From an uncultured Sphingomonadales bacterium (GTDB lineage Bacteria; Pseudomonadota; Alphaproteobacteria; Sphingomonadales; Sphingomonadaceae): a stretch of DNA of 64,000 nt. Shown one piece after another: positions 1-64,000 of this stretch. Below the pieces are notes generated by a model. The model was not told the DNA's origin and ran no database searches. It was given only the letters and a program-made list of their open reading frames with translations. Numbering within the stretch: position 1 is the first letter of the stretch; the number at the start of each line of letters is the position of its first letter. Position numbers and translations under genes: made by a program. The stretch spans positions 31,101 through 95,100 of the forward strand of contig CALCBC010000066.1 of NCBI GenBank assembly GCA_937898525.1, in the 5' to 3' direction.

Positions 1-336
1 GTAGGCAAGATCATCCGCAAGCTGCGGATCGACGAGCTGCCGCAGGTCTGGACGGTGCTCAAGGGCGAGATGAGCTTCGTTGGGCCGCGCCCGGAAGTGC
101 CCGCCTTCGTCGAGGATCTCGAGGACAAGCTGCCGTTCTATGCCGAGCGGCACATGGTCAAACCGGGCATCACCGGCTGGGCCCAGATCAACTATCCGTA
201 CGGCGCTTCGATCGAGGATGCCCGCCGCAAGCTCGAGTACGATCTCTACTACGCCAAGAATTACACGCCGTTCCTCGACCTGCTGATCCTGTTGCAGACG
301 CTCAGGGTCATCCTCTGGCCGGAGGGGGCGCGATGA
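1..336 (+). CDS. PEP-CTERM/XrtA system sugar transferase (TIGR03013-like priming glycosyltransferase), 5'-truncated by window edge
   Basis: Frame 1 is open from base 1: VGKIIRKLRIDELPQVWTVLKGEMSFVGPRPE...RHMVKPGITGWAQINYPY...DLYYAKN, the typical bacterial sugar transferase motifs. Lies directly upstream of prsK. Confidence 0.9.
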   Translation, partial: VGKIIRKLRIDELPQVWTVLKGEMSFVGPRPEVPAFVEDLEDKLPFYAERHMVKPGITGWAQINYPYGASIEDARRKLEYDLYYAKNYTPFLDLLILLQTLRVILWPEGAR

Positions 337-2444
337 TCGAAGCGCTGGGATCGTTCACCGTGCAGCTCAGCTACCTGCTGTGTGCCGCTTTCGCGCTGGC
401 TCTCTCGGGCTGGTCGCTGGCGAGGCGGCGCGAACGCGGCCCTGCGGTCTCTGCCGAGGCCGGAGCGCTTGCGCTGACGGCCGGCTGGGCGTTCGCCTTC
501 GCGACGCTCGGCGATTCGGCATCGGTGACCTCGGCGCTGCTGAGCCTGACGCACCTCGCCTGGCTGTGGACGCTTTACCGTCTGTTTGCGCACGACGACC
601 GCGACAAGAGCCTGGCCCCGATCCGCCCGGTCGTGTTCGCGCTCGGGTTCGTCGAGCTCATGCAGCTCGTATTGCTGGCGGTCGTGCAGCAGTATGCGGG
701 TTCGCCGGAGGCGCAGCAGGCGATTGCCGGGTTCGCCGTGATCTTCCGCCTGCTGTTCTGTATCGGCGCGCTGGTTCTGGTGCACAACCTCTATGCCGGC
801 GCCGGGGCGGATGCACGCGAGGCGCTGCGCTGGCCGGCGGCGGCGCTCGCCACGATCTGGCTCTACGACCTGAACCTGTCGACCGTCGCCTACCTCGGCC
901 AACAGCTTCCGCTCGACCTCGTCACGCTGCGCGGCGCCGCGATCTTCTTCGCCGTCGGGCTGCTGGCGATCGGCCTGCTGCGCCACGACGGCAACCTGCG
1001 ATTCCGCCCCTCGCGCTCGTTCGCGTTCCGCTCGGCCTCGCTGCTGATCATCGGCGCCTACCTCGCGATGATGGTCCTGCTCGCGCAGGGCCTCGCCTAT
1101 GCGGAGGGGAAGGTCGACTGGCTGGTCCAGGCGAGTGTCGTTGCGCTCGCGGCAGCCGTCGCGCTGACCGTGTGGCATTCGCGGTGGCTGCGCGGCTGGG
1201 TAAGGGTCACCCTGTCCAAGCACCTGTTCCAGCATCGCTACGACTACCGCGCCGAATGGCTGCGATTCACCGAGACGATGGGGCGCGCCGGCGCATCGGC
1301 GGCGCCGCTGCGCGAACGGATCGTCCAGGCGGCGGCCGACATCACCGACAGTCCAGGAGGGCTGCTGCTGACCCCGCGCGAGGAAGGCGGGCTCGGTCTC
1401 GGCGCGCGCTGGCAATGGCCCGGCGTCGAGGTTCCAGCCGAAGCCCTGGGCGCCCAGGGGCAGCGGTTCTTCGAGGATAGCCAGTTCATTGTCGATCTCG
1501 ACGATCTGCGTTCGGGACGGGTCGAAGGCATACCCGCGGCAGCCTGTCCGGACTGGGTGCGCGATGAGCCGTCGGCCCGGGCGATGGTGCCGCTGTTGCA
1601 CTACGAGCGCCTGGTGGGCGTGATCGTGCTGTCACGCCCACCGGTCGCCCGCCGCCTCGACTGGGAGGATTTCGACCTGTTGCGCGTGGTCAGCCGCCAG
1701 CTGGCGAGCTACCTCGCCGAGCAGGCGAGCCAGGACGCGCTCGGCGAGGCGCTCCGCTTCGACGAGTTCAACCGGCGCATCGCGTTCGTGATGCACGACA
1801 TCAAGAACCTCGCCAGCCAGCTCGCTCTGCTCTCGCGCAATGCCGAGAAGCATGCGGACAATCCGGAATTTCGCGCGGATATGCTGCTGACGCTGCGTAA
1901 CAGCGCGGAGAAGCTCCAGGCGCTGCTCGCGCGGCTCGGGCGCTACGGTTCGCCAGCCGGCGAAGCCCCGCAGCCCGTCGCCGTCGGTGACCTGCTCGCC
2001 AACATCGCCAGGCGCTACGCCCCGCAGCACGAGGTGATCGCCATTTCGCGCGATCCGTGCCGCGCGCTGGCCTATCGCGAGTCGCTGGAACAGGCCCTGG
2101 TCCACCTCGTGCAGAACGCAATCGAGGCGAGCCCGAAAGGTATGCCGGTATTCCTCGACCTGCGCGCCGAGGACGCGCAGGCCGTGATCGAGATCGTCGA
2201 CTCCGGCTCCGGGATGAGCCCGGAGTTCATTCGCACCCGGCTGTTCAAGCCGTTCCATTCGTCCAAGCCCGGCGGCTTCGGCATCGGCGCTTTCGAGGCA
2301 CGTGAACTCATCCGCGCGATGGGCGGACGGCTCGAAGTCGAATCGCGCGAGGGGCTCGGAACCCGGTTTCGCGTGATGCTGCCGCTCGCCGAAGCCGCAG
2401 ACATGATCCGTTCAATCCAGTCTCACAGGACCGAGGTGGCGTGA
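333..2444 (+). CDS. prsK: PEP-CTERM system histidine kinase PrsK
   Basis: N-terminal multi-TM region, GAF-like middle region, H-box FVMHDIKN, N-box HLVQNAIEAS, G boxes DSGSGM and GFGIG. Lies between the sugar transferase and a sigma54 response regulator. Confidence 0.9.
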   Translation: MIEALGSFTVQLSYLLCAAFALALSGWSLARRRERGPAVSAEAGALALTAGWAFAFATLGDSASVTSALLSLTHLAWLWTLYRLFAHDDRDKSLAPIRPVVFALGFVELMQLVLLAVVQQYAGSPEAQQAIAGFAVIFRLLFCIGALVLVHNLYAGAGADAREALRWPAAALATIWLYDLNLSTVAYLGQQLPLDLVTLRGAAIFFAVGLLAIGLLRHDGNLRFRPSRSFAFRSASLLIIGAYLAMMVLLAQGLAYAEGKVDWLVQASVVALAAAVALTVWHSRWLRGWVRVTLSKHLFQHRYDYRAEWLRFTETMGRAGASAAPLRERIVQAAADITDSPGGLLLTPREEGGLGLGARWQWPGVEVPAEALGAQGQRFFEDSQFIVDLDDLRSGRVEGIPAAACPDWVRDEPSARAMVPLLHYERLVGVIVLSRPPVARRLDWEDFDLLRVVSRQLASYLAEQASQDALGEALRFDEFNRRIAFVMHDIKNLASQLALLSRNAEKHADNPEFRADMLLTLRNSAEKLQALLARLGRYGSPAGEAPQPVAVGDLLANIARRYAPQHEVIAISRDPCRALAYRESLEQALVHLVQNAIEASPKGMPVFLDLRAEDAQAVIEIVDSGSGMSPEFIRTRLFKPFHSSKPGGFGIGAFEARELIRAMGGRLEVESREGLGTRFRVMLPLAEAADMIRSIQSHRTEVA

Positions 2445-3808
2445 TGGCCGACCCCAGACCCAAGCTGCTCATCGTCGAGGACGACGAGGGCCTCCAGGCC
2501 CAGCTCAAGTGGGCCTACGACGACTTCGAGGTGATCATCGCCGGCGACCGGGCCAGCGCGATCGCGGCGCTTCGCGCCGAAGAGCCGCCGGTCGTCACGC
2601 TTGACCTCGGCCTCCCGCCGGACCCTGACGGGACCAGCGAAGGCTTCGCCGTGCTCGACGAGATCATCGCGCTCAAGCCCGATACGAAAGTCATCGTCGC
2701 CTCTGGCCATGGCGCTCGCGAAAGCGCGCTGAAGGCGATCGAACGCGGCGCCTACGACTTCTACCAGAAGCCTGTCGACATCGAGCAGCTCGGCCTGATC
2801 GTTCGCCGGGCGCTCAACTTGCATCGCATTGAGGCCGAGAATCGGGCGCTGGCCGAGCGGGCGGGGGAGGGCAACCGCGTGCTCGGCGGGCTGATCACCG
2901 CGGCTCCCGAGATGGTTCGCGTCGCGCGCACGATCGAGCGCGTGGCCAACACCAATGTTTCGGTCATGCTGCTCGGGGCGAGTGGGACTGGCAAGGAGCT
3001 GCTCGCGCGCGGTCTGCATGTGGCAAGCGGCCGCAGCAGCGGCAGCTTCGTGGCGATCAACTGCGCGGCGATCCCCGAGAATTTGCTCGAGAGCGAACTG
3101 TTCGGGCACGAGAGGGGCGCCTTCACCGGCGCGGTCAAGACGACCGAGGGCAAGATCGAACAGGCCAGCGGCGGCACGCTGTTCCTCGACGAGGTCGGCG
3201 ACATCCCGCTGCCTCTGCAGGTCAAGCTGCTGCGGTTCCTGCAGGAACGGCAGATCGAGCGCATTGGCGGGCGCAAGGCGATCGACGTCGACACGCGGAT
3301 CGTCTGCGCGACGCACCAGGACCTCGAGGCGATGATCCGCGACGGCCGCTTCCGTGAGGACCTCTTCTATCGCCTGGCCGAAGTCGTCGTCAGGATCCCC
3401 TCGCTCGCCGAGCGGCCCGGCGACGCGACGCTGCTCGCCAAGGCGTTCCTCAAGCGTTTCGCACGCGAGGTGGGCTCGCAGGTGACTGGATTTGCCTCCG
3501 ACGCGCTTGCGGCGATCGACGCGTGGAACTGGCCGGGCAATGTGCGCGAGCTCGAGAACCGCGTGAAGCGCGCGGCGATCATGGCCGATGGCAAGCTCGT
3601 CACCGCCGCCGATCTCGATTTGCAGCTCGGCAGCGAGGATGATCCCTCGGTGCTCAACCTGAAGAGCGCGCGCGAGCAGGCCGACCGCAAGGTCATCCGC
3701 CATGCGCTGGCGCGGACCGAAGGCAACATCTCGAACACGGCCAAGATGCTCGGGATCAGCCGGCCGACCCTGTACGATCTGCTCAAGCAGTATGGTCTTC
3801 AGGCCTGA
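2441..3808 (+). CDS. prsR: PEP-CTERM-box sigma54-dependent response regulator PrsR
   Basis: Receiver domain (IVEDD, LDLGLP), AAA+ domain GASGTGKE with GAFTGA loop, C-terminal Fis-type HTH ([17 protein letters not shown]). Overlaps prsK stop. Confidence 0.92.
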
Positions 3809-5582
3809 CCTGCGTCTGCTGTTGGTCGCGGCGGCGACCCTCGCCCTGGGGCCACCGCTGGCGGCGGCTCCGGGGACCGACTATCTGGCCGACGCCTCCG
3901 CGGCCCTCGTCCGCGGCGACGCGATCGCCGCCGACGTTGCAGTGGACCGGGCGCTCGACGCCGGTTTCCCCCGCGAGCAGGTCGCGGCCTATGCCGGCGA
4001 GACAGAACTGCTGTTGGGAAACATCACGGCCGCGAGGGAATGGCTCGCGCCGGGCCGGTTCGCGTCGGAGAGTGCGCAGCGCGGATTTCATGCGCTGGCG
4101 CGCCTGGAGTGGCAGGAGGGGAATCTCGCGGCCGCCGCGCGGGCGTTCGATCTCGCGCTCGCCCGGCCGCCCGCGAGCGCGCGGCTTTGGGTCGATATCG
4201 GCCGTTTTCGCTATGCTGGCGGCCAGCACTGGCTCGCGGTCGAGGCTGCAGAGCGAGCGGTGGCGATCGATCCGAAGGATCCGCGCGCGCTCGAATTCCG
4301 CGGCCAGCTGCTGCGGGACGCGCAGGGTGTCCGCGCCGCGGCGGAATGGTTCGAGCGCGCGCTCGAGCAGGCGCCCGACGATCTCGGGCTGCTCGGCGAA
4401 TACGCCGCGTCGCTCGCCGAGAGCGGCCGCAATCGCGAAATGCTGAAGGTCGCGCGGCGCATGGTCACGATCGATCCGCGCCACCCGCGCGCCTATTTCC
4501 TGCAGGCGGTGCTCGCCGCGCGCGCGGGGGAGGACAACCTCGCCAGGCGGCTCCTCTGGCGCACCGAGGGGGCCTACGATGCGGTGCCCGCCGGGCAGCT
4601 GCTGAAGGGAATCCTCGAGCTGCGCACCGGCAACGCGTCGCTCGCCGTGCGGCAGTTCGACGCGCTCGCTCGCAGCCAGCCCGACAACCCGCGCGCGACG
4701 CTGCTGCTCGGCCGCGCGCTGCTGGCCGCCGGAGAGGCGGGCGAGGTGGTCGAGCGGTTCGAAGGGTTGGCCGCGCGGTCCGACGCTTCGCCGTACCTGC
4801 TGACTCTGGTCGGGCGGGCTCTCGAGCAGCTCGGGCGGCGGGAGGATGCTGCCGCCTATCTCGATCGGGCAGCCGCCAGGGGACCCGTTTCCCTCGCCGT
4901 CTTGCCGGTCGGGCCGGCTGGAGACCTGGCGCTCTGGCGCATGAGGAGCGAATCCGAAAGCGCTGGCAGCGCAGTGCCGCGGTTGCGCCGGCTGATGGCC
5001 GGGGGGCGGGCCGACGAGGCGCTGGCGTTCTCCACCCGTCTCGGGAGTCGCTATCCGGGCTCGACCGACGTGGCCCGGCTGCGCGGTGACGTCGCTCTGC
5101 TCGCGGGCGATCCGGCGAAGGCGCTGGAATTCTATTCGCAGGCGGCGTCTGTCCGCATCGACTACGCCCTGATCGAGCGCAGCGTCGTCGCGCTGAGGCA
5201 GCTCGGCAATTCCACGGCGGCGGCGCAGTTGCTCGCCGCCGAACTCGTTCGCAACCCACGGGACGGTCGTGCCGCGATCCTCCTCGGGCGGTTGCAGGCG
5301 GAGGCCGGGAATCGGGAGGCCGCCGCGGCGCTGCTCGACTATGCCGTGCGGCTTGGCGCAAGCGATCCGCTGCTGCTCGCCGACCTCGCCACTGCCGAAC
5401 TGGCGGAGAAGGCCGATTCGGCCCGAGAGGCCGCGCTTCGCGCCCACGGCCTGCAGCGCGGCAACGGCAGGGTCGCTGCAGTCCGCGCCCGGACGCTCGA
5501 GGCGAGCGAGCCTCAAGCGGCCGAGATCCTGCTGGCCAAGTCGCGGGCGCTCGCGGCCCCGCCGCCGTTGGCCGCGCGCTAG
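3792..5582 (+). CDS. Exported TPR-repeat protein, PrsT-like
   Basis: Start moved to ATG 3792 ([26 protein letters not shown], signal-peptide-like). Multiple TPR-like helical repeats. Sits at the usual PrsT position after prsR. Confidence 0.75.
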   Translation: MVFRPDLRLLLVAAATLALGPPLAAAPGTDYLADASAALVRGDAIAADVAVDRALDAGFPREQVAAYAGETELLLGNITAAREWLAPGRFASESAQRGFHALARLEWQEGNLAAAARAFDLALARPPASARLWVDIGRFRYAGGQHWLAVEAAERAVAIDPKDPRALEFRGQLLRDAQGVRAAAEWFERALEQAPDDLGLLGEYAASLAESGRNREMLKVARRMVTIDPRHPRAYFLQAVLAARAGEDNLARRLLWRTEGAYDAVPAGQLLKGILELRTGNASLAVRQFDALARSQPDNPRATLLLGRALLAAGEAGEVVERFEGLAARSDASPYLLTLVGRALEQLGRREDAAAYLDRAAARGPVSLAVLPVGPAGDLALWRMRSESESAGSAVPRLRRLMAGGRADEALAFSTRLGSRYPGSTDVARLRGDVALLAGDPAKALEFYSQAASVRIDYALIERSVVALRQLGNSTAAAQLLAAELVRNPRDGRAAILLGRLQAEAGNREAAAALLDYAVRLGASDPLLLADLATAELAEKADSAREAALRAHGLQRGNGRVAAVRARTLEASEPQAAEILLAKSRALAAPPPLAAR

Positions 5583-5623
5583 CGCCGCTGGACAGCGCGC
5601 CGGGGGGCGGGCAGGGCACGGCC

Positions 5624-6604
5624 ATGCCGATCGCGCGCATCGCCGGAGGAATCGACCCGCTGGTCCGCCTGCTGGCGCTGGCGATCGTGCTCGCCTCGGT
5701 GCTCCCGGTGACCGCCGAATACCGCCCTACGGCGCAGGCCGTCTCGAACGGGGCGATATTCCTGCTGTTCCTGCTCAACGGTATGCGTCTGCCGCGCGCG
5801 GAAGTGCTGCGGGGCATCGTCCACATGCGCTTTCTCGCTCCGCTCGCGCTCTGGAGCTTCCTTGCGATGGGTTTCGCCGGATGGGGGCTGGCGCGCGTGG
5901 GCGAGGTACTCGCGCTGCCCCAGCAGGTTGCGCTCGGGCTTCTGTTCTTGGGTATCCTGCCTTCGACCGTGCAATCGGCGACCGCCTACAGCTCGCTTGC
6001 CGGAGGAAACGTCGCGGTCTCGGTCGTGGCGGCCGCCGTGCTCAACGTGCTCGGCGTGTTTCTCAGCGCGCCGCTGTTTTCGCTGCTCGCAGGCAGCGAG
6101 GCGGCGCCGTTCGACCTTGCCGCTCTGGAGCGGATCGCGCTGATCCTGTTGCTGCCGTTCGCGATCGGACAGCTGGTGCAGGGCCGGGCCGGTCATCTCG
6201 TGCGCGATCATCGCCGGATCGCCACCTGGATGGACCGCACGGCGATCGCGATCGCGGTCTACGTCGCCTTCTCGGGAGCCGTCGAGCAGGGGCTGTGGCA
6301 ACGGGTCGGCCTGGGAGACTGGGGCGTCCTGCTGGCGCTCGTCGGCGTCTTTCTCGTGGTCGGATTCGTCGGAGCCTGGTTGCTCGGTGGCCTGCTCGAG
6401 CTCCGGCGCGACGATCGCATCGCGTTCCTGTTCGCTGGAGCTCAGAAGAGCATCGCGCTCGGGGCGCCGCTGGCAAGCGTCCTTTTCCCGCCAGCCGTGG
6501 CCGGGCTGCTGCTGTTGCCCGTGCTGACCTATCACCTGCTCCAGCTTGTGATCTCGGCCCCGCTGGCCGGGCGCCTCAATCGCCCTCCGGCTGCGCCGGC
6601 TTGA
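5624..6604 (+). CDS. Bile acid:sodium symporter family transporter
   Basis: Multi-TM protein with LPSTVQSA, AGGNVA and QKSIALG motifs of the SBF/BASS family. Confidence 0.85.
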   Translation: MPIARIAGGIDPLVRLLALAIVLASVLPVTAEYRPTAQAVSNGAIFLLFLLNGMRLPRAEVLRGIVHMRFLAPLALWSFLAMGFAGWGLARVGEVLALPQQVALGLLFLGILPSTVQSATAYSSLAGGNVAVSVVAAAVLNVLGVFLSAPLFSLLAGSEAAPFDLAALERIALILLLPFAIGQLVQGRAGHLVRDHRRIATWMDRTAIAIAVYVAFSGAVEQGLWQRVGLGDWGVLLALVGVFLVVGFVGAWLLGGLLELRRDDRIAFLFAGAQKSIALGAPLASVLFPPAVAGLLLLPVLTYHLLQLVISAPLAGRLNRPPAAPA

Positions 6605-7637
6605 GGTTTGGCGCCCGCCGGTTCTGGCGCACCGACCACCAGAACGACAGGGCGATCAGCGCCGCGCCGATGAGGCCGGTAACCACTTCCGGAACGTGCG
6701 CGACTGCGCCGAAAAGCATGATCACGCCGAGCGCGATGATCGCCCAGAATGCGCCATGCTCGAGGTAGGCATACTCGGCGAGCGTGCCGCGATGGACGAG
6801 ATGAATGGTCATCGAGCGCACGAAGATCGCACCGATCGAGAGGCCGAGCGCGATCACGACCATGTTGTTCGACAGCGCAAACGCCCCGATCACGCCGTCG
6901 AAGCTGAAGCTCGCGTCAAGCACGTTGAGGTACAGAAACCCGCCGAGACCCGAGCGAACCGCGGCGCCGGCAATGCGCCGGCGCTCGTCGTGGATTTCGA
7001 GCGCGGTGTTGATCGCCTCGACCGCAATGAACGTCACGATCCCGAGAATGCCGGCAACCAGGAAGGTCAGCGCTTCGTCGGTCTCAAGCAGGTTCGAAAT
7101 TCCCCACAGGACGAGCAGCAGCAGGCCGATCTCGACCGCCTTGACCGCCGAGACCGCGGCGAGCTTGCGCTCGACCACGCCGATCCAGTGCACTTCCTTG
7201 TCAGCATCGAAAAAGAACTTGAGACCGACCATCGCCAGGAACGCGCCGCCGAACCCGGCAATACCCACGTGAGCGGACGAGACGATCCGTTCGTATTCCG
7301 CCGGGTTGGTCAGCGAGAGCCTGACGGCTTCCACTGGTCCGATGTGCGCCGCGATCGCGACGATCGCCAGCGGGAACACGATCCGCATCCCGAACACCGC
7401 GAAGGCGATGCCCCACACGAGGAAGCGCTGCTGCCAGACCTCGTCCATCTCCTTGAGTACCGAGGCGTTGACCACGGCGTTGTCGAAGCTCAGCGAAACC
7501 TCCAGCACCGAGAGCACGACGATGATCCAGATCACCTGCGCCGTGCCGGCGACCGAGCCGGTGCTCATCCATCCGTACCATAGCCCCAGCGCGAGGCAGA
7601 CGAGCGTGAACACGATCGAAAATCGGTAGTGCTGCAT
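6576..7637 (-). CDS. DUF475/TerC-related integral membrane protein
   Basis: LEVSLSFDNAVVNA and LDASFSFDGVIGAFA motifs, YLEHGAFWAI, multiple TM segments. Confidence 0.85.
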   Translation of the reverse strand: MQHYRFSIVFTLVCLALGLWYGWMSTGSVAGTAQVIWIIVVLSVLEVSLSFDNAVVNASVLKEMDEVWQQRFLVWGIAFAVFGMRIVFPLAIVAIAAHIGPVEAVRLSLTNPAEYERIVSSAHVGIAGFGGAFLAMVGLKFFFDADKEVHWIGVVERKLAAVSAVKAVEIGLLLLVLWGISNLLETDEALTFLVAGILGIVTFIAVEAINTALEIHDERRRIAGAAVRSGLGGFLYLNVLDASFSFDGVIGAFALSNNMVVIALGLSIGAIFVRSMTIHLVHRGTLAEYAYLEHGAFWAIIALGVIMLFGAVAHVPEVVTGLIGAALIALSFWWSVRQNRRAPNLKPAQPEGD

Positions 7638-7645
7638 GAGAGGGA

Positions 7646-8515
7646 TCAGTCTGCCTGGTAGGTCTGCTCGGGGCCGGGGAATGCACGGCTACGCACGTCG
7701 GCCGCATAGCGTTCCGCGGCGCCCGATATAAGCGCCGCGATGTCCTCGTATCGCTTCACGAACCGCGGCACGCGTTCGAACATGCCGAGCATGTCTTCGG
7801 TCACGAGCACCTGCCCGTCGCACTGAGCCGAAGCGCCGATGCCGATGGTTGGGCACGACACGGCGCGCGTCACCTGTTCGGCGATAGGTTCGAGCACGCC
7901 TTCGACCACGATCGCGAAAGTCCCGGCGCTGGCGAGGGTCCGGGCGTCGCGGACGATCTTGTTGGCCTCGGCTTCAGCGCGCCCCCGCGCACCATAGCCC
8001 CCGAGCACGTTGACCGCCTGCGGGGTCAGTCCGACGTGCCCCATCACCGGAATGCCACGCTGGACGAGGAACTCGACCGTCGAGGCCATGGCCTCGCCGC
8101 CCTCGAGCTTGACGGCCGCCGCGCCGCTCGCCTTGAGCAGCTGCGCAGCGCTGGCGAAGGCCTGCTCGGGCGAGGCTTCGTAGGAGCCGAACGGCATGTC
8201 GACCACGACCAGCGCGTGGTAGCTGCCGCGCACGACCGCCGCGGCGTGGTTTGCCATCATCTCGAGCGTGACGGGGACCGTCGACGGCAGCCCGTAGATG
8301 ACCTGGCCGAGCGAGTCGCCGACCAGCAGCACGTCGCAGTGGGCGTCGAGCAGTTGCGCCTGGCGGGCGGTGTAGGCCGTCAGCATGACGATCGGCTCGG
8401 CGGTGACGCCGTCGACCTTGCGCTGGCGGATCCTGGGAACGGTGAGCCGCCGCATCGGCTGGGGAGTGGGGTTCGCCCGGCTGGTCGAGGTGTCGAGCTG
8501 GAAAGTAGTGGACAT
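7646..8515 (-). CDS. panB: 3-methyl-2-oxobutanoate hydroxymethyltransferase
   Basis: [36 protein letters not shown] and TIGIGA motifs. Confidence 0.96.
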
Positions 8516-8651
8516 GCGCGGCTTTTAGGCGCGTGGCCGCATTGTGCAAAGCGATGCGATCGCGCTTGTCTTGCGCGCGAATGCGGTTAGCGTCGCAACC
8601 AGTTCAGGGTTCGGGTGCGCCCGCGCGTACTTCGGGGATGAGGGGAACCGC

Positions 8652-10235
8652 ATGTTCGGTCGTGTCAAACCGCTCGACGCCATCTTGGCCACGGCGGAGA
8701 AGAAGTCGCTGAAGCGGACGCTGGGCTGGTTCCAGCTGACGCTGTTCGGGATCGGCTGTGTGATCGGCACGGGCATCTTCGTGCTTACCTCGGTCGGGGC
8801 GCAGAAGGCGGGACCGGGCCTGATGCTGGCCTTCGCGATCGCGGGGCTGGTCTGCATCGTCGCGGCCCTGTGCTACGCCGAGATCGCCGCGATGGTCCCC
8901 GTCGCCGGCAGCGCCTACACCTACAGCTACGCGACGATCGGCGAGTTCTTCGCCTGGACCGTCGGCTGGGCGCTGATCATGGAATACGCGATCGCCGCTT
9001 CGGCGGTGTCGGTCGGCTGGTCGGGGTATTTCTCCGGCACCATTCTCGGCGGATTGGGGATAGACCTGCCGGCCTGGCTCAGCGCCGGGCCGCTGGCCTT
9101 CGGCGGGGCCGAGGGCGGACTGATCAACCTGCCCGCGCTGGTGATCGCGCTCGCGGTGACCGGCCTGCTGATCATCGGCACCAGCGAAAGCGCCAAGTTC
9201 AACGCCTTCCTCGTGGCGATCAAGGTTTCCGCGCTGACGGCGTTCATCGCGATCACGCTGACGAGCGCCGCGTTCGATCCCGACAAGTTCAATCCGTTCC
9301 TGCCTGCCGGTGTGTTCGGCGGTTTCGGCACCGGCGTCGGCGCGGTCGGCGCGGCGGCGACGATGTTCTTCGCGTATGTCGGCTTCGACGCGGTCTCGAC
9401 CGCGGCGGAGGAAACCAAGAACCCGCAGCGCAACGTACCCATTGGCCTCGTCGGCTCGCTGCTGTTCTGCACGATATTCTACATTCTCGTTGCCGCGGGC
9501 GCGATCGGCACGATGGGAGGTCAGCCGATCATGGGCGCGCCTGGCGTCCCGCTCGAGGCCGGCTCGCCCGAGCTCGCGAGGCAGTGCGCGATGCCCGAGC
9601 ACGCCGAGGCGCTCGTCTGCTCGAACGAGCCGCTCGCGCACGTGCTGCGTGTCCTCGGCTTCTCGTGGCTCGGCAACGCGATCGGGATCGCCGCGATCCT
9701 CGCGCTGCCGTCGGTCATCCTGATTCTGATCTTCGGCCAGACGCGCATCTTCTTCGTGATGAGCCGCGACGGGCTGCTGCCCGAAGTCCTGAGCCGCGTG
9801 CATCCGAAGTTCCGTACGCCGCACGTCGTCACCGCGATCACCGGGACCGCGGTCGCCATTGCCGCGGCGTTCTTCCCGGTCGGGCAACTGGCCGACATTT
9901 CCAATGCGGGAACGCTCTACGCCTTCCTGATGGTCGCCGTGGCGGTGATGATGCTCCGCGTCAGGGATCCGAACCGCCCGCGCAGCTTCCGCGTGCCGGG
10001 GGTCTGGATCATCGCCCCGCTGACGATTGCGGGATGCGCGTTCCTGTTCCTCAACCTGCCGACTGCGGCGATGCTGTTCCTGCCGATCTGGACCATGATC
10101 GGGCTGGTCGTCTACTTTCTCTACAGCCGCAGCCGCAGCCATCTCGGCCGCGGAATCGTCGAGGTCGTCGACGATATCGAGGGGACGGAGCACGCCTTTC
10201 CGATCGAGACGCCGGGAAGCGGGCCCGGCGCCTGA
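8652..10235 (+). CDS. APC-family amino acid permease (cationic amino acid transporter-like)
   Basis: GIGCVIGTGIF, CYAEIAAMVPVAGSAYTYSY, FFAYVGFDAVST, SRDGLLP. Start moved to ATG 8652, which follows a GAGGGG RBS. Confidence 0.92.
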   Translation: MFGRVKPLDAILATAEKKSLKRTLGWFQLTLFGIGCVIGTGIFVLTSVGAQKAGPGLMLAFAIAGLVCIVAALCYAEIAAMVPVAGSAYTYSYATIGEFFAWTVGWALIMEYAIAASAVSVGWSGYFSGTILGGLGIDLPAWLSAGPLAFGGAEGGLINLPALVIALAVTGLLIIGTSESAKFNAFLVAIKVSALTAFIAITLTSAAFDPDKFNPFLPAGVFGGFGTGVGAVGAAATMFFAYVGFDAVSTAAEETKNPQRNVPIGLVGSLLFCTIFYILVAAGAIGTMGGQPIMGAPGVPLEAGSPELARQCAMPEHAEALVCSNEPLAHVLRVLGFSWLGNAIGIAAILALPSVILILIFGQTRIFFVMSRDGLLPEVLSRVHPKFRTPHVVTAITGTAVAIAAAFFPVGQLADISNAGTLYAFLMVAVAVMMLRVRDPNRPRSFRVPGVWIIAPLTIAGCAFLFLNLPTAAMLFLPIWTMIGLVVYFLYSRSRSHLGRGIVEVVDDIEGTEHAFPIETPGSGPGA

Positions 10236-10277
10236 CCGGTTGCGGAGGGGCCCCGCCGATCGGGGCGCCCGTCGGCT

Positions 10278-10748
10278 TCAGAGGGTGGTCTCGACGTGAT
10301 CGTCGGCGGCATCCTGCCGCACGTCGAAGCCGAGAAGCATCTTGGTCGTGTCGATGATGCCGAGGGCGGCATTCCATATCTCGGCTTCGCCGAGGTCCAT
10401 TCGGAGCATCAGCAGGTCGGGATTGTCGCGCCCGCCGGGGAACCAGGCTTCGATCGCCGGGCTCCATTCCTCGTCGAGCCGTGCGGGGTCGGTTTCCTCG
10501 CTGAGAGTGCCGGTGAAGCGGGCGAAGAGGTCGTGTCCCTTGCCGGCGAAAGTGGCGGTGGCGGGGCCGCCGGCTGCGAACGGCCCGCTACGGCTGGTGA
10601 AGAACCAGATCGCGCCGTCGGCGTGTGGATCGAGTTGCGCGGTCATCGGAACGGCTTGGTGGGGTTCGCTGTCGAGCTGGAGGAAGATGAACGGGCTGTC
10701 GGCGAGGGCAGTCCAGAATTTCTGTTTGAGTTCGCGGGGGTTGGTCAT
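10278..10748 (-). CDS. Pyridoxamine 5'-phosphate oxidase-like / general stress protein 26 family FMN-binding protein
   Basis: MTNPRELKQKFW...PMTAQLD...IWFFT...WSPAIEAWFPGG. Start moved to ATG 10748 with an AGGAG RBS. Confidence 0.8.
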   Translation of the reverse strand: MTNPRELKQKFWTALADSPFIFLQLDSEPHQAVPMTAQLDPHADGAIWFFTSRSGPFAAGGPATATFAGKGHDLFARFTGTLSEETDPARLDEEWSPAIEAWFPGGRDNPDLLMLRMDLGEAEIWNAALGIIDTTKMLLGFDVRQDAADDHVETTL

Positions 10749-10769
10749 GGGAAGCTCCTTTCCCGGGGC

Positions 10770-10795
10770 AACGTCGGGTGCTTGCCGATCGTTCC
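10770..10795 (-). promoter_or_regulatory. EcfG/SigT (general stress response ECF15) promoter
   Basis: Minus strand reads GGAAC-gatcggcaagcacccga(17 nt)-CGTT, ending 21 bp upstream of the general stress protein ATG. Matches the GGAAC-N16/17-CGTT consensus. Confidence 0.75.
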
Positions 10796-10816
10796 GTTGC
10801 ACGAGGGTGAGGAATG

Positions 10817-10831
10817 GAACATAAGGGGAAC
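10817..10831 (+). promoter_or_regulatory. Alphaproteobacterial LexA (SOS) box
   Basis: GAAC-ATAAGGG-GAAC (GAAC-N7-GAAC direct repeat), 17 bp upstream of the imuA ATG. Confidence 0.85.
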
Positions 10832-10848
10832 ACAGGAGTCGATTCGTC

Positions 10849-11547
10849 ATGGACCTGTCCTCTTTTCCCACTGGTGGCGGACTGCCGGCTCACGCCCGCG
10901 TGCTGCGCTGGCGACCGGGTCTTGGCGGAGCACAGCACAGCGAGATCTTTGCCCCTGGCAACGAGGGCAGCGGTGCCGCCGTCGCGCTGGCACTGGCACT
11001 GGCGCTTGATGCGGCCGCGGCCGACGAGGCGCGCAGCCTACTGTGGGTGCAGGACAAGGCCGCGCTGCGGCTGACGGGGCGTCCCTACCGTCCCGGCCTG
11101 CCGGCAAGCTTGCGCTCGCGGGTGATCCACGTCGCCGCCGCCAGGCCCGAGGACGCGCTGTTCGCACTCGAGGAAGGGCTGCGCTGTCGCGACCTCGCCG
11201 GAGTGATCGGGGAGATCGCGGGTAACCCGAGAGCGCTCGATTTCACCGCCTCGCGCCGCCTCGCGCTCGCGGCGGAGCGGCATGGGACTCCTCTGTTCCT
11301 TGTCCGCCTCGACGCCGCCCGTGACCTTTCCGCAGCACGGATGCGCTGGCAGGTTCGCGCGGCGCCTTCGCCCCCGCCGCGCTGGAACGCCCAGGCCCCG
11401 GGGCGGCCCGCCTGGCGCGCCGAGCTGTTCCGCGCCCGCGTGCACCCTCCCGGCGAATGGATCCTGCATCGCGACGAGAAGACGGGTCTCATCGCGAGTG
11501 CAGCGACAGCCCCCGACCGAACGGAGGCAAGGGTAGCCGGATTGTGA
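10849..11547 (+). CDS. imuA: ImuA-like RecA-fold translesion synthesis accessory protein
   Basis: LLWVQD...PYRPGL, LFALEEGLRC, LDFTASRRLALAAE, ARMRWQV. Has a LexA box upstream and imuB downstream. Confidence 0.85.
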   Translation: MDLSSFPTGGGLPAHARVLRWRPGLGGAQHSEIFAPGNEGSGAAVALALALALDAAAADEARSLLWVQDKAALRLTGRPYRPGLPASLRSRVIHVAAARPEDALFALEEGLRCRDLAGVIGEIAGNPRALDFTASRRLALAAERHGTPLFLVRLDAARDLSAARMRWQVRAAPSPPPRWNAQAPGRPAWRAELFRARVHPPGEWILHRDEKTGLIASAATAPDRTEARVAGL

Positions 11548-13109
11548 CCCTGCGTCCCGAGCTCGCCGAGGCGCGGATCATGGCGGTCTGGTTGCCGCGG
11601 CTGGCGATCGATCGCTGGCGGCGCCTGCAAGGCTGCGCGAAGGGCGAGGGCGCCGATGCCGTGCCGCTCGCGCTGATCGCCGAGACTGCGCACGGACCGC
11701 GGATCGAGGCCGCGAACGACGCCGGCCTCGAGGCCGGGGCGCGGCCCGGCATGCGGCTGGCCGATGCGCGCACGCTGTGCCCCGCTCTGAGGGTTGCGCC
11801 GGCTGATCCCGAAGGCGACCGGACGCTGCTCGGGCGACTGGCGGTGTGGGCGCAGCGCTGGGGGCCGTGGGCGGCAGTGGACCCGCCCGACGGGTTGCTG
11901 GTCGACGTCAGGGCGGTTGCGCACCTGTTCGGCGGCGAACCGGAGCTGCTGGCCGATGCCGAGACCAGCTTCACCGCGCAGGGCTTCACCGCGCGGCTGG
12001 CGATTGCGCCAACCGCGGGGGCTGCCTGGGCACTCGCGCATCACGGGCCCGAACGGGCGATTCTCGAGCCCGGCGGGGACGTGCTGGCCCGGCTCGCCAG
12101 GCTCCCGGTAGCAGCCCTGCGGCTCGATCCCGAGGTGCTGCTGGTGCTGCGCCGGCTTGGGCTCAGGCGGATCGGCGATCTCGCCGGGATCGACCGCGAC
12201 GCGCTCAAGCGCCGCTTCCGCGATCGCGTGGCGGAAGCCAACCCGCTGCTGCGGCTCGACCAGTTGCTCGGCCGCACGCCCGAGCCGCTGCTGCCGGTGG
12301 TGGCGGTGCCGCCGGCGCTGGTTCAGCGTCGGCTGCTCGAGCCAATCCGCCATCGCGAGCCGCTCGACCGTGTCGTGGCTGATCTCGCGATAGACATGGC
12401 TCGCGAGCTGGAACGGCGCAGGGAGGGAGCGCGCCGGCTCGAGCTCGGCCTGTGGCGCGTCGATGGGGAGACGGCGTTCCGCACCCTCGAGCTTGCCGCT
12501 GCGACCCGCGAACCGGGGCACGTCGCCCGGCTGTTCGCGGCCAAGCTCGACGATCTCGAGGCGGGCTTCGGCATCGAGCTGGTGCGCCTGCGCGCCGCCT
12601 GGACCGAGCCGCTCGCGGCTGACCAGGCCGATCTTGCGGCTGCGGAGGCGCCCGGCACCTCGCTCGCCGTCTGCCTCGACCGTCTTGCCGCGCGCCTCGG
12701 ACCCGACGCGGTGCGCAGGCCGGTTCCCCGCGCCAGCCACCTGCCCGAACGGGCCCAGCGCTGGCAGCGCGCGCTCGAGCCTGAGCCGGCCTCGCAGGAG
12801 GTGCTGGAGTTCCATGCCCGGCCGCTCAAGCTGCTCGATCGCGCAGAGCCGATCGCCGTGCTCTACGCCACGCCCGATGGCTATCCGCGGCAGTTCCGCT
12901 GGCGCGGCGGCCTCCACGAAGTCGTTCGCGTCGAGGGGCCCGAGCGGATCGCTCCCGAATGGTGGCGGGAAAGGGGCAGTACGCGGCTGCGCGACTACTA
13001 CCGGATCGAGGATCGCGAAGGCCGTCGCTACTGGATCTACCGCGCCGGCCTGATCGGCGACGGCCGCGGCGGGATCCCCGACTGGTTCCTGCAGGGATTG
13101 TGCGGCTGA
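11544..13109 (+). CDS. imuB: ImuB, catalytically inactive Y-family DNA polymerase
   Basis: GARPGMRLADARTLCP, DPPDGLLVD, AIAPTAGAAWALA, and C-terminal GPERIAPEWW...RDYYRIED...WIYR. GTG start at 11544 overlaps the imuA stop. Confidence 0.88.
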   Translation: MTLRPELAEARIMAVWLPRLAIDRWRRLQGCAKGEGADAVPLALIAETAHGPRIEAANDAGLEAGARPGMRLADARTLCPALRVAPADPEGDRTLLGRLAVWAQRWGPWAAVDPPDGLLVDVRAVAHLFGGEPELLADAETSFTAQGFTARLAIAPTAGAAWALAHHGPERAILEPGGDVLARLARLPVAALRLDPEVLLVLRRLGLRRIGDLAGIDRDALKRRFRDRVAEANPLLRLDQLLGRTPEPLLPVVAVPPALVQRRLLEPIRHREPLDRVVADLAIDMARELERRREGARRLELGLWRVDGETAFRTLELAAATREPGHVARLFAAKLDDLEAGFGIELVRLRAAWTEPLAADQADLAAAEAPGTSLAVCLDRLAARLGPDAVRRPVPRASHLPERAQRWQRALEPEPASQEVLEFHARPLKLLDRAEPIAVLYATPDGYPRQFRWRGGLHEVVRVEGPERIAPEWWRERGSTRLRDYYRIEDREGRRYWIYRAGLIGDGRGGIPDWFLQGLCG

Positions 13110-13113
13110 GCCG

Positions 13114-13641
13114 CTACCGTTCGCGCAGCCGCGGCATCAGCTCGACGAAGTTGCAGGGCCGGTTGCGGCTGTCGAGCTGCTCGGCGAGAATCCGGTCCCA
13201 GCCGTCCTTCACCGCGCCATTCGAGCCCGGCAGCGCGAAGATGTAAGTCCCCCGCGCAACCACCGCGCAGGCGCGGGACTGGACGGTGCTGGTGCCGATG
13301 GTCTGGTAGCTGATCCAGCGGAACAGCTCGCCGAAACCCTCGATGTCCTTGTCCTTGACCCGGTCGAGCGCTTCCGGCGTCACGTCGCGGCCGGTGAGCC
13401 CGGTGCCGCCGGTCGAGATCACCGCGTCGATCGCCGGATCGTCGATCCAGTTGTTGAGCCGCCGCGTGATCGCTTCGACGTCGTCCTTTTCGATCGCCCG
13501 GGCCGCGAGACGGTGCCCGGCGGCCGTGATGCGCTCGGCGAGAATGTCGCCCGAGGTATCCTCGTCCGGGCCGCGCGTGTCGGATACCGTGAGGAGGGCG
13601 ATCGCGATCGGCTTGAACTCGCGGCTTTCGTCGATCGCCAT
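13114..13641 (-). CDS. moaB: Molybdenum cofactor biosynthesis protein B
   Basis: LTVSDTR...DTSG, STGGTGLTGRDVTPEA, GFGELFR, QSRA, LPGS. Confidence 0.95.
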   Translation of the reverse strand: MAIDESREFKPIAIALLTVSDTRGPDEDTSGDILAERITAAGHRLAARAIEKDDVEAITRRLNNWIDDPAIDAVISTGGTGLTGRDVTPEALDRVKDKDIEGFGELFRWISYQTIGTSTVQSRACAVVARGTYIFALPGSNGAVKDGWDRILAEQLDSRNRPCNFVELMPRLRER

Positions 13642-15395
13642 CAGTCCGCCTCGGCCGAGAGATAGACGCGCCCGCTGCCGGCTTCGTCAGCGGAGGGAAA
13701 GGCCGGCCAGGCGTTCTGGGCCAGCGCCGTCCGGCTTGGCGAGGCAGCACGCGCCTGCCGCTCGTACATCCAGTAATTGCGCATCACGATCGCCACGTAG
13801 CCGCGCGTTTCCCAATAGGGAATCGATTCCATCCACAGCAGCGGGTCGCCCTGGTCGTTGATCTCGTAGTTCCAGCGCGTGACGGGGGTCAGCCCGGCGT
13901 TGTAGGCGGCCATGATCTTGGGAAGAGCACCGCCTGTCGCGGGGCTGTCGCGCAACATCTCGAGATTCTGCTGGCCGAACGCGAGGTTCACCGCCGGGTC
14001 GAAGATGTCGACCTGGCTCGCGCTCATGCCGAGCCGCGGCGCGTGCTCGCGCACGGTGATCGGGGTGATCTGCATGAGCCCCTGTGCCCGTGCCGGGCTG
14101 ACCGCCTCGGCGCGGAAGTTCGATTCCTGCAGTGCGTGGGCGAAGGCGAGCGCGGGATCGACGCGCCAGCCGTTGACCGGAGTCCACTTGGGAGCCGGGT
14201 ATTGCGAGGCCGGGTCGGCCCTCCCGCCGCTCGGCGCGTTGTGAGCCATGTAAAGCTGGGTCGACGGCAGCCCGAGATCACGCGCAAGTCGCGAAAGCGC
14301 GTCGTAGTCGCCCGGATCGCCGATCCGTGCCTGGTGCAGCAGGACTTCGCTCGACAGCTTGTCGCGGCCGATCTCGGCCAGTGCGATCGCGACGCGGACG
14401 TTGTTGTGGCCGCCGATGCGGCGCCAGTCCTCGCGAGAGAAGTCGGCATTGGCCACGCGCGGGGGCAGGGCAACTCCGAGCTGCTCGGCGGCGAGCATTC
14501 CGTAGAGCGTGTCGTCCGCCTGCGCTGCCGCGCGCAGGAATGCGGTGCTGCGCTGCGGATCGCGGCAGCGCAGCGCGGCGCGGCTCGCCCAGTACTGCGC
14601 CGCCGAGCGCAGCTCGGGGTTGGCCGCGCCGTAGGCCGCGCGCTCGAACGCCTGCCCGGCCTGGTTGCAATCGCCGAGGCGCCAGGCGGCGAGCCCCATC
14701 GCCCAGTCACCCTCGGCCACCCACGGCCCGCTCCCGGCGGAAACGGTCGCCGCCATCACCAGCGCCTGGGCGTCCATGTTCTCGATGTAATAGCTCCACG
14801 CGACGCGCTGGCGCCATTCGGCGCGCGCCTCGGGGCTCAGTGCAGCGTCGATCCCGTCAAGCAGCACACGCGCGCCGTCGGGGTCGTCGGCGTCGATTCG
14901 TTCGAGGATCGCCTGACGCACCGTGGCCGGCATCGTGCCGTCGTCGATCGAGCGCGGGCGAGCCCGCTTGGGGATGCTGCCGGTCGAATAGAATTCGCGC
15001 GCATAGGGCAGGTCGGGCGCCTGCGTCGCCCCGCGGCTCAGCGCGAGGCGGGCGAGCCGCTGGGCCTGCGGCAGCTCGCGCCCGGTCGCCATCCAGGCTT
15101 CGATCTGCGGCAGCTCGACTCTCGGCGAGCCGGCCGCGAGATAGAGTTCGGCGCGGGCCACCGGATGCAGCAGCCCATCGCCGCGCTGCGCCAGCAGCGA
15201 AGCGGCCCCGTCCCAGTCCTTCCGGTCGATCGCCGCGAACACGGCGGCGTAGTATTCGCGATCCTGCTGCGAAAGCTGCTGCGGTGCTTCGTTGCGCGCC
15301 GTCCGGGCGACGAAGTATTCGCGCGCGGTCTGCGCTGCTGACGGGGTGGCGGTGAGGACGGCGAGCGTCGCCAGCGACGCGAGAACAGCTTTCAT
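13641..15395 (-). CDS. Soluble lytic transglycosylase (SLT domain) protein
   Basis: Signal peptide MKAVLASLATLAVLTATPSAA. C-terminal SLT motifs QESNF, ARAQGLMQITP, AAYNAG, PYWETRGYV. ATG 15395 overlaps the upstream gene's stop (ATGA). Confidence 0.9.
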   Translation of the reverse strand: MKAVLASLATLAVLTATPSAAQTAREYFVARTARNEAPQQLSQQDREYYAAVFAAIDRKDWDGAASLLAQRGDGLLHPVARAELYLAAGSPRVELPQIEAWMATGRELPQAQRLARLALSRGATQAPDLPYAREFYSTGSIPKRARPRSIDDGTMPATVRQAILERIDADDPDGARVLLDGIDAALSPEARAEWRQRVAWSYYIENMDAQALVMAATVSAGSGPWVAEGDWAMGLAAWRLGDCNQAGQAFERAAYGAANPELRSAAQYWASRAALRCRDPQRSTAFLRAAAQADDTLYGMLAAEQLGVALPPRVANADFSREDWRRIGGHNNVRVAIALAEIGRDKLSSEVLLHQARIGDPGDYDALSRLARDLGLPSTQLYMAHNAPSGGRADPASQYPAPKWTPVNGWRVDPALAFAHALQESNFRAEAVSPARAQGLMQITPITVREHAPRLGMSASQVDIFDPAVNLAFGQQNLEMLRDSPATGGALPKIMAAYNAGLTPVTRWNYEINDQGDPLLWMESIPYWETRGYVAIVMRNYWMYERQARAASPSRTALAQNAWPAFPSADEAGSGRVYLSAEAD

Positions 15396-16147
15396 GCGCT
15401 TTCGTCGTTCGTCCATTCCAGCCACCGTCGCCACAGAGCAGCGCGGTCCCGAGAGCTCTTGAGCAGGGCCTCCGCCGCATAAGTCCACAGCAGCGGCACT
15501 GGGCGGCCTTGAATCGCCAATTCGCTAACGGCGGGAGCGAGTTGCGCCGGACTGTGCCCCAGCAGCGGCAGGATGCCGCGACCGAACACGATCAGGCGCC
15601 GCGGTTGCACGAGCGCGAGCAGGTGCTGCAGCACGTCACCGTATCCCCTGGCCGACAGCCCTTCCCAGTCGGGCAGCGGAGTGTGCCGGGGAAGCGCCGA
15701 GGCGAGCGCGATCGCACCTCGTGTAATGCCTGCGGCCTGCACGAACCCGTTCAGAAGCCGCCCTTGGGGGCCCTCCAGAAGGCTGTCGCGATCGTCGGCT
15801 TCGGGCATCGTCACCAGCAGCATGAGTTCCGCTTCGGGCTCGCCGCGCGGCGCGATTCGCGGATAGAGGCCACCCTCGTCGAGGCTAGGCTCGGTGAGCC
15901 ACCATTCCCGGAAGGCAGCGAGATCGCCGGGCCAGGTCGATCGGTCTCCGCCGATGGGCGGCCGCTCGGGCGGTCGGGGCGTTGCCGGCGGCGCCGCGAC
16001 GGGCGCGGTCGGCTCCGGCGACGGTGCTTCGTCCGCCAGCCAGGGAGTCGGCTCGTCGCGATAGGCGTAGTCGACGCCTGCCTCGCGCCACCACTCCTGC
16101 GCGGCAGCCAGGCTCTCGGCGAGCGTCGGGGCGGGGCGGGGGTTCAT
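15392..16147 (-). CDS. Uracil-DNA glycosylase-like protein with degenerate catalytic motifs
   Basis: N-terminus EWWREAGVD and a UDG-fold-like core (GEPEAELMLLV, GPQGRLLNGFVQAAG). Start moved to ATG 16147 because the ORF-track extension overlaps ETF-QO. Confidence 0.65.
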   Translation of the reverse strand: MNPRPAPTLAESLAAAQEWWREAGVDYAYRDEPTPWLADEAPSPEPTAPVAAPPATPRPPERPPIGGDRSTWPGDLAAFREWWLTEPSLDEGGLYPRIAPRGEPEAELMLLVTMPEADDRDSLLEGPQGRLLNGFVQAAGITRGAIALASALPRHTPLPDWEGLSARGYGDVLQHLLALVQPRRLIVFGRGILPLLGHSPAQLAPAVSELAIQGRPVPLLWTYAAEALLKSSRDRAALWRRWLEWTNDESA

Positions 16148-16226
16148 GCGTGGGAGCAGGTCTTGACCTCTCGCCGGGCAGCGATCAAGCCCGCGCGATG
16201 CACGCGCCCCCGCGAGGATCTCGGCC

Positions 16227-17870
16227 ATGAGCGAACGCGAATCGATGCCGGTCGACGTCGTGATCGTCGGCGCGGGCCCGGCCGGGCTCGCCGCGGCGGT
16301 CCGTCTCAAGCAGCTCGATCCCGCGCTGGAGGTCGTCGTGCTCGAGAAGGGCTCGGAGGTCGGCGCGCATATCCTCTCGGGCGCGGTGATCGACCCGCGC
16401 GCGCTCGACGAGCTGCTGCCCGACTGGCGCGAGGAATGCCCGCTCGCCGAAGTCCCGGTGACGGAGAACCACCACTGGGTGCTGACCCGCTCGGGCAAGT
16501 GGGAGATGCCCGAACTGCTGCTGCCGCCGCTGATGTCCAATCGCGGCTGCTTCACCGGATCGCTCGGCAACCTGTGCCGCTGGCTTGCGGAGCGCGCCGA
16601 AGCGCTCGGCGTGCAGGTGTTTCCGGGCTTCCCGGCGAGCGAGGTGCTGTTCGACGGCGAGGGTGCGGTGATCGGCGTCGCCACGCAGGACATGGGCGTC
16701 GCCGCCGACGGCTCGCACAAGCCCGACTACCAGCCCGGCATCGAGCTCCATGCCAGGTACGCGCTGTTCGCGGAGGGCGCGCGCGGGCACCTGACCAAAC
16801 GGCTCAAGGCCCGTTTCGGGCTCGATGCCGACTGCCAGCCCCAGGTCTACGGCCTGGGAATCAAGGAACTGTGGGACGTTGACCCCGCCAGACACGAGCC
16901 TGGAAAGGTGATCCACACCCAGGGCTGGCCGCTCGCCGAGCGCGACGCGTGGGGCGGAGGGTTCCTCTACCACCAGGCGAACGGCCAGGTCGCGCTCGGC
17001 TTCGTGACCGGGCTCGACTACGCCAACCCGTGGATCAGTCCGTTCGAGGAATTCCAGCGCTGGAAGCGCCATCCGGCGATTCGCGAGGTGCTCGAGGGTG
17101 GCCGCCGCGTCGCCTACGGAGCGCGGGCGATCAACGAGGGCGGCTGGCAAAGCGTGCCCCGGCTGGCCTTTCCGGGCGGCGCGCTGATCGGCTGCGCCGC
17201 GGGGTTCGTCAACGTACCTCGGATCAAGGGCAGCCACACCGCGATGAAGAGCGGCATGCTTGCCGCGGAGGCCGTCGCCGCCGCGATCGCCGCCGGACGC
17301 GCGAACGACGAGCTGGCCGAATACGATGCTGCCGTTCGGACGAGCTGGATCGCCGACGAACTGAAGCTGGTCCGCAATGCGCAGCCACTGGTCGCCCGGT
17401 TCGGCGGTGCGCTCGGCACGTTGCTGGCCGGCATCGACATGTGGCTGCGCACGCTCAAGGTGCGGCTGCCGGTCACGCTCGGCCATCATACCGACGCCGA
17501 ATCGACGCGGCGGGCGGACCTCTACGAGCCGATCGTGTACCCGAAGCCTGACGGGCTGGTCAGCTTCGACCGGCTTTCGTCGGTCTTCCTCTCGGGCACC
17601 AATCACGAAGAGGACCAGCCGTGCCACCTGCAGCTCAAGGACCCGGCGGTCCCGCTGAAGGTCAACTGGCCGCTCTACGCCGGGCCTGAGCGCCTCTATT
17701 GCCCGGCTGCGGTCTACGAGTGGGTCGGTGTCGAGGAGGGGAATCCGCGCCTGGTGATCAACGCGCAGAACTGCGTCCACTGCAAGACCTGCGACATCAA
17801 GGATCCGCCGCAGAACATCGAATGGGTGACGCCCGAGGGGGGCGGCGGACCGAACTATCCCAACATGTGA
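16227..17870 (+). CDS. Electron transfer flavoprotein-ubiquinone oxidoreductase
   Basis: GAGPAG FAD motif, EVGAHILSGA, PRIKGSHTAMKSG, C-terminal CPAAVYE and NCVHCKTCDIKD Fe-S motif. Confidence 0.96.
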   Translation: MSERESMPVDVVIVGAGPAGLAAAVRLKQLDPALEVVVLEKGSEVGAHILSGAVIDPRALDELLPDWREECPLAEVPVTENHHWVLTRSGKWEMPELLLPPLMSNRGCFTGSLGNLCRWLAERAEALGVQVFPGFPASEVLFDGEGAVIGVATQDMGVAADGSHKPDYQPGIELHARYALFAEGARGHLTKRLKARFGLDADCQPQVYGLGIKELWDVDPARHEPGKVIHTQGWPLAERDAWGGGFLYHQANGQVALGFVTGLDYANPWISPFEEFQRWKRHPAIREVLEGGRRVAYGARAINEGGWQSVPRLAFPGGALIGCAAGFVNVPRIKGSHTAMKSGMLAAEAVAAAIAAGRANDELAEYDAAVRTSWIADELKLVRNAQPLVARFGGALGTLLAGIDMWLRTLKVRLPVTLGHHTDAESTRRADLYEPIVYPKPDGLVSFDRLSSVFLSGTNHEEDQPCHLQLKDPAVPLKVNWPLYAGPERLYCPAAVYEWVGVEEGNPRLVINAQNCVHCKTCDIKDPPQNIEWVTPEGGGGPNYPNM

Positions 17871-17886
17871 ACGGGCCCGGCTGTCC

Positions 17887-18183
17887 CTAGGACGTGCCGA
17901 CGACGATCGAGACCGCGCCGTCCGGAGCGATCTCGACGCGGTAATTGGTCAGCCCGGCCTGCTGCGCGGCCTTGATCGCCCGCTCCGCGTCGCGTTGCCG
18001 CCAGTCCGACCTGCCGCGAGGCGGGTCCTCAACGGGCCGCAAGGCCTCCGCGTCGGGAATGATCGCAAAGCCCGAAAGCGGCGCTGCGGGCGCCTCGACC
18101 GTCCGGTCGCACAGGAACTGCGCACGAATCTGGATCGGGGATTTGCCCCCATCACGTCGTGAAGCACGGGTCGCGATGACCAA
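17887..18183 (-). CDS. Small hypothetical protein, copy 1 (paralog of 20036-20365)
   Basis: Aligns along its length with 20036-20365 (ATR, AQFL, SGFAI, RAI.AA, LT.YRVEIAPDG..SIVVG). AGGGGG RBS 5 nt before a TTG start. Confidence 0.7.
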   Translation of the reverse strand: MVIATRASRRDGGKSPIQIRAQFLCDRTVEAPAAPLSGFAIIPDAEALRPVEDPPRGRSDWRQRDAERAIKAAQQAGLTNYRVEIAPDGAVSIVVGTS

Positions 18184-18300
18184 CCCATCCCCCTAGTTGG
18201 CCATAATCCGCTGGTTTAGCCGGCGCGATCAGGCTGCCTCTCCTGAAGCCGAGTATGAGCGCGTGGCGGCGGACCGCAAGCCGGAATCGTGCCTGTCCGC

Positions 18301-18349
18301 GACAATTTTCACGTCGGCGAGACAAATTGCTACACTTTGACCATTGCGG
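18301..18349 (+). promoter_or_regulatory. Conserved promoter/operator block upstream of sulfotransferase 1
   Basis: GACAATTT-N12-GACAAATT followed by GCTACACT (-10-like). The 31-mer 18319-18349 matches 20501-20531 at 28/31 positions. Confidence 0.65.
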
Positions 18350-18408
18350 TCGCCCGCAGCATCCCCTCTCAGGGATGCCGGAACGGTAGGAAAATCACGG
18401 TTTTGCGA

Positions 18409-19908
18409 GTGTCCAGATCCTCAGGGACGGACGTCACGCCCGGCCCGGATCTGGCCGCGGCAGTGGCCCTGACAGACCGGCTCCAGCGTGCGCTGGGGCA
18501 GGGTGATCGTGCCAGCATTGTCGCCTGCCTGAGCGAGCTCGTCGAAATCCGCGCCCCCATGGGCCCGCAGTGGCAGCAGCTTGCCTGCATCGCCGCCGAT
18601 CACGGCGAGCTCGGACTGTCGCGCGATGCGATGGCCCTCTACGTCGAGGCGACCGGCAACGACCCGCGGGCCCGTTACCAGCAGGCGGCACTTCTCGCCC
18701 AGGGCGGGGCTCTCAGGCAGGCCTATGCCATTCTCCGGGATCTGCCCGAAGACGTCCCCGATCCCGCAGCCAACGCCTACAGTCGCGGTGCAGCGGCGCT
18801 GTTCCTCGGCGAGACGGACGAGGCGCGTGAACGGCTCGAGCGCGCAGCGCACCTGCGTCCCGATCTCGGGCACGCCTGGTTGCCGCTGTCGACACTGGTG
18901 GATTTCGCCCGCGAGCCGCGGATGATGGAGTGGATCGTCGAGGTCGGCCGGGCGATGGAAGCCGCGCCACCGGCCACGCGGGCGGTCTACTTCTACGCCC
19001 TGGGGAAGGCCTACGCCGACCTTGGCGAAACTGCGCAGGCCTTCGCGGCCTTCGCTCGAGGCGCCGAGATCAAGCGCGCCGAAGGCGGGTACGATGCCGC
19101 GCGCGACGCTGCCGATGCGGCCGAGGCCGTTCGCGGCTACGATGCTCGGGCCATAGAGTCCATTGCGCGTGCACAGACCGAGCCGACCGGCCGGACAATC
19201 TTCGTCACCGGCCTGCCGCGATCGGGCACGACGCTGGTCGAGCAGATCCTTACGAGTCATAGCGAGGTCAGCGACGGGGGCGAGATCAATCGGTTGCGCA
19301 TGCTCGCGCGCGAAATCGGCGGCACGTCGCGGCCGGCGCTGGCCAGATATCTCGAATCTCGCGGTCCCGACGAGGCGGCGCAGGTCTGGAACCACTGGCT
19401 CGCCGAGCGCTTCCCGGGAGGCGGCCGCATCGTCGACAAATCTACCGACACCAGCCGCTATCTCGGCCTCGCCGCTGCGCTGTTGCCCGAAGCGCCGATC
19501 GTCTGGCTCAAGCGCGATCCGCTCGACTGCGCGTGGTCCTGCTTCAGGACGCATTTCCTCGCCGGCGTATCGTGGAGTTACGACCTGGCCGACATCGCCC
19601 ATCACTTCAGGCTCGAGGACGAGCTGCTGGCCCGCTGGCAGGACATTCTCGGCGATCGCGTGCTGGTCGTACCTTACGAGGGCCTCGTCGCCGATTCGGC
19701 CGGCTGGATCCGCCGCATCCTCGCGCATTGCCAGCTGAGCGAAGAGCCGGAAGCGTTCTCGCCGCACGAGAACCGCCGCGCGGTGACCACGTCGAGCGTC
19801 ATGCAGGTCCGCCGGCCGATCAACCGCGCCGCGGTCGGCGCCGCCGAGCCGTATCGCGCGTTTCTCCAGCCCTTCGTCGACGCTTACGCCGACCTGGTGC
19901 AAGCATGA
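18409..19908 (+). CDS. TPR-domain sulfotransferase, copy 1
   Basis: N-terminal TPR-like helices, 5'-PAPS-binding IFVTGLPRSGTTLVEQIL, 3'-binding WLKRDPLDCAWSCF, SSVMQVRRPIN. GTG start inferred from alignment with copy 2. Confidence 0.88.
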   Translation: MSRSSGTDVTPGPDLAAAVALTDRLQRALGQGDRASIVACLSELVEIRAPMGPQWQQLACIAADHGELGLSRDAMALYVEATGNDPRARYQQAALLAQGGALRQAYAILRDLPEDVPDPAANAYSRGAAALFLGETDEARERLERAAHLRPDLGHAWLPLSTLVDFAREPRMMEWIVEVGRAMEAAPPATRAVYFYALGKAYADLGETAQAFAAFARGAEIKRAEGGYDAARDAADAAEAVRGYDARAIESIARAQTEPTGRTIFVTGLPRSGTTLVEQILTSHSEVSDGGEINRLRMLAREIGGTSRPALARYLESRGPDEAAQVWNHWLAERFPGGGRIVDKSTDTSRYLGLAAALLPEAPIVWLKRDPLDCAWSCFRTHFLAGVSWSYDLADIAHHFRLEDELLARWQDILGDRVLVVPYEGLVADSAGWIRRILAHCQLSEEPEAFSPHENRRAVTTSSVMQVRRPINRAAVGAAEPYRAFLQPFVDAYADLVQA

Positions 19909-20035
19909 CATCGTTGGTGAGGAACAAGTCCGGCGATCGGTACTGACCCGCGCGGATCGCGGCAAACGGCGTTCCCCGACGAGTTTCAGGTCCATCCCCC
20001 CGACGGAGGAGGGCGTCTTCCGGCAAGGACGCGGG

Positions 20036-20365
20036 CTACAGATCCGTGTCGAAAGGCTCGCCTTCGCCACCGACCGGATAGCCGACCACGATCGAAATCG
20101 TCCCGTCGGGGGCGATCTCCACTCGGTAGGACGTGAGGCTGGCCTCCTTCGCTGCGCCGATGGCACGTGCGAGATCGTCGTCGCACCAGGTCCCCTTTCG
20201 CCCGCTGGCTGCGCCCGGCACCGGTATCACCGGCTCGGGAGCGATGGCGAAGCCCGACATCGGCCCTTCCGGCGTGAACGCTGGCTGGTCACGCAGGAAC
20301 TGCGCTTGAATGTGAATTGGGGTCGCGCCTTCCTTTCGCGCGGAGTCCCGGGTCGCCATGGGCAC
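20036..20365 (-). CDS. Small hypothetical protein, copy 2
   Basis: Paralog of 17887-18183 (DDDLARAIGAAKEASLTSYRVEIAPDGTISIVVG). AGGGGG RBS 6 nt before a GTG start. Confidence 0.7.
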   Translation of the reverse strand: MPMATRDSARKEGATPIHIQAQFLRDQPAFTPEGPMSGFAIAPEPVIPVPGAASGRKGTWCDDDLARAIGAAKEASLTSYRVEIAPDGTISIVVGYPVGGEGEPFDTDL

Positions 20366-20481
20366 CCAAATCCCCCTGTCGAACCCACCCCCGATGATTA
20401 TTCGGGTGGTGGGGCATCCTCTCCAGCGGACGATTATGCTTGCTTTGCTAACGACTTCAAGCAGGATTCTTCGCAGCCTGC

Positions 20482-20531
20482 GACAATTTCCGTTTCAGAT
20501 GAGACAATTTGCTACACTTTGTCCGTTGCGG
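20482..20531 (+). promoter_or_regulatory. Conserved promoter/operator block upstream of sulfotransferase 2
   Basis: Perfect direct repeat GACAATTT-N13-GACAATTT followed by GCTACACTTTG. Ends about 59 bp before the inferred start, as in copy 1. Confidence 0.65.
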
Positions 20532-20589
20532 CACCGCGCCGGATCGCCTCTCTGCGTCCGAACATTCAAGACGAAATAATGGTTTAGCT

Positions 20590-22098
20590 TTGTCCAAGCC
20601 TTTCGGGACCGACGGCACGCCCGGCACTGGACTGTCCGCGTCGGTTGCCCTTGTCGACCGGCTCCAGCGTGCGCTGGGGCAGGGCGATCGCGCGCAGACC
20701 GTGCTTGCCATCCGCCAGCTCGTCGAGTGCCGGGCACCGCTTGGAAACCAGTGGGAGCAGATTGCCTACATTGCCGCCGACAACGGCGAAGTGACGCTGG
20801 CTCGAGCCGCCATCGCGCTGTTTGAAAGCAGCGCCCGCGATCCCACAGTTGCAGCGCATCGCACGGCCGGACTGCTCGCTCACATCGGCGCATGGAATGA
20901 GTGCTACGCGGTCATGGACGCGCTTCCCGCTGCCGGGTCCGATCCGGTGTCGCTCGCGCACAGCAAGGGCACGGCCGCCTTGCATAAAGGCGATGTCGAG
21001 GGGGCGCGCAGCTTGCTCGAGCGCGCAGTGCGCATGCGGCCGACGTCGGCCCCGACCTGGCAAACGCTGGCGAAGCTGGTCGATTTCGCCTCCGAGCCCG
21101 AGCTCGTGAGGCTGTTGCTGGGCGCCAGGCGGGCGGTCGAGTCCGCGGATCCCGCCACCCGCGGAGTCTACGGCTTCGCCCTGGGCAAGGCCTACGAGGA
21201 TCTGGGGGAGCGCGCACGGGCCTTCGAAGCGTATGCCGAAGCCGGCAGGCATATCCGCTCGACACGACCGTATGATCGCGAGCGGGACCTCAAGATCGCC
21301 CACGAAGCGGTCGAAGGGTACACTCCCGAGAGCCTTGGCGCGATCGCGGGCCGGCAGACGGAAGACACGAGCGGCACCATCTTCGTGACCGGCCTGCCGA
21401 GGTCGGGCACGTCCCTGGTGCAGCAGATCCTGACGTCTCACAGCGCCGTCGGCGACGGAGCGGAGATCAATCGCCTCGGGCTGTTCGTGAAGGACATTCG
21501 CGGCCTTTCGTGGGCGGCGCTCGAGGCGTACCTCGGGAAGTGCGGTATCGTCGAAGCTGCGCGGCTCTGGCGACACTGGATGGAGGAGCGGTTCCCCGGA
21601 AAGGGACGCGTGGTCGACAAGACCGTCGGCAACGGCCGCGTGCTCGGGATTGCCGCCGCAATCCTGCCCGAGGCGCCCCTCATCTGGCTGCGCCGGGATC
21701 CGCTCGACTGCGCGTGGTCGTGCTTCAAGACGTTCTTCCTCGGCAACTTCCCGTGGAGCTACGACCTCGAGGACCTCGCCTTCCACTTCCGGATCGAGGA
21801 TGCGTTGCTCGCGCGCTGGCAGGCGATTCTCGGCGATCGGCTGCTGACAGTCCCGTACGAGGGTCTGGTGTCCGATCCCGAGACGTGGATTCGTCGGATC
21901 CTCGCGCACTGCCATCTCGATGAAGAGCCGCAGGTCTTCGCGCCGCACGAGAATCGCCGGGTGGTAGCGACGTCGAGCGTCATGCAGGTGCGCCGGCCGA
22001 TCAACCGCGCGGCCATAGGGTCGGCGCAGCCCTACAAGCCGTGGCTGGAGCCTTTCCTGGCGGAATACGAACGCGAGACCTCGCCCATATTGTCGTAG
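20590..22098 (+). CDS. TPR-domain sulfotransferase, copy 2
   Basis: IFVTGLPRSGTSLVQQIL, WLRRDPLDCAWSCF, SSVMQVRRPIN. Aligns with copy 1 over its full length. TTG start inferred from the alignment. Confidence 0.88.
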   Translation: MSKPFGTDGTPGTGLSASVALVDRLQRALGQGDRAQTVLAIRQLVECRAPLGNQWEQIAYIAADNGEVTLARAAIALFESSARDPTVAAHRTAGLLAHIGAWNECYAVMDALPAAGSDPVSLAHSKGTAALHKGDVEGARSLLERAVRMRPTSAPTWQTLAKLVDFASEPELVRLLLGARRAVESADPATRGVYGFALGKAYEDLGERARAFEAYAEAGRHIRSTRPYDRERDLKIAHEAVEGYTPESLGAIAGRQTEDTSGTIFVTGLPRSGTSLVQQILTSHSAVGDGAEINRLGLFVKDIRGLSWAALEAYLGKCGIVEAARLWRHWMEERFPGKGRVVDKTVGNGRVLGIAAAILPEAPLIWLRRDPLDCAWSCFKTFFLGNFPWSYDLEDLAFHFRIEDALLARWQAILGDRLLTVPYEGLVSDPETWIRRILAHCHLDEEPQVFAPHENRRVVATSSVMQVRRPINRAAIGSAQPYKPWLEPFLAEYERETSPILS

Positions 22099-22132
22099 CG
22101 CAAGAGGTGCGGCTGCCGCTAAGCCTCGACCA

Positions 22133-22942
22133 ATGCTCGCCGAGACCGCTTACGCCAAGATCAATCTCGCCCTGCATGTCAGGCGCCGTCGCCCTGACGG
22201 CTATCACGAACTCGAGACGCTGTTCGCTTTCGTCGACGCGGGCGACAGGCTGACGGCCCACAAAGCGGACCGTGACGAGCTGCGGGTAGTCGGCGAATTT
22301 GCCGATCAACTATCTGATCCGTTTGATAATCTCGTTATGGAAGCGCTCGCCGTCCTGCCGCGCCGCGACGGCCTTGCGATCACGCTGGACAAGGCGTTGC
22401 CCGTCGCGGCCGGCCTCGGTGGAGGCTCGGCCGACGCCGGCGCGGTGTTCCGTCTCGTGCAGGCCGCCCACGGCCTGCCCGACGAGTGGCGCGATCGCGC
22501 GGCCCGGCTGGGGGCGGATGTACCGGCCTGTGTTGAAAGCGTCGCCTGCATCGGGCGCGGCACGGGCACGGAGCTCGAACCGGCCGAGAACGACCTCGCA
22601 GGAGCCGGTGTGTTGCTGGTCAATCCGCGCGTGCCGCTGTCGACCGGGCCGGTCTTCGCGGCCTGGGACGGAGAGGACCGCGGTCCGCTTCCGTCGGGCC
22701 CTGCCTCGGTGATCGCTGCTGAAGGACGCAACGATCTCGAGCGCGCGGCGATCGCGCTCTGTCCCACCGTCGGCGAAGTGCTGGAGGCCCTGCGCGAAAC
22801 CGGGGCGAACTTCGTGAGGATGAGCGGCTCGGGTGCGACCTGCTTCGCCCTGTTCCGGCGTCATGACGTCATGCGCAAGGCCGCAGAAGAGCTGGCTTCT
22901 TCGCATCCGGGGTGGTGGCAGATGCAGGGCAACTTGAGATGA
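22133..22942 (+). CDS. ispE: 4-diphosphocytidyl-2-C-methyl-D-erythritol kinase
   Basis: AKINLALHV...DGYHELETLF, KALPVAAGLGGGSADA, RMSGSGATCF. Confidence 0.95.
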   Translation: MLAETAYAKINLALHVRRRRPDGYHELETLFAFVDAGDRLTAHKADRDELRVVGEFADQLSDPFDNLVMEALAVLPRRDGLAITLDKALPVAAGLGGGSADAGAVFRLVQAAHGLPDEWRDRAARLGADVPACVESVACIGRGTGTELEPAENDLAGAGVLLVNPRVPLSTGPVFAAWDGEDRGPLPSGPASVIAAEGRNDLERAAIALCPTVGEVLEALRETGANFVRMSGSGATCFALFRRHDVMRKAAEELASSHPGWWQMQGNLR

Positions 22943-23676
22943 GTTCTGAAATCGAATTCGAGGCCTACCGCATCGTGGGCGAACCGCGTTTCGGCGGAAT
23001 CCTCGTCGTGTCCGACCATGCCTCGAATCGCGTTCCGGCTGACATCGACCTCGGGATCGATCCCGCGCTGCTGACCGAACATGTCGCGATCGACATCGGC
23101 GTCGCCGAGGTGGCGGCCCGCATGGCCCGGACCCGGGGCATCGCCGCCTTTCTCGGCAACGTCAGCCGGCTGGTGTGCGACTTCAACCGCGAGGAGGAGG
23201 CTCCCGCGGTAATCCCGCACTCGAGTGACGGGTATGCGATTCCCGGCAACCTGTTCGACATCGAGGGGCGCGAAGAACGCCTGGCGCGCTTCCATCGCCC
23301 CTATCATGAAGCGCTCGCGGCGCTGCTCGACGCAGCGCCTCCGGCGCTGATCCTGTCGCTGCACAGCTTTACACCGAGTCTCAAGAGTCAGCCCGAAGAG
23401 GCTCGTCCATGGCACGTCGGCGTCCTCTACAACACCGACGATCGCGCCGCGCGGCTCGCCATTCCGCTCCTCGAGGCCGAGGGGCTCGTGGTCGGCGACC
23501 AGCAGCCCTATTCGGGCACCCTGCTCAATGCGTCCATGAACCGGCATGCCGAGGCGGAGGGGCGTCCCTACCTCGGCGTCGAGGTCCGGCAAGACCAGAT
23601 CGCAGGAGCGGAAGGGCAGGCGCTCTGGGCCGAGCGGCTGGTACGAATCGCGAATGCCGTGGCGATCGCGCTCTAG
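22939..23676 (+). CDS. N-formylglutamate amidohydrolase family protein
   Basis: DHASNRVP, HVAIDIG, SRLVCDFNR, PYH, SLHSFTP, EVRQD. ATG 22939 overlaps the ispE stop. Confidence 0.88.
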   Translation: MSSEIEFEAYRIVGEPRFGGILVVSDHASNRVPADIDLGIDPALLTEHVAIDIGVAEVAARMARTRGIAAFLGNVSRLVCDFNREEEAPAVIPHSSDGYAIPGNLFDIEGREERLARFHRPYHEALAALLDAAPPALILSLHSFTPSLKSQPEEARPWHVGVLYNTDDRAARLAIPLLEAEGLVVGDQQPYSGTLLNASMNRHAEAEGRPYLGVEVRQDQIAGAEGQALWAERLVRIANAVAIAL

Positions 23677-23770
23677 CGCCGGCCGCACGGTCGACGAAAG
23701 CAGTCCTTGACCCGCGCCGCCAACCCCGCGAAGGCGCGGGCCATGTAACATTCATGCCTGTGGAAGCCCG

Positions 23771-25492
23771 ATGACTCACCGTTTCGACAAGTCCCGCCTG
23801 CCCAGCCGCCACGTTTCGGTCGGCCCTGAAAAGGCGCCGCAGCGCAGCTACTACTACGCGATGGGCATGACCGAGGAGGACATTGCCCGACCGTTCGTCG
23901 CGGTCGTCTCGGCTGGCAACGACAGTGCACCCTGCAACACCGCGCTCGACTTCCAGGCCGACATCTGCCGCGAGGGCGTGAAGGAAGGTGGAGGTACGCC
24001 ACGGCGGTTCAACACCATCACCGTGACCGACGGCATCGCGATGGGCCACCAGGGCATGCGTTCGAGCCTCGTCAGCCGGGAAGTGATCGCGGACTCGATC
24101 GAGCTCTCGGTCCGCGGGCACTGTTACGACGCGATCGTCGGCTTCGCCGGGTGCGACAAGAGCCTGCCGGGCATGATGATGGCCATGCTGCGGCTCAACG
24201 TGCCGTCGATCTTCGTCTACGGCGGTTCGATCCTGCCGGGTCGCTACCAGGACCGCGACCTGACGGTCCAGGACGTATTCGAAGTCGTCGGCCGCTGGAG
24301 CTCGGGCGCCTGTCCGCTGTCGGAAGTGTCGGCGATCGAGAAGGCCGCCTGCCCCGGGCACGGCGCGTGCGGTGGTCAGTACACCGCCAACACCATGGCC
24401 TGCGTCGGCGAGGCGATAGGGTTGTCGTTACCCAACAGCAATATGGCTCCGGCTCCCTACAAGTCGCGCGAAGAGATCGCCCGGGCGGCGGGGCGGCAGG
24501 TGATGGCGCTGCTCGAACGCAACCTGCGCCCGCGCGACATCTGTACACGCGCCGCCTTCGAGAACGCGGCTCGCGTCGTTGCGGCGACGGGCGGCTCCAC
24601 CAATGGCGCGCTGCACCTGCCGGCCATGGCGCACGAGTGCGGCATCGAGTTCGACCTTTTCGACGTCGCTGAGATATTCAAGTCAACGCCTTACATCGCT
24701 GACCTGAAACCGGGTGGAAGGTACGTCGCGAAGGACATGCACGAGGCCGGCGGCGTCTACATGGTGATGAAGACACTGCTCGCCGCGGGCCTGATCGATC
24801 CCGAGCCGCTCACGGTGACGGGCAAGACGCTCGGCGAGAACATCGAGGAGATCACCTGGAACCCTGACCAGAAGGTGATCTACGACGCGAAGGCGCCGAT
24901 TACCCCGACCGGCGGGGTCGTCGGGCTGCGCGGCTCGCTCGCGCCCGACGGGGCGATCGTCAAGGTCGCCGGCATGAAGCGGCTGCAGTTCCGCGGACCG
25001 GCCCAGGTGTTCGAGTGCGAGGAAGACGCCTTCGCCGCGGTCGAGGCGCGCCAGATCCGCGAGGGCGCCGTCGTCGTCATCCGCAACGAGGGCCCGAAGG
25101 GCGGTCCGGGCATGCGCGAGATGCTCGCCACCACCGCCGCGCTCTACGGGCAGGGCATGGGCGAGAAGGTGGCGCTGATCACCGACGGCCGCTTCTCCGG
25201 CGCGACGCGCGGGTTCTGCATCGGCCACGTCGGCCCCGAGGCGGCGGAGGGCGGGCCGATCGCGCTGGTCGAGGACGGCGACATGATCGCGATCGACGCC
25301 GAGGCCGGCACGATCGAGCTCGAGGTCGACGAGGCCACGCTGGCCGAGCGGCGCAAGGCATGGAAGCCGCGAGGGCACGACTACAATGCCGGGGCCCTGT
25401 GGCGCTATGCGCAGACCGTGGGCCCGGCCTATAAGGGTGCCGTGACGCATCCGGGTGCCGCGGCCGAAACGCATGTCTACGCCGATATCTGA
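23771..25492 (+). CDS. ilvD: Dihydroxy-acid dehydratase
   Basis: [49 protein letters not shown]. Confidence 0.97.
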
Positions 25493-25877
25493 CCGTCGCA
25501 GAAGGCTGCTGGGGCGCGCAGGAACGGTCGCTTTCGTCCTCGCAGTGCTGGCGGCCTGTTCGCGGCAGGAAAGCGCGGGCGAAGCCCCCGACGCGTCGCG
25601 GGAACCTTCCGCAGCCGTCGAGTGCGCCGTCAATGGCGCGCTCGGCTTCACCCCGGACTGCACCGCCGAGCGCCTCTCGGTCGACGGTACCCCGGTCCTC
25701 GTCGTTCGCCACGCCGACGGCGGTTTCCGTCGCTTCGAGGTGATGCCCGAGGGGCGTCTCGTCGCCGCGGACGGCACGCTCGAGCCCGCCGTGCTGCGCA
25801 GCGGCGACTGGCTCGAGGTGACGATCGGCTCGGACCGTTACCGGCTCGATCCGGCCCTGGTCGATGACGACTCCTGA
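25473..25877 (+). CDS. Hypothetical lipoprotein
   Basis: Basic N-terminus, hydrophobic stretch and LAAC lipobox; HADGGFRRF motif. Overlaps both ilvD and nnr. Confidence 0.65.
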
Positions 25878-27255
25878 CATCCAGGTCCTCACCGTGGCGC
25901 AGATGCGCGCGGCCGAACAGGCGCTGATCGACGGCGGAGAGACCGTCGAGAGCCTGATGGAGCGTGCCGGGAAGGGCGTGGCCGACTGGGTGTACCGTAT
26001 CGCTGCCGGCCGCCCCGTGACCGTGCTGTGCGGGCCGGGCAACAACGGCGGCGACGGCTACGTGATTGCGCGCGAACTGGGCCGCCGGGGGCTCGAGGTG
26101 ACCGTCGTTGCGCCGATGGAGCCCGGTACCGCCGCGGCGAAGGCGGCTCGCGCGTCGTGGGGGGGGGAGGTCGAGGCTGAGGGGCGCGGGGGCGTGCTGG
26201 TCGACGCGCTGTTCGGTAGCGGGCTCACCCGGCCGCTTTCCGGGCCGCTGTTCGCCCAGCTTCGTGCCGAGGCAGCACGGCATGCCCTGTGCGTCGCGGT
26301 CGACGTTCCAAGTGGAATCGACAGCGATACGGGGGCAGCGCTCAACGACGGCCTGCCGCGCTACGATCTCACAGTCGCGCTCGGGGCGTGGAAGCCCGCA
26401 CACGCGCTGATGCCGGCGATGGACCTGATCGGAGAGATCCGCCTGGTCCCGATCGGTGTCGAGCCGGTCGCCGGGGCGGCGCAGATGGTCGGCCGGCCGA
26501 GCTTGCCCGCGCCGGGGCGCACCGATCACAAGTATACCCGCGGCCTCGTGCTGGTCGTCGAAGGGCCGATGAGCGGGGCCGCACAGCTGGTCTGCCAGGG
26601 GGCGATGCACGCCGGTGCCGGCGCGGTGCGGCTGTCGACCGAACGCAGCCATCCGTCCCTGCCGCCCGACGTCGTGCTGCGCAGTGAAACGCTGGCCGAG
26701 CTGCTCGAGGACCGCAGAACCGGCGCGGTCGTCGTCGGACCCGGTCTCGGGCGCGACGACAAGGCGCGAGCCCGCCTCGAGACGGTCCTCGCGGCCCGCC
26801 GGCCGAGCGTGATCGATGCCGATGCGCTCGCGCTGCTGACACCCGAACGTTTGTCGGGGTTCGACGCCCCGTTGGTCCTTACCCCGCACGCAGGGGAGAT
26901 GGCGTCGCTCGCCCGCAGCTTCGGTCTCGCCGAGCAGGCCAAGGTCGAACAGGCGCTCTCGCTTGCCCGCTCGGCGCGCGCGGTCGTGATCTCGAAGGGG
27001 CCCGACAGCGTGATCGCGGCTCCGGACGGGCGGGTCGGTTTCCTGCGCTCGGCGACGAGCTGGCTCTCGGTCGGCGGCAGCGGCGACGTGCTGTCGGGCA
27101 TTGTCGCCAGTCGCCTCGCGGCGACCCGCGACCCCTGGCGCGCGGCCTGCGAGGGCGCCTGGCTGCACGTCGAGGCGGGCAGGCTGGCAGGTCCGGCTTT
27201 CGTCGCCTCGGAACTGGCGCAGCGCGTGTCCGAGGCCTACGCCGCCGCGCTGTGA
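25864..27255 (+). CDS. nnr: Bifunctional NAD(P)H-hydrate epimerase/dehydratase (YjeF)
   Basis: LMERAG, CGPGNNGGDG, DALFGSGL, VGPGLG, DADAL, LTPHAGE, GGSGDVLSG. Confidence 0.92.
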   Translation: MTTPDIQVLTVAQMRAAEQALIDGGETVESLMERAGKGVADWVYRIAAGRPVTVLCGPGNNGGDGYVIARELGRRGLEVTVVAPMEPGTAAAKAARASWGGEVEAEGRGGVLVDALFGSGLTRPLSGPLFAQLRAEAARHALCVAVDVPSGIDSDTGAALNDGLPRYDLTVALGAWKPAHALMPAMDLIGEIRLVPIGVEPVAGAAQMVGRPSLPAPGRTDHKYTRGLVLVVEGPMSGAAQLVCQGAMHAGAGAVRLSTERSHPSLPPDVVLRSETLAELLEDRRTGAVVVGPGLGRDDKARARLETVLAARRPSVIDADALALLTPERLSGFDAPLVLTPHAGEMASLARSFGLAEQAKVEQALSLARSARAVVISKGPDSVIAAPDGRVGFLRSATSWLSVGGSGDVLSGIVASRLAATRDPWRAACEGAWLHVEAGRLAGPAFVASELAQRVSEAYAAAL

Positions 27256-28448
27256 GCGAATCCGAGGAAATCGTCCGCGTCGCCGCCCGGGGCGATGGCG
27301 TCACCGCGTCAGGCCGCCATGTGCCGCTCGCCGCGCCGGGCGACGTGGTGCTCGCCGACGGCGCTCTGCAACCCGGGCCGCACCGCGTCGAGCCGCCGTG
27401 CCGCCATTTCGGCCGTTGCGGGGGGTGCCAGCTTCAGCATCTCGACGAGCAGTCGCTGGCGGCTTTCGTCCGCGATCGGGTGCTCAACGCGGCCGAAGGG
27501 CAGGGGCTGACGCCCGCGCGCGTGGCGCCGGCACACCTCTCGCCTCCGCGTACCCGGCGCCGGGCGACGCTGCGCGCGGTCAATGGCGGCGGACGCCCGC
27601 TGATCGGCTTCAACGAAGCCGGCTCGCACCGGGTGGTCGACATGCGCGAATGCCACGTCCTCGCGCCTGAGCTGTTCGCGCTGGTCGAACCGCTGCGCAA
27701 GCTGCTCGCGCCCCGGCGCGAACGGTACCAGGCGGAACTCCACCTCGCCCTGGCCGATCGAGGCGTGGACTGCGCGATCAAGGGACTCGCCCTCGAGGGT
27801 CTCGAGCAGACCGAGGCGATGCTCGACTTCTGCCGCGATCACGGCCTCGCGCGCCTGACGCTCGACCAGGGCTACGGCCCCGAGGCGTTCTGGGAACCCG
27901 AACCGCTGACCGTGACGCTGTCGGGCGTGCCGGTCGACTTTCCATCGGGCGCGTTCCTTCAGGCCACCGCCGACGGTGAAGCGGTGCTGGTTGCTGCGGT
28001 GCGCGAGTGGTTCGCTGGCTGCAGCAGTGTCGCCGACCTGTTCGCCGGCCTCGGCACTTTCGCCTTCGCGCTCGCCGGATCCGCGCGCGTGACCGCCGCC
28101 GAGGCCGCGCGCGACGCCCATCTTGCCTGCCGCTCCGCCGCGGCCCGTGCGCAGGTACCGGTCGAGCCCCTGCACCGCGACCTGTTCCGCAACCCGCTGC
28201 AGCCCGACGAGCTTTCCAGGTTCGATGCCGTCGTGCTCGATCCGCCGCGGGCGGGCGCGCGGGAGCAGGTGATTCAGCTCGCCGCCAGCCAGGTTCCGCG
28301 CATCGCCTACGTCAGCTGCAACCCGTCGAGCTGGGCCCGCGACGCGCGCCTGCTGGCCGACACGGGTTACCGCCTCGCCGAGCTGCGCCCGGTAGGGCAG
28401 TTCCGCTGGTCGACGCATGTCGAACTCGCCAGCCTGTTCGTGAAGTGA
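27252..28448 (+). CDS. RlmD/TrmA-family class I SAM-dependent RNA (uracil-5) methyltransferase
   Basis: CRHFGRCGGCQLQH Fe-S motif, FLQAT, DLFAGLGTF, LDPPRAG, YVSCNP, HVE. Confidence 0.9.
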   Translation: MSESEEIVRVAARGDGVTASGRHVPLAAPGDVVLADGALQPGPHRVEPPCRHFGRCGGCQLQHLDEQSLAAFVRDRVLNAAEGQGLTPARVAPAHLSPPRTRRRATLRAVNGGGRPLIGFNEAGSHRVVDMRECHVLAPELFALVEPLRKLLAPRRERYQAELHLALADRGVDCAIKGLALEGLEQTEAMLDFCRDHGLARLTLDQGYGPEAFWEPEPLTVTLSGVPVDFPSGAFLQATADGEAVLVAAVREWFAGCSSVADLFAGLGTFAFALAGSARVTAAEAARDAHLACRSAAARAQVPVEPLHRDLFRNPLQPDELSRFDAVVLDPPRAGAREQVIQLAASQVPRIAYVSCNPSSWARDARLLADTGYRLAELRPVGQFRWSTHVELASLFVK

Positions 28449-28457
28449 CGGCCAGCC

Positions 28458-29978
28458 TCAGGCGTGGGTCGAGGACAGCGCCTGCCGGACCTGCTGGAAC
28501 AACCATTCACCTGCGTCGGGCTCGACGAAGGCGTGGCTGGCGGCGGGGTAGCGGTCGATCCGCGGATCGCTTGCATCCCACGATGCCTCGAACGCCTGCG
28601 CGGTCCGGTCGCGGCCGGCGAGGAGGATCCGTACAGGGCCGGTGAACTCCGCCAGCCCGTCGCGCATCTCGCCCGCCAGGCTGCTCGGGGGTGCGGCCGG
28701 GCGCAGCGCGCGGGCGAGTCCCCCTGCGAGCTTGCGCAGCGAAACCTTGCCGGTCGCCAGTCGCAGCAGTTCCCTGGGGTCGCGCAGCTTGGCGGCGTAG
28801 CGCTCCCGGATCGCCGCCGGCGGCGGGGTGCCGTCGTCGCCCTCGATGGTCCACGGATTGGCAAGCACGAGCGCGTCGCACCCGGCGCCGCGGTTCAGCA
28901 TGAGTGCGCTCGCCGCGTCGCAGTTGCCGAATGCGACGATCTGAGAAAGCCCTGGACGCGCCGCGCGGAACGCAGCGAGCGCCGCTGCGAGGTCGGCACC
29001 GCTGTCGCGGAAGCCGCGGTTATCTCCGGTGCTGTCGCCCACGCCGCGTCTGTCGAAGCGGAAAACCGGAAAGCCTGCCTCGGCGATCCTGCGAGCGAGT
29101 TGCGCCTGGCCCGCAAAGGCGCCGGCGCGGATCTCGTTGCCGCCGGTGACGATCAGCAGTCCGGTGTCGTTCGGAGCGTCGTCGAGCGTGCCGACGAGCG
29201 TCTCGCCCTCGCACGCGAATGTCAGCCAGCGTCCTTCGACAAGCTCAGGACACCCCTCGGACACGCTCAGGGTCAGCGAAGGGTCTTCAACAGAGTGTCC
29301 TGGGCTTGCCGAAGGACCCCGAACCGCCCCCGAGACAAGCCTGGCCAGCGCGTCGGCCTGCGCCGGATCGTGATCCGGTTCGGCGCGCAGCCACAGTCCC
29401 GGTCCGCCGACGTCGGCCTGGGCGATGTTGGCCAAGGCTGCGCCGCCCGAAGGCTCGGCAGCCTCGAGCTCGCGGATCAGCTCGGCGCCGAGGCGATAGC
29501 CGGCGAGGTCAAGTCCCGCCTTCCGGCCATGCTCGAGCAGCACGTCGCGATCCTCGTCGATCCCGGCCTCCCGGCTCGCGATCACCCTCGCCCGAAGCAT
29601 GCCGCGCAGCAGCGCCGGGCCGGTCGTCGGCGCGTAGCGCACCATCGGCAGGGTGTCCGGCTCGCACAGCGCCCCCGCGCGGATCGACAGCCCGTGCGTC
29701 GCCTCGAAGTAGCGGGCGGCTGCCTCGGCGGCCTCGCGCCAGCCGGCCAAGGTCTGGTGCTCCAGCGCGGCCGGGCTCTCGTTGCAGCCGGGCAGGTCGG
29801 GCAGGAAGGAATCGATTCCGGCTGCATCGAGCCGGCGCATCAGCTCGACCGTGAAGTGGCGCAGCTTGTTGCCCTCGTCGAACAGCGCCGGCAGCACGAG
29901 GACGCGCTTCTCGCGCCCCCGGTCGATCGCCACCGTGTATTCCCGGCCCCCGGGCCCAGGCCAGGCGGCGATCATCAC
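28458..29978 (-). CDS. Fused exosortase A-associated hydrolase 2 + hydrolase 1 (two alpha/beta-hydrolase domains)
   Basis: N-half LPALFDEGNKLRH...DLPGCNES (hydrolase 2 type). C-half GLLIVTGGNEIRAG...FDRRGVGDS...GNCDAASA (hydrolase 1 type). One continuous 506-aa ORF. Confidence 0.8.
   Translation of the reverse strand: MMIAAWPGPGGREYTVAIDRGREKRVLVLPALFDEGNKLRHFTVELMRRLDAAGIDSFLPDLPGCNESPAALEHQTLAGWREAAEAAARYFEATHGLSIRAGALCEPDTLPMVRYAPTTGPALLRGMLRARVIASREAGIDEDRDVLLEHGRKAGLDLAGYRLGAELIRELEAAEPSGGAALANIAQADVGGPGLWLRAEPDHDPAQADALARLVSGAVRGPSASPGHSVEDPSLTLSVSEGCPELVEGRWLTFACEGETLVGTLDDAPNDTGLLIVTGGNEIRAGAFAGQAQLARRIAEAGFPVFRFDRRGVGDSTGDNRGFRDSGADLAAALAAFRAARPGLSQIVAFGNCDAASALMLNRGAGCDALVLANPWTIEGDDGTPPPAAIRERYAAKLRDPRELLRLATGKVSLRKLAGGLARALRPAAPPSSLAGEMRDGLAEFTGPVRILLAGRDRTAQAFEASWDASDPRIDRYPAASHAFVEPDAGEWLFQQVRQALSSTHA
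29231..29317. repeat. 87-bp palindromic REP/RPE-like element inside a coding sequence
   Basis: 23-bp arms gtccttcgacaagctcaggacac (29231-29253) and gtgtcctgggcttgccgaaggac (29295-29317) are inverted repeats matching at 21/23. The 41-bp spacer holds a degenerate inner copy. Length is a multiple of 3. Confidence 0.8.
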
Positions 29979-29984
29979 CGCGGC

Positions 29985-30263
29985 TCAGCCGCCGAGCTTG
30001 GCCGTGACGAAGCCAAGCAGCGCGCCGTAGCTCTCGAGCATCTCGCCATCGACCTCGTCGTCCTCGATGATGATTCCGAGCCGGTCCTCGATTTCGGTCA
30101 GCAGGCCGGCGACCGCCATCGAATCGAGTTCGGGCAGGTGGCCGAACAGCCCGCTATCGGCGGTGAAGGCCGCGGCTCGCTCGGGTGCGAGGCCGAGCAC
30201 GTCCTGCAGCACCTGCCGCAGGATGGTGTCGGTTTCGGATTGTTCGCCCACGGAAATCGTCAT
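29985..30263 (-). CDS. Acyl carrier protein (XrtA system-associated)
   Basis: LFGHLPELDSMAVAGLL with the phosphopantetheine Ser; acidic 92-aa protein. Confidence 0.9.
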   Translation of the reverse strand: MTISVGEQSETDTILRQVLQDVLGLAPERAAAFTADSGLFGHLPELDSMAVAGLLTEIEDRLGIIIEDDEVDGEMLESYGALLGFVTAKLGG

Positions 30264-30290
30264 CGGTCGGCCCCTCGTTCGCGCCGCCCC

Positions 30291-31277
30291 CTAGCCAGCG
30301 GCGCGTCGTGAAACAAGCTTGCGCGCGAGCCCCTTGGCCAGCGCGAACCAGTTGCGCGGGTTGCCGGGACGGAAGCAGTCCAGCCGCCAGCGCGGCCGCA
30401 CCTGCTCCATCCAGTCGCGCTTGTAGGGGTCGTCTCCGGTGCCGAAATCGACCCATTCGACGCGGTCGCGGTCGATCACATGCTCGAACAGCGCGGCACT
30501 GAGCGTCGTACCTGCCGACAGCGGCCGTGCGCTCTCCAGATGGGCGAGCTTGTGAATGTAGGCGGTGCCGTCCTCGACCGTCCATACCTGTGCGGCAATG
30601 ACAGCGCCCTCGTGGCGCGCGAGGCCGAGCCGCAGCCGCCCGGCCGCCCCTTCGGCTTCGGCAAACCGGCGCAGCAATGCAGGATCGCCTTCGGCGGGCT
30701 TCCAGCTTTCGCTGTAAACGGCCTCGTAGGCTTCCCAGGCCCCGACCTCGAATGAGGTCAGGATTTCCACCTGGACCTTCTTCGCCTTGCGCTTGAGCGT
30801 CGTCCTCAGCGGCCCCGGGCGCGCGGCCAGGTACTCCGCGTAGCTGCGCCCGGCGACCGGCAGGACGTGGTTCGTGTCGCATGGCTCGCGCAGCACGATC
30901 CATCCAGCCTCGCGGAACGCGCGCTCGAGGCGCGTCGCGCAGCCGTTCTCGTCGGGCAGCTTGCTGAGCGTGACGCGCGAAGCCTGTGACCCAAGATCGC
31001 GGGCGAGGCGCGCGAGCAGCGCTTCGCGCGGAGCATTGCCGGTGGCGAGTTCGGTCCAGGTGAAGGCGTACCAGTTGCTCAGCGGTTCGAGGCCGCCGTC
31101 GCTGCGAACCAGGGGCAGGGCAAGCGCTTCCGGGCCCTCGCGCACCAGCGCGACCAGCGGGCGCATGCCCGACTGCTCGAGCAGGGCGAACCACTCGGGT
31201 CGCGCGAACGGGCCGCGCCCGGTGAAAGGCAAGCCTTGCAGAACGTTAACCGTCTCGTGATAGCTGACTTCCGCCAC
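30291..31277 (-). CDS. GNAT-family (CelD/BcsL-like) acyltransferase
   Basis: RTTLKRK, YSESWK, LRLGLA, AYIHKLAH, SAGTTL, DFGTGDDPYKRDWM. Confidence 0.82.
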   Translation of the reverse strand: MAEVSYHETVNVLQGLPFTGRGPFARPEWFALLEQSGMRPLVALVREGPEALALPLVRSDGGLEPLSNWYAFTWTELATGNAPREALLARLARDLGSQASRVTLSKLPDENGCATRLERAFREAGWIVLREPCDTNHVLPVAGRSYAEYLAARPGPLRTTLKRKAKKVQVEILTSFEVGAWEAYEAVYSESWKPAEGDPALLRRFAEAEGAAGRLRLGLARHEGAVIAAQVWTVEDGTAYIHKLAHLESARPLSAGTTLSAALFEHVIDRDRVEWVDFGTGDDPYKRDWMEQVRPRWRLDCFRPGNPRNWFALAKGLARKLVSRRAAG

Positions 31278-31299
31278 TACGCCGCTTCCATGGACTTCG

Positions 31300-32808
31300 A
31301 TGCCTGCGCCCGATCCCGTTCCCCGTCCGCTCGATCATCTCGCCGAACGCGGGCGTGATGAGGCTCCGGCGCTGATCCTGCGCGGCGAGACGCTTAGCTG
31401 GAAGGGCTTAAGAACCCGTGTCGGACAGCTTGCGGCATGGCTCGCAGCGCAGGTTCCGGAGAAGGGCGCGCGCGTCGCCACCTGGGCTGCCAAGGGCGAG
31501 TTGACCTGCCTGATGCCGCTTGCCGCGGCGCGCGCGGGGCTTGTCCACGTACCGATCAACCCGCTGCTCAAGCGTGCCCAGGCGGCACATATCCTGGCCG
31601 ACAGCGAAGCGCGGCTGCTGATCGCCAATTCCGGGCGTCTTTCCACGCTCGAACAGGGGGATATTCCCGAATCCTGCTGCGCCTTCGAGGAAGGTGACGT
31701 GATTGGCTCATCCAGGGCCTGCGAGATTGCACCGCCCTCGCAGGCGGATACCGGCGCGCTTGTCGCGCTTCTCTATACGAGCGGGTCGACCGGCCGCCCC
31801 AAGGGTGTGATGCTGAGCCACGCCAACCTGTGGCTCGGCGCCGTCAGCGTGGCCCACTACCTGGGCCTCGCTGACGATGACGTCACTCTCGCGGTGCTTC
31901 CGCTGAGCTTCGACTACGGCCAGAACCAGCTGCTTTCGACCTGGTACGCGGGCGGCTGCGCGGTCCCGCTCGACTACCTGGCTCCGCGCGACGTGATCAA
32001 GGCTTCGGCCCGCCACGGCGTCACGACGCTCGCCGCCGTGCCGCCGCTGTGGGTCCAGCTGGTCGAGCAGGAATGGCCCTCCGACGCGGTGGCGCCCATG
32101 CGGCGGCTGACCAACAGCGGCGGAGCGCTGACGGTGGAGCTCGTACGCAAGCTGCGCGCGCTTTTCCCTGCGGCACGCCTGTTCCCGATGTACGGCCTGA
32201 CCGAGGCTTTCCGTTCGACCTATCTCGACCCTGCGCTGGTCGACACGCATCCCACCTCGATGGGCCGGGCGATCCCGTTCGCCGAAATCCTCGTCATTGG
32301 GGACGACGGTGACGTCACGGCGCCAGGCGAGGAGGGCGAACTGGTCCACTGCGGCCCGCTCGTCGCCCAAGGGTACTGGAACGACCCGGCCAGGACCGCC
32401 GAGCGGTTCAGGCCGGCTCCGGCGGTTTCGCAGTATGGCGGCACGGCGGTCTGGTCCGGTGACCGCGTGACGCGCGATGCCGAGGGCCTGCTCTACTTCG
32501 TCGGCCGTCGCGACGCGATGATCAAGAGTGCCGGGAACCGCATCAGTCCGCAGGAAATCGAGGAAGCCGCGCTCGCGACCGGGCTCGTTGCCGAGGCTGC
32601 CGCGATCGGCGTGCCCGATCCCGAGCTCGGTCAGGCCGTTCACCTGGTCGTGCGCGGCACGGGCGACGAGGAGGCGCTGCGGGCCGCACTCAAGCGTGAG
32701 CTGCCCAACTTCATGCAGCCGCAGGTGATCCGCTGGGTCGAGCGCATGCCGCTCAATCCCAACGGCAAGATCGATCGCACGGCGCTGCACGCGGAGGCCG
32801 CTGCGTGA
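31300..32808 (+). CDS. AMP-forming acyl-CoA/acyl-ACP ligase, exosortase A-associated (TIGR03098-like)
   Basis: YTSGSTGRPKG, MYGLTEAFRST, SGD, GRRDAMIKSAGNRISP, NGKIDR adenylation motifs. Confidence 0.9.
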   Translation: MPAPDPVPRPLDHLAERGRDEAPALILRGETLSWKGLRTRVGQLAAWLAAQVPEKGARVATWAAKGELTCLMPLAAARAGLVHVPINPLLKRAQAAHILADSEARLLIANSGRLSTLEQGDIPESCCAFEEGDVIGSSRACEIAPPSQADTGALVALLYTSGSTGRPKGVMLSHANLWLGAVSVAHYLGLADDDVTLAVLPLSFDYGQNQLLSTWYAGGCAVPLDYLAPRDVIKASARHGVTTLAAVPPLWVQLVEQEWPSDAVAPMRRLTNSGGALTVELVRKLRALFPAARLFPMYGLTEAFRSTYLDPALVDTHPTSMGRAIPFAEILVIGDDGDVTAPGEEGELVHCGPLVAQGYWNDPARTAERFRPAPAVSQYGGTAVWSGDRVTRDAEGLLYFVGRRDAMIKSAGNRISPQEIEEAALATGLVAEAAAIGVPDPELGQAVHLVVRGTGDEEALRAALKRELPNFMQPQVIRWVERMPLNPNGKIDRTALHAEAAA

Positions 32809-34031
32809 AGCCGCTCGGGCCGATCCCCCCCGGATATGTCGCGGTCGACGGTCAACTGGCGGTCGCCGGGCGCAAGGCGAGCGAACTCGTGGACGAGGCG
32901 GGCGGGACGCCGCTGTTCGTCTACTCGGCCGACCTGATCCGGCAGCGTGTGACGGCGCTGCGCGAGGCGATGCCCCGGCAGCTGCGGATTCACTACGCGG
33001 TCAAGGCCAATCCCTTCGGGCCGCTGCTCGCCCTCATGGCCGACCTTGTCGACGGGTTCGACATCGCCTCGGCCGGCGAGCTCGAATTGGCCCTGCAGGC
33101 GGGGCAGGTGCCGGGGCGGATCAGTTTCGCGGGGCCGGGCAAGCGCGATGCCGAGCTCGAAGCCGCGATCGGCCACGGCGTGACGCTCAATCTCGAATCC
33201 GAGGCCGAGGCGCGCCGCGCGCTGGCGATCGCCGATCGTCTCGGAGTGACGCCGCAGTTGGCGATCCGCGTCAATCCGGACTTCGAGCTGCGCGGCTCGG
33301 GGATGAAGATGGGCGGCGGGGCCAAGCCCTTCGGGCTCGACCAGGTGCGAGTCCCGACGCTCGCCCGTGAAGTGATCGCTGCCGGAGCAGCATGGCGCGG
33401 CCTGCACATCTTCACCGGCAGCCAGGCGCTCGATGCCGCCGCGATCATTGAAACCCAGGGCAACGTGCTCGACCTCGCCGCGCGTCTGACCGCAGAGATC
33501 GGCGCTGCGTTGCCGCACCTCAACATGGGCGGCGGATTCGGCATCCCCTATTTTCATGGCGACCAGCCGCTCGACGTCTCAGCGGTCGGCTCAGCGCTTG
33601 CCGAGCGGTTCACGCGCCTTCCCGGCGAGCTGGAAGGGACGGAGTTCGCGATCGAGCTCGGCCGTTACCTCGTGGGCGAGGCCGGCGTGTACCTCGCGCG
33701 GATCGTCGACCGCAAGGAAAGCCACGGGCAGGTGTTCCTCGTCACCGACGGCGGCCTGCACCACCAGCTGGCCGCTTCGGGCAACTTCGGCACCGTGGTG
33801 AGACGGAATTATCCGGCGGCGATCGCCACCCGCTACGGCGCCGAACCGGTCGAGGAAGCGAACGTCGTAGGCTGCCTGTGCACCCCGCTCGACAGACTGG
33901 CCGACCAGGCGTTGCTGCCTCGCGCCGAGGTCGGCGACCTGGTCGCCATCTTCTGCGCGGGAGCCTACGGCGCCAGCGCCAGCCCCTCCGCATTCCTCGG
34001 TCAGGGCCCGGCCCGCGAGATGCTCGTTTAG
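32805..34031 (+). CDS. PLP-dependent decarboxylase (Orn/DAP/Arg fold III), exosortase A-associated (TIGR03099-like)
   Basis: YAVKANP, GPGK, HIFTGSQ, NMGGGFG, ELGRYLV, GCLCTPLD, GAYG. Confidence 0.9.
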   Translation: MKPLGPIPPGYVAVDGQLAVAGRKASELVDEAGGTPLFVYSADLIRQRVTALREAMPRQLRIHYAVKANPFGPLLALMADLVDGFDIASAGELELALQAGQVPGRISFAGPGKRDAELEAAIGHGVTLNLESEAEARRALAIADRLGVTPQLAIRVNPDFELRGSGMKMGGGAKPFGLDQVRVPTLAREVIAAGAAWRGLHIFTGSQALDAAAIIETQGNVLDLAARLTAEIGAALPHLNMGGGFGIPYFHGDQPLDVSAVGSALAERFTRLPGELEGTEFAIELGRYLVGEAGVYLARIVDRKESHGQVFLVTDGGLHHQLAASGNFGTVVRRNYPAAIATRYGAEPVEEANVVGCLCTPLDRLADQALLPRAEVGDLVAIFCAGAYGASASPSAFLGQGPAREMLV

Positions 34032-34204
34032 ACCTTGCCCCCGCGCTGTCCCGCAACGGGACGACGCCTCTGAAAGTCGCGATTTCCCGCGGTTTTTGGC
34101 GTCAAGGCTAACGGGATGTTCACGCTTTTCGGCCAGACCCCGCCACGGATCCTGACGGAGTCCGTGTGCACGGCTGCCGCAACCCAATCGGAAGGACGCA
34201 CGTG

Positions 34205-34846
34205 ATGCGAACCAGTCCTTTTTCCCGGATGATCGCCGCGAGCGCGATCGTCGGACTCGCGCTGTCGGGCTGCGCTTCGGGCAACGGCCCCCAGCTGGCC
34301 CCGGCGAGCTTCGTCGCGATGCAGGAAGGCCCGGGTGAGGAATACGTGATCGGCCCGCTCGACGAGCTGACCATCCACGTCTGGCGCAACGAGGAGCTCG
34401 GCGCGCGAGTCCAGGTCCGCCCCGACGGCCGGATCACCACCCCGCTGGTCGCCGACATGCCCGCGGTCGGGAAGACCCCGACCATGCTGGCCGAGGACAT
34501 TCGCCTGCAGCTCTCGCAGTACATCGCCGAGCCGCTGGTCAGCGTCATCGTCAACGAATTCGCCGGCACCTTCAGCCAGCAGGTCCGCATCGTCGGTGCG
34601 ACCGAGAAGCCCGCCTCGGTGCCGTATCGCGCCAACATGACGCTGCTCGACGCGATGATTGCAGTCGGCGGGCTCAGCGAATTCGCCTCGGGCAACCGCG
34701 CCAAGCTGATCCGCTTCGACAAGACCAGCGGTTCGCAGCGCGAGTACGCGCTGCGGCTCGGCGACCTGCTCAAGAAGGGCGACAGCCGCGCGAACGTCAT
34801 GCTCGCCCCGGGCGACGTGATCATCATCCCCGAGAGCATGTTCTGA
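34205..34846 (+). CDS. Polysaccharide export lipoprotein (Wza-like, XrtA system)
   Basis: LSGC lipobox, YVIGPLDEL, VRPDGRITTPL, LAPGDVIIIPES. Confidence 0.9.
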   Translation: MRTSPFSRMIAASAIVGLALSGCASGNGPQLAPASFVAMQEGPGEEYVIGPLDELTIHVWRNEELGARVQVRPDGRITTPLVADMPAVGKTPTMLAEDIRLQLSQYIAEPLVSVIVNEFAGTFSQQVRIVGATEKPASVPYRANMTLLDAMIAVGGLSEFASGNRAKLIRFDKTSGSQREYALRLGDLLKKGDSRANVMLAPGDVIIIPESMF

Positions 34847-34859
34847 GAGGACCGCCCGC

Positions 34860-36380
34860 TTGAACCTCGTCCTCGAAGAGCTGCGCGCGGCCCTGTGGAC
34901 CGTGTGGAACCGCCGCTGGCTGGCGCTGGCGGTGGCCTGGGCCGTGTGCCTGCTCGGCTGGCTGGTGGTGGCGATGATCCCCAACACCTACCAGTCCGAG
35001 GCACGGCTTTACGTGCAGCTCGACGACGTGCTCGCCGAGCAGATCGGCATCGGCTCGGCGAGCCGGCGGAACGACATCGAGCGAATCCGCCAGACGCTGA
35101 CCAGCGCGGTCAACTTCGAGAAGGTCATTCGTTCGACGCGGCTCGGCGACACGGTCACTACCCCGGCGCAGATGGAGCGTGCGGTCGCCGCGCTGGCGGA
35201 GGACGTGAAGGTCGTCGGCGACGAGAAGAACGTGTTCCACATCACGGCCACCAGCGGTCGCAGCGACCTCTCGGACGGCGAGAACGCGCAGCTCGCGCAG
35301 GACATCGCGCAGCGGATGATCGACATCTTCCGCGAGGAGAACCTCGGCGAGAGCCGCGGGGAGATGCGCGAAACGATCGCGTTCCTCGACCAGCAGCTGG
35401 CGCAGCGGCAGAAGGAACTCGACGAGGCCGAGGCGCGCCGCCTCGCGTTCGAGGCCGAGCATCCCGAGCTGATCGGCGGGCCGGCGTCGATCACCGCGCA
35501 GTTGAACGCGGTGCGCGCCGAGTTGCGCGGGGTCGAGGCCGATCTCGCCGCCGCGCAGAGTGCGCTGGCGGCGCTCGATGGTCAGCTGGCAGGGACGCCG
35601 CGGACGCTTGCGGGCGCCGGTAGCGCCGGGCCGCGCGCTGCGCTGGCGCAGGCGGAAGCCAATCTTGCCGCGCTGGAGGCGCGCGGGCTGACCGCGAACC
35701 ATCCGGACGTTGTCGCGCTGAACAAGCAGATCGCCAGCCTGCGCACCCAGGCGCAGGGGCCGGGCGCCGATCTTGGCGGGACGCCCAACCCGGCATGGAC
35801 TTCTCTCCAGGCGATGAAGGTCGAGCGGCAGGCCAACGTGCAGGCGCTGACCTCGCGCGCCGCGGCCCTGCGCGCCGAGATCGCCTCGATCACCGCGAGC
35901 CAGCTGTTGGAACCTGGGGCAACGGCCGAAGCGCAGCGCATCAGCCGCGATTATGAAGTGCTGCGCGAGCAGTACGACAAGCTGCTCAAGGATCGCGAGG
36001 AGCTCCGCCTGCGGGGCCAGGTCGAGACCGAGCGCAGCACGATCAAGTTCGAGGTCGTCGACCCGCCGACCACGCCGCGCGTGCCGGCGGCGCCGAACCG
36101 GCCGCTACTGCTGTTCGGAGTGCTCGTCGTCGGCGTCGGGGCCGGTTGCGGGGCTGCGTTCGCGCTTGGACAGATCAAGGGCACTTTTGCCACCGCCAGC
36201 AAGCTCGAGCGGACCTTCGGACTGCCCGTGATCGGTACGGTGTCGCGGACGGTGACCGCCTCCGTTCGCGCGCTCGAGATGCGCCGCCTCAAGCAGTTCG
36301 CCGCGGCTGCGGGCGGACTCGGGGTCCTGTTCGTCGTGCTGCTGGGCGTCGAGTTCGTCCAGCGTGGGCTTGTCGCGTGA
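34860..36380 (+). CDS. Polysaccharide chain-length determinant (Wzz/Wzc N-terminal type, XrtA system)
   Basis: Two TM segments flanking a long coiled coil; HPDVVAL; VVDPPTTP..PAAPNR. Confidence 0.88.
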   Translation: MNLVLEELRAALWTVWNRRWLALAVAWAVCLLGWLVVAMIPNTYQSEARLYVQLDDVLAEQIGIGSASRRNDIERIRQTLTSAVNFEKVIRSTRLGDTVTTPAQMERAVAALAEDVKVVGDEKNVFHITATSGRSDLSDGENAQLAQDIAQRMIDIFREENLGESRGEMRETIAFLDQQLAQRQKELDEAEARRLAFEAEHPELIGGPASITAQLNAVRAELRGVEADLAAAQSALAALDGQLAGTPRTLAGAGSAGPRAALAQAEANLAALEARGLTANHPDVVALNKQIASLRTQAQGPGADLGGTPNPAWTSLQAMKVERQANVQALTSRAAALRAEIASITASQLLEPGATAEAQRISRDYEVLREQYDKLLKDREELRLRGQVETERSTIKFEVVDPPTTPRVPAAPNRPLLLFGVLVVGVGAGCGAAFALGQIKGTFATASKLERTFGLPVIGTVSRTVTASVRALEMRRLKQFAAAAGGLGVLFVVLLGVEFVQRGLVA

Positions 36381-36393
36381 GGGGGCTGCCGAG

Positions 36394-37410
36394 ATGACCG
36401 AGCAGAGCAAGATCCCCGTTCCCGGCCAACCCGAGAAGGGCAAGTCGCTGCTGGAGCGCGCCGACGGCGCGTTCGGATTCGAAGGCCTGATGGCGGCGCC
36501 GGTTCCCGAGCGCCTGCCCGAGCCGGCGACGCGCCGATCTCCCCAGTCGCGGAAGCGGCCACCCGAACTGCGCGCGTCGTCCGAGACACCGGAGGTTCCG
36601 ACGTCACCTGTCGTCGACGTGCAGCCCGGAGCGGTACGCCCGGCTCCGAGTTCGCTGGAGAAGGTCGAATTCACCGGCCGACCACAGACGATCGATCGTG
36701 CACGGCTCAGGGCCAACGGGCTGATCGACCCCGATGGTGACGTGACCACGCTCCTCGAGGAGTTCCGCATCGTCAAGCGGCAGATCCTGCTCGCGGCACG
36801 CGAAGCGGTCGAGGCCGGCCGCGGCCCGGCGGCGCAGCGCGTGCTCGTCTGCTCGCCGCTGCCGGGCGAGGGAAAGACCTTCTGCGCGGTCAACCTCGCG
36901 CTGGCGATTGCGTTCGAGAAGGATGTCGAGGTCGTTCTGGCCGACGCCGATTTCGCCAATCCGTCGGTGCTCTCTTTGCTCGGTCTCACCGCCGACAAGG
37001 GGCTGATGGACGCCTTCGCCGATCCCACGGTCCGCATCGAGGACTGCGTGATCCCGACCGACGTCCCGGGGCTGTTCGTGCTCCCGGCGGGCAATCGCAC
37101 CTCGTCGGACAGCGAGTATCTCGCGGCCGAGCGTACGAGCGAGATTCTCGATCGACTGACCCGGGGCGCGCCGCGGCGGCTCGTGATCTTCGATTCGCCA
37201 CCCGCGCTCGCGGCCTCTCCAGCCGCCGAGCTCGCACATCACGTCGGCCAGGCGCTGCTGATCTGCCGGGCCGACCAGACCGGGCAGAGCGCGCTCGAGG
37301 ATGCGCTGTCGCTGCTGTCCGCCTGCCCCGACATCAAGCTGCTGCTGAACTCGGCGCATTTCAGCCCGAGCGGTCGCCGCTTCGGCGCCTACTACGGATA
37401 CGGGAGCTGA
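36394..37410 (+). CDS. BY-kinase-type tyrosine kinase (stand-alone Wzc cytoplasmic domain)
   Basis: EEFRIVKR, Walker A SPLPGEGKT, A' LADAD, Walker B IFDSPP, C-terminal Tyr cluster GAYYGYGS. Confidence 0.88.
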   Translation: MTEQSKIPVPGQPEKGKSLLERADGAFGFEGLMAAPVPERLPEPATRRSPQSRKRPPELRASSETPEVPTSPVVDVQPGAVRPAPSSLEKVEFTGRPQTIDRARLRANGLIDPDGDVTTLLEEFRIVKRQILLAAREAVEAGRGPAAQRVLVCSPLPGEGKTFCAVNLALAIAFEKDVEVVLADADFANPSVLSLLGLTADKGLMDAFADPTVRIEDCVIPTDVPGLFVLPAGNRTSSDSEYLAAERTSEILDRLTRGAPRRLVIFDSPPALAASPAAELAHHVGQALLICRADQTGQSALEDALSLLSACPDIKLLLNSAHFSPSGRRFGAYYGYGS

Positions 37411-37414
37411 TACC

Positions 37415-39079
37415 GTGAGGTACCCTGTCCTTCGCCTTGCCCTGGTCCTGGCCGCCTCGGCGCTGCCTGCGCTGGCGAATGCCCAGGACGCCGGGACGAG
37501 CGAGCTGAACGGCGAAGATGCCGACGGCGTCGAGCGTGCCCGGCGCCGCGCGGAGATCGTCCCCTACATCGAAGCTGCGCAGGTGCTCACTGCCCAGCTC
37601 GAACCGTTTGACGACACGGTGACCTACACCCGCGTCGCGGCCGGAGTGGACGCGAGCATCTCGGGCCGCAACAGCGCGGCGTCGGTCTCGCTGCGCTACG
37701 AGCGCCGATTCGGCTGGGAAGACGGCGATCTCGACGGGGATACGCTCAGCGGCTTGGCCCGCGCCGGCCTCATGGTTGCCGAGGGACTGAAGCTCGAGGC
37801 CGGTGCGCTCGCCGCGCAGACGCGCGTGGAGGGGAATGGCTTCTCCTCTATCGGCGGGACGGCCGGCGACGACGACAACACGAGCCAGGTCTACTCGGTC
37901 TACGCCGGGCCTTCGGTCCACACCGCGGCGGGAGACGTCGAGATCGAGGGCCATTATCGCCTCGGCTACACCCGGGTCGAGGAGCCGGACGTGCTGACAC
38001 TCGCACCGGGGGCGCAACCGGTCGACATCCTCGACGAGAGCACGACCCACATGGCTTATGCACGCGCCGGCACGCGGCCGAACACGGTACTGCCCGTCGG
38101 CGTCGGGCTCGGCGCAGGATACACCCGGCAGGACATTTCCAATCTCGACCAGCGCGTGATCGACAGCTTCGTCCGTGCCGACGTCACCGTCCCGGTCAGT
38201 CCCAACGTAGCGCTGGTCGGGGGCGTCGGCTACGAAGACGTCGAGGTCTCGAGCCGCGATGCCGTGCGCGACACGAACGGCCTGCCGGTGATCGGCAACG
38301 ACGGACGGTTCGTGACTGACGAGTCCGCGCCGCGCCGGATCGCCTACGCGACCGATGGTCTCATCTGGGACGTCGGCGTCATGTGGCGTCCCAGCCGGCG
38401 CACCTCGGCTGAATTCTATGTCGGCGAACGCTACGGGACGATGACCTACCGAGGCAACTTCGCCTATGCACCGAACTCTCGTAGCAGCCTCGACATCTCG
38501 GTTTACGACGGCCTGACCGGAATCGGCGGGGCGATGGTCAACCAGCTGGCGGCGCTGCCCGAGGAATTCGCCGCCTTCCGCAATGCAGTCACGGGCGAGA
38601 TCGGCGGCTGCGTCGCCGCGCTCGAAGGCGGTTCGTGCTTCGCGGGCGCGCTCGGTTCCGTGCGCTCGGCGGTGTTCCGTAGCCGCGGCGTAGCCTCGAG
38701 CTATTCGGTCGATCTCGGCCGGACGCAGTTCGGCGTCGGCGCCGGTTACGATCACCGGAAGTACGTGGGCGCGGCGGGCACGGTGCTCGGGGCGATCGAC
38801 GGACTGGTCGAGGAGACCGTCTGGCTCGCCGCCTATGCCGGAACCCGGCTCGACGAGCGCTCGGCGCTCAATTTCAACGCCAGCGCAAACTGGTTCTCGA
38901 ATTCGTTCGACGTCGACGGCGACGCACTCGGATTCAGCACCTCGCTCGCCTACCAGCGCAATCTGGTCCGCGGACTGAGCGGGACGGCCGCGGTTGGCCT
39001 CGACGGGATCAGCCAGGAAAACCTGCCCGATTTCCTTTCCGCCTCGGCGCTGCTCGGCCTGCGCTACTCGTTCAACTGA
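37415..39079 (+). CDS. PEP-CTERM system outer-membrane beta-barrel protein (TIGR03016-like)
   Basis: Signal peptide, alternating beta-strand pattern, terminal LRYSFN. Position within the EPS cluster fits. Confidence 0.75.
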   Translation: MRYPVLRLALVLAASALPALANAQDAGTSELNGEDADGVERARRRAEIVPYIEAAQVLTAQLEPFDDTVTYTRVAAGVDASISGRNSAASVSLRYERRFGWEDGDLDGDTLSGLARAGLMVAEGLKLEAGALAAQTRVEGNGFSSIGGTAGDDDNTSQVYSVYAGPSVHTAAGDVEIEGHYRLGYTRVEEPDVLTLAPGAQPVDILDESTTHMAYARAGTRPNTVLPVGVGLGAGYTRQDISNLDQRVIDSFVRADVTVPVSPNVALVGGVGYEDVEVSSRDAVRDTNGLPVIGNDGRFVTDESAPRRIAYATDGLIWDVGVMWRPSRRTSAEFYVGERYGTMTYRGNFAYAPNSRSSLDISVYDGLTGIGGAMVNQLAALPEEFAAFRNAVTGEIGGCVAALEGGSCFAGALGSVRSAVFRSRGVASSYSVDLGRTQFGVGAGYDHRKYVGAAGTVLGAIDGLVEETVWLAAYAGTRLDERSALNFNASANWFSNSFDVDGDALGFSTSLAYQRNLVRGLSGTAAVGLDGISQENLPDFLSASALLGLRYSFN

Positions 39080-39103
39080 CGGCCTTCCGGAGACCCCCTA
39101 ACG

Positions 39104-40264
39104 ATGTTCGAAGACTTCTATGGCCTCACCGGAAAGCCCTTCCAGCTGACGCCCGACCCCGCGTTCTACTTCCGCAGCGTGACGCACCGGAAAGCGCTGT
39201 CGTACCTCGGCTACGGCCTTGCGCAGGGTGAGGGGTTCATCGTCATCACCGGCGAGGTCGGTGCCGGCAAGTCGACCCTGGTCGCCCACCTGATGGGCAC
39301 GGTCGATCCGCAGCGCCTGACCGTGGGCCAGGTCGTCACCAGCAAGCTCGACGAGAGCGAGATTGTCCATGTCGTCGCGCAATGCTTCGGGCTCGAGATC
39401 GAAGGTCACGACAAGGCCGGCGCTCTCGGCGCGATCGAGGGTTTCCTGCACGAGGAGGCACGGCAGGGCCGGCGTTGCCTGCTGATCGTGGACGAGGCAC
39501 AGAACCTCTCCGTCGCGGCGCTTGAAGAATTGCGCATGCTGTCGAACTTCCAGCTCGGCAACCATCCGCTGCTTCAGACGCTGTTGCTTGGCCAGCCCGA
39601 GTTCCGTTCAACTCTGCAAGGCGATCCCTCGCTCGAGCAACTGCGCCAGCGGGTAATCGCCGCGCATCACCTTGAGCCGATGGGGCGGAACGAGGTCGAG
39701 CCATACGTGATCCACCGGCTCAAGCAGGTCGGCTGGTCCGGCAATCCGCATTTCGAGTCTGGCGTCTTCGTCCAGCTCCACGCGGCCAGCGGGGGCATCC
39801 CGCGCCGGATCAACCAGATTGCCAACCGCCTGCTGCTGCTCGGTGCGGTCGAGCAACGGACGCGGATCGACGAGATCATGCTGCGCTCGGTACTCGAGGA
39901 AATGGAGACCGAGCGTGCCTACGACGAAGGCCGGATCAAGCCGGCCGTCGCACCGCCACCGGCCGCGGCGACCCCTTCGCCGAAGCCCGAGCCTGCCCAG
40001 GCTCCGGTCGATACGCTGGCGATAACCCAGCTGCTCGCCGAGCGCGACGCGCAGATCGCCGAGTTGCAGCAGGCGGTAGTCGAGCTTGCGGCGCAAGCGG
40101 ATGCGGTCTCGGGGGCCGCAGTCCATCCCGAGATCGAGACGCTGACCGCACAGGTTGCTCGCCTCGAAGCGCGGATCTTCGACCAGGAGCGGGCGATCCG
40201 TCAGACGCTGACGATGCTGATCGAATGGATCGAAGGCGAAATGGAGCAGACCAAGGCGGCCTAG
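39104..40264 (+). CDS. XrtA/PEP-CTERM system-associated ExeA-like AAA ATPase
   Basis: KPFQLTPDP, TGEVGAGKST, IVDEAQNL, GQPE, GGIPRRIN, plus a C-terminal coiled coil. Confidence 0.9.
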   Translation: MFEDFYGLTGKPFQLTPDPAFYFRSVTHRKALSYLGYGLAQGEGFIVITGEVGAGKSTLVAHLMGTVDPQRLTVGQVVTSKLDESEIVHVVAQCFGLEIEGHDKAGALGAIEGFLHEEARQGRRCLLIVDEAQNLSVAALEELRMLSNFQLGNHPLLQTLLLGQPEFRSTLQGDPSLEQLRQRVIAAHHLEPMGRNEVEPYVIHRLKQVGWSGNPHFESGVFVQLHAASGGIPRRINQIANRLLLLGAVEQRTRIDEIMLRSVLEEMETERAYDEGRIKPAVAPPPAAATPSPKPEPAQAPVDTLAITQLLAERDAQIAELQQAVVELAAQADAVSGAAVHPEIETLTAQVARLEARIFDQERAIRQTLTMLIEWIEGEMEQTKAA

Positions 40265-40307
40265 GAGCTGCAGGGCGGCGGCGGATCGCCTGAGAGGGAC
40301 GATAGAC

Positions 40308-41237
40308 GTGAACGCGATCACCTTTCGCGACGGGGCCGATCTCGCGACGACGATCGTCAACGGGCTGTCGGTCGACGTCGAGGACTGGTTCCAGGTCGGC
40401 GCTTTCGAGGGCGTGATCGATCGCGACGACTGGTCGGGTCTCGCCGACCGGGTCGACACCAACGTCAGATCCATCCTCGACATGTTCGACGAGGCCCACG
40501 TCAAGGCCACGTTCTTCACGCTCGGCTGGGTGGCTCAGCGGCACGGTCCGCTGCTGCGCGAGATAGCGCGACGCGGGCACGAGCTTGCCAGCCACGGCTG
40601 GGACCACCAGCGCGTGTTCACGATGGACCGCAAGAGCTTCGGCGAGGACATCGAGCGGGCGCGCAAGGTCATCGAGGACGCCGCGGGCATGCGCGTGATC
40701 GGCTACCGCGCGCCGAGCTTCTCGATCGACCGGCGCACGCCGTGGGCGTTTCTCGAGCTGGCCGAGCGCGGCTACGCCTACTCGTCGAGCGTGGCCCCGG
40801 TTGCGCACGACCACTACGGCTGGCCCGAGGCTCCGCGCTTCGCCTTTCGGCCGATCCCGTGGACGTCGCTGGTCGAGATCCCGGTGACAACCGCGATGTT
40901 CGCCGGCAGGCGGCTCGCGGCCGGCGGGGGCGGGTTCTTCCGCGTGCTTCCCTACGCCTTCAGCCGCTGGGCGATCCGCCAGGTCAACCGGCGCGACGAG
41001 CGGCCGGCGATCTTCTACTTCCACCCGTGGGAGATCGACCCGGGCCAGCCTCGCGTTGCGGGCGCGCCGCTCAAGTCGAAGCTGCGCCACTACACGAACC
41101 TCGATCAGATGGCGCCCAAGCTGCGCCAGCTCGTGCACGAGTTCGCCTGGGGCCGGATGGACCTGCTCGCGCACCGCGAGGCGGCGAGGCTCGACATCGA
41201 AGCGGCGCGCGCCAGGGCCGAGGAAACCTCGCCGTGA
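40308..41237 (+). CDS. Polysaccharide deacetylase, XrtA system (TIGR03006-like)
   Basis: SVDVEDWFQV, ATFFTLGW, HELASHG, YRAPSFS, GGGFFR, FYFHPWE. Confidence 0.9.
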   Translation: MNAITFRDGADLATTIVNGLSVDVEDWFQVGAFEGVIDRDDWSGLADRVDTNVRSILDMFDEAHVKATFFTLGWVAQRHGPLLREIARRGHELASHGWDHQRVFTMDRKSFGEDIERARKVIEDAAGMRVIGYRAPSFSIDRRTPWAFLELAERGYAYSSSVAPVAHDHYGWPEAPRFAFRPIPWTSLVEIPVTTAMFAGRRLAAGGGGFFRVLPYAFSRWAIRQVNRRDERPAIFYFHPWEIDPGQPRVAGAPLKSKLRHYTNLDQMAPKLRQLVHEFAWGRMDLLAHREAARLDIEAARARAEETSP

Positions 41238-42292
41238 ACGCGCCGTTCGCCCTGGCTGCCGAGCGGGTTTCCGCCGTCGACCTCCGCCAGCCCGACGAGG
41301 TGGCGCGGGTCGAGGCGTTCGTCGCCGAAGCCGGCGGCAGCGTGTTCCACCGGCCCGCCTGGCTGCGCGCCATCGAGCGAGGCACGGGCCAGCGCGCACG
41401 AGGGCTGGTGGCGGAGAAGGGCGGGGCGATCACCGGCTGGCTGCCGCTGACCGAGGTCCACTCACCGGTGTTCGGCCGCGTTCTCGCATCGAGCGGTTTC
41501 GCAGTCGAGGGTGGGGCGCTGGCGGCGCGCGAGAGCACGGCTGTTTCGCTGTGCCGCGCGGCGGCGGAATACGCACTGCGCCTGTCGTGCCCGACCGTCG
41601 AGCTGCGCGGCGGCGTTGCGCCCGGGGACTGGGCGGTCCGTACCGACAGCCACTGTGGTTTCGAGCGCCCCTTGGCGGCCGACGACGAGGCGGAACTGCT
41701 GGCGATCCCGCGCAAGCAGCGCGCCGAGGTCCGCAAGGGTCTCGAGAAGGACCTCGAAATCTCGGTCGGAACGGCTGAACCTGACCGGGCGGCGCATTAC
41801 GCGGTTTATGCCGAGAGCGTGCGCAATCTGGGCACTCCCGTGTTCCCACGCTCGCTGTTCGACGCCGTGCTCGACACGCTCGACGCCGACATCCTGACCG
41901 TGCGCCACCAGGGCCGACCGGTGGCCAGCGTGCTGTCGCTGTACCATGGGGGTGTCGTGCTGCCCTACTGGGGTGGCGGGACGTTTGCCGCGCGCTACCT
42001 GCGGGCCAACGACCGCATGTACTTCGAACTGATGCGCCACGCCCGCGCACGGGGCTGCACGCGGTTCGACTTCGGCCGCAGCAAGACCGGCAGCGGGGCC
42101 TGGGCGTTCAAGAAGAACTGGGGCTTCGTGCCCGAACCGCTGAGCTACGCGAGCTGGACCGCCCCCGGCGCCGAGCGGCGCGACGCCGACCCGACGAGTG
42201 CGCGGCACGCGGCGCGGATCGCCCTGTGGAAGCGCCTGCCGCTGGCCGTCGCCAATCGTCTGGGCCCGCCGATCGCCAGGGGGCTCGGATGA
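41234..42292 (+). CDS. FemAB-like GNAT-fold transferase, XrtA system (TIGR03019-like)
   Basis: IPRKQRAEVRKG, NLGTPVFP, YWGGG, FDFGRSK, FKKNWG. GTG start at 41234 overlaps the deacetylase stop. Confidence 0.88.
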   Translation: MNAPFALAAERVSAVDLRQPDEVARVEAFVAEAGGSVFHRPAWLRAIERGTGQRARGLVAEKGGAITGWLPLTEVHSPVFGRVLASSGFAVEGGALAARESTAVSLCRAAAEYALRLSCPTVELRGGVAPGDWAVRTDSHCGFERPLAADDEAELLAIPRKQRAEVRKGLEKDLEISVGTAEPDRAAHYAVYAESVRNLGTPVFPRSLFDAVLDTLDADILTVRHQGRPVASVLSLYHGGVVLPYWGGGTFAARYLRANDRMYFELMRHARARGCTRFDFGRSKTGSGAWAFKKNWGFVPEPLSYASWTAPGAERRDADPTSARHAARIALWKRLPLAVANRLGPPIARGLG

Positions 42293-43512
42293 GCGGGATC
42301 CTGTTCCTCGCGCACCGGCTGCCGTTCCCCCCAGACCGCGGGGACAAGATCCGCTCGCACAACCTGCTCAAGGCGCTGGCGAAGCTGGCTCCGGTGCATG
42401 TCGGGTGCTTTGCCGAAACGCGGGCCGATCTCCACGCGGCGACCGAACTTGCCGGGATTGCCGCGAGCTACTGCATGCCGCTGCGAACGAAATCTCTGCC
42501 CCTCGCGGGGATCGAGGCGTTGCTGCGCGGGGAGCCGGTCAGCCTTGCCGCCTTCCGCCACCCGAAGCTCGCCGGCTGGGTCGCACGCACGCTGGCGGAG
42601 CAGGACGTCGACACGATCTACGTGTTCTCGGGCCAGATGGGGCAGTACGTGCCCGACGACTGGCCCGGGCGGGTCATCGTCGATCTGGTCGACGTCGATT
42701 CGGCCAAGTTCGAAGCCTATGCGCGCGACGCGCGGTGGCCGATGAGCGCGGTCCACGCTCGCGAGGCGAGGTCCCTCCGCGCCGAAGAAGCCCGGCTCGT
42801 CGCGCGGGCCGACCGGACACTGCTGATCAGCGACGCCGAAGCGGCGTTGTTCAGGAGCCGCGTGCCGGCGTCGTGCCATGGGCGAATCGCGGTGCTCGGC
42901 AACGGCATCGATCACGACCGTTTCGACCCCGCCTGGGTCGAGCCCCATCCGGCGCTCTCGGCGCCCGGTCCGCACGTCGTTTTCACCGGGCAGATGGATT
43001 ATCCGCCCAACGTCGAGGCGGCCCGGCGAGGGGCCGAGCGGCTGATGCCGCGCATCCGCGCCGTGCATCCGGAGGCACGGTTCCACCTGGTCGGCCGGGC
43101 GCCGGTGGCCGAGGTGCGGGCACTCGACGGTATCAACGGTGTGCGCGTGTGGGGCGAAGTGCCCGACGTGCGCCCGTTCCTTGCCGGCGCAGACGTCGTG
43201 CTTGCCCCGCTGGCGATCGCCCGCGGCGTGCAGAACAAGGTGCTCGAGGCGATGGCCATGGCGCGCCCGGTCGTGCTCACCCCCGAGGCGGCAACCGGGA
43301 TCGCTGCCGAGGACGGCGTCCACTTCGCCGTCGGCGGCAACGACGAGGCCCTGGCCGCGCGCATGCTGGAGCTGGTCGCCGATCCGGCGAACGCGCGGGT
43401 GATGGGCGAGGCGGCCCGGCGGCGGGTGATCGAGCGGATGGGCTGGCCCGCGATGCTGGCCGAACTGCCCGAGATTGTCGGACTGGGCCCGGAGCGGCGC
43501 GATGCCGCCTGA
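42289..43512 (+). CDS. GT4-type glycosyltransferase, XrtA system (TIGR03087-like)
   Basis: HRLPFPPDRGDKIRS, DLVDVDSAKF, FTGQMDYPPN, RGVQNKVLEAMA. Confidence 0.9.
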   Translation: MSGILFLAHRLPFPPDRGDKIRSHNLLKALAKLAPVHVGCFAETRADLHAATELAGIAASYCMPLRTKSLPLAGIEALLRGEPVSLAAFRHPKLAGWVARTLAEQDVDTIYVFSGQMGQYVPDDWPGRVIVDLVDVDSAKFEAYARDARWPMSAVHAREARSLRAEEARLVARADRTLLISDAEAALFRSRVPASCHGRIAVLGNGIDHDRFDPAWVEPHPALSAPGPHVVFTGQMDYPPNVEAARRGAERLMPRIRAVHPEARFHLVGRAPVAEVRALDGINGVRVWGEVPDVRPFLAGADVVLAPLAIARGVQNKVLEAMAMARPVVLTPEAATGIAAEDGVHFAVGGNDEALAARMLELVADPANARVMGEAARRRVIERMGWPAMLAELPEIVGLGPERRDAA

Positions 43513-44518
43513 CGGGCTCGCCCTGCAGGCGGCGCCCCAGGAGCGGGGCCTGCCCGAAGCCTGGCGCGCGTCGCTGTCGCGGCTCGCCCTTGCATGGATC
43601 GCGCTCGCCGCGCTCGCGTGGGACGCGTGGGCGGAAATGGCGCACCAGTGGTGGGACGTCTCGACCTACAACCACATCCTGCTGGTCCCGCCGATCCTCG
43701 CGTGGCTGGTCCGGCTGCGCTGGTCCGCGCTTCGCCGGCTTGATCCCGTTGCCTGGTGGCCCGGGCTCTTCGCAGTCGCGGCCGGACTGCTGGCGTGGTT
43801 CGCCGGCACAGCGCTGGACGTCAATCTCGTCGCCCAGTTCGGCGCCGTGCTCATGCTGCAGGGCGCGGCGGTCGCGCTCCTCGGGCCGCGGGTGACCGCC
43901 GGGCTGCTGTTCCCGCTCGGCTACATGCTGTTCCTCGTGCCGTTCGGCGACGAGATCGTTCCTGTGCTGCAGCGGATCACCGCCGAGATGGCGGTCAGCC
44001 TCACGCTCGCGAGCGGTGTCCCCGCGGTGATCGACGGCGTGTTCATCGACACGCCGGCCGGGCTGTTCGAGGTCGCCGAGGCCTGCTCGGGAGTGAAGTT
44101 CCTCGTCGCCATGATCGCGCTCGGCACGCTCGTTGCGCACCTGTGCTTCGCCAGCTGGAAACGACGGGCCGTCTTCCTGTCGGTCGCGGTCGTCGTCCCG
44201 GTGCTCGCCAACGGGGTACGCGCCTGGGGGACGATCTACGTCGCCCAGTCGCATGGGATCGAGTTCGCGGCGGGGTTCGATCACATCGTCTACGGCTGGA
44301 TCTTCTTCGCGCTGGTGATGACGGCGCTTCTCGGCTTCTCGTGGCGGTTCTTCGACCGCTCGCCCGATGACCCGCTGGTCGACCTTGACGCGATCGAAGC
44401 CTCGCCAGCGATAGGCCCTCTTGCGAAGTACGAAGTCCACGGCCGACCGGCGCTGCTCGCCATCCTTGCGCTGGCCGCGGCCGGAGTGTGGATGGACCAT
44501 TCGCTGCCGCTTCCCTAA
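43502..44518 (+). CDS. xrtA: Exosortase A (EpsH family) without a C-terminal EpsI domain
   Basis: Multi-TM protein with catalytic triad contexts VAEACSG (Cys), NGVRAW (Arg) and DHIVYGW (His). Ends after about 338 aa. Confidence 0.88.
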   Translation: MPPDGLALQAAPQERGLPEAWRASLSRLALAWIALAALAWDAWAEMAHQWWDVSTYNHILLVPPILAWLVRLRWSALRRLDPVAWWPGLFAVAAGLLAWFAGTALDVNLVAQFGAVLMLQGAAVALLGPRVTAGLLFPLGYMLFLVPFGDEIVPVLQRITAEMAVSLTLASGVPAVIDGVFIDTPAGLFEVAEACSGVKFLVAMIALGTLVAHLCFASWKRRAVFLSVAVVVPVLANGVRAWGTIYVAQSHGIEFAAGFDHIVYGWIFFALVMTALLGFSWRFFDRSPDDPLVDLDAIEASPAIGPLAKYEVHGRPALLAILALAAAGVWMDHSLPLP

Positions 44519-44530
44519 CGTCCAGCGCCA

Positions 44531-46432
44531 ATGTGCGGGATCGCGGGCATCTTCCATTGCGGCACGGCCAAGCCGGTCGATCCCGCCCGGGTCGAGCGGA
44601 TGTGCGACGCGCTTGCGCACCGCGGGCCCGACGGCTCGGGAGTCTGGACCGCGCCGGGCGTGGGCCTCGGCCACCGGCGCCTGTCGATCATCGATCTCGA
44701 GGGCTCGCCGCAGCCGATGGTCTCCGCCGACGGGCGCGCGGTCATCGTCTTCAATGGCGAGATCTACAACTTCCGCGAGCTGCGCCGCGAACTCGAGGGT
44801 CTCGGCACGCGGTTCCGCACGCAGGGCGACACCGAGGCCATCCTCGCCGCCTGGCAGCAGTGGGGCCCGGAATGCCTGTCGCGCCTGCACGGCATGTTCG
44901 CCTTCGCGATCTACGACACCGTCGAGCGCACGCTGTTTCTCGCGCGCGACCGGCTGGGGGTGAAGCCGTTGTTCATGGCGCTGCTGTCGGACGGCAGCCT
45001 CGCTTTCGCCTCCGAGCTCAAGGGGCTGCTCGCACACCCCCTTCTGCGGCGCGAGGTCGATCCGCTGGCGGTCGAGGATTACCTGACCTGGGGCTACGTA
45101 CCCGACCATCGCTCGATCCTCGCGGGTGTCGAAAAGCTGCCCGCGGGTCACTACCGGCTGCTCAGGCACGATGCTCCGCCGGCGGCGCCCGTGCAGTGGT
45201 GGGACGCATCGTTCGCCGAGCGCCGCAGGGGCTCGGAGCGCGATCTCGAGGCCGAGCTGTTGCACCACCTGCGCGAGGCCGTGACGAGCCGGATGGTCGC
45301 CGACGTGCCGCTCGGCGCGTTCCTGTCAGGCGGGGTCGATTCGTCGAGCGTCGTCGCGCTGATGGCCGAGGCGAGCCGCTCGCCGGTCAAGACCTGCTCG
45401 ATCGGCTTCGACGTCGCCGCCGCTGACGAGACGAGCTACGCGGCCAGGGTTGCCGAGCTGTTCGGCACAGATCACCACGCCCGGCGGGTGGGCGCGGACC
45501 AGTTCGGGATGATCGATGCCCTCGCGGCGATGTTCGACGAGCCGTTCGCCGACGCTTCCGCGTTGCCGACCTGGACCGTGTGCAAGCTCGCGCGCGAGAC
45601 GGTCACCGTTGCCCTGTCAGGCGACGGCGCTGACGAGGCCTTCGCCGGGTATCGCCGGCAGGTGTTCCACGCGCACGAGGAGCGGGTCCGCCAGTGGCTG
45701 CCCGCTGGGTTCCGCGGCCGCGTGCTCGAGCCGCTCGGGCGCGCCTGGCCGAAGGCCGACTGGGCCCCGCGTCCGCTAAGAGCGAAGACCACGTTGCTGT
45801 CGCTCGCGGGGAGCGGAGCGGAAGGATACGCTCGGGCGCTGTCGGTCACGCCGCCCGAACTGCGCGAAACGCTCTATTCCAGGGATTTCGCCCGCGGGCT
45901 GCACGGATACCGGGCCGAGGCGGCGCTCGTCGCGACGATGGAGCGAGCGCCGGCGCGGTCGGGCCTCGACCGGGCGCAATACGCCGACCTGCGCTTCTGG
46001 CTGCCGGGCGACATCCTGACCAAGGTGGACCGCACGAGCATGGCGGTGAGCCTCGAGGCGCGGGAGCCGTTGCTCGATCACCGCCTGATCGAATTCGCGG
46101 CCTCGCTACCCGAACGCATGCGCGTGCGCGGACGCACGGGCAAGTACCTGCTCAAGAAAGCGATGCGCCGCTACCTTCCCTCCGATGTCCTCTACCGCCC
46201 GAAGCAGGGGTTCGTGACGCCGATCGCAGAGTGGTTTCGTGGTCCCCTGGCCCGCGAGGCCCAGGGCATCGCGACGAGCGCCGCGCTGGCGCGGACGGGT
46301 TGGTTCGACACGGCGCGCCTCGCGGGACTGGCCGAAGCACATCGCGCCGGCAGGGCCGATCACTCGCGATTGCTGTGGCAACTGCTGATGCTCGACCGCT
46401 CGCTCGTCAGGCTCGGTCTCGCCACTCAATAG
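44531..46432 (+). CDS. Asparagine synthase-like glutamine amidotransferase, XrtA system (TIGR03108-like)
   Basis: N-terminal MCGIAG Ntn motif, HRGPD, FNGEIYN, LSGGVDSS, SGDGADE, KVDRTSMA. Confidence 0.93.
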   Translation: MCGIAGIFHCGTAKPVDPARVERMCDALAHRGPDGSGVWTAPGVGLGHRRLSIIDLEGSPQPMVSADGRAVIVFNGEIYNFRELRRELEGLGTRFRTQGDTEAILAAWQQWGPECLSRLHGMFAFAIYDTVERTLFLARDRLGVKPLFMALLSDGSLAFASELKGLLAHPLLRREVDPLAVEDYLTWGYVPDHRSILAGVEKLPAGHYRLLRHDAPPAAPVQWWDASFAERRRGSERDLEAELLHHLREAVTSRMVADVPLGAFLSGGVDSSSVVALMAEASRSPVKTCSIGFDVAAADETSYAARVAELFGTDHHARRVGADQFGMIDALAAMFDEPFADASALPTWTVCKLARETVTVALSGDGADEAFAGYRRQVFHAHEERVRQWLPAGFRGRVLEPLGRAWPKADWAPRPLRAKTTLLSLAGSGAEGYARALSVTPPELRETLYSRDFARGLHGYRAEAALVATMERAPARSGLDRAQYADLRFWLPGDILTKVDRTSMAVSLEAREPLLDHRLIEFAASLPERMRVRGRTGKYLLKKAMRRYLPSDVLYRPKQGFVTPIAEWFRGPLAREAQGIATSAALARTGWFDTARLAGLAEAHRAGRADHSRLLWQLLMLDRSLVRLGLATQ

Positions 46433-46540
46433 GCACAATCACCTACCGAATTGCGCTGTGTCATTTTGGGAACGTCCCGATCGGACGCGTGCAAGGTGGT
46501 AAATACTTGGTTGCCAACCCCCTAAGTCGTGATAGCATCA

Positions 46541-46575
46541 CGATGCGTTCAAAGAAAAACTCCTTGGACGCATCG
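46541..46575 (+). other. Stem-loop in the leader upstream of the rpfF-like gene
   Basis: cgatgcgttcaa pairs with ttggacgcatcg (12 bp including one G-U) around an A-rich loop. Adjacent palindromes are cgtgat-agc-atcacg and ggttg-c-caacc. Confidence 0.4.
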
Positions 46576-46594
46576 GGTTGCGAACGAGGTGACT

Positions 46595-47572
46595 ATGGAC
46601 CGGCTTTCCGGTCATTTGGACCGTACTGAAGAAAACCTGTCGCATGGCGATGAGGGCGTTTTCGAGTTCGGGGGCGGTGACGAGCACCTCGTCGAAGAGA
46701 ACCGCCTTCACTCGGCCATTGATCGGCAGCTGTTCGAGCTGACCGAGCTCGATGTCCTCTACCGTGCCAGCGATGCCACGCTGTGGACTTTCATGCGGCC
46801 CGAGGGTCGGCCGAGCTTCACGCCCTCGATGCTTCACGATTTCGAGGCGTGGCAGCGGCTCATCGTCGAGAACTTTGGCCCGGGCCAGGTCCCGCTGCGC
46901 TACCTGATCCTCGGCAGCCGGTCTCCCGGCGTGTTCTGCTTCGGCGGTGACCTTTCGCTGTTCGAGCGATTGATCCGGACCGGCGACCGCGACGGGCTGG
47001 CCCGTTACGGCTATCGCTGCGTCGAGATTCTCCATCGCAACATGCATTCGCTCGACCTGCCGATGCTGACGATCGGCCTGGTCCAGGGCGCGGCACTCGG
47101 CGGAGGCTTCGAGGCGCTGCTGTCGTTCGACTACATTGTCGCCGAGCGCGATGCGACCTTCGGCCTGCCCGAGATCCTGTTCGGCCTCTTCCCCGGCATG
47201 GGCGCGCATGCGATTCTCTCGCGCAAGCTGGGCACCGCCATGGCCGATCGGTTGATCGTGTCGAACCACACCTACACCGCCGAAGAGATGTACGAGCTCG
47301 GCCTCGTTCACCACCTCGCGGAGCCCGGCGCGGGCCTGGCCGCTTGCGAGGAGTTCATCCGCAAGTGCGAGCGGCGCCATCCGGGTCTCGTCAATTCGCG
47401 CAAGGCAATGAAGCTGACCAACCCCATCGGGCTCGGCGAATTGAAGCGTATCGTCGACCTCTGGGCCGACGCCGCGCTGCAGCTCTCCGACGGCGACCTC
47501 AAGGTCATGAACCGCCTGACCCGCGCTCAGGAACGCGTGGGCGATCGCGCCGTCGCCGATCGTGCCGCCTGA
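46595..47572 (+). CDS. rpfF: RpfF-like DSF synthase (crotonase/enoyl-CoA hydratase superfamily)
   Basis: FCFGGDLSLFERLIRTGDRDGL, VQGAALGGGFEA, GLPEILFGLFPGMGA, IVDLWADAALQL, MNRLTRAQ closely parallel the motif series of Xanthomonas/Burkholderia RpfF. Confidence 0.8.
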   Translation: MDRLSGHLDRTEENLSHGDEGVFEFGGGDEHLVEENRLHSAIDRQLFELTELDVLYRASDATLWTFMRPEGRPSFTPSMLHDFEAWQRLIVENFGPGQVPLRYLILGSRSPGVFCFGGDLSLFERLIRTGDRDGLARYGYRCVEILHRNMHSLDLPMLTIGLVQGAALGGGFEALLSFDYIVAERDATFGLPEILFGLFPGMGAHAILSRKLGTAMADRLIVSNHTYTAEEMYELGLVHHLAEPGAGLAACEEFIRKCERRHPGLVNSRKAMKLTNPIGLGELKRIVDLWADAALQLSDGDLKVMNRLTRAQERVGDRAVADRAA

Positions 47573-47592
47573 CCAGGTACCCCGGGCCTGGG

Positions 47593-48702
47593 TCAGCTCG
47601 GCTCGCCGTGCCCCAGCGCCATGTACTCGGCGCTCTGCATTTCCCTCAGGCGGCTGACGGTTCGCGCGAATTCGAACTGCCCGTCTCCGGCCGGGTAGAG
47701 CCGTTCGGGCTCGGCCGCGGCTGAGGCGAGGAGCTTGACCTTGTTCTCGTAAAGCGCGTCGATCAGCGTGACGAAGCGCGCGGCCTCGTTGCGCATCTCG
47801 GGGCCCATGACCGGAATGCCGACCACGATAACCGTGTGGTACGTGTGCGCTATCGCCAGGTAGTCGGCGGCCCCGCGCGGCTCGCCGCAGAGCCGCTTGA
47901 AGCTGAACACCGCGACGCCCTTGAAGCTCTTCGGAACGTGCAGCGTCCGTCCGCCGCCGACGTCGAGCTCGGCCGAGGGCACGTGCGCCGCGTCCTCGGG
48001 CGGATAGTCGGTCAGGCGGAAGAACGCCTCGCGCAGCTGTGCGGTCGCGGCATCGCCGAGTGGAGTATGCCAGGTCGCCATGTCGCCGAGACGGTCGAGC
48101 CGGTAGTCGACCGGGCCGTTGAGCTCGAGCACGTCGAGCCTGGCTTCGATCAGCTCAATGAACGGCAGGAAATGTTCCCGGTTGAGGCCGTCCTTGTAGA
48201 GGTCGCGCGGCGGGCGGTTCGAGGTAGTCACCACGGTCACGCCCTCGTCGACGATCAGCGCCCGGAACAGCCGGCTCATGATCATCGCGTCGGCCGAATT
48301 GTTGACCACCATCTCGTCGAACGCGAGGCATCGCAGGTTCTCGGCCAGTGCGGCGGCGACTGGTGGCACGGGGTCGCCTTCCTCCGACTTGCGCGCCTCG
48401 CGCAGTCGCTGGTGCACCTCGAGCATGAAGGCGTGAAAGTGGACGCGGCGCTTGTCCGGGATGGCCAGCGTCTCGTGGAACAGGTCCATCAGCATCGACT
48501 TGCCGCGCCCAACGCCGCCCCAGAGGTAGACTCCGCGCACCGGCGCAGGCCTGCGGAAAACCCGCAGCAGACCGCGCGGCGTTTCAGTTTCGAGCGAGCG
48601 CTGAAGCGCGTCGAGCCGGGCTGCCGCCAGCTGTTGCTCGGGGTCGGGACGCAACTCGCCGGCCGCAACCAGCGCGTCGTAGCGGGCAAGCATTCCGCCC
48701 AT
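47593..48702 (-). CDS. zapE: AFG1-like ATPase ZapE
   Basis: YLWGGVGRGKSMLMD, FDEM, TSNRPP.DLY.DGLNR..FLPFI, RFVTLIDALYE. Confidence 0.93.
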   Translation of the reverse strand: MGGMLARYDALVAAGELRPDPEQQLAAARLDALQRSLETETPRGLLRVFRRPAPVRGVYLWGGVGRGKSMLMDLFHETLAIPDKRRVHFHAFMLEVHQRLREARKSEEGDPVPPVAAALAENLRCLAFDEMVVNNSADAMIMSRLFRALIVDEGVTVVTTSNRPPRDLYKDGLNREHFLPFIELIEARLDVLELNGPVDYRLDRLGDMATWHTPLGDAATAQLREAFFRLTDYPPEDAAHVPSAELDVGGGRTLHVPKSFKGVAVFSFKRLCGEPRGAADYLAIAHTYHTVIVVGIPVMGPEMRNEAARFVTLIDALYENKVKLLASAAAEPERLYPAGDGQFEFARTVSRLREMQSAEYMALGHGEPS

Positions 48703-49133
48703 CAGTCGCGCGGTTGCATGGCCTCGTACTTGGGCAGCTCCGGGTCGAAACGGTCCCAGGGAACCGCGTCCTTCATGTAGATCACGCTCTCCGGCGAAAC
48801 CGCGCCCGGATCATCGAGCGATCCGGCCTGGACCATGATGAACTCCCCGGGCAGGTCGCCCGAGGTGTACAGGCGCCCGCCGCAAGTCCCGCAGAAATGG
48901 CGCGTCACACTGCCGCCGGTATCGCCGACATTGGTGTAGGTCGCCGGGGTTCCGCTGAGTTCGAGCTGGCTGCGGTGGATGCCGACGATCGTCGTGTGGC
49001 CGGTGCCGGTCGCCTTCTGGCAATCCTTGCACGCGCACTGCGACACGAACAGCGTGGGCCCCGACAGGCGGTAGCGAATGGCGCCGCACAGGCAGCCGCC
49101 TTCGAGGGTTTCTCCCTCGCCGATACCGGGCAT
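48702..49133 (-). CDS. GFA (glutathione-dependent formaldehyde-activating/CENP-V) family protein
   Basis: GGCLCGAIRY, CACKDCQK, RHFCGTCG zinc-binding motifs. Confidence 0.88.
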   Translation of the reverse strand: MPGIGEGETLEGGCLCGAIRYRLSGPTLFVSQCACKDCQKATGTGHTTIVGIHRSQLELSGTPATYTNVGDTGGSVTRHFCGTCGGRLYTSGDLPGEFIMVQAGSLDDPGAVSPESVIYMKDAVPWDRFDPELPKYEAMQPRD

Positions 49134-49912
49134 CAGACCTGGCGCTCCACCTGGAGCTTCTTGATTTCGGCAATCGCCTTTGCCGGGTTCAGCCCCTTGG
49201 GGCAGACGTTGGCGCAGTTCATGATGGTGTGGCAGCGGTACAGCCGGAACGGGTCCTCCAGCTGGTCGAGCCGTTCCCCGGTCATTTCGTCACGACTGTC
49301 CGCCAGCCAGCGGTAGGCCTGAAGCAGGATCGCGGGGCCGAGGAACTTGTCCGAATTCCACCAATAGCTCGGGCACGCCGTCGAGCAGCAGGCACACAGG
49401 ATGCACTCGTAGAGTCCGTCGAGCTTTTCGCGCTGCTCGGGGCTCTGCAGGCGTTCCTTGCTGGGCGTTGTGGTCACGGTCTGCAGCCATGGTCGGATCG
49501 AGGCGTACTGCGCGTAGAAGTGGGAGAAGTCCGGGACGAGGTCCTTGATCACCTCCATGTGGGGGAGGGGGGTGATGCGAATCTCGCCGGACAGATCCTC
49601 GATCGCCGTGGTGCAGGCGAGGCCGTTGCGGCCGTTGATGTTCATCGAACAGGAACCGCAGATGCCCTCGCGGCACGAACGGCGGAAGGTCAGTGTCGGA
49701 TCGATCTCGTTCTTGATCTTGATCAGCGCGTCGAGGACCATCGGCCCGCAATCGTCGAGATCGATCTCGAACAGGTCGTAGCGCGGGTTCTCCCCGCTCT
49801 CGGGGTCCCAGCGGTAGATCCTGAAGGTTTGGACGCGCTTGGCCCCTTGTGCCTTGTGCTCGCGGCCCTTTGGGTTGATCCGGCTGTTCTTGGGCAGGGT
49901 AAAGGTGGCCAT
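49133..49912 (-). CDS. sdhB: Succinate dehydrogenase iron-sulfur subunit
   Basis: [48 protein letters not shown]. Start moved to ATG 49912. Confidence 0.97.
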
Positions 49913-50076
49913 CTGCTGTCCTCGGTTGTGCGGCCTATCTAGCGATCCACGGCCGCGGGGCAAGCGAGCGTTGCCACGGCGGACCGGTTATCGCGACAGG
50001 CCGGTCGGGTCGTCGCCGGGAACGGGCCTGTGGCCGGGGGGGTCGCCTAACGACATCCGTGCCCGAGGAACCCCCG

Positions 50077-50664
50077 ATGAAACAGGAACAGCTCAGCGAA
50101 ACGGTCGAGCGCGACGACGCGCCGATCACCGCCGCCAGGGACATCCATCCCGACCGCACTCTGGTGGCGGAGAGCGTCACGATCAGCCGTTCGGCGCAGG
50201 ACCTCTACGATTTCTGGCGCAATCCGGCGAACCTGGTCCAGGTGCTGGAGAACCTGGTTTCGATCGAGGTGCGCGACAGGCATCGTTCGCTCTGGACCGT
50301 GAAGGCGCCGGGCGGAAACGAAGTGAGCTGGGAATCGGTCGTCACAAAGGAAGAGCCCGGGCGCGAGATCTACTGGCAGTCGGCTGAGGGTGCTGACGTC
50401 GCGAACAGCGGGCGGATCACATTCGCCGACGCGGGAGATCGCGGGACCGTCGTGCGGGCCGTCATCGCCTATAGTCCGCCGGGCGGGGCTATCGGTCGGA
50501 CCATCGCCAGGCTGTTCCAGCGCGAGCCCCGCCTGCAGACGAGGCGAGACCTGCACCGCTTCAAGCAGCTGATGGAAGCCGGCGAGATCGCCACAAGTGC
50601 GCGCAACCGCCGCCAGCGCGACGAGCGCAACGAGGACCAGGCCCTGGCGGAGAAGCGGACATGA
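50077..50664 (+). CDS. SRPBCC (polyketide cyclase/dehydrase fold) protein
   Basis: [56 protein letters not shown]. Confidence 0.85.
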
Positions 50665-51854
50665 AAGCGATCACCTGGCATGGCAAGCACGACGTCCGCT
50701 GCGAGACGGTCGACGACCCCGAGATCCTCAATCCGAGAGACGCGGTCATCCGCGTCACTTCGACGGCCATCTGCGGCTCCGACCTGCACCTGTACGACGG
50801 CTACATCCCCTCGCTGAAGCCCGGCGACGTGCTCGGCCACGAGTTCATGGGAGAGGTCGTCGAGGCGGGCTCAGCGAGCACGCTGCGGCCCGGGCAGCGG
50901 GTGGTGGTCCCATTCACGATCTCGTGCGGACGGTGCTATCACTGCAGCAAGCAGCAGTACTCGGGATGCGAGAACGGCAATCCTGCCGACAAGCAGGACA
51001 TGGGCCGCGAGCTCTACGGTCAGCCGATGGCCGGGCTGTTCGGATACAGCCACCTGACCGGCGGCTATTCGGGCGGGCAGGCCGAATATGTGCGGGTCCC
51101 GTTCTCGGACTTCGGTCCGCTGGTCATCCCCGACGACAGCATCGACGACGACAAGGTGCTGTTCCTGACAGACATCCTGCCGACCGGATGGATGGCGGCG
51201 GAGAACGCCGGAATCGAGCCGGGAGACACGGTGGCGGTGTGGGGCTGCGGTCCGGTTGGCCTGTTCGCGGTCCAGTCGGCGTTCCTCATGGGGGCGGAGC
51301 GGGTCATCGCGATCGACCACTTCCATCATCGGCTCGAGCTGGCCCGTCGGTTCGGCGCCGAGACGATCGATTTCGAGCAGAGCAAGGTCTACGAGGCGCT
51401 GCAGGACATGACCGGCGGGATCGGCCCCGACGCGTCGATCGACTGCGTCGGTCTGGAAGCGCACGGTGCCTTCGCCGACAACATCTGGGACCAGATCAAG
51501 GTGTCGACGCTCCTGGGCACCGATCGCGGCCATGTGATCCGGCAGGTGATCCTTGCCACACGCAAGGGCGGCCGGATTTCGATGCCCGGGGTCTACGGCG
51601 GCGTGCTCGACAAGTTTCCGCTCGGCGCGCTGATGCAGAAGGGCCTGACGCTCAGGACCGGCCAGACCCACGTGCAACGCTACCTGCGTCCGCTCTACAC
51701 GGCGATCGCCGAGGGCAAGATCGATTCGACGTTCCTCATCAGCCATCGTCTGCCGCTCGACCAGGGGCCCGAGGGGTACCGGAAGTTCCACGACGAACAG
51801 GACACCTGCACCAAGATCGTCTTGAAGCCTGGCCTCGAAGCATTGTCGGCCTGA
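50661..51854 (+). CDS. Zinc-dependent alcohol dehydrogenase (formaldehyde dehydrogenase-like)
   Basis: ICGSDLH, GHEFMG, structural-zinc CGRCYHC...C, DILPTG, GCGPVG. Confidence 0.9.
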
Positions 51855-51884
51855 ACGGCAGCGCGAAAAAGTTTTCCCGCCGTC

Positions 51885-51911
51885 TGTCGAATATGCCAGT
51901 CGCCATTCGTC
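51885..51911 (+). promoter_or_regulatory. ECF42-type sigma factor target promoter
   Basis: TGTCGA-N17-CGTC about 50 bp upstream of the DGPF/YciI gene, matching the ECF42 -35 TGTCGA / -10 CG(A/T)C motif. Confidence 0.7.
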
Positions 51912-51960
51912 GATGGGGTACGGGCCGGACGGCGGCCCGACCATCGAAGGAGAGTTGACG

Positions 51961-52383
51961 ATGCGAGTGCTGGTGTTCGTGAAGGCGACCGAGGACAGCG
52001 AGCAGGGCCGGATGGCTCCGCCCGAGCTGCTCGAGGCGATGGGCCGGTTCAACGAGGAGCTGGTCAACGCCGGGATCATGCTCGGTGGCGACGGGCTCAA
52101 GCCGAGCTCATACGGCAAGCGGGTCGCGTTTGACGGGCCCATCCGCACGGTGATCGACGGCCCGTTCGCGGAAACCCGCGAGCTGGTCGCCGGCTACTGG
52201 ATCTGGGAAGTCAAGGACATGGACGAGGCGGTCGCCTGGGTGAAGCGCTGCCCGAACCCGATGTTCGGGCCGAGCGAGATCGAGATCCGTCCGGTCTATG
52301 AGATGTCCGACTTCGACGAGATCATGACCCCCGAGGCCGAGGCTGTCCACGAGCGCGTGCGGCAGAAGCTCGAAGACCGCTAG
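51961..52383 (+). CDS. YciI/DGPF family protein
   Basis: ELVNAGIMLGGDGL, DGPFAETRELVAGYWIW, IEIRP. Confidence 0.92.
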   Translation: MRVLVFVKATEDSEQGRMAPPELLEAMGRFNEELVNAGIMLGGDGLKPSSYGKRVAFDGPIRTVIDGPFAETRELVAGYWIWEVKDMDEAVAWVKRCPNPMFGPSEIEIRPVYEMSDFDEIMTPEAEAVHERVRQKLEDR

Positions 52384-52438
52384 AACCCGTTCCGCCGCCG
52401 CGCTTGCCTCGGCCCCGGGCATCGGGGACAAGGCCGGC

Positions 52439-53707
52439 ATGGCGGCGGACGAAGCCCGGAGAGCGGTCGAAGCCACGTTCCGGATAGAACGGGCGCGGCT
52501 CGTCGCCGGTCTCGCGCGCATGGTCCGCGACGTGGACCGTGCGGAGGAGCTGGCGCAGGAGGCGCTGCTCATTGCGCTCGCCGATTGGCCGAAGAGCGGG
52601 GTTCCCGACCGGCCCGGTGCCTGGCTCATGGCGGCGGCGAAACGTCGCGCGATCGACGGGATTCGGCGCGAGCGCATGGTTGAGCGCAAGCATGCCGAGA
52701 TCGCCCGCGAGCTGGACCAGGAAGACGCGAGCGCCGAGGCAATCGAGGCGGCGATCGACGACGACCTCGGTGACGAGCTGCTCGGCCTGATCTTCACCGC
52801 CTGCCACCCGGTGCTGTCCCGCGATGCCCGCGCGGCGCTGACGCTGCGGCTGATCGGCGGGCTGACGACCGAGGAAATCGCGCGGGCGTTCCTGGCGAGC
52901 GAGCCCACGATCGCGCAGCGTATCGTCCGGGCCAAGAAGGCGATCGCTCGTGCAGGGCTGGCGTTCGAAGTGCCGCGCGGCGCCGACCGGCAGCAGCGCC
53001 TGGCCTCGGTTCTCGAGGTGATCTACCTGATCTTCAACGAAGGCTACGCGGCGACCGCGGGTGACGAACTCGTCCGGCCGGCACTGTGCGAAGAGGCCCG
53101 GCGGCTCGGGCGCATCCTTGCCGGACTGATGCCCGACGAATCCGAGGTCCTTGGCCTGGTCGCACTGATGGAGCTGCAGGCCTCGCGTCTTGCGGCCCGG
53201 ACCGGACCCGATGGCGCTCTTGTGCCGCTCCCGGAGCAGAACCGTGCGCGCTGGGACCAGCTTCTGATCCGGCGCGGCCTCGAAGCGCTGGCGCGGGCCG
53301 AAGCCCTTGGCGGTGCCAATGGGCCCTACGCGCTGCAGGCGGCGCTGGCCGCGTGCCACGCCCGAGCGGGGCGGGCGGAGGAGACCGACTGGCCGCGGAT
53401 CGCCGGTCTCTACGACAGGCTGAGTGAAGAAATGCCGTCACCCGTGGTCGAGCTGAACCGGGCCGTGGCGCACAGCATGGCGTTCGGGCCCGATGCGGGC
53501 CTCCGGCTCGTCGAGGCGATCGCGGACGAGCCCCGCCTGCGCGACTACGCGCCCCTGCGCGCGGCACGCGGAGACTTTCTGTTTCGGGCCGGGCGGTTCG
53601 AGCAGGCGAAGGCGCAGTTCGAGGAAGCAGCGCGCCTGACGCGCAACGCGCGCGAGCGCGCCTTCCTGCTGGCGCGGGCAGAAGCCTGCGCCGCGGGTGT
53701 CGGCTAG
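52439..53707 (+). CDS. ECF sigma factor with C-terminal TPR-like extension (ECF42-type)
   Basis: Sigma2 (AEELAQEA, WLMAAAKRRAID), sigma4 (GLTTEEIARAF...QRIVRAK), long C-terminal extension (YLIFNEGY, SPVVELNRAVA). Adjacent to a DGPF gene. Confidence 0.88.
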   Translation: MAADEARRAVEATFRIERARLVAGLARMVRDVDRAEELAQEALLIALADWPKSGVPDRPGAWLMAAAKRRAIDGIRRERMVERKHAEIARELDQEDASAEAIEAAIDDDLGDELLGLIFTACHPVLSRDARAALTLRLIGGLTTEEIARAFLASEPTIAQRIVRAKKAIARAGLAFEVPRGADRQQRLASVLEVIYLIFNEGYAATAGDELVRPALCEEARRLGRILAGLMPDESEVLGLVALMELQASRLAARTGPDGALVPLPEQNRARWDQLLIRRGLEALARAEALGGANGPYALQAALAACHARAGRAEETDWPRIAGLYDRLSEEMPSPVVELNRAVAHSMAFGPDAGLRLVEAIADEPRLRDYAPLRAARGDFLFRAGRFEQAKAQFEEAARLTRNARERAFLLARAEACAAGVG

Positions 53708-54702
53708 ATCAGCTTCCAGCGGCGCAGCGAGTCCGCCAGGATCGTCTCGATCAACTGGGGATGCGTCAGCCCGGCGAGCTTGGCCGCGCGGCCGAAGACC
53801 TTCTCGGACCACAGGTTGCAGTTGAGATTGACCTCGAGGAACCTCACCTCGCCGGTGTCCTCGTTCACCCGGAACTCGAACCGGCCATAGTCGAACGGGC
53901 GGTACTCCGCGTAGAGCTTGGTGGTGTACTCCGAGATCAGCGCCGAGATCTTCTCGTCCTCGAACGGGTCGAGCGAGTACTTGGCGCTGCGGTCGACCAG
54001 GTCGCGCTTCTCGTAATAGGTCCTGAGATGGCTCGGATCGGCCTGGCGGAAGATCATCTTCGGCAGGATCACCGGGTCGCCCATGGTGATCACCGGTACC
54101 TCGACGTCGCTGCCGACGAGAAACGGTTCCACGATCGCATCGTGCCCTTCGTCATGCAACTCCTCGACGGCGCGCGCGACACCGGGCCAGTCGGTCGCGT
54201 CACGCACGCCCCAGCTCGCCGACGAAGCGTTGGGCTTGATGACCCACCGCTCGGCGGGCGGGCAGACGCTCTCGCTGACAGGCGCGCCGCGGCGGTAGAT
54301 CGCCCACGGCGCCGTCGGCACGCCGGCTGCCACGGCCGCGCGCTTGGCCAGCGCCTTGTCATCGCTGAGCCCCCGCAGGATCGGGCTCGCGCCGACGAAA
54401 GGCAGGCCGAGGCGCGTGCACAGCAGCGGGCACAGCATCTCCGAGTTGAGGAACCCCGCGCGGTTGAGCAGCGGGAAGACGAAGTCGACCTCGGGCCGCT
54501 CGAACAGGACCTCGAACCTGTCGGCCAGCACCAGGTTCAGGCCGAGCTCCTCGAGGATCGTGCGGATTTCCACGTGGTACACGGCATGGTTGCCGTCCTC
54601 GGGATGGAGACCGCCGCGCCACAGCGCGTGCTTGGCGATGAACAGGAAGCGCAGCCGCTCCCGGGCCTCCGCCGGAATCACGAGCGGCGACAAGGGGTGC
54701 AA
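53704..54702 (-). CDS. D-Ala-D-Ala ligase-like ATP-grasp enzyme of unknown substrate
   Basis: LGLPFVGAS, DDKALAK, WVIKPNASSASWGV, VEPFL, YYEK, YGRFEF, FLEVN. TTG start at 54702 inferred. Confidence 0.75.
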   Translation of the reverse strand: MHPLSPLVIPAEARERLRFLFIAKHALWRGGLHPEDGNHAVYHVEIRTILEELGLNLVLADRFEVLFERPEVDFVFPLLNRAGFLNSEMLCPLLCTRLGLPFVGASPILRGLSDDKALAKRAAVAAGVPTAPWAIYRRGAPVSESVCPPAERWVIKPNASSASWGVRDATDWPGVARAVEELHDEGHDAIVEPFLVGSDVEVPVITMGDPVILPKMIFRQADPSHLRTYYEKRDLVDRSAKYSLDPFEDEKISALISEYTTKLYAEYRPFDYGRFEFRVNEDTGEVRFLEVNLNCNLWSEKVFGRAAKLAGLTHPQLIETILADSLRRWKLI

Positions 54703-54796
54703 ATTCGACGGTGACAAAGCGTGTGAGCCCTTTCGTCGGAAATTTTTCGCGGCCATATGGGGGCGTGCGCTCGCAGCAAACCCCAAAAATCCGCAT

Positions 54797-56272
54797 ATGC
54801 CCCTGACGCGCGAATTGCGGCTTCCCACTTTGGCGGGCGACGTCGAACCCGACGAGGCCGCGATGCGGGCCATCGAGTTGCTCTCGAGCGGGGGGGACTC
54901 GCGTATTACCCTCGATCCGGTAACCGGCCTGAACAAGTATCTTTCGGGGCCCTATCCGCGCACGACGCTGGCTTATGCCTCGTCGACCGCGAACGACATG
55001 TCGCATGAGGCTTTCGCGCGCATTCTCGAACTGGCGGACAAGGCCGGCAGGGACGAGGAGGCGCAACTCGAGCGGCTGCGGTCGCGCCTCAGGGCCGCCT
55101 ACCGGCTGCCGGACGACTGCGCCATCGTCTTCGCCCCTTCGGGCACCGATCTCGAATATGTCGCCCTGGCGGCCGTTGCCGGTCGATCGCCGGGGGGAAT
55201 CCACAACATCCTGCTCGGCGCGGACGAGGTCGGAAGCGGCTGCATCCAGTCGGCCCACGGCCGGTTCTTCGCCGAGGTCACCGCGCGCGGCCTTCCGGTG
55301 GAACCCGGCCAGTGCCTGGCCGGGCTGGAGCGGGTCAGCCTTGCCGACGTTCCCGTCCGCTGCGCCCGGGGCATAGCCCGGTCGAGCAGCGCGGTCGCCG
55401 CCGAGATAGCGACCGAGCTGGCGCTCGCCCGCGGCATGTCGCGCCACGCGCTCGTGCACGTGGTCCACGGCTCCAAGACCGGGCTCGTGCTGCCCGAGCT
55501 GGAGGACATCGACCGTCTCCGGCGCGAGTGGGGCGAGGGCGCGACGTTCGTCATCGACGCGTGCCAGGCCCGCATCACGACCGAGGCGCTGCACGCCTAT
55601 CTCAACCGGGATGCGATCGTCTTCCTGACCGGGTCGAAGTTCATGGGCGGCCCGCCGTTCAACGGCTTCGCGATCATACCCGCGGGGGTGGCCGAGCGGG
55701 CCGGGACGCTGCCGCCGGGCCTTGCGGGCGTGTTCAGCCGGATCGAATGGCCGCGGGGCTGGCCCGGTCGCGAGACGCTGCCCGACGAAAGCAACACCGG
55801 CCTGTGGCTCCGCTTCGAAGCCTCGATCTTCGAGCTCGAACGGTTCCAGGCGCTGCCGATGGCGGCCGTCGAGCGAGTGATCGCCGCGTTCCAGGCCGCC
55901 TTGCGCGACGGACTCGCGACGCCGCTGGGCTTCTCGTTCGTGCGTCCTTCGCCCCCGGGCGAGGACGACGAAGAGATCGAGCACCCGATCGAGATGCGCA
56001 CGCTGGCGACGCTCGACGTCAGCCGTTTCCCGGGCGCCTGCAGCTTCGAGGATGCGCAGCGCCTGCACCGCGAACTGGCGCTCGGCGGCATCCGTCTCGG
56101 CCAGCCGGCGCGGTGCGTGCGCAACGGCGGGCCCGAATGGGGCGGCACGCTGCGCGTTGGCCTGTCGATGCCGCAGATCGTCGCCTTCGCGAAGCTGGAC
56201 GAGGCCGATCTCGACCGGCGCCTCGTCGGCGACATGGAGCGCATCGCCGGGGCGCTGCGGGCGGCTGCCTAG
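54797..56272 (+). CDS. Uncharacterised fold-type I PLP-dependent enzyme-like protein
   Basis: FAPSGTD, HVVHGSKTGL, VIDACQAR, LTGSKFMGGPPF (Asp and Lys positions typical of PLP fold I). Start moved to ATG 54797. Confidence 0.65.
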   Translation: MPLTRELRLPTLAGDVEPDEAAMRAIELLSSGGDSRITLDPVTGLNKYLSGPYPRTTLAYASSTANDMSHEAFARILELADKAGRDEEAQLERLRSRLRAAYRLPDDCAIVFAPSGTDLEYVALAAVAGRSPGGIHNILLGADEVGSGCIQSAHGRFFAEVTARGLPVEPGQCLAGLERVSLADVPVRCARGIARSSSAVAAEIATELALARGMSRHALVHVVHGSKTGLVLPELEDIDRLRREWGEGATFVIDACQARITTEALHAYLNRDAIVFLTGSKFMGGPPFNGFAIIPAGVAERAGTLPPGLAGVFSRIEWPRGWPGRETLPDESNTGLWLRFEASIFELERFQALPMAAVERVIAAFQAALRDGLATPLGFSFVRPSPPGEDDEEIEHPIEMRTLATLDVSRFPGACSFEDAQRLHRELALGGIRLGQPARCVRNGGPEWGGTLRVGLSMPQIVAFAKLDEADLDRRLVGDMERIAGALRAAA

Positions 56273-57069
56273 GCTCCTCGCGCGCGCCGCGCGAGGATTT
56301 CCTCGCAGACCTTGTAGGTCCGCTCGTTGTCGACATCGACGGCGAGCGCGCCGTCGGTGAACTCGATCACTCGCACGACCAGTCCGAGCCGGCGGCTCAA
56401 CCGCCGCATCGCCGCCTCGCGACTGAACACCCCGAGCCGCAGCAGCAGGATGTTGTGCAGGCCGAACGCGGTGACCATCCGCCAGACGCTCTTCATGAAC
56501 TGCCCCCCGCCGCGAAACACCTGCGCCCCGGCGTCGATCGCCTTGCGGTTGGCGAGGGCATAGACGTTGCAGTTGGCGTATTCGTCGTCGCGGAAGCGGT
56601 AGAAGTTTCGCTGGCCCTCCGGGTGCGCCGCCAGCACGTTGCTCCGGCGCGCCATCGCGGCGACCGCGTCGGCGCCTTCCAGGGCCTCGCGGACCTGAGC
56701 CACGGCGTCGGGCGTGAGCAGGACGTTGTCCGCGGTCGTGACGAAAAACGGACCAGGGTCGTTTCCGGTCGCCGAGACGAGGCTGTCGGCGAGGCGCGCC
56801 TCGCTCGGCACGAGGTGGATCGGCGCGTTCCTCTCGGCGAACTGCGCGAGGATCGGTCGCAACTCGGGCTCCGCCGAGGGCTCGACCGAGATGCGGATCT
56901 CGGCGAGCCCCGGGACTGTGGTCAGCGTCTCGAGCACGTGCGCGATCAGCGGTTTGCCGGCGATCGGCACGAGGCACTTGTGCGACACGCCGGCCCGCGC
57001 CGCGAGCGGGTTGACCACGCCCTGCCGCTGACCGGCGAGCACGATCGCGATCGTCGTCGCTTCAGGCAT
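56269..57069 (-). CDS. Nucleotidyltransferase (MobA/GT-A NTP transferase family)
   Basis: IVLAGQR...KCLVPIAGKPLIAHV, TTADN, DVD. Start moved to ATG 57069. Confidence 0.82.
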   Translation of the reverse strand: MPEATTIAIVLAGQRQGVVNPLAARAGVSHKCLVPIAGKPLIAHVLETLTTVPGLAEIRISVEPSAEPELRPILAQFAERNAPIHLVPSEARLADSLVSATGNDPGPFFVTTADNVLLTPDAVAQVREALEGADAVAAMARRSNVLAAHPEGQRNFYRFRDDEYANCNVYALANRKAIDAGAQVFRGGGQFMKSVWRMVTAFGLHNILLLRLGVFSREAAMRRLSRRLGLVVRVIEFTDGALAVDVDNERTYKVCEEILARRARGA

Positions 57070-57125
57070 GCTCGCCGTCGGTGCGGAAGGAGCGTCCCAT
57101 GGGACGAGGCGATCGGCGGTAAGCG

Positions 57126-59753
57126 TCAGTCGCCGAAGGTCCGTTGCCACCAGCCGCTGCGGCGCGGCCTGGCTGCTTCGGCCTCCGCCTCAGGCTCGGG
57201 TGCGGCCTCCGCCTCAGGCTCGGGAGTGCTGGCCGCAACGGCTTCCGTCACGGGTTCCGCTTCCTCCGCCGAGACCTCGTCGGCCTTCTTGCGGCGCGAG
57301 CGCCTGGGCTTGGCGGGCTCTGCTTCGGCTGCGGGTTCGACGGCCGCTTCGACAGCCTCCGGTTCGGCCCCGTCGGCCTTCCTGCGGCGCGAGCGGGGCT
57401 TCGGAGAGGGCTCCGTCTCCGCCTCCGCCGGCGAGGCCTCATTCACCGGCTCCTCGTCGGCTGCCTTTGCCTTGCGCCGACGGCTGCGCAGTTTCGGCGC
57501 CTCCTCGTCCGGCTCAGGCTCGGCTTCGGTCGCGAGTTCGGCGGGCTGCTCTTCGGCGCTCGCCTCCGCCTCCTCGGCATCCGCGACCTCGGCTACCGCC
57601 TCGCCCTCGGCATCTGCGTGGCGACGGCGACGACGGCCGCCGCGCCGCCGGCGCTTGCGCGGCCGTTCGCCGGCTTCGTCTTCCTCGGTACGCGGCGCTT
57701 CGTCGCGCTCACCGTCCTCGTCCTCGGACGTCTCCTCGCCGCTCGCCTCGCGGTCCTCGCGATTGCGCCCGCGGCCGCCACGGCGGCGCCGGCGCCGCTT
57801 GCCGCGGCCTTCGCCGTCGGAACGCTCCTCGCGCGCTTCTTCCTCGTCCTCGAGCTCGAGTTCGTCCTCGGCAACCGGCTCGTCGTCGTCTTCTTCTTCG
57901 ACGAGCGGGGCGAAGCGGGGGATCGAGGCCGGCCGCGGGCCGGTGCTGGCGACGCGCATCTTGGCGCCTTCCTGCTCGCCCTCGGGCAGCACCTCGACCT
58001 TGACGCCGTAGCGCTGTTCGATCTCCGCAAGGTCGGCGCGCTTGGCGTTGAGCAGGTACACCGCGGCCTCGGTCGAGGCGTAGAGCGTGATCGTCGTGCC
58101 CTTGCCCTTGGCTGCCTCGTCCTCGATCAGCCGCAGCGCCGAGAGGCCGGCGCTCGAGGCCGTGCGCACGAGACCGGTGCCGTCGCAGTGCGGGCAGGGG
58201 CGGGTGGTCGCTTCGAGCACGCCGGTGCGCAGCCGCTGGCGGCTCATTTCCATCAGCCCGAAGCCGGAAATGCGGCCGACCTGGATGCGCGCGCGGTCGT
58301 TCTTGAGCGCCTCCTTCATCGCCTTCTCGACCTTCCGGATGTTCGATCCGTACTCCATGTCGATGAAGTCGATGACGATGAGCCCGGCCATGTCGCGCAG
58401 GCGCAACTGGCGGGCGATCTCGCGCGCCGCCTCGAGGTTGGTGTTGAGCGCGGTCGCCTCGATGCCGTGCTCCTTGGTCGAGCGGCCCGAGTTGATGTCG
58501 ATCGAGACCAGCGCCTCGGTCGGGTTGATCACCAGGTAGCCGCCGCTCTTGAGCTGCACCACCGGGTCGTACATCGCCGAGAGCTGGTCCTCGGCGCCGT
58601 AGCGCTGGAACAGCGGCACCGGGTCGACGTACTGCTTCACGCGCCGGGCATGGCTCGGCATCAGCAGCTTCATGAACTCCTTGGCCGCGCGGTAGCCGCC
58701 TTCGCCTTCGACGACGACTTCCTCGATCTCGCGGTTGTAGATGTCGCGAATCGCGCGCTTCACGAGGTCGCTGTCCGAATGGATCAGCGCCGGCGCGCTC
58801 GAGGCGAGGGTCCGCTCGCGGATCTCGTCCCACAGGCGGGCGAGGTAGTCGAAGTCGCGCTTGATTTCGGTCTTGTTGCGCTGGAGGCCGGCCGTGCGGA
58901 CGATCAGCCCCATCGACTTGGGCAGGGTCAGCTCGCTGACGATCTGCTTCAGCCGCTTGCGGTCGGCGCCGCTCGAGATCTTGCGGCTGATGCCGCCGCC
59001 GTGGCTCGAGTTCGGCATCAGCACGCAGTAGCGGCCGGCGAGGCTGAGGTAGGTGGTCAGCGCTGCGCCCTTGTTGCCGCGCTCTTCCTTGACGACCTGG
59101 ACGAGCAGCACCTGGCGCCGCTGGATCACGTCCTGGATCTTGTAGCGGCGCCGCAGCGCCTGGCGCTTGGCGCGCAGTTCGTCGATCTCCTTGGCGCGCG
59201 ACTGGCCGCGGCCCTGGCGGCGCGAGCGCCCGCGCCGTTCGCGCGGGGCTGGCTCGCCTTCTTCATCCACGACGATGTCGGCCTCGGCGTCTTCCGCCTC
59301 GTCGTCCTCGTCACCGTTCTCGACCAGGCCATCCTCGATCGTGGCGACATGATCCTTGTCGCCGGAGTCGATCTCCTCGACGTGCGAGACCTCGTCGTCC
59401 TCGGCGGCGAAGACTTCCTCTTCGTCGTCGTCTTCGTCGGCGCGCAGCGCGGCTTCTTCCTCCGCGTGCGCCTGCTCTTCTGCGAGCAGGGCAGCGCGGT
59501 CGGCTGCGGGAATCTGGTAGTAGTCCGGGTGGATTTCGCTGAAGGCGAGAAATCCATGCCGGTTGCCGCCGAAATCGACGAACGCCGCCTGCAGCGACGG
59601 TTCGACTCGCGTTACCTTGGCGAGATAGATGTTACCCTTGATCTGCTTGTGTTCGGCAGATTCGAAATCGAATTCCTCAATCCGGTTGCCCTTGAGCACC
59701 GCCACCCGCGTTTCTTCCGGGTGGCGCGCATCGATCAGCATGCGCGTTGCCAT
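57126..59753 (-). CDS. rne: Ribonuclease E
   Basis: GNIYLAKVTRVEPSLQAAFVD, KEERGNKGA, SLAGRY, SIDINSG, IDFIDM, CPHC zinc link, disordered acidic/Arg-rich tail ending GWWQRTFGD. Confidence 0.97.
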   Translation of the reverse strand: MATRMLIDARHPEETRVAVLKGNRIEEFDFESAEHKQIKGNIYLAKVTRVEPSLQAAFVDFGGNRHGFLAFSEIHPDYYQIPAADRAALLAEEQAHAEEEAALRADEDDDEEEVFAAEDDEVSHVEEIDSGDKDHVATIEDGLVENGDEDDEAEDAEADIVVDEEGEPAPRERRGRSRRQGRGQSRAKEIDELRAKRQALRRRYKIQDVIQRRQVLLVQVVKEERGNKGAALTTYLSLAGRYCVLMPNSSHGGGISRKISSGADRKRLKQIVSELTLPKSMGLIVRTAGLQRNKTEIKRDFDYLARLWDEIRERTLASSAPALIHSDSDLVKRAIRDIYNREIEEVVVEGEGGYRAAKEFMKLLMPSHARRVKQYVDPVPLFQRYGAEDQLSAMYDPVVQLKSGGYLVINPTEALVSIDINSGRSTKEHGIEATALNTNLEAAREIARQLRLRDMAGLIVIDFIDMEYGSNIRKVEKAMKEALKNDRARIQVGRISGFGLMEMSRQRLRTGVLEATTRPCPHCDGTGLVRTASSAGLSALRLIEDEAAKGKGTTITLYASTEAAVYLLNAKRADLAEIEQRYGVKVEVLPEGEQEGAKMRVASTGPRPASIPRFAPLVEEEDDDEPVAEDELELEDEEEAREERSDGEGRGKRRRRRRGGRGRNREDREASGEETSEDEDGERDEAPRTEEDEAGERPRKRRRRGGRRRRRHADAEGEAVAEVADAEEAEASAEEQPAELATEAEPEPDEEAPKLRSRRRKAKAADEEPVNEASPAEAETEPSPKPRSRRRKADGAEPEAVEAAVEPAAEAEPAKPRRSRRKKADEVSAEEAEPVTEAVAASTPEPEAEAAPEPEAEAEAARPRRSGWWQRTFGD
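57180..57395. repeat. Short coding direct repeats in the RNase E C-terminal tail
   Basis: ggcctccgcctcaggctcggg at 57180-57200 and 57204-57224 (PEPEAEA). gtcggccttc(t/c)tgcggcgcgagcg at 57279-57302 and 57372-57395 (RSRR(K/R)KAD). Confidence 0.7.
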
Positions 59754-60199
59754 TGAATAGTCTCCGGGCGCGTGCGGCTTCCTTGCCCTGGTCCGAAAGG
59801 AACAGGCGGGCAGCCGGGACGCGCCGATCTGTGTGGTTTCCGCCGCGGGAGCGAGCGGAGAATGGATAGGCGCGGCCGGCAACGAGGCCGGAAACGCCGC
59901 GGAACGTGTCTGCCGGAATGCGAAGGCGCGGGGACACTGACCGCGCGGGGGCAATCGCCGCGACGCAACCGTCCGGTTGCGAGTTGGCGAAATGGCCTGG
60001 GCTTCTCATTCGGGCATCAACCTGCAAGCGTGTCCGGAGCTTCAAGTCGGAGCTCCGGCGGAGCCGGCACGGCCGGGTCGAGGACCCGGTCGCCGGACAC
60101 GGGTTTGCTAGCATCGGGGGAATGGCTCGGCAACCTTATTGCGCCGTCGAGCAAAAAACCCTTGGTTCGCGAGGCAAGGCGCCGTTAACCAGCGGCGGG

Positions 60200-61087
60200 A
60201 TGCCTTACCGACTGCAGCTTGCGCTCGTGTTCGTCGCGCCCGTCATGCTCCTGCTGGCGCTTTACGGACTCGGCCTTGCGCTGGGCGTCGAACCTCCGCT
60301 GCTTGGGCGGGGCTATGTGATCCGGGTCGAACTGCCGGATCCGAGCGAGGGTGTCGGGCTGCCTCCGGTCGAGGGACCGCAAGGTCCGGGCCGTCCGCTG
60401 ATCGTGATCGATGCCGGGCACGGCGGGCACGACCCTGGCGCCAGCGGCACCGGGCCGCTGGCCGGGACCAGGGAAAAGACCCTCGCGCTCGGCCTCGCGC
60501 GCGCCCTGCGAGACGAGCTCCTGCGCGGAGGCGGGGTGCGCGTCGCGATGACCCGCGACGACGACCGGTTCCTTGCCCTCGAGGAGCGTTCGGAGATCGC
60601 CCGGGCGCTCGGCGCGGACCTGTTCCTCTCGATTCATGCCGATTCGGCGGGCGAGAAGTCGGGAATCAGCGGGGCCAGCGTCTATACGCTCTCGACCCGG
60701 GCCTCGAGCGAGGCCGCGGAGCGGTTCGCAGCGCGCGAGAACAGTGCCGACATGGTCAACGGGGTACGCCTCGCCGGGCGGGACGAGAACGTCAACGCGA
60801 TCCTCGTCGAGCTGTCGCAGCGGCGGACCCAGGAACAGTCGGACGAATTTGCTTCGCTGATCCTTCGCGAGGGACAGAGCGTGCTCGACTTCCACCCGCA
60901 GGCGAAGCGCTCGGCGGCCCTCGTCGTGCTGCGCGCACCCGATGTTCCCTCGGCGCTGTTCGAGGCCGGCTTCATCTCCAACCCCGAGGACGCGGAGCGC
61001 CTGGCATCCCCCGAAGGTCAGCGCCGCTTCGCAGAGGCGATGGCCCGTGCCGTACGGATCTATTTCGCGCGGCAGTCGAACCCCTAG
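60200..61087 (+). CDS. N-acetylmuramoyl-L-alanine amidase (Amidase_3)
   Basis: IDAGHGGHDPGA, REK, TRDDD, SIHADS, SAALVVLRAPDVPSALFEAGFISN. Start moved to ATG 60200. Confidence 0.92.
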   Translation: MPYRLQLALVFVAPVMLLLALYGLGLALGVEPPLLGRGYVIRVELPDPSEGVGLPPVEGPQGPGRPLIVIDAGHGGHDPGASGTGPLAGTREKTLALGLARALRDELLRGGGVRVAMTRDDDRFLALEERSEIARALGADLFLSIHADSAGEKSGISGASVYTLSTRASSEAAERFAARENSADMVNGVRLAGRDENVNAILVELSQRRTQEQSDEFASLILREGQSVLDFHPQAKRSAALVVLRAPDVPSALFEAGFISNPEDAERLASPEGQRRFAEAMARAVRIYFARQSNP

Positions 61088-61161
61088 GCCGCCCGGCATC
61101 GCCGAATTTGGTCGTATCGTTCTGGCGCGCGGCGGAATCCGCGTGCTAAAGGCGCGCCGAC

Positions 61162-63687
61162 ATGGCCGAAACCGATCAGACCGCCGGCGAATCGTTCACC
61201 TACCGCATCCGCCGCGAAGCGAGCGGCGTCCTCGCGTGGTACCGCGAGGCCTGGCGCGAGAAGCGCTGGGTCCGCTGGGCGTCGTGGGCGGTGCTGGCCT
61301 TCGTCGTGCTCTGGGCACTGGTCTGGGTCCTGCTGGCGCGCGACCTGCCCGATGCCGAGATGCTGCTCGAGTACGAGCCGCCGCTGCCGACGATGGTGCG
61401 CGGGGCCGACGGCGAAATCGTTCACTCCTACGCGCGCGAACGGCGCGTACAGCTGCAATACAAGGATTTCCCGCCGCAGCTCGTTAACGCCTTTACCTCG
61501 GTCGAGGACGAGACGTTCTGGACCCACGGCGGCATCGACATCACCGGCACGCTGAACGCGGTGTTCGACTATGCCACCAAGCTCGGTTCGGGCCAGCGCG
61601 CGGTCGGCGGTTCGACGATCACCCAGCAGGTCGCGAAGAACATCCTGCTCGGCAACGAGTACTCGATCACCCGCAAGCTCAAGGAGATGATCCTCGCCCG
61701 GCGCATCGAAAGCGTGCTGAGCAAGCGCGAGATCATGGAGCTTTACCTGAACGAGATTCCGCTCGGCCGGCGCAGTTTCGGCGTGCAGGCCGCGAGCCGC
61801 GCCTATTTCAACCGCGACGTGGACGATCTCGAGCTGCACCAGATGGCGTTTCTCGCCATCCTGCCCAAGGCGCCCGAACGCTATGGACGCGCTGCCTATG
61901 CCGACGAGGCGCTTGCCCGGCGCAACTTCGTGCTCGACGTGATGGCCGAGAACGGCCACATCACCGAGACGCAGGCGGCCGAGGCGAAGGCGAAGCCGCT
62001 GGGCCTCGTCACCCAGCAGGCCGAAGTGCGCTCGGTCGACGCCGGCTATTTCCTGGAAGAGGTCCGGCGGCGCCTGATCGAGCGCTACGGCGAGCAGGCC
62101 GAGGACGGGCCGCACAGCGTCTATGCAGGCGGCCTGTGGGTCCGCACGTCGCTCGACACCGAAATGCAGGCGGCCGCCCGCAATGCACTGCGCGCAGGGC
62201 TGATCCGCTTTTCCGCGGGCCGTCCCTGGCACGGACCGATCGCCACGATCGATCCCTCCAAGGGGGACCTGACCGAGCAGCTCGCTTCGACCAACATCGG
62301 CATCGACTACCTCGACTGGCGGGTCGGCGTGGTAGTAGCGCGCTCGGGCAACTCGGCGACGATCGGCTTTGCGAATGGCGAGGAAGCGCCGCTGGCCAAC
62401 TTCCCCGACGCAATCAAGGTCGGCGACGTCACGGCGGTGGCGCCGAGCGGCAACGCGTGGGCTGTTCGCACGGTCCCCGAGGTGCAGGGCGGCTTTGTCG
62501 TCATGGACCCGAACACCGGCCGCGTTCTCGCCATGCAGGGCGGCTTCGACTTCCGCCTGAGCGACTTCAACCGGGCCACGCAGGCGCTGCGCCAGCCCGG
62601 TTCGACGATCAAGCCGTTCGTCTACGCCACCGGCCTCGACCAGGGGATGACCCCGGCGACGATGGTCCCCGACCAGACCTTCTGCGTCTACCAGGGCGCG
62701 AACCTCGGGGAGAAGTGCTTCCGCAACTTCGGCGGCGGTGGCGGTGGCGAGCACACGATGCGCTGGGGCCTCGAGCAGTCGCGCAACCTGATGACCGTGC
62801 ACATCGCCGCCGACGCCGGGATGGAGAACGTCAACAACACCTTCGAGCGCGTCGGCATCGGCCGCTACGAGAACTACCTGTCGTTCGCGCTCGGCGCCGG
62901 CGAGACCACGGTGCTCAAGATGGTCAATGCCTACGCGGCGCTGGCCAACAACGGCCTGCAGCACACGCCGACGCTGATCGACTACGTCCAGGACCGCCGC
63001 GGCAAGGTCATCTGGCGCGCCGACCAGCGCGAGTGCAAGGGCTGCAACATGGACGCGTGGGACGGCAAGCCGATGCCCCGCCTGCGCGAGCAGGGCCGCG
63101 TGGTGATGGACCCGCGCACGGCCTACCAGGTCACGCACATGCTCGAAGGGGTGGTTCAGCGAGGAACCGCGACCGTGCTGCGCGACCTCGGCATCCCGCT
63201 GTTCGGCAAGACCGGGACGACATCGGGCCCGACCGACGTGTGGTTCGTCGGCGGTTCGCCCGACATCGTCGGCGGAGTCTATATCGGCTACGACCAGCCC
63301 CGCAGCCTCGGCGGATGGGCCCAGGGTGGACGGGTCGCGGCGCCGATCTTCAAGCAGTTCGTGCAGGAAACCCGCTCCAAGTGGTCCGGCCGGCCGTTCC
63401 TTGCGCCCGAGGGCGTGCGGATGGTCCGCATCGACCGGCGCACCGGCAACCGCGTGTTCGACGGGTGGCCGACGGACGAGCCGCAGGCGGCGGTCATCTG
63501 GGAGGCGTTCAAGCCCGACACCGAACCCAGGCGCACGCGTCGGCAGGACGAAGCCGACCAGCTGCGCGAGCTGGTTCTCGCCCATCTGCGCGGCGCGACC
63601 GGGGCGGGTGCCTCCGCACAGAGCCCGGCCGAGGCCGAAGGGGCACAGCAGACCAATTTCGTCGAGGAAAGCGGCGGCATCTACTAG
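61162..63687 (+). CDS. mrcA: Class A penicillin-binding protein 1A
   Basis: Transglycosylase motifs EDETF, GGSTITQQVAKN, RKLKE, YLN. Transpeptidase motifs STIK, SRN, KTG. Confidence 0.95.
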   Translation: MAETDQTAGESFTYRIRREASGVLAWYREAWREKRWVRWASWAVLAFVVLWALVWVLLARDLPDAEMLLEYEPPLPTMVRGADGEIVHSYARERRVQLQYKDFPPQLVNAFTSVEDETFWTHGGIDITGTLNAVFDYATKLGSGQRAVGGSTITQQVAKNILLGNEYSITRKLKEMILARRIESVLSKREIMELYLNEIPLGRRSFGVQAASRAYFNRDVDDLELHQMAFLAILPKAPERYGRAAYADEALARRNFVLDVMAENGHITETQAAEAKAKPLGLVTQQAEVRSVDAGYFLEEVRRRLIERYGEQAEDGPHSVYAGGLWVRTSLDTEMQAAARNALRAGLIRFSAGRPWHGPIATIDPSKGDLTEQLASTNIGIDYLDWRVGVVVARSGNSATIGFANGEEAPLANFPDAIKVGDVTAVAPSGNAWAVRTVPEVQGGFVVMDPNTGRVLAMQGGFDFRLSDFNRATQALRQPGSTIKPFVYATGLDQGMTPATMVPDQTFCVYQGANLGEKCFRNFGGGGGGEHTMRWGLEQSRNLMTVHIAADAGMENVNNTFERVGIGRYENYLSFALGAGETTVLKMVNAYAALANNGLQHTPTLIDYVQDRRGKVIWRADQRECKGCNMDAWDGKPMPRLREQGRVVMDPRTAYQVTHMLEGVVQRGTATVLRDLGIPLFGKTGTTSGPTDVWFVGGSPDIVGGVYIGYDQPRSLGGWAQGGRVAAPIFKQFVQETRSKWSGRPFLAPEGVRMVRIDRRTGNRVFDGWPTDEPQAAVIWEAFKPDTEPRRTRRQDEADQLRELVLAHLRGATGAGASAQSPAEAEGAQQTNFVEESGGIY

Positions 63688-63706
63688 GCCTGCGGGGCCC
63701 TTCCGC

Positions 63707-63748
63707 GACAAATGTCCATATGGACTTTGTCCGGTCGGCATGCATAAT
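63707..63748 (+). promoter_or_regulatory. Sigma70-like promoter overlapped by a 25-bp palindrome
   Basis: gacaaatgtccatatggactttgtc (63707-63731) is a near-perfect inverted repeat. TGGACT-N16-CATAAT ends 7 bp before the ATG. Confidence 0.55.
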
Positions 63749-63755
63749 TCCGCGC

Positions 63756-64000
63756 ATGACCAAACGCCCGCTGATGCTCGCCGCGGCGGTGGCCGCCCTG
63801 TTCGCAACGCCCGGGAATGCCGCGCTCGAGGAAGGGCAGCACGTCCCCTCGCTCGTGACGCAGGGGGCACTCGACGGCAAGGCCTTTCCCTTCAACCTGC
63901 AGCAGGCGCTGCGCCAGGGACCCGTGGTGCTGTACTTCTTCCCCAAGGCCAACACGCCGGGCTGCAATCTCGAGGCCAAGGCTTTCGCCGAGAAGATTGA
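63756..64000 (+). CDS. Exported peroxiredoxin (BCP/AhpC-TSA family), 3'-truncated by window edge
   Basis: Not in the ORF track; translated by hand as MTKRPLMLAAAVAALFATPGNAALEEG...PVVLYFFPKANTPGCNLEA, with a PxxxTxxC active site and a signal peptide. Confidence 0.85.
   Translation, partial: MTKRPLMLAAAVAALFATPGNAALEEGQHVPSLVTQGALDGKAFPFNLQQALRQGPVVLYFFPKANTPGCNLEAKAFAEKI

Follow-up and report, generated by a model that had tools for sequence, protein, structure and literature searches.

Two gene pairs lie next to one another in the window, a stretch of 64,000 nucleotides from an uncultured Sphingomonadales bacterium, and each consists of a gene for a small protein (SP1 or SP2) that is oriented head-to-head with the gene of a TPR-containing sulfotransferase (ST1 or ST2) across a shared control region. 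The features of both pairs are collected in Table 1.

Table 1. Coordinates of the SP and ST genes and of the elements in their control regions
Feature	Position	Strand	Description
SP1	17887..18183	-	98 aa, TTG start; N-terminal PIQIRAQFL segment, disordered linker, C-terminal helix plus beta-hairpin core (DWRQRDAERAIKAAQQAGLTNYRVEIAPDGAVSIVVG)
Control region 1	18184..18408		Common to SP1 and ST1
Region 1, phased hexamers	GCGACA 18299-18304; GAGACA 18319-18324; GCTACA 18329-18334		Toward ST1
Region 1, putative promoter	18344-18349		-35-like TTGCGG, after the hexamers
ST1	18409..19908	+	TPR repeats and Sulfotransfer_3 (TPST-like), motifs GLPRSGTTL and GGE; start GTG 18409 or TTG 18403
SP2	20036..20365	-	109 aa, GTG start (GVG-type), acidic C-terminal tail; paralog of SP1
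Control region 2	20366..20589		Architecture as in region 1
Region 2, hexamers	GCGACA 20480-20485; GAGACA 20501-20506; GCTACA 20511-20516		Toward ST2
ST2	20590..22098	+	TPR and Sulfotransfer_3, paralog of ST1 (57% identity), TTG start

The SP1 and SP2 Family

The initial annotation had placed both small open reading frames correctly, on the minus strand, and had described the same ribosome-binding site spacing for both; an AGGGGGA sequence indeed lies 5 nt ahead of each of the non-ATG starts (TTG and GTG). An alternative ATG start for SP2 is present at 20359, and a public gene call begins there, 2 codons downstream. The proposed paralogy of the two proteins is far beyond chance (BLASTP identity of 54% over 97 residues, E 6e-29) and, together with the 57% identity of ST1 and ST2, indicates that SP and ST were duplicated together. 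The N-terminal segment that had been singled out as conserved is retained, as P-I-Q-I-R-A-Q-F-L-R, across 38 aligned homologs, and so is the C-terminal core, which is nearly invariant in the family (W..D..RAI.AA..AGL..YRVEIAPDGTISIVVG). Invariant positions in this alignment are L24, W60, R67, R81, V82, E83, I84, P86, D87, G88, I92, and V94, and in the hairpin a stretch of 16 contiguous residues is near-invariant and under tighter constraint than its counterpart in the phage-type relatives described below. At a cut-off of E≤1e-10 the family comprises 140 cluster representatives, and at E≤1e-3 this number rises to 848. The median pI of SP-type proteins is 6.1 (4.6 for SP2); the group as a whole is not basic, and many members are acidic or neutral.

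Searches of Pfam, NCBIfam, and PHROG models with SP1 and SP2 gave no match at E≤1 except for a sub-threshold match to CsgC (18 bits; cut-off 25), which was dismissed as a chance match on a beta-hairpin. Giant proteins with 12-18 repeated hairpin matches (P0153, P0161, and P0187) were set aside as repeat look-alikes.

Phage-type Relatives and the Predicted Fold

A likeness of SP to small proteins encoded beside tyrosine integrases in alphaproteobacterial prophages had been pointed out in the initial annotation and proved to be real homology: alignment of the SP core with the phage-type core by hhalign gave a probability of 98.7% and an E value of 3.2e-16 over 49 columns. The phage-type proteins, which were retrieved in whole genomes by the A1 profile with E values of 1e-4 to 1e-12, are about 60 aa in length and are annotated as hypothetical throughout. 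Their genes lie 0-75 bp upstream of, or overlap, a tyrosine integrase gene at 10 of 11 sphingomonad prophage loci, and the same integrase-upstream position is found in both of two phages, Paracoccus phage vB_PsuS_Psul1 and phage Pan3. The proteins from these phages, psul1_p02 (AZV00310.1) and Pan3_35 (UXO93957.1), are true homologs of the SP core, with the pattern F-K-Q-x-D-x-x-R-A-x-x-A-x-x-x-A-G-L ... E-I-x-P-D-G-x-I, but differ from SP in their length of about 60 aa, their basic character, a C-terminal F/W-D-x-W tail, and the lack of an N-terminal extension. The hairpin of psul1_p02-like proteins is also far more variable than that of SP, and their genes neighbor integrase genes but in no case a sulfotransferase gene. 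A phylogenetic tree groups 37 of the 38 SP-type sequences in a single clade (support 0.86) that is separate from 77 phage-type sequences.

On these comparisons SP1 and SP2 are best explained as members of one Sphingomonadales-restricted clade that branches off a family of integrase-adjacent, mostly basic proteins of about 60 aa. The clade would have kept the helix plus beta-hairpin core, lost the phage-type F/W-D-x-W tail, gained the N-terminal PIQIRAQFLR extension, and become fixed head-to-head with one subfamily of genes for cytoplasmic sulfotransferases that combine TPR and TPST-like domains; a tandem duplication of the two-gene SP-ST module would have followed later, in the sphingomonad genome under study.

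The slot immediately upstream of an integrase is the usual place of an excisionase or recombination directionality factor (RDF), and the remote phage-type homologs of SP share this canonical xis slot with phage excisionases and RDFs such as lambda Xis, Tn916 Xis, TorI, and AlpA/HTH_17 proteins. Only these homologs qualify by position, as SP1 and SP2 themselves have no integrase nearby; in keeping with the earlier statement that the window contains none, its contig gave no Phage_integrase match, and the four matches in the genome sit on other contigs. AlphaFold2 models the core of SP2 as one helix followed by a beta-hairpin (pLDDT about 80) and the remainder of the protein as disordered, which agrees with the core structure proposed from the sequence, and models a phage-type protein (mean pLDDT 78) as a helix, a beta-hairpin, and a C-terminal helix. 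The further suggestion of an excisionase, AlpA, or winged-helix fold was not borne out. In Foldseek comparisons with the PDB and BFVD, neither model matched an Xis, AlpA, or winged-helix structure; the best PDB matches, to ACT-like or RRM half-units and the C-terminal domain of T4 MotA, were all sub-threshold (E>0.3), and the sole BFVD match (E 9e-3) was to G8DH72, a 78-aa protein without annotation that is probably a phage-type homolog. A sequence profile search of the PDB found no true match for SP, only look-alikes from NHL-repeat, S-layer, and similar hairpins, and the phage-type homologs likewise gave no match in Pfam, PHROG, or NCBIfam. Xis-type RDFs are winged-helix proteins, whereas the predicted helix plus beta-hairpin of SP has no family-HMM or significant structural match, and the label "excisionase-like" therefore derives from gene position only. 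With a median pI of 9.8, the phage-type relatives are basic, which is consistent with nucleic-acid binding. The integrase-adjacent small open reading frames of many alphaproteobacterial prophages belong to one unannotated family, within the 848 cluster representatives, and this family, which is missing from Pfam and PHROGs, is a candidate for a new type of excisionase.

The Sulfotransferases and the Conserved Tyrosine

ST1 and ST2 match Sulfotransfer_3 (PF13469) above the cut-off, with E values of 1e-33 and 1e-30, and their sequence matches among solved structures are to protein-tyrosine sulfotransferases only. The catalytic domains align over about 190 residues with those of TPST1/TPST2 (PDB 5wrj and 3ap1) and tick TPST (8w5z), with the GxPRSGTTL (5'-PSB) motif and the GE that comes after it in register. 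However, the sequence similarity is low (E 1e-6), and ST1 and ST2 differ from the animal TPSTs in being cytoplasmic and in their N-terminal TPR fusion; no signal peptide was noted when the N terminus of ST1 was read by eye. A TPR-ST homolog is present in 221 of 301 sampled Sphingomonadales genomes. A literature search on sphingomonad TPR-sulfotransferases, or on such enzymes tied to RaxST, found nothing relevant, and we know of no described substrate for bacterial TPST relatives apart from RaxST. Bacterial relatives of the animal tyrosylprotein sulfotransferases are widespread, and the SP-ST module provides a compact and genetically simple handle, in which one ST subfamily always goes with a single small protein and a single recognizable, putative operator; two proteins and a 225-bp DNA fragment would suffice for addressing both regulation and the partner or substrate question.

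It had been proposed that SP is a RaxX-like substrate, in which the Tyr of YRVEIAPDG is sulfated by the adjoining TPST-like enzyme. The arrangement does resemble that of RaxX and RaxST in Xanthomonas oryzae, where a small protein with a conserved Tyr adjoins the gene for a cytoplasmic Sulfotransfer_3/TPST-like enzyme, and the proposal is in line with the restriction of the structural matches of ST to protein-tyrosine sulfotransferases with aligned GxPRSGTTL and GE motifs, with the strict linkage of the two genes, and with the conservation of Tyr80 in at least 90% of sequences. Contrary to what had been claimed, however, the Tyr is not invariant: among 165 cluster representatives it is Tyr in 149, Phe in 8 (about 5%), and another residue in 8. 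Six SP members lack Tyr entirely; one of them, P0035, is still encoded head-to-head with an intact sulfotransferase of 496 aa. No other hydroxyl acceptor in SP is invariant, since Thr89 is replaced by Ala in SP1 and Ser91 varies. Tyr80 also differs in its setting from known TPST sulfation sites, which are acidic and disordered: its surroundings (xxYRVEI) are basic/hydrophobic, and a predicted beta-strand begins there. At none of 14 loci was there a signal peptide, double-glycine leader, peptidase-containing transporter, or type I secretion gene. SP is distinguished from RaxX by the lack of a leader or double-glycine site and by a folded core in place of a short linear peptide, and its loci are distinguished from that of RaxX/RaxST by the lack of linked RaxA/B/C-type secretion or PAPS-synthesis genes; RaxST, for its part, is not known to have the long TPR domain carried by enzymes of the ST1/ST2 type. 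Tyr-less members depart from what is expected of a RaxX-type protein. Taken together, the variable Tyr, the Tyr-less member beside an intact ST, and the lack of a linked transporter or peptidase weaken the proposal; SP is probably not a Tyr-sulfated substrate of the neighboring ST, and a RaxX-like function is very unlikely.

Control Regions and Possible Functions of SP

SP genes are head-to-head with a Sulfotransfer_3 gene at 12 of 14 independent loci, and the surroundings of these pairs vary (ETF-QO/ispE, sirtuin/dapB, LigAB pairs, and cupin/RTX). Direct GnGACA repeats with 10-bp phasing are present in all 12 SP-ST modules, always directed toward ST and at about -90 from the ST start. At two orphan SP loci, a 63-nt repeat block has diverged by about 10%, as compared with 30-45% in the flanks, and the repeats there appear to be under purifying selection. 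One genome, G300, retains one orphan SP and one orphan ST that come from different modules, each with GnGACA repeats, which is consistent with joint action in trans. At more distant ST loci that lack SP, the repeats were absent. A conserved EF-hand/OmpR-type two-component operon is also preceded by the GnGACA repeats, including in many sphingomonads without SP, where some other factor must read them; SP is therefore not needed to explain the motif, and its interpretation as a private operator of SP was dropped as the sole reading. PhoB and IHF boxes were ruled out as the identity of the repeats on spacing or consensus, and a sigma-EcfG promoter (GGAAC-N16-CGTT) before ST1 was rejected because its spacing does not fit and is not the same in both copies.

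The most likely function of SP is to help control the sulfotransferase genes. We tentatively favor the possibility that it is a domesticated, phage-derived small regulatory protein that acts at the shared control region of about 225 bp, in which the GnGACA direct repeats lie just upstream of the putative weak -35/-10 elements of the sulfotransferase gene. SP might bind the DNA of the control region itself or might modulate an OmpR/PhoB-type response regulator that is the probable reader of the same repeats at the EF-hand/two-component operon; the outcome would be that SP sets the expression level of both the sulfotransferase gene and its own. Some chromosomal relatives of RDFs double as transcription factors or response-regulator modulators, as in the cases of P2 Cox and TorI. 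The suggestion in the initial annotation that SP regulates the divergent promoter is still plausible but is complicated by the presence of operator-like repeats at the EF-hand/two-component operon in genomes without SP, an observation that counts against a regulatory role, as do the low pI values of SP2 and of SP-type proteins generally and the lack of a significant match to a known DNA-binding fold for either AlphaFold model. The near-invariance of the 16 hairpin residues could equally well reflect a close protein-protein contact with the TPR enzyme.

The E. coli protein TorI, a prophage excisionase, binds to a response regulator of the OmpR family, and by analogy SP might dock, at the GnGACA repeats, on the response regulator encoded in the EF-hand operon and adjust its output at the promoters of the modules. 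The occurrence of common repeats in the SP-ST modules and the EF-hand/OmpR-type operon, their retention next to orphan SP genes, and the descent of SP from a family in the RDF position would fit such a role. However, SP, unlike TorI, is not a winged-helix Xis, and binding of the response regulator to the repeats is itself deduced from repeat geometry alone; we regard a TorI-like function as highly improbable.

SP could also act at the protein level as a dedicated partner of the TPR-sulfotransferase, docked by the TPR domain and not necessarily sulfated, and might then be an adaptor, a specificity or regulatory subunit, or a chaperone that docks, for example, via PIQIRAQFLR or the invariant hairpin. 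TPR repeats are modules that bind proteins and peptides, and in ST they are joined to a TPST-like catalytic domain; a partner role would be in accord with the strict gene linkage, the joint duplication, the retention of one SP and one ST in trans in G300, the acidic or neutral character of many SP members, and the much greater constraint on the hairpin YRVEIAPDGTISIVVG than on that of phage-type relatives. Against this, close relatives of ST (46-51% identity) are encoded beside PEP-CTERM or TonB-receptor-like genes in genomes that have no full-length SP-type homolog, indicating that the enzyme does not intrinsically need SP, and a divergent arrangement is seen more typically for a regulator and its target than for the subunits of an enzyme. 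A dedicated partner is rather unlikely. It is unlikely that the integrase-adjacent proteins of about 60 aa constitute a new, structurally distinct class of RDF and, jointly with this, that the domesticated SP1 and SP2 are obligate partners of the TPST-like enzyme. In that case, SP, docked by the TPR domain, would either bring the sulfotransferase to a target or itself be modified, and the modules would be among the first intracellular systems for protein sulfation to be defined in bacteria; should SP be no more than a local regulator, the result is a modest gain in annotation.

Two divergent modules and their small-protein family

Two copies of a module, each a small-protein gene (SP1 or SP2) and a sulfotransferase gene (ST1 or ST2) divergent around a shared control region, lie between an ETF-ubiquinone oxidoreductase gene and ispE. 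The two small paralogs described in the initial annotation are present as open reading frames (54% identity, E 6e-29), and its ribosome-binding sites ahead of non-ATG starts were also recovered (AGGGGGA, 5 nt before TTG or GTG). ST1 and ST2 are 57% identical; in both, TPR repeats precede a Sulfotransfer_3 domain (E 1e-33 and 1e-30), and the only solved structures that match them by sequence are protein-tyrosine sulfotransferases, in alignments that take in the PAPS-binding motif GLPRSGTTL and the ensuing GGE.

Positions of the features discussed
Feature	Location	Strand	Description
ETF-ubiquinone oxidoreductase gene	16227-17870		flanks module pair on one side
SP1	17887-18183	-	small ORF, 98 aa
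ST1	18409-19908	+	~500 aa, head-to-head with SP1
SP2	20036-20365	-	small ORF, 109 aa
ST2	20590-22098	+	~500 aa, head-to-head with SP2
ispE	22133-22942		flanks module pair on other side
psul1_p02	MK291443.1 1149-1346		hypothetical, integrase-overlapping
Pan3_35	ON968454.1 24937-25110		hypothetical, integrase-overlapping
ihfB repeat copy	G000:C102:1107-1122 (L055)		one mismatch; between GntR-family gene and ihfB, about 135 bp upstream of ihfB
EF-hand operon	G000:C130, L054 about 1112-4020	-	secreted EF-hand protein, OmpR/PhoB-type response regulator, HAMP histidine kinase

SP1 and SP2 match no Pfam, NCBIfam, or PHROG model, and no paper was found on the family or on sphingomonad TPR-sulfotransferases. 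A word-indexed search returned 54 homolog clusters, each labeled "hypothetical," and in an exhaustive profile search 848 cluster representatives passed E ≤ 1e-3 and 140 passed E ≤ 1e-10. An alignment of 38 full-length members shows near-invariance of the C-terminal 35 residues, W..D..RAI.AA..AGL..YRVEIAPDGTISIVVG, and conservation of the N-terminal P-I-Q-I-R-A-Q-F-L-R, but not of the ~30-residue linker or of the tail. SP1 and SP2 represent a genuine, conserved family of proteins that had gone unannotated. Its spread across the order is patchy, with any match in 19 of the 301 sampled genomes and full-length members in just 6, this genome apart.

The full-length, sulfotransferase-linked (SP-type) branch was represented by 14 nonredundant loci: two in the window, those in the sampled genomes G044, G225, G257, and G300, two in G146, and six on metagenome contigs. 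In 12 of them, SP is head-to-head with a close homolog of ST (43-61% identity to ST1), in surroundings that vary (ETF-QO/ispE, sirtuin/dapB, LigAB-type dioxygenase pairs, or cupin/RTX genes), and the two exceptions (L022 and L023, from one genus) are the sirtuin locus with the ST gene deleted. SP genes are tightly linked to one TPST-like sulfotransferase subfamily. The converse linkage fails: 221 of the 301 sampled genomes contain TPR-ST homologs, and close ST relatives (46-51% identity) without any SP adjoin PEP-CTERM or TonB-receptor-like genes. At four loci with close SP-less ST1 relatives (L075 in G295, L076 in G161, L078 in G066, and L080 in G116), the neighbor is a ~400-aa PEP-CTERM protein head-to-head or a ~930-aa TonB-receptor-like gene in line. 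In G300, the sirtuin locus keeps one orphan SP, and one orphan ST lies between two LigAB genes, a complementary retention which suggests that the two can act in trans. That SP is a protein-level partner of the TPR enzyme appears rather unlikely.

Integrase-adjacent relatives and the excisionase question

Weaker genomic matches to the SP profile span the core alone. Such a match is followed, 0-75 bp downstream, by the start of a 350-390-aa ORF at 10 of 11 loci, and all six of the downstream ORFs scanned are Phage_integrase proteins. A tblastn search of cultured phages with one core-only protein matched two records, gene p02 of Paracoccus phage vB_PsuS_Psul1 and gene 35 of phage Pan3, each of which overlaps the start of the integrase gene. 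The initial annotation had pointed to a likeness to small proteins beside integrases; this likeness is real homology, because a profile-profile comparison between the SP alignment and these ~60-aa phage-type proteins gave a probability of 98.7% and an E of 3.2e-16. An integrase itself, reported as missing from the window, is absent from the whole of its contig.

The phage-type proteins are all annotated "hypothetical" and match nothing in Pfam or PHROGs. They are basic, with a median pI of 9.8, and their C-terminal end is an F/W-D-x-W motif absent from the SP type. A tree built on the core places 37 of 38 SP-type sequences in one clade, set apart from 77 phage-type sequences (support 0.86), which indicates that the sulfotransferase-linked branch arose once. 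The two phage genes are part of a large, still unnamed family, a candidate for a new class of excisionases. The small protein of "Pseudanabaena phage Pan3" is 43% identical to a sphingomonad prophage protein.

AlphaFold2 predicted a fold for no part of SP but the core, a helix (62-74) and two strands (80-84 and 90-94) with pLDDT of about 80, and modeled a phage-type member (91 aligned sequences; mean pLDDT 78) as a helix (10-22), a hairpin (27-32/38-42), and a C-terminal helix (53-64). Foldseek found nothing in the PDB at E<0.3 for either model; the best sub-threshold matches were ACT-like or RRM-like half-units and the T4 MotA C-terminal domain. The DNA-binding folds proposed earlier did not emerge, as no Xis, AlpA, or winged-helix entry was among the PDB matches of either model, and sequence profiles gave no relevant PDB match. 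The term "excisionase-like" therefore holds solely in the sense of gene position, and solely for the remote homologs. A known excisionase family as the identity of SP is unsupported by HMM, fold, or PDB-profile matches.

Tyrosine sulfation as an alternative

The initial annotation also raised a RaxX-like role for SP, as a substrate sulfated by ST on an invariant Tyr. Among 165 cluster representatives with a recognizable core, this residue is Tyr in 149, Phe in 8, and another residue in 8, so that it is not invariant; the exchange of Tyr for Phe fits a buried aromatic residue, not an acceptor site. Six family members have not a single Tyr, and one of them, P0035 (on two contigs), is paired head-to-head with a Sulfotransfer_3 protein that is intact at 496 aa. 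Even in SP1, Ala takes the place of Thr89, and Ser91 is variable across members, which leaves SP with no invariant hydroxyl residue. Signal peptides, double-glycine leaders, and peptidase-transporter or type I secretion genes were found at none of the SP loci examined. These observations weaken the substrate reading, which we consider very improbable.

The control region and a two-component operon

A shared element lies about 90 bp ahead of the ST start in all 12 modules and faces ST. In it, hexamers (G/A)n(G/T)ACA recur in 10-bp phase (e.g. GAGACAAATTGCTACACTT), and a TTGnnn -35-like box and a weak -10 come after them; both window copies have a third hexamer 20 bp upstream. A 16-mer of the element occurs at four places in this genome (reversed control, 0-1): both modules, the region before ihfB (integration host factor beta), and a site about 200 bp ahead of an operon for an EF-hand protein and a two-component system. 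The ihfB copy could have arisen by chance or could mark another member of the regulon. Of 16 related genomes, 13 contain the motif (reversed control, none), and at no fewer than seven of the fetched loci, including genomes without SP, it lies immediately ahead of, and is directed toward, an EF-hand homolog. The modules share a putative operator with a conserved two-component operon.

Activator sites of the OmpR/PhoB family classically consist of phased direct repeats beside a -35 box. By this analogy, the simplest reading is that the response regulator of the EF-hand operon reads the repeats and that the SP/ST modules would be part of its regulon; the operon is probably autoregulated, and the system possibly senses calcium or the envelope. 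GCGACA-N4-GCGACA-N26-GCGACA repeats precede the EF-hand operon in many Sphingomonadaceae, and the conserved operon is seen likewise at L059, L061, L066-L068, and L073.

The repeats and a neighboring palindrome are kept at both orphan SP loci, where a 63-nt block diverges by about 10% and its flanks by 30-45%. The repeats are also kept upstream of the G300 orphan ST and are missing from more distant SP-less ST loci. Since they travel with the module, SP could bind them, modulate the regulator there, or be merely co-regulated with ST. We tentatively regard SP as a domesticated, phage-derived small regulatory protein that would act at the SP/ST control region, and view the finding as a phage small-protein family taken into a chromosomal enzyme module. 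A modulator of the response regulator, by analogy with TorI, would be a distinctly doubtful assignment.

Some lineages have in their module control regions a second, palindromic element, built on the half-site CTAACG and placed in two arrangements and positions (CCGTTAGCTTTCTAACGG at L022, L023, and L036; CTAACGATCGTTAG at L043, L081, and L083), which a dimeric factor may use as its operator; the window copies retain a mere remnant (ACGGTAGGAAAA, about 18384-18395). At L038 (G146), L041, L045, L077 (G300), and L083, the module is between or beside two paralogous fused LigB-LigA genes (gallate/protocatechuate-type extradiol dioxygenase), which might reflect a tie to aromatic catabolism or a hot spot of recombination. 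Genes for RTX-type (HemolysinCabind) calcium-binding proteins are convergent to SP at L043, L044, and L081, in one metagenomic lineage, and with the EF-hand operon make up a loose calcium theme.

Follow-up and report, generated by a model that had tools for sequence, protein, structure and literature searches.

A palindromic repeat at the junction of two fused exosortase-A-associated hydrolase genes in an uncultured Sphingomonadales bacterium

In-frame hairpin repeats are known from Rickettsia and other organisms, and are usually seen as neutral passengers in existing genes. A locus in a 64,000-nucleotide stretch of an uncultured Sphingomonadales genome (the window) raises the question of whether such a repeat can also join two genes into one. 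The preliminary description of the window had reported a single 506-aa open reading frame (ORF) on the minus strand at 28458-29978, in which two exosortase-associated hydrolases are joined by an in-frame palindromic element. This ORF is indeed present, with the 87-bp element and its 23-nt arms at the domain junction, and the translation of the element, RGPSASPGHSVEDPSLTLSVSEGCPELVEG, agrees with the peptide given there. The features are as follows.

28458..29978, minus strand: fused ORF, 506 aa (hydrolase-2-like half, repeat-derived linker and hydrolase-1 half)
29322..29978, minus strand: hydrolase-2-like alpha/beta-fold half, aa 1-219 (TIGR03101, 51 bits; elbow alignment)
29231..29317, unstranded: family-A palindromic repeat element, 87 bp, linker aa 220-249 (repeat search, arm counts, hairpin energy)
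29295..29317, unstranded: arm lying 5' in the coding direction, minus strand GTCCTTCGGCAAGCCCAGGACAC (2 mismatches to the other arm)
29231..29253, unstranded: arm lying 3' in the coding direction, plus strand GTCCTTCGACAAGCTCAGGACAC (family core matched exactly)
28461..29231, minus strand: hydrolase-1 half, aa 250-506 (TIGR03100, 229.8 bits; junction alignment)
29985..30263, minus strand: acyl carrier protein (ACP) gene, upstream in the same cassette (weak ACP matches; PP-binding in syntenic homologues)
30291..31277, minus strand: acetyltransferase-like cassette gene (Acetyltransf_6 / FemAB-type), 328 aa (PF13480 in syntenic homologues)
31300-32808, plus strand: exosortase-A-associated acyl-CoA ligase, divergent (TIGR03098, 637 bits)
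32805-34031, plus strand: PLP decarboxylase, divergent (TIGR03099, 576 bits)
43475..44518, plus strand: exosortase A (XrtA), which defines the locus (TIGR03109, 328 bits)

The likelier start of the fused ORF is the ATG at 29975 (505 aa in the database copy, P0001), and the predicted product has a mass of about 53 kDa. NCBIfam matches follow in the order hydrolase 2 (aa 19-174) and hydrolase 1 (aa 251-502), with the element exactly between them, and the junction of the predicted protein reads LVSGAVR/GPSASPGHSVEDPSLTLSVSEGCPELVEGR/WLTF. The surroundings are those of an XrtA/PEP-CTERM EPS locus, since eight gene types (XrtA, chain-length determinant, exporter, ATPase, deacetylase, amidotransferase, ligase and decarboxylase) score above their profile cutoffs within 16 kb.

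The hydrolase-1 half scored 229.8 bits against TIGR03100 (cutoff 168.45; profile positions 4-273 of 274) and lacks a start codon of its own (RWLTF, versus MSRRHLTF in relatives). Across 41 sequences, its G351-x-C353-D354, D457 and H482 do not vary; C353, D457 and H482 form the putative catalytic triad, and the modelled hydrolase 1 combines this conserved triad with a predicted alpha/beta-hydrolase fold. The other half reached 51.4 bits against TIGR03101, below the cutoff of 202.75 (profile positions 21-192 of 266), and is thus called hydrolase-2-like. It is probably non-catalytic, because Arg occupies the nucleophile position (..S-I-R-A-G-A-L..). In comparison with G013, a close relative with the same fused ORF at 90% identity, omega was 0.24 for hydrolase 1 and 0.47 for the hydrolase-2-like half; as judged from these ratios, purifying selection is acting on both enzyme halves. 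In the AlphaFold2 model of the fused protein (mean pLDDT 90, pTM 0.89; hydrolase-2-like half above 85), residues 227-245 alone fall below 50, and the two halves are predicted to pack confidently, with only the linker disordered. A Foldseek search with this model returned generic esterases and lipases, a sequence search of the PDB gave one weak match (aclacinomycin methylesterase), and a literature search on exosortase A, hydrolase 1 and hydrolase 2 yielded no relevant paper.

The element makes up nearly the entire inter-domain linker, as had been supposed. An inverted-repeat search found its 23-nt arms to be complementary at 21 of 23 positions (91%), with 41 nt between them, and the arm sequence at three or fewer mismatches occurs at two places in the window, both within the element, and at none in 100 shuffles. 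The RNA hairpin has a folding energy of -58.3 kcal/mol (z -6.1). A scan of 28300-31400 for terminators and promoters detected nothing, and thus the element is no intrinsic terminator here. The element is shifted by one base relative to the codon boundaries; the resulting 30-aa peptide has a pLDDT of 42-58 and no secondary structure in the AlphaFold2 model. The linker of G013 shows 10 substitutions and no stop, and omega for the linker is about 1.6; by this measure, evolution of the linker peptide is neutral. The earlier proposal that a selfish repeat was recruited as a linker is therefore borne out as to the origin of the linker, but the word recruited claims too much about function.

The CTTCGACAAGCTCAGG-type palindrome had been taken for a mobile intergenic repeat, and in this genome it is indeed dispersed and mostly intergenic. 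The family-A arm motif (GTCCTTCGACAAGCTCAGGAC; arms begin GTCCTTCGAC and finish GTCGAAGGAC) has 35 matches at about 25 loci, versus 0 in the shuffled genome, so that the family is multi-copy and not a single insertion. Copies were found after stop codons, before start codons and beside a tRNA; 12 have paired arms, and a coding-type ORF spans the junction copy only. A looser search with a 15-mer of the arm (two or fewer mismatches) gave single-arm chance matches within genes, and 5 in shuffled sequence, and was for that reason kept out of the copy counts. Relatives within the genus also carry multiple copies of family A, as do members of no fewer than 11 other alphaproteobacterial families. With terminal inverted repeats, a short non-coding core, a length within the 70-200 bp range and many copies, it has the build of a MITE. 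Visual inspection of about 12 intergenic copies and of the junction copy showed no target-site duplication, and neither the GTAG nor the CGTC tag of REP / REPIN was visible in the family-A copies inspected. An Rfam search (E-value mode) with ten canonical copies returned the neighbouring tRNA alone, which means that family A corresponds to no described RNA family, and a full-text literature search with the arm sequence gave unrelated primer matches only.

What stood at this position before the insertion can be read from the relatives. Some 40 related Sphingomonadales genomes encode hydrolase 2 (about 220 aa) and hydrolase 1 (about 255 aa) as two distinct neighbouring genes, in line with the preliminary description, and the two lie in different frames, the hydrolase-2 stop overlapping the hydrolase-1 start as (A/G)TGA. 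This overlap is what an alignment of the junction reveals in the relatives, most of which have no fused linker. In 14 loci of the genus, the site is empty (..A*/(A/G)TGA..), and hydrolase 1 begins at MSRRHLTF in another frame. The comparison of these aligned loci shows separate, overlapping genes to be the ancestral Sphingomonadales arrangement. A consistent Shine-Dalgarno sequence upstream of the hydrolase-1 start was absent from the unfused genomes.

The distance between the motifs WLRAEP and GGNEIR is 170-185 nt in the approximately 40 unfused genomes, and is 2 mod 3 in all except G321 (172 nt). Only in this genome (G000), G013 and G007 is it 249, 249 and 252 nt, respectively (0 mod 3). No other genome has an insert at this place, and in each of the three the genes are fused. 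G000 and G013 share the element and have gained a net 76 nt, since 87 were inserted and about 11 lost; G007 has gained 79 nt. The element takes up exactly the former overlap, and about 8-11 target bases have been lost, which include the stop, the start and some flanking sequence. No insert-bearing but unfused allele was found among 43 species-level loci, a count to be read with the ascertainment bias that the protein search favours full-length (fused) sequences and could miss such alleles. The N-termini of 18 shorter or odd-length homologues included no hydrolase-1 gene starting within a repeat, and a family-wide search of 401 genomes gave no further single-frame match among the matches listed. 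The length of the open frame is useless as an indicator of fusion in this high-GC clade; 14 loci that stood out by a long open frame or an odd start of the match all proved to be ordinary unfused pairs.

The same junction has been struck repeatedly in other lineages, by family A in both orientations and by an unrelated family B. The linker of G007 is a family-B hairpin (CCCTCTCYCCTTRAGGGGARAGGG), unrelated to family A, with 17-22 copies per genome and 0 in the control. In the genome studied here, family-B repeats also lie in frame in pre-existing linkers of E2 acyltransferase and RNase R. Metagenomes contain about 20 further hydrolase fusions, and in at least 12 of these, the linker is a translated copy of one of the two repeat families; at the DNA level, the repeat is family A, in either +/- or -/+ order, or family B. 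All net inserts that were measured equal 1 mod 3 (tabulated metagenome values, +91, +91, +121 and +106), and five more fusion loci have a motif distance of 0 mod 3. The tree requires 5-10 state changes. Five family-A (+/-) alleles have the insertion point and the reading frame in common and may go back to one event or to several; an AU test on the nine family-A alleles inserted at the same site did not reject that they arose once (p 0.083).

As far as sequence comparison can establish it, the repeat-coupled gene fusion is real. To explain it, we propose, with a probability of roughly 0.7, that a hairpin insert at the hydrolase-2/hydrolase-1 overlap produced a frame-restoring fusion, which complex formation between the two proteins makes tolerable. 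The 87-bp repeat would have taken the place of the (A/G)TGA overlap, with loss of the stop and the start; because the net 76 nt is 1 mod 3, ribosomes translating hydrolase 2 would continue through the hairpin into hydrolase 1, and the product would carry a 30-residue disordered linker. If translation of hydrolase 1 needs termination-reinitiation coupling to hydrolase 2, hydrolase 1 would be silenced by any insert between the genes that did not by chance restore a continuous frame, and this silencing would explain why all insert-bearing alleles seen are in-frame fusions. The fusion may be tolerated because the hydrolase-2-like protein, probably non-catalytic, and the Cys-Asp-His hydrolase 1 act as a complex, and the linker sequence would serve only to keep the frame open. 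What counts against this scheme is that about 8-11 bases of the target were lost, with no sign of a target-site duplication; such a loss is atypical of simple transposition.

The order of events could be the reverse, the fusion having arisen first by a small indel and in-frame hairpin repeats having landed in the joint later, as passengers and not as the cause. With a length of exactly 29 codons, the element can be excised and the frame stays open, as had been noted before, which makes this order possible. The ancestral genes were out of frame, and it was the net gain of 76 nt that aligned hydrolase 1. There are also two fusions in the database that lack an insert: in P0014, one extra base merges the frames, and P0016 is likewise insert-free. 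Furthermore, in three fused clades, sisters carry different repeat families (P0005 versus P0004, P0006 and P0007; P0015 versus P0009 to P0012; P0025 versus P0027), which shows turnover of repeats inside a linker that was fused already, and the in-frame family-B repeats in the E2 acyltransferase and RNase R linkers point the same way. Nevertheless, no insert-free fused allele was seen in the genus clade, and the closest relatives without an insert (G016, G011, G002 and others) all have the two genes unfused and overlapping as (A/G)TGA. The residues flanking the element align directly to the C-terminus of hydrolase 2 and the N-terminus of hydrolase 1, so that there is no linker besides the element, and a prior fusion would require two events at one nucleotide position. 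We consider this order unlikely.

It is still less probable that the fusion is inconsequential for the protein because a separate hydrolase 1 is made, either from the internal GTG (V238, VSEGCPELVEG) or by proteolysis of the linker. This GTG, in frame and 12 codons ahead of the hydrolase-1 core, is shared by G013, and the predicted disorder of the linker would make it accessible to proteases. However, no Shine-Dalgarno-like sequence precedes the GTG, which lies within the -58 kcal/mol hairpin; the linkers of P0003, P0002, P0006 and G007 have no equivalent start codon, and their frame is nonetheless open; and internal initiation gives no reason for all inserts to be 1 mod 3. An assembly artefact with a palindrome misplaced at the junction, conceivable in a 136-contig draft since palindromes can mislead assembly, or a decaying pseudogene with an accidentally open frame is scarcely credible, because 9 studies have public compost or soil metagenome runs, 17 in total, that contain the identical 351-bp stretch in full, and the 505-aa protein is recorded, with 2 residues different, from other contigs, which excludes an artefact, while G013, a different species, keeps the orthologous fused ORF without a stop in its substituted linker, and selection on both halves and the invariant catalytic residues oppose a pseudogene.

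The proposal of a frame-restoring insertion can be extended, with the odds against the extension, to the idea that the overlap is a preferred site for at least two hairpin families, where the translational coupling of the downstream gene would let selection convert hairpin strikes into domain fusions of the general 'Rosetta-stone' kind, the hairpin perhaps being maintained as RNA. At the RNA level, the hairpin might, for instance, pause ribosomes between the domains or stabilise the mRNA. Pointing to upkeep as RNA, arm divergence is about 15% between lineages that have 43-51% divergence at synonymous sites, one arm pair changed from A-U to G-C between G000 and G013, and three more arm changes are G-U wobbles in the sense RNA.

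What would be new here is that a repeat spans two genes and gives rise to a two-domain protein that did not exist before, which is the other half of Jacob's 'tinkering'. Across lineages, two repeat families and two orientations, the junction shows this outcome again and again, and every insert falls in the one frame that leaves hydrolase 1 translated; the case would thus be a natural replicated experiment on the origin of fusions from overlapping, translationally coupled gene pairs, and genetic evidence for two uncharacterised exosortase-A hydrolases acting as one complex. A simple rule for searching whole genomes, to see how general the mechanism is, would be a repeat at a former stop/start overlap with a net insert of 1 mod 3. 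If the extended proposal is true, selfish hairpin repeats would be a recurrent general source of 'Rosetta-stone' fusions from overlapping pairs.

Among known systems, the two halves resemble the TIGR03100/TIGR03101 pair, with XrtA, EPS export genes, ACP, acyl-CoA ligase and PLP decarboxylase nearby, hydrolase 2 followed by adjacent hydrolase 1, and hydrolase 1 above its cutoff; hydrolase 2 is directly upstream of hydrolase 1 in about 40 relatives, and fused to it here. Unlike that pair, the product is one polypeptide and not two, and unlike TIGR03101, the hydrolase-2 half is short (about 220 aa), a divergent sphingomonad form with Arg at the nucleophile position. As to the repeat, PMC2229807, PMC10969869 and PMC3733652 describe RPEs and intragenic MITEs/REPs (ERIC, Correia, GTAG/CGTC REPs) that are read through in frame; the RPE case is that of Ogata et al. 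2000, as summarised in PMC2229807 and PMC10969869, and the REP case that of Di Nocera et al. 2013 (PMC3733652). The word fusion is absent from PMC3733652, and in the other two, it refers to the element's own ORF joining the host ORF. As in these cases, family A is a short, dispersed, multi-copy repeat with hairpin potential, mostly intergenic, that stands in frame in a conserved gene and is missing from orthologues, with the host frame kept; the surface or linker peptide evolves freely, and the host enzyme domains are under selection. The taxon differs from that of RPEs, and the sequence family probably does too; neither the taxon nor the arm sequence corresponds to anything returned by the Rfam and full-text literature searches. 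Those accounts place the repeats inside one gene that already existed; here, by contrast, the element took the place of an overlap between the stop of one gene and the start of the next, with a two-domain fusion as the result, and the same junction was struck recurrently by two unrelated repeat families.

The fused gene and the palindrome within it lie in the window as follows.

28458-29978, minus strand: fused ORF of 506 amino acids in a single frame
29231-29317: palindrome of 87 bp between the two hydrolase segments, with arms of 23 nt (21/23 complementary) spaced 41 nt apart

With NCBIfam models, the N-terminal hydrolase-2-like segment (aa 19-174) scored 51 bits for TIGR03101, well under the cutoff of 202.75, and a full-length hydrolase 1 (aa 251-502) scored 229.8 bits for TIGR03100, over the cutoff of 168.45. 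The 87-bp element with 23-nt inverted arms that the preliminary description placed at the domain junction indeed lies between these segments. It is translated as RGPSASPGHSVEDPSLTLSVSEGCPELVEG, and as RNA it forms a hairpin of -58.3 kcal/mol (z = -6.1); no terminator-like site was found at the palindrome, and no T-run follows the hairpin. The surrounding genes form a genuine exopolysaccharide cluster of the XrtA/PEP-CTERM type, with genes for ACP, an acetyltransferase-like protein, the exosortase-A-associated acyl-CoA ligase and PLP decarboxylase, an exporter, a chain-length determinant, a tyrosine kinase, an ATPase, a deacetylase, a glycosyltransferase, XrtA and an amidotransferase. An artefact was excluded: the stretch (351 bp) occurs complete in 17 metagenome runs, of compost and soil, that belong to 9 studies.

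In a whole-genome search of 40 relatives, nearly all gave two matches, one for each half and in different frames, as expected from the earlier statement that these hydrolases are usually separate neighbouring genes. The proposed alignment of the junction with relatives revealed a separate stop and start at the junctions without an insert (empty sites): hydrolase 2 ends in ...LWLRAEPDHDPAQA-ALA-x9-A* in the translated junctions, its stop TGA overlaps the hydrolase-1 start as (A/G)TGA, and hydrolase 1 begins with M-S/N/T-R-R-H-L-T-F-x-C-E-G. No consistent Shine-Dalgarno motif was found upstream of the hydrolase-1 start at empty sites. In overlapping bacterial genes, a stop/start overlap without a Shine-Dalgarno sequence is a signature of termination-reinitiation coupling; from these two features we infer, by analogy, that the hydrolase pair is coupled in this way. 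Measured between the motifs W-L-R-A-E-P in hydrolase 2 and G-G-N-E-I-R in hydrolase 1, the distance was 170-185 nt in about 40 distinct genomes, and 2 mod 3 in all except G321 (172 nt). Only in the source genome (G000), its close relative G013 and another relative, G007, was it 249, 249 and 252 nt, respectively (0 mod 3). Fourteen more odd-looking loci from a 401-genome family search, among the matches listed, were all plain unfused pairs.

In alignment with the empty sites, the sequence of the filled allele runs ...ALARLVSGAV, then R-element-G, then RWLTFACEGE.... The hydrolase-2 tail extends to the former stop position, the element stands in place of about 8-11 nt including the ATGA, and hydrolase 1, which has no start codon left, picks up at its own codon two or three. 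The net change in G000 is +76 nt (1 mod 3), which is exactly the shift by which the downstream gene, in the -1 frame, joins the frame of the upstream one. The earlier remark that the frame stays open after excision of the element is true, but it conceals that the ancestral genes were out of frame.

The palindrome belongs to a dispersed family of repeats, here called family A. The 19-nt arm core, CCTTCGACAAGCTCAGGAC, had 35 matches (up to 3 mismatches) at about 25 loci of the 3.2-Mb source genome and none in the shuffled genome; the repeat is multi-copy and mostly between genes, as the preliminary description had supposed. A typical copy has the left arm (G)TCCTTCGACA(A/G)GCTCAGGA(C/T)GAGCGG, a middle of 40-90 variable nt and the right arm CCGCTC(A/G)TCCTGAGC(T/C)TGTCGAAGGA(C), and copies stand straight after stop codons, ahead of start codons or beside a tRNA gene. 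Among the 12 two-armed copies, only that in the hydrolase gene lies within an ORF whose GC3 is of coding type to either side of the repeat. Motif matches numbered 76 in G001, 29 in G016 and about 20 each in G013 and G007, all genus relatives (controls, 1-5); outside the genus, at least 11 genomes from a sample of 120 alphaproteobacterial families had 8 to 116 copies (controls, 0-1). Family A matches no Rfam family, and a full-text literature search did not find its arm sequence. A canonical copy lies directly 3' of a tRNA gene (G000:C10:93650-94000), this tRNA being the sole Rfam match among ten repeat loci. At G000:C12:6571-6622 and G000:C94:9241-9295, the arms occur about 40 nt apart in the inverse (-/+) order, the arrangement found in linkers of the metagenome fusions P0009-P0011; these may be places where two neighbouring elements meet, or the repeat may have a second structural form.

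The element in G013 is the same; its linker differs at 10 of 90 positions and has no indel. In G007, whose flanking domains are only 62% identical and which is no nearer to G000 than many unfused species, the 87-nt insert is a different one, PQGPSLLKGKRLGKGNVATAASSPREGET. Its core, CCCTCTCTCCTTAAGGGGAAGAGG, is that of a second, unrelated hairpin repeat (family B) that has 17-22 copies in each of the genomes G000, G007 and G013, against 0 in the control. Family B is also found in frame in other genes of G000: as CCCTTTCCCCTGAAGGGGAGAGGG in the linker between domains of an E2-like protein of the 2-oxoacid dehydrogenase type (G000:C27:1168-2547, minus strand, outside the window; peptide ..AEPSPLQGKGLGEGTTAPTPAPAPEQSVPRPPTPAPE.., its frame being that also used in the linker of P0005, a fused hydrolase from a metagenome), and in an RNase R-like open frame of 983 aa (G000:C49, about 46675-46698, outside the window; ..QEPSPIHGRGVGEGQSAGAGDSAPRPPTPSPGGEAGPQGQREGE..). 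A search of a 5.8-billion-protein collection yielded about 25 full-length (fused) homologues, nearly all metagenomic, and the linkers of nine were checked at the DNA level.

Linker types of fused homologues (P, protein-database homologues)
P0002, P0003, P0004/6/7: family A, +/- arm order, insertion point and frame as in G000
P0008, P0009-12, P0027: family A, -/+ arm order or single arm
P0005, P0015, P0025: family B
A few: unrecognised
P0014 (1-nt insertion merges the frames), P0016: no insert

Four metagenome inserts were each 1 mod 3 in length (+91, +91, +121 and +106 nt), and at five further fusion loci the motif distance was likewise 0 mod 3. Parsimony on a maximum-likelihood tree built from the two domains, with the linker left out, requires 10 changes for the filled state, and at least 5 across well-supported branches. 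Linkers turn over within fused clades, as shown by sister sequences that carry different repeat families in each of three such clades. The close pair P0005 (family-B linker) and P0006 (family-A linker), on metagenome contigs L079 and L080 (JGI 3300078355 / 3300078363), has a hydrolase-1 dS of 0.39 but entirely different linkers, implying that one repeat has taken the place of the other there. Neither the 43 species-level loci nor the 18 shorter homologues inspected included an allele in which an insert was present and the genes were still separate.

The comparative data couple fusion to repeat insertion at this junction. That the genes fused first and received the repeat later could account for an element of exactly 29 codons, for the insert-free fusions and for the linker turnover; we consider this order improbable, because the closest relatives that lack an insert all have the genes unfused and nothing but the element makes up the linker. 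As for the number of insertions, a single origin of the same-site family-A group was not rejected (AU test, p = 0.083), and the right-flank codons (RRH in empty sites, RRC in P0003, RW in G000) hint, as a shared derived state, at common descent of G000, G013 and P0003. On the other side, arm divergence is only about 15% between lineages with 43-51% synonymous-site difference, and the loops are unrelated, which points to repeated site-specific insertion or arm maintenance. In the alignment of G000 and G013, an A-U pair of the arms has become G-C, and three more arm substitutions yield G-U wobbles in the sense RNA; suggestive as this is, the sample is far too small.

Between G000 and G013, dN/dS was 0.47 for the hydrolase-2 half, 0.24 for the hydrolase-1 half and about 1.6, over few sites, for the linker; thus, both enzyme parts are under purifying selection, with the linker free save for staying open. 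The AlphaFold2 model (41-sequence alignment; mean pLDDT 90.2, pTM 0.89) implies a confident mutual placement of two alpha/beta domains, and only residues 227-245, the element-encoded peptide, have pLDDT below 50 and lack secondary structure. The predicted product of the fused ORF would be a 53-kDa protein, and internal initiation of hydrolase 1 at GTG (V238) is unlikely, because this codon has no Shine-Dalgarno sequence, is buried in the hairpin and has no equivalent in other fused alleles. Hydrolase 1 (28461-29231, minus strand) keeps the invariant G-x-C-D elbow (C353), D457 and H482; its elbow, invariant as G-N-C-D-A, indicates a Cys rather than a Ser nucleophile, and a putative thioesterase- or acyltransferase-like role would fit a cassette with ACP, ligase and decarboxylase. 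The hydrolase-2 half (29322-29978, minus strand) and its homologues have Arg at the position of the Ser/Cys nucleophile (x-[IVL]-R-[AGS]-G, 23/23 fused homologues inspected), and thus this half is probably a non-catalytic partner. The sphingomonad hydrolase-2-like protein, whose TIGR03101 score is just a quarter of the cutoff, resembles a pseudo-enzyme that partners hydrolase 1, and a family model of its own may be warranted. Foldseek matches were generic esterases and lipases only.

Rickettsia palindromic elements and intragenic MITEs are described as selfish hairpin repeats read through in frame and tolerated in flexible regions (PMC2229807, PMC10969869, PMC3733652). The hydrolase event is of this kind, its linker being a hairpin repeat translated in frame in a flexible region. 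Unlike in those systems, however, the hydrolase element occupies a former stop/start overlap, the outcome is the fusion of two genes, and the junction shows this outcome repeatedly, with two repeat families.
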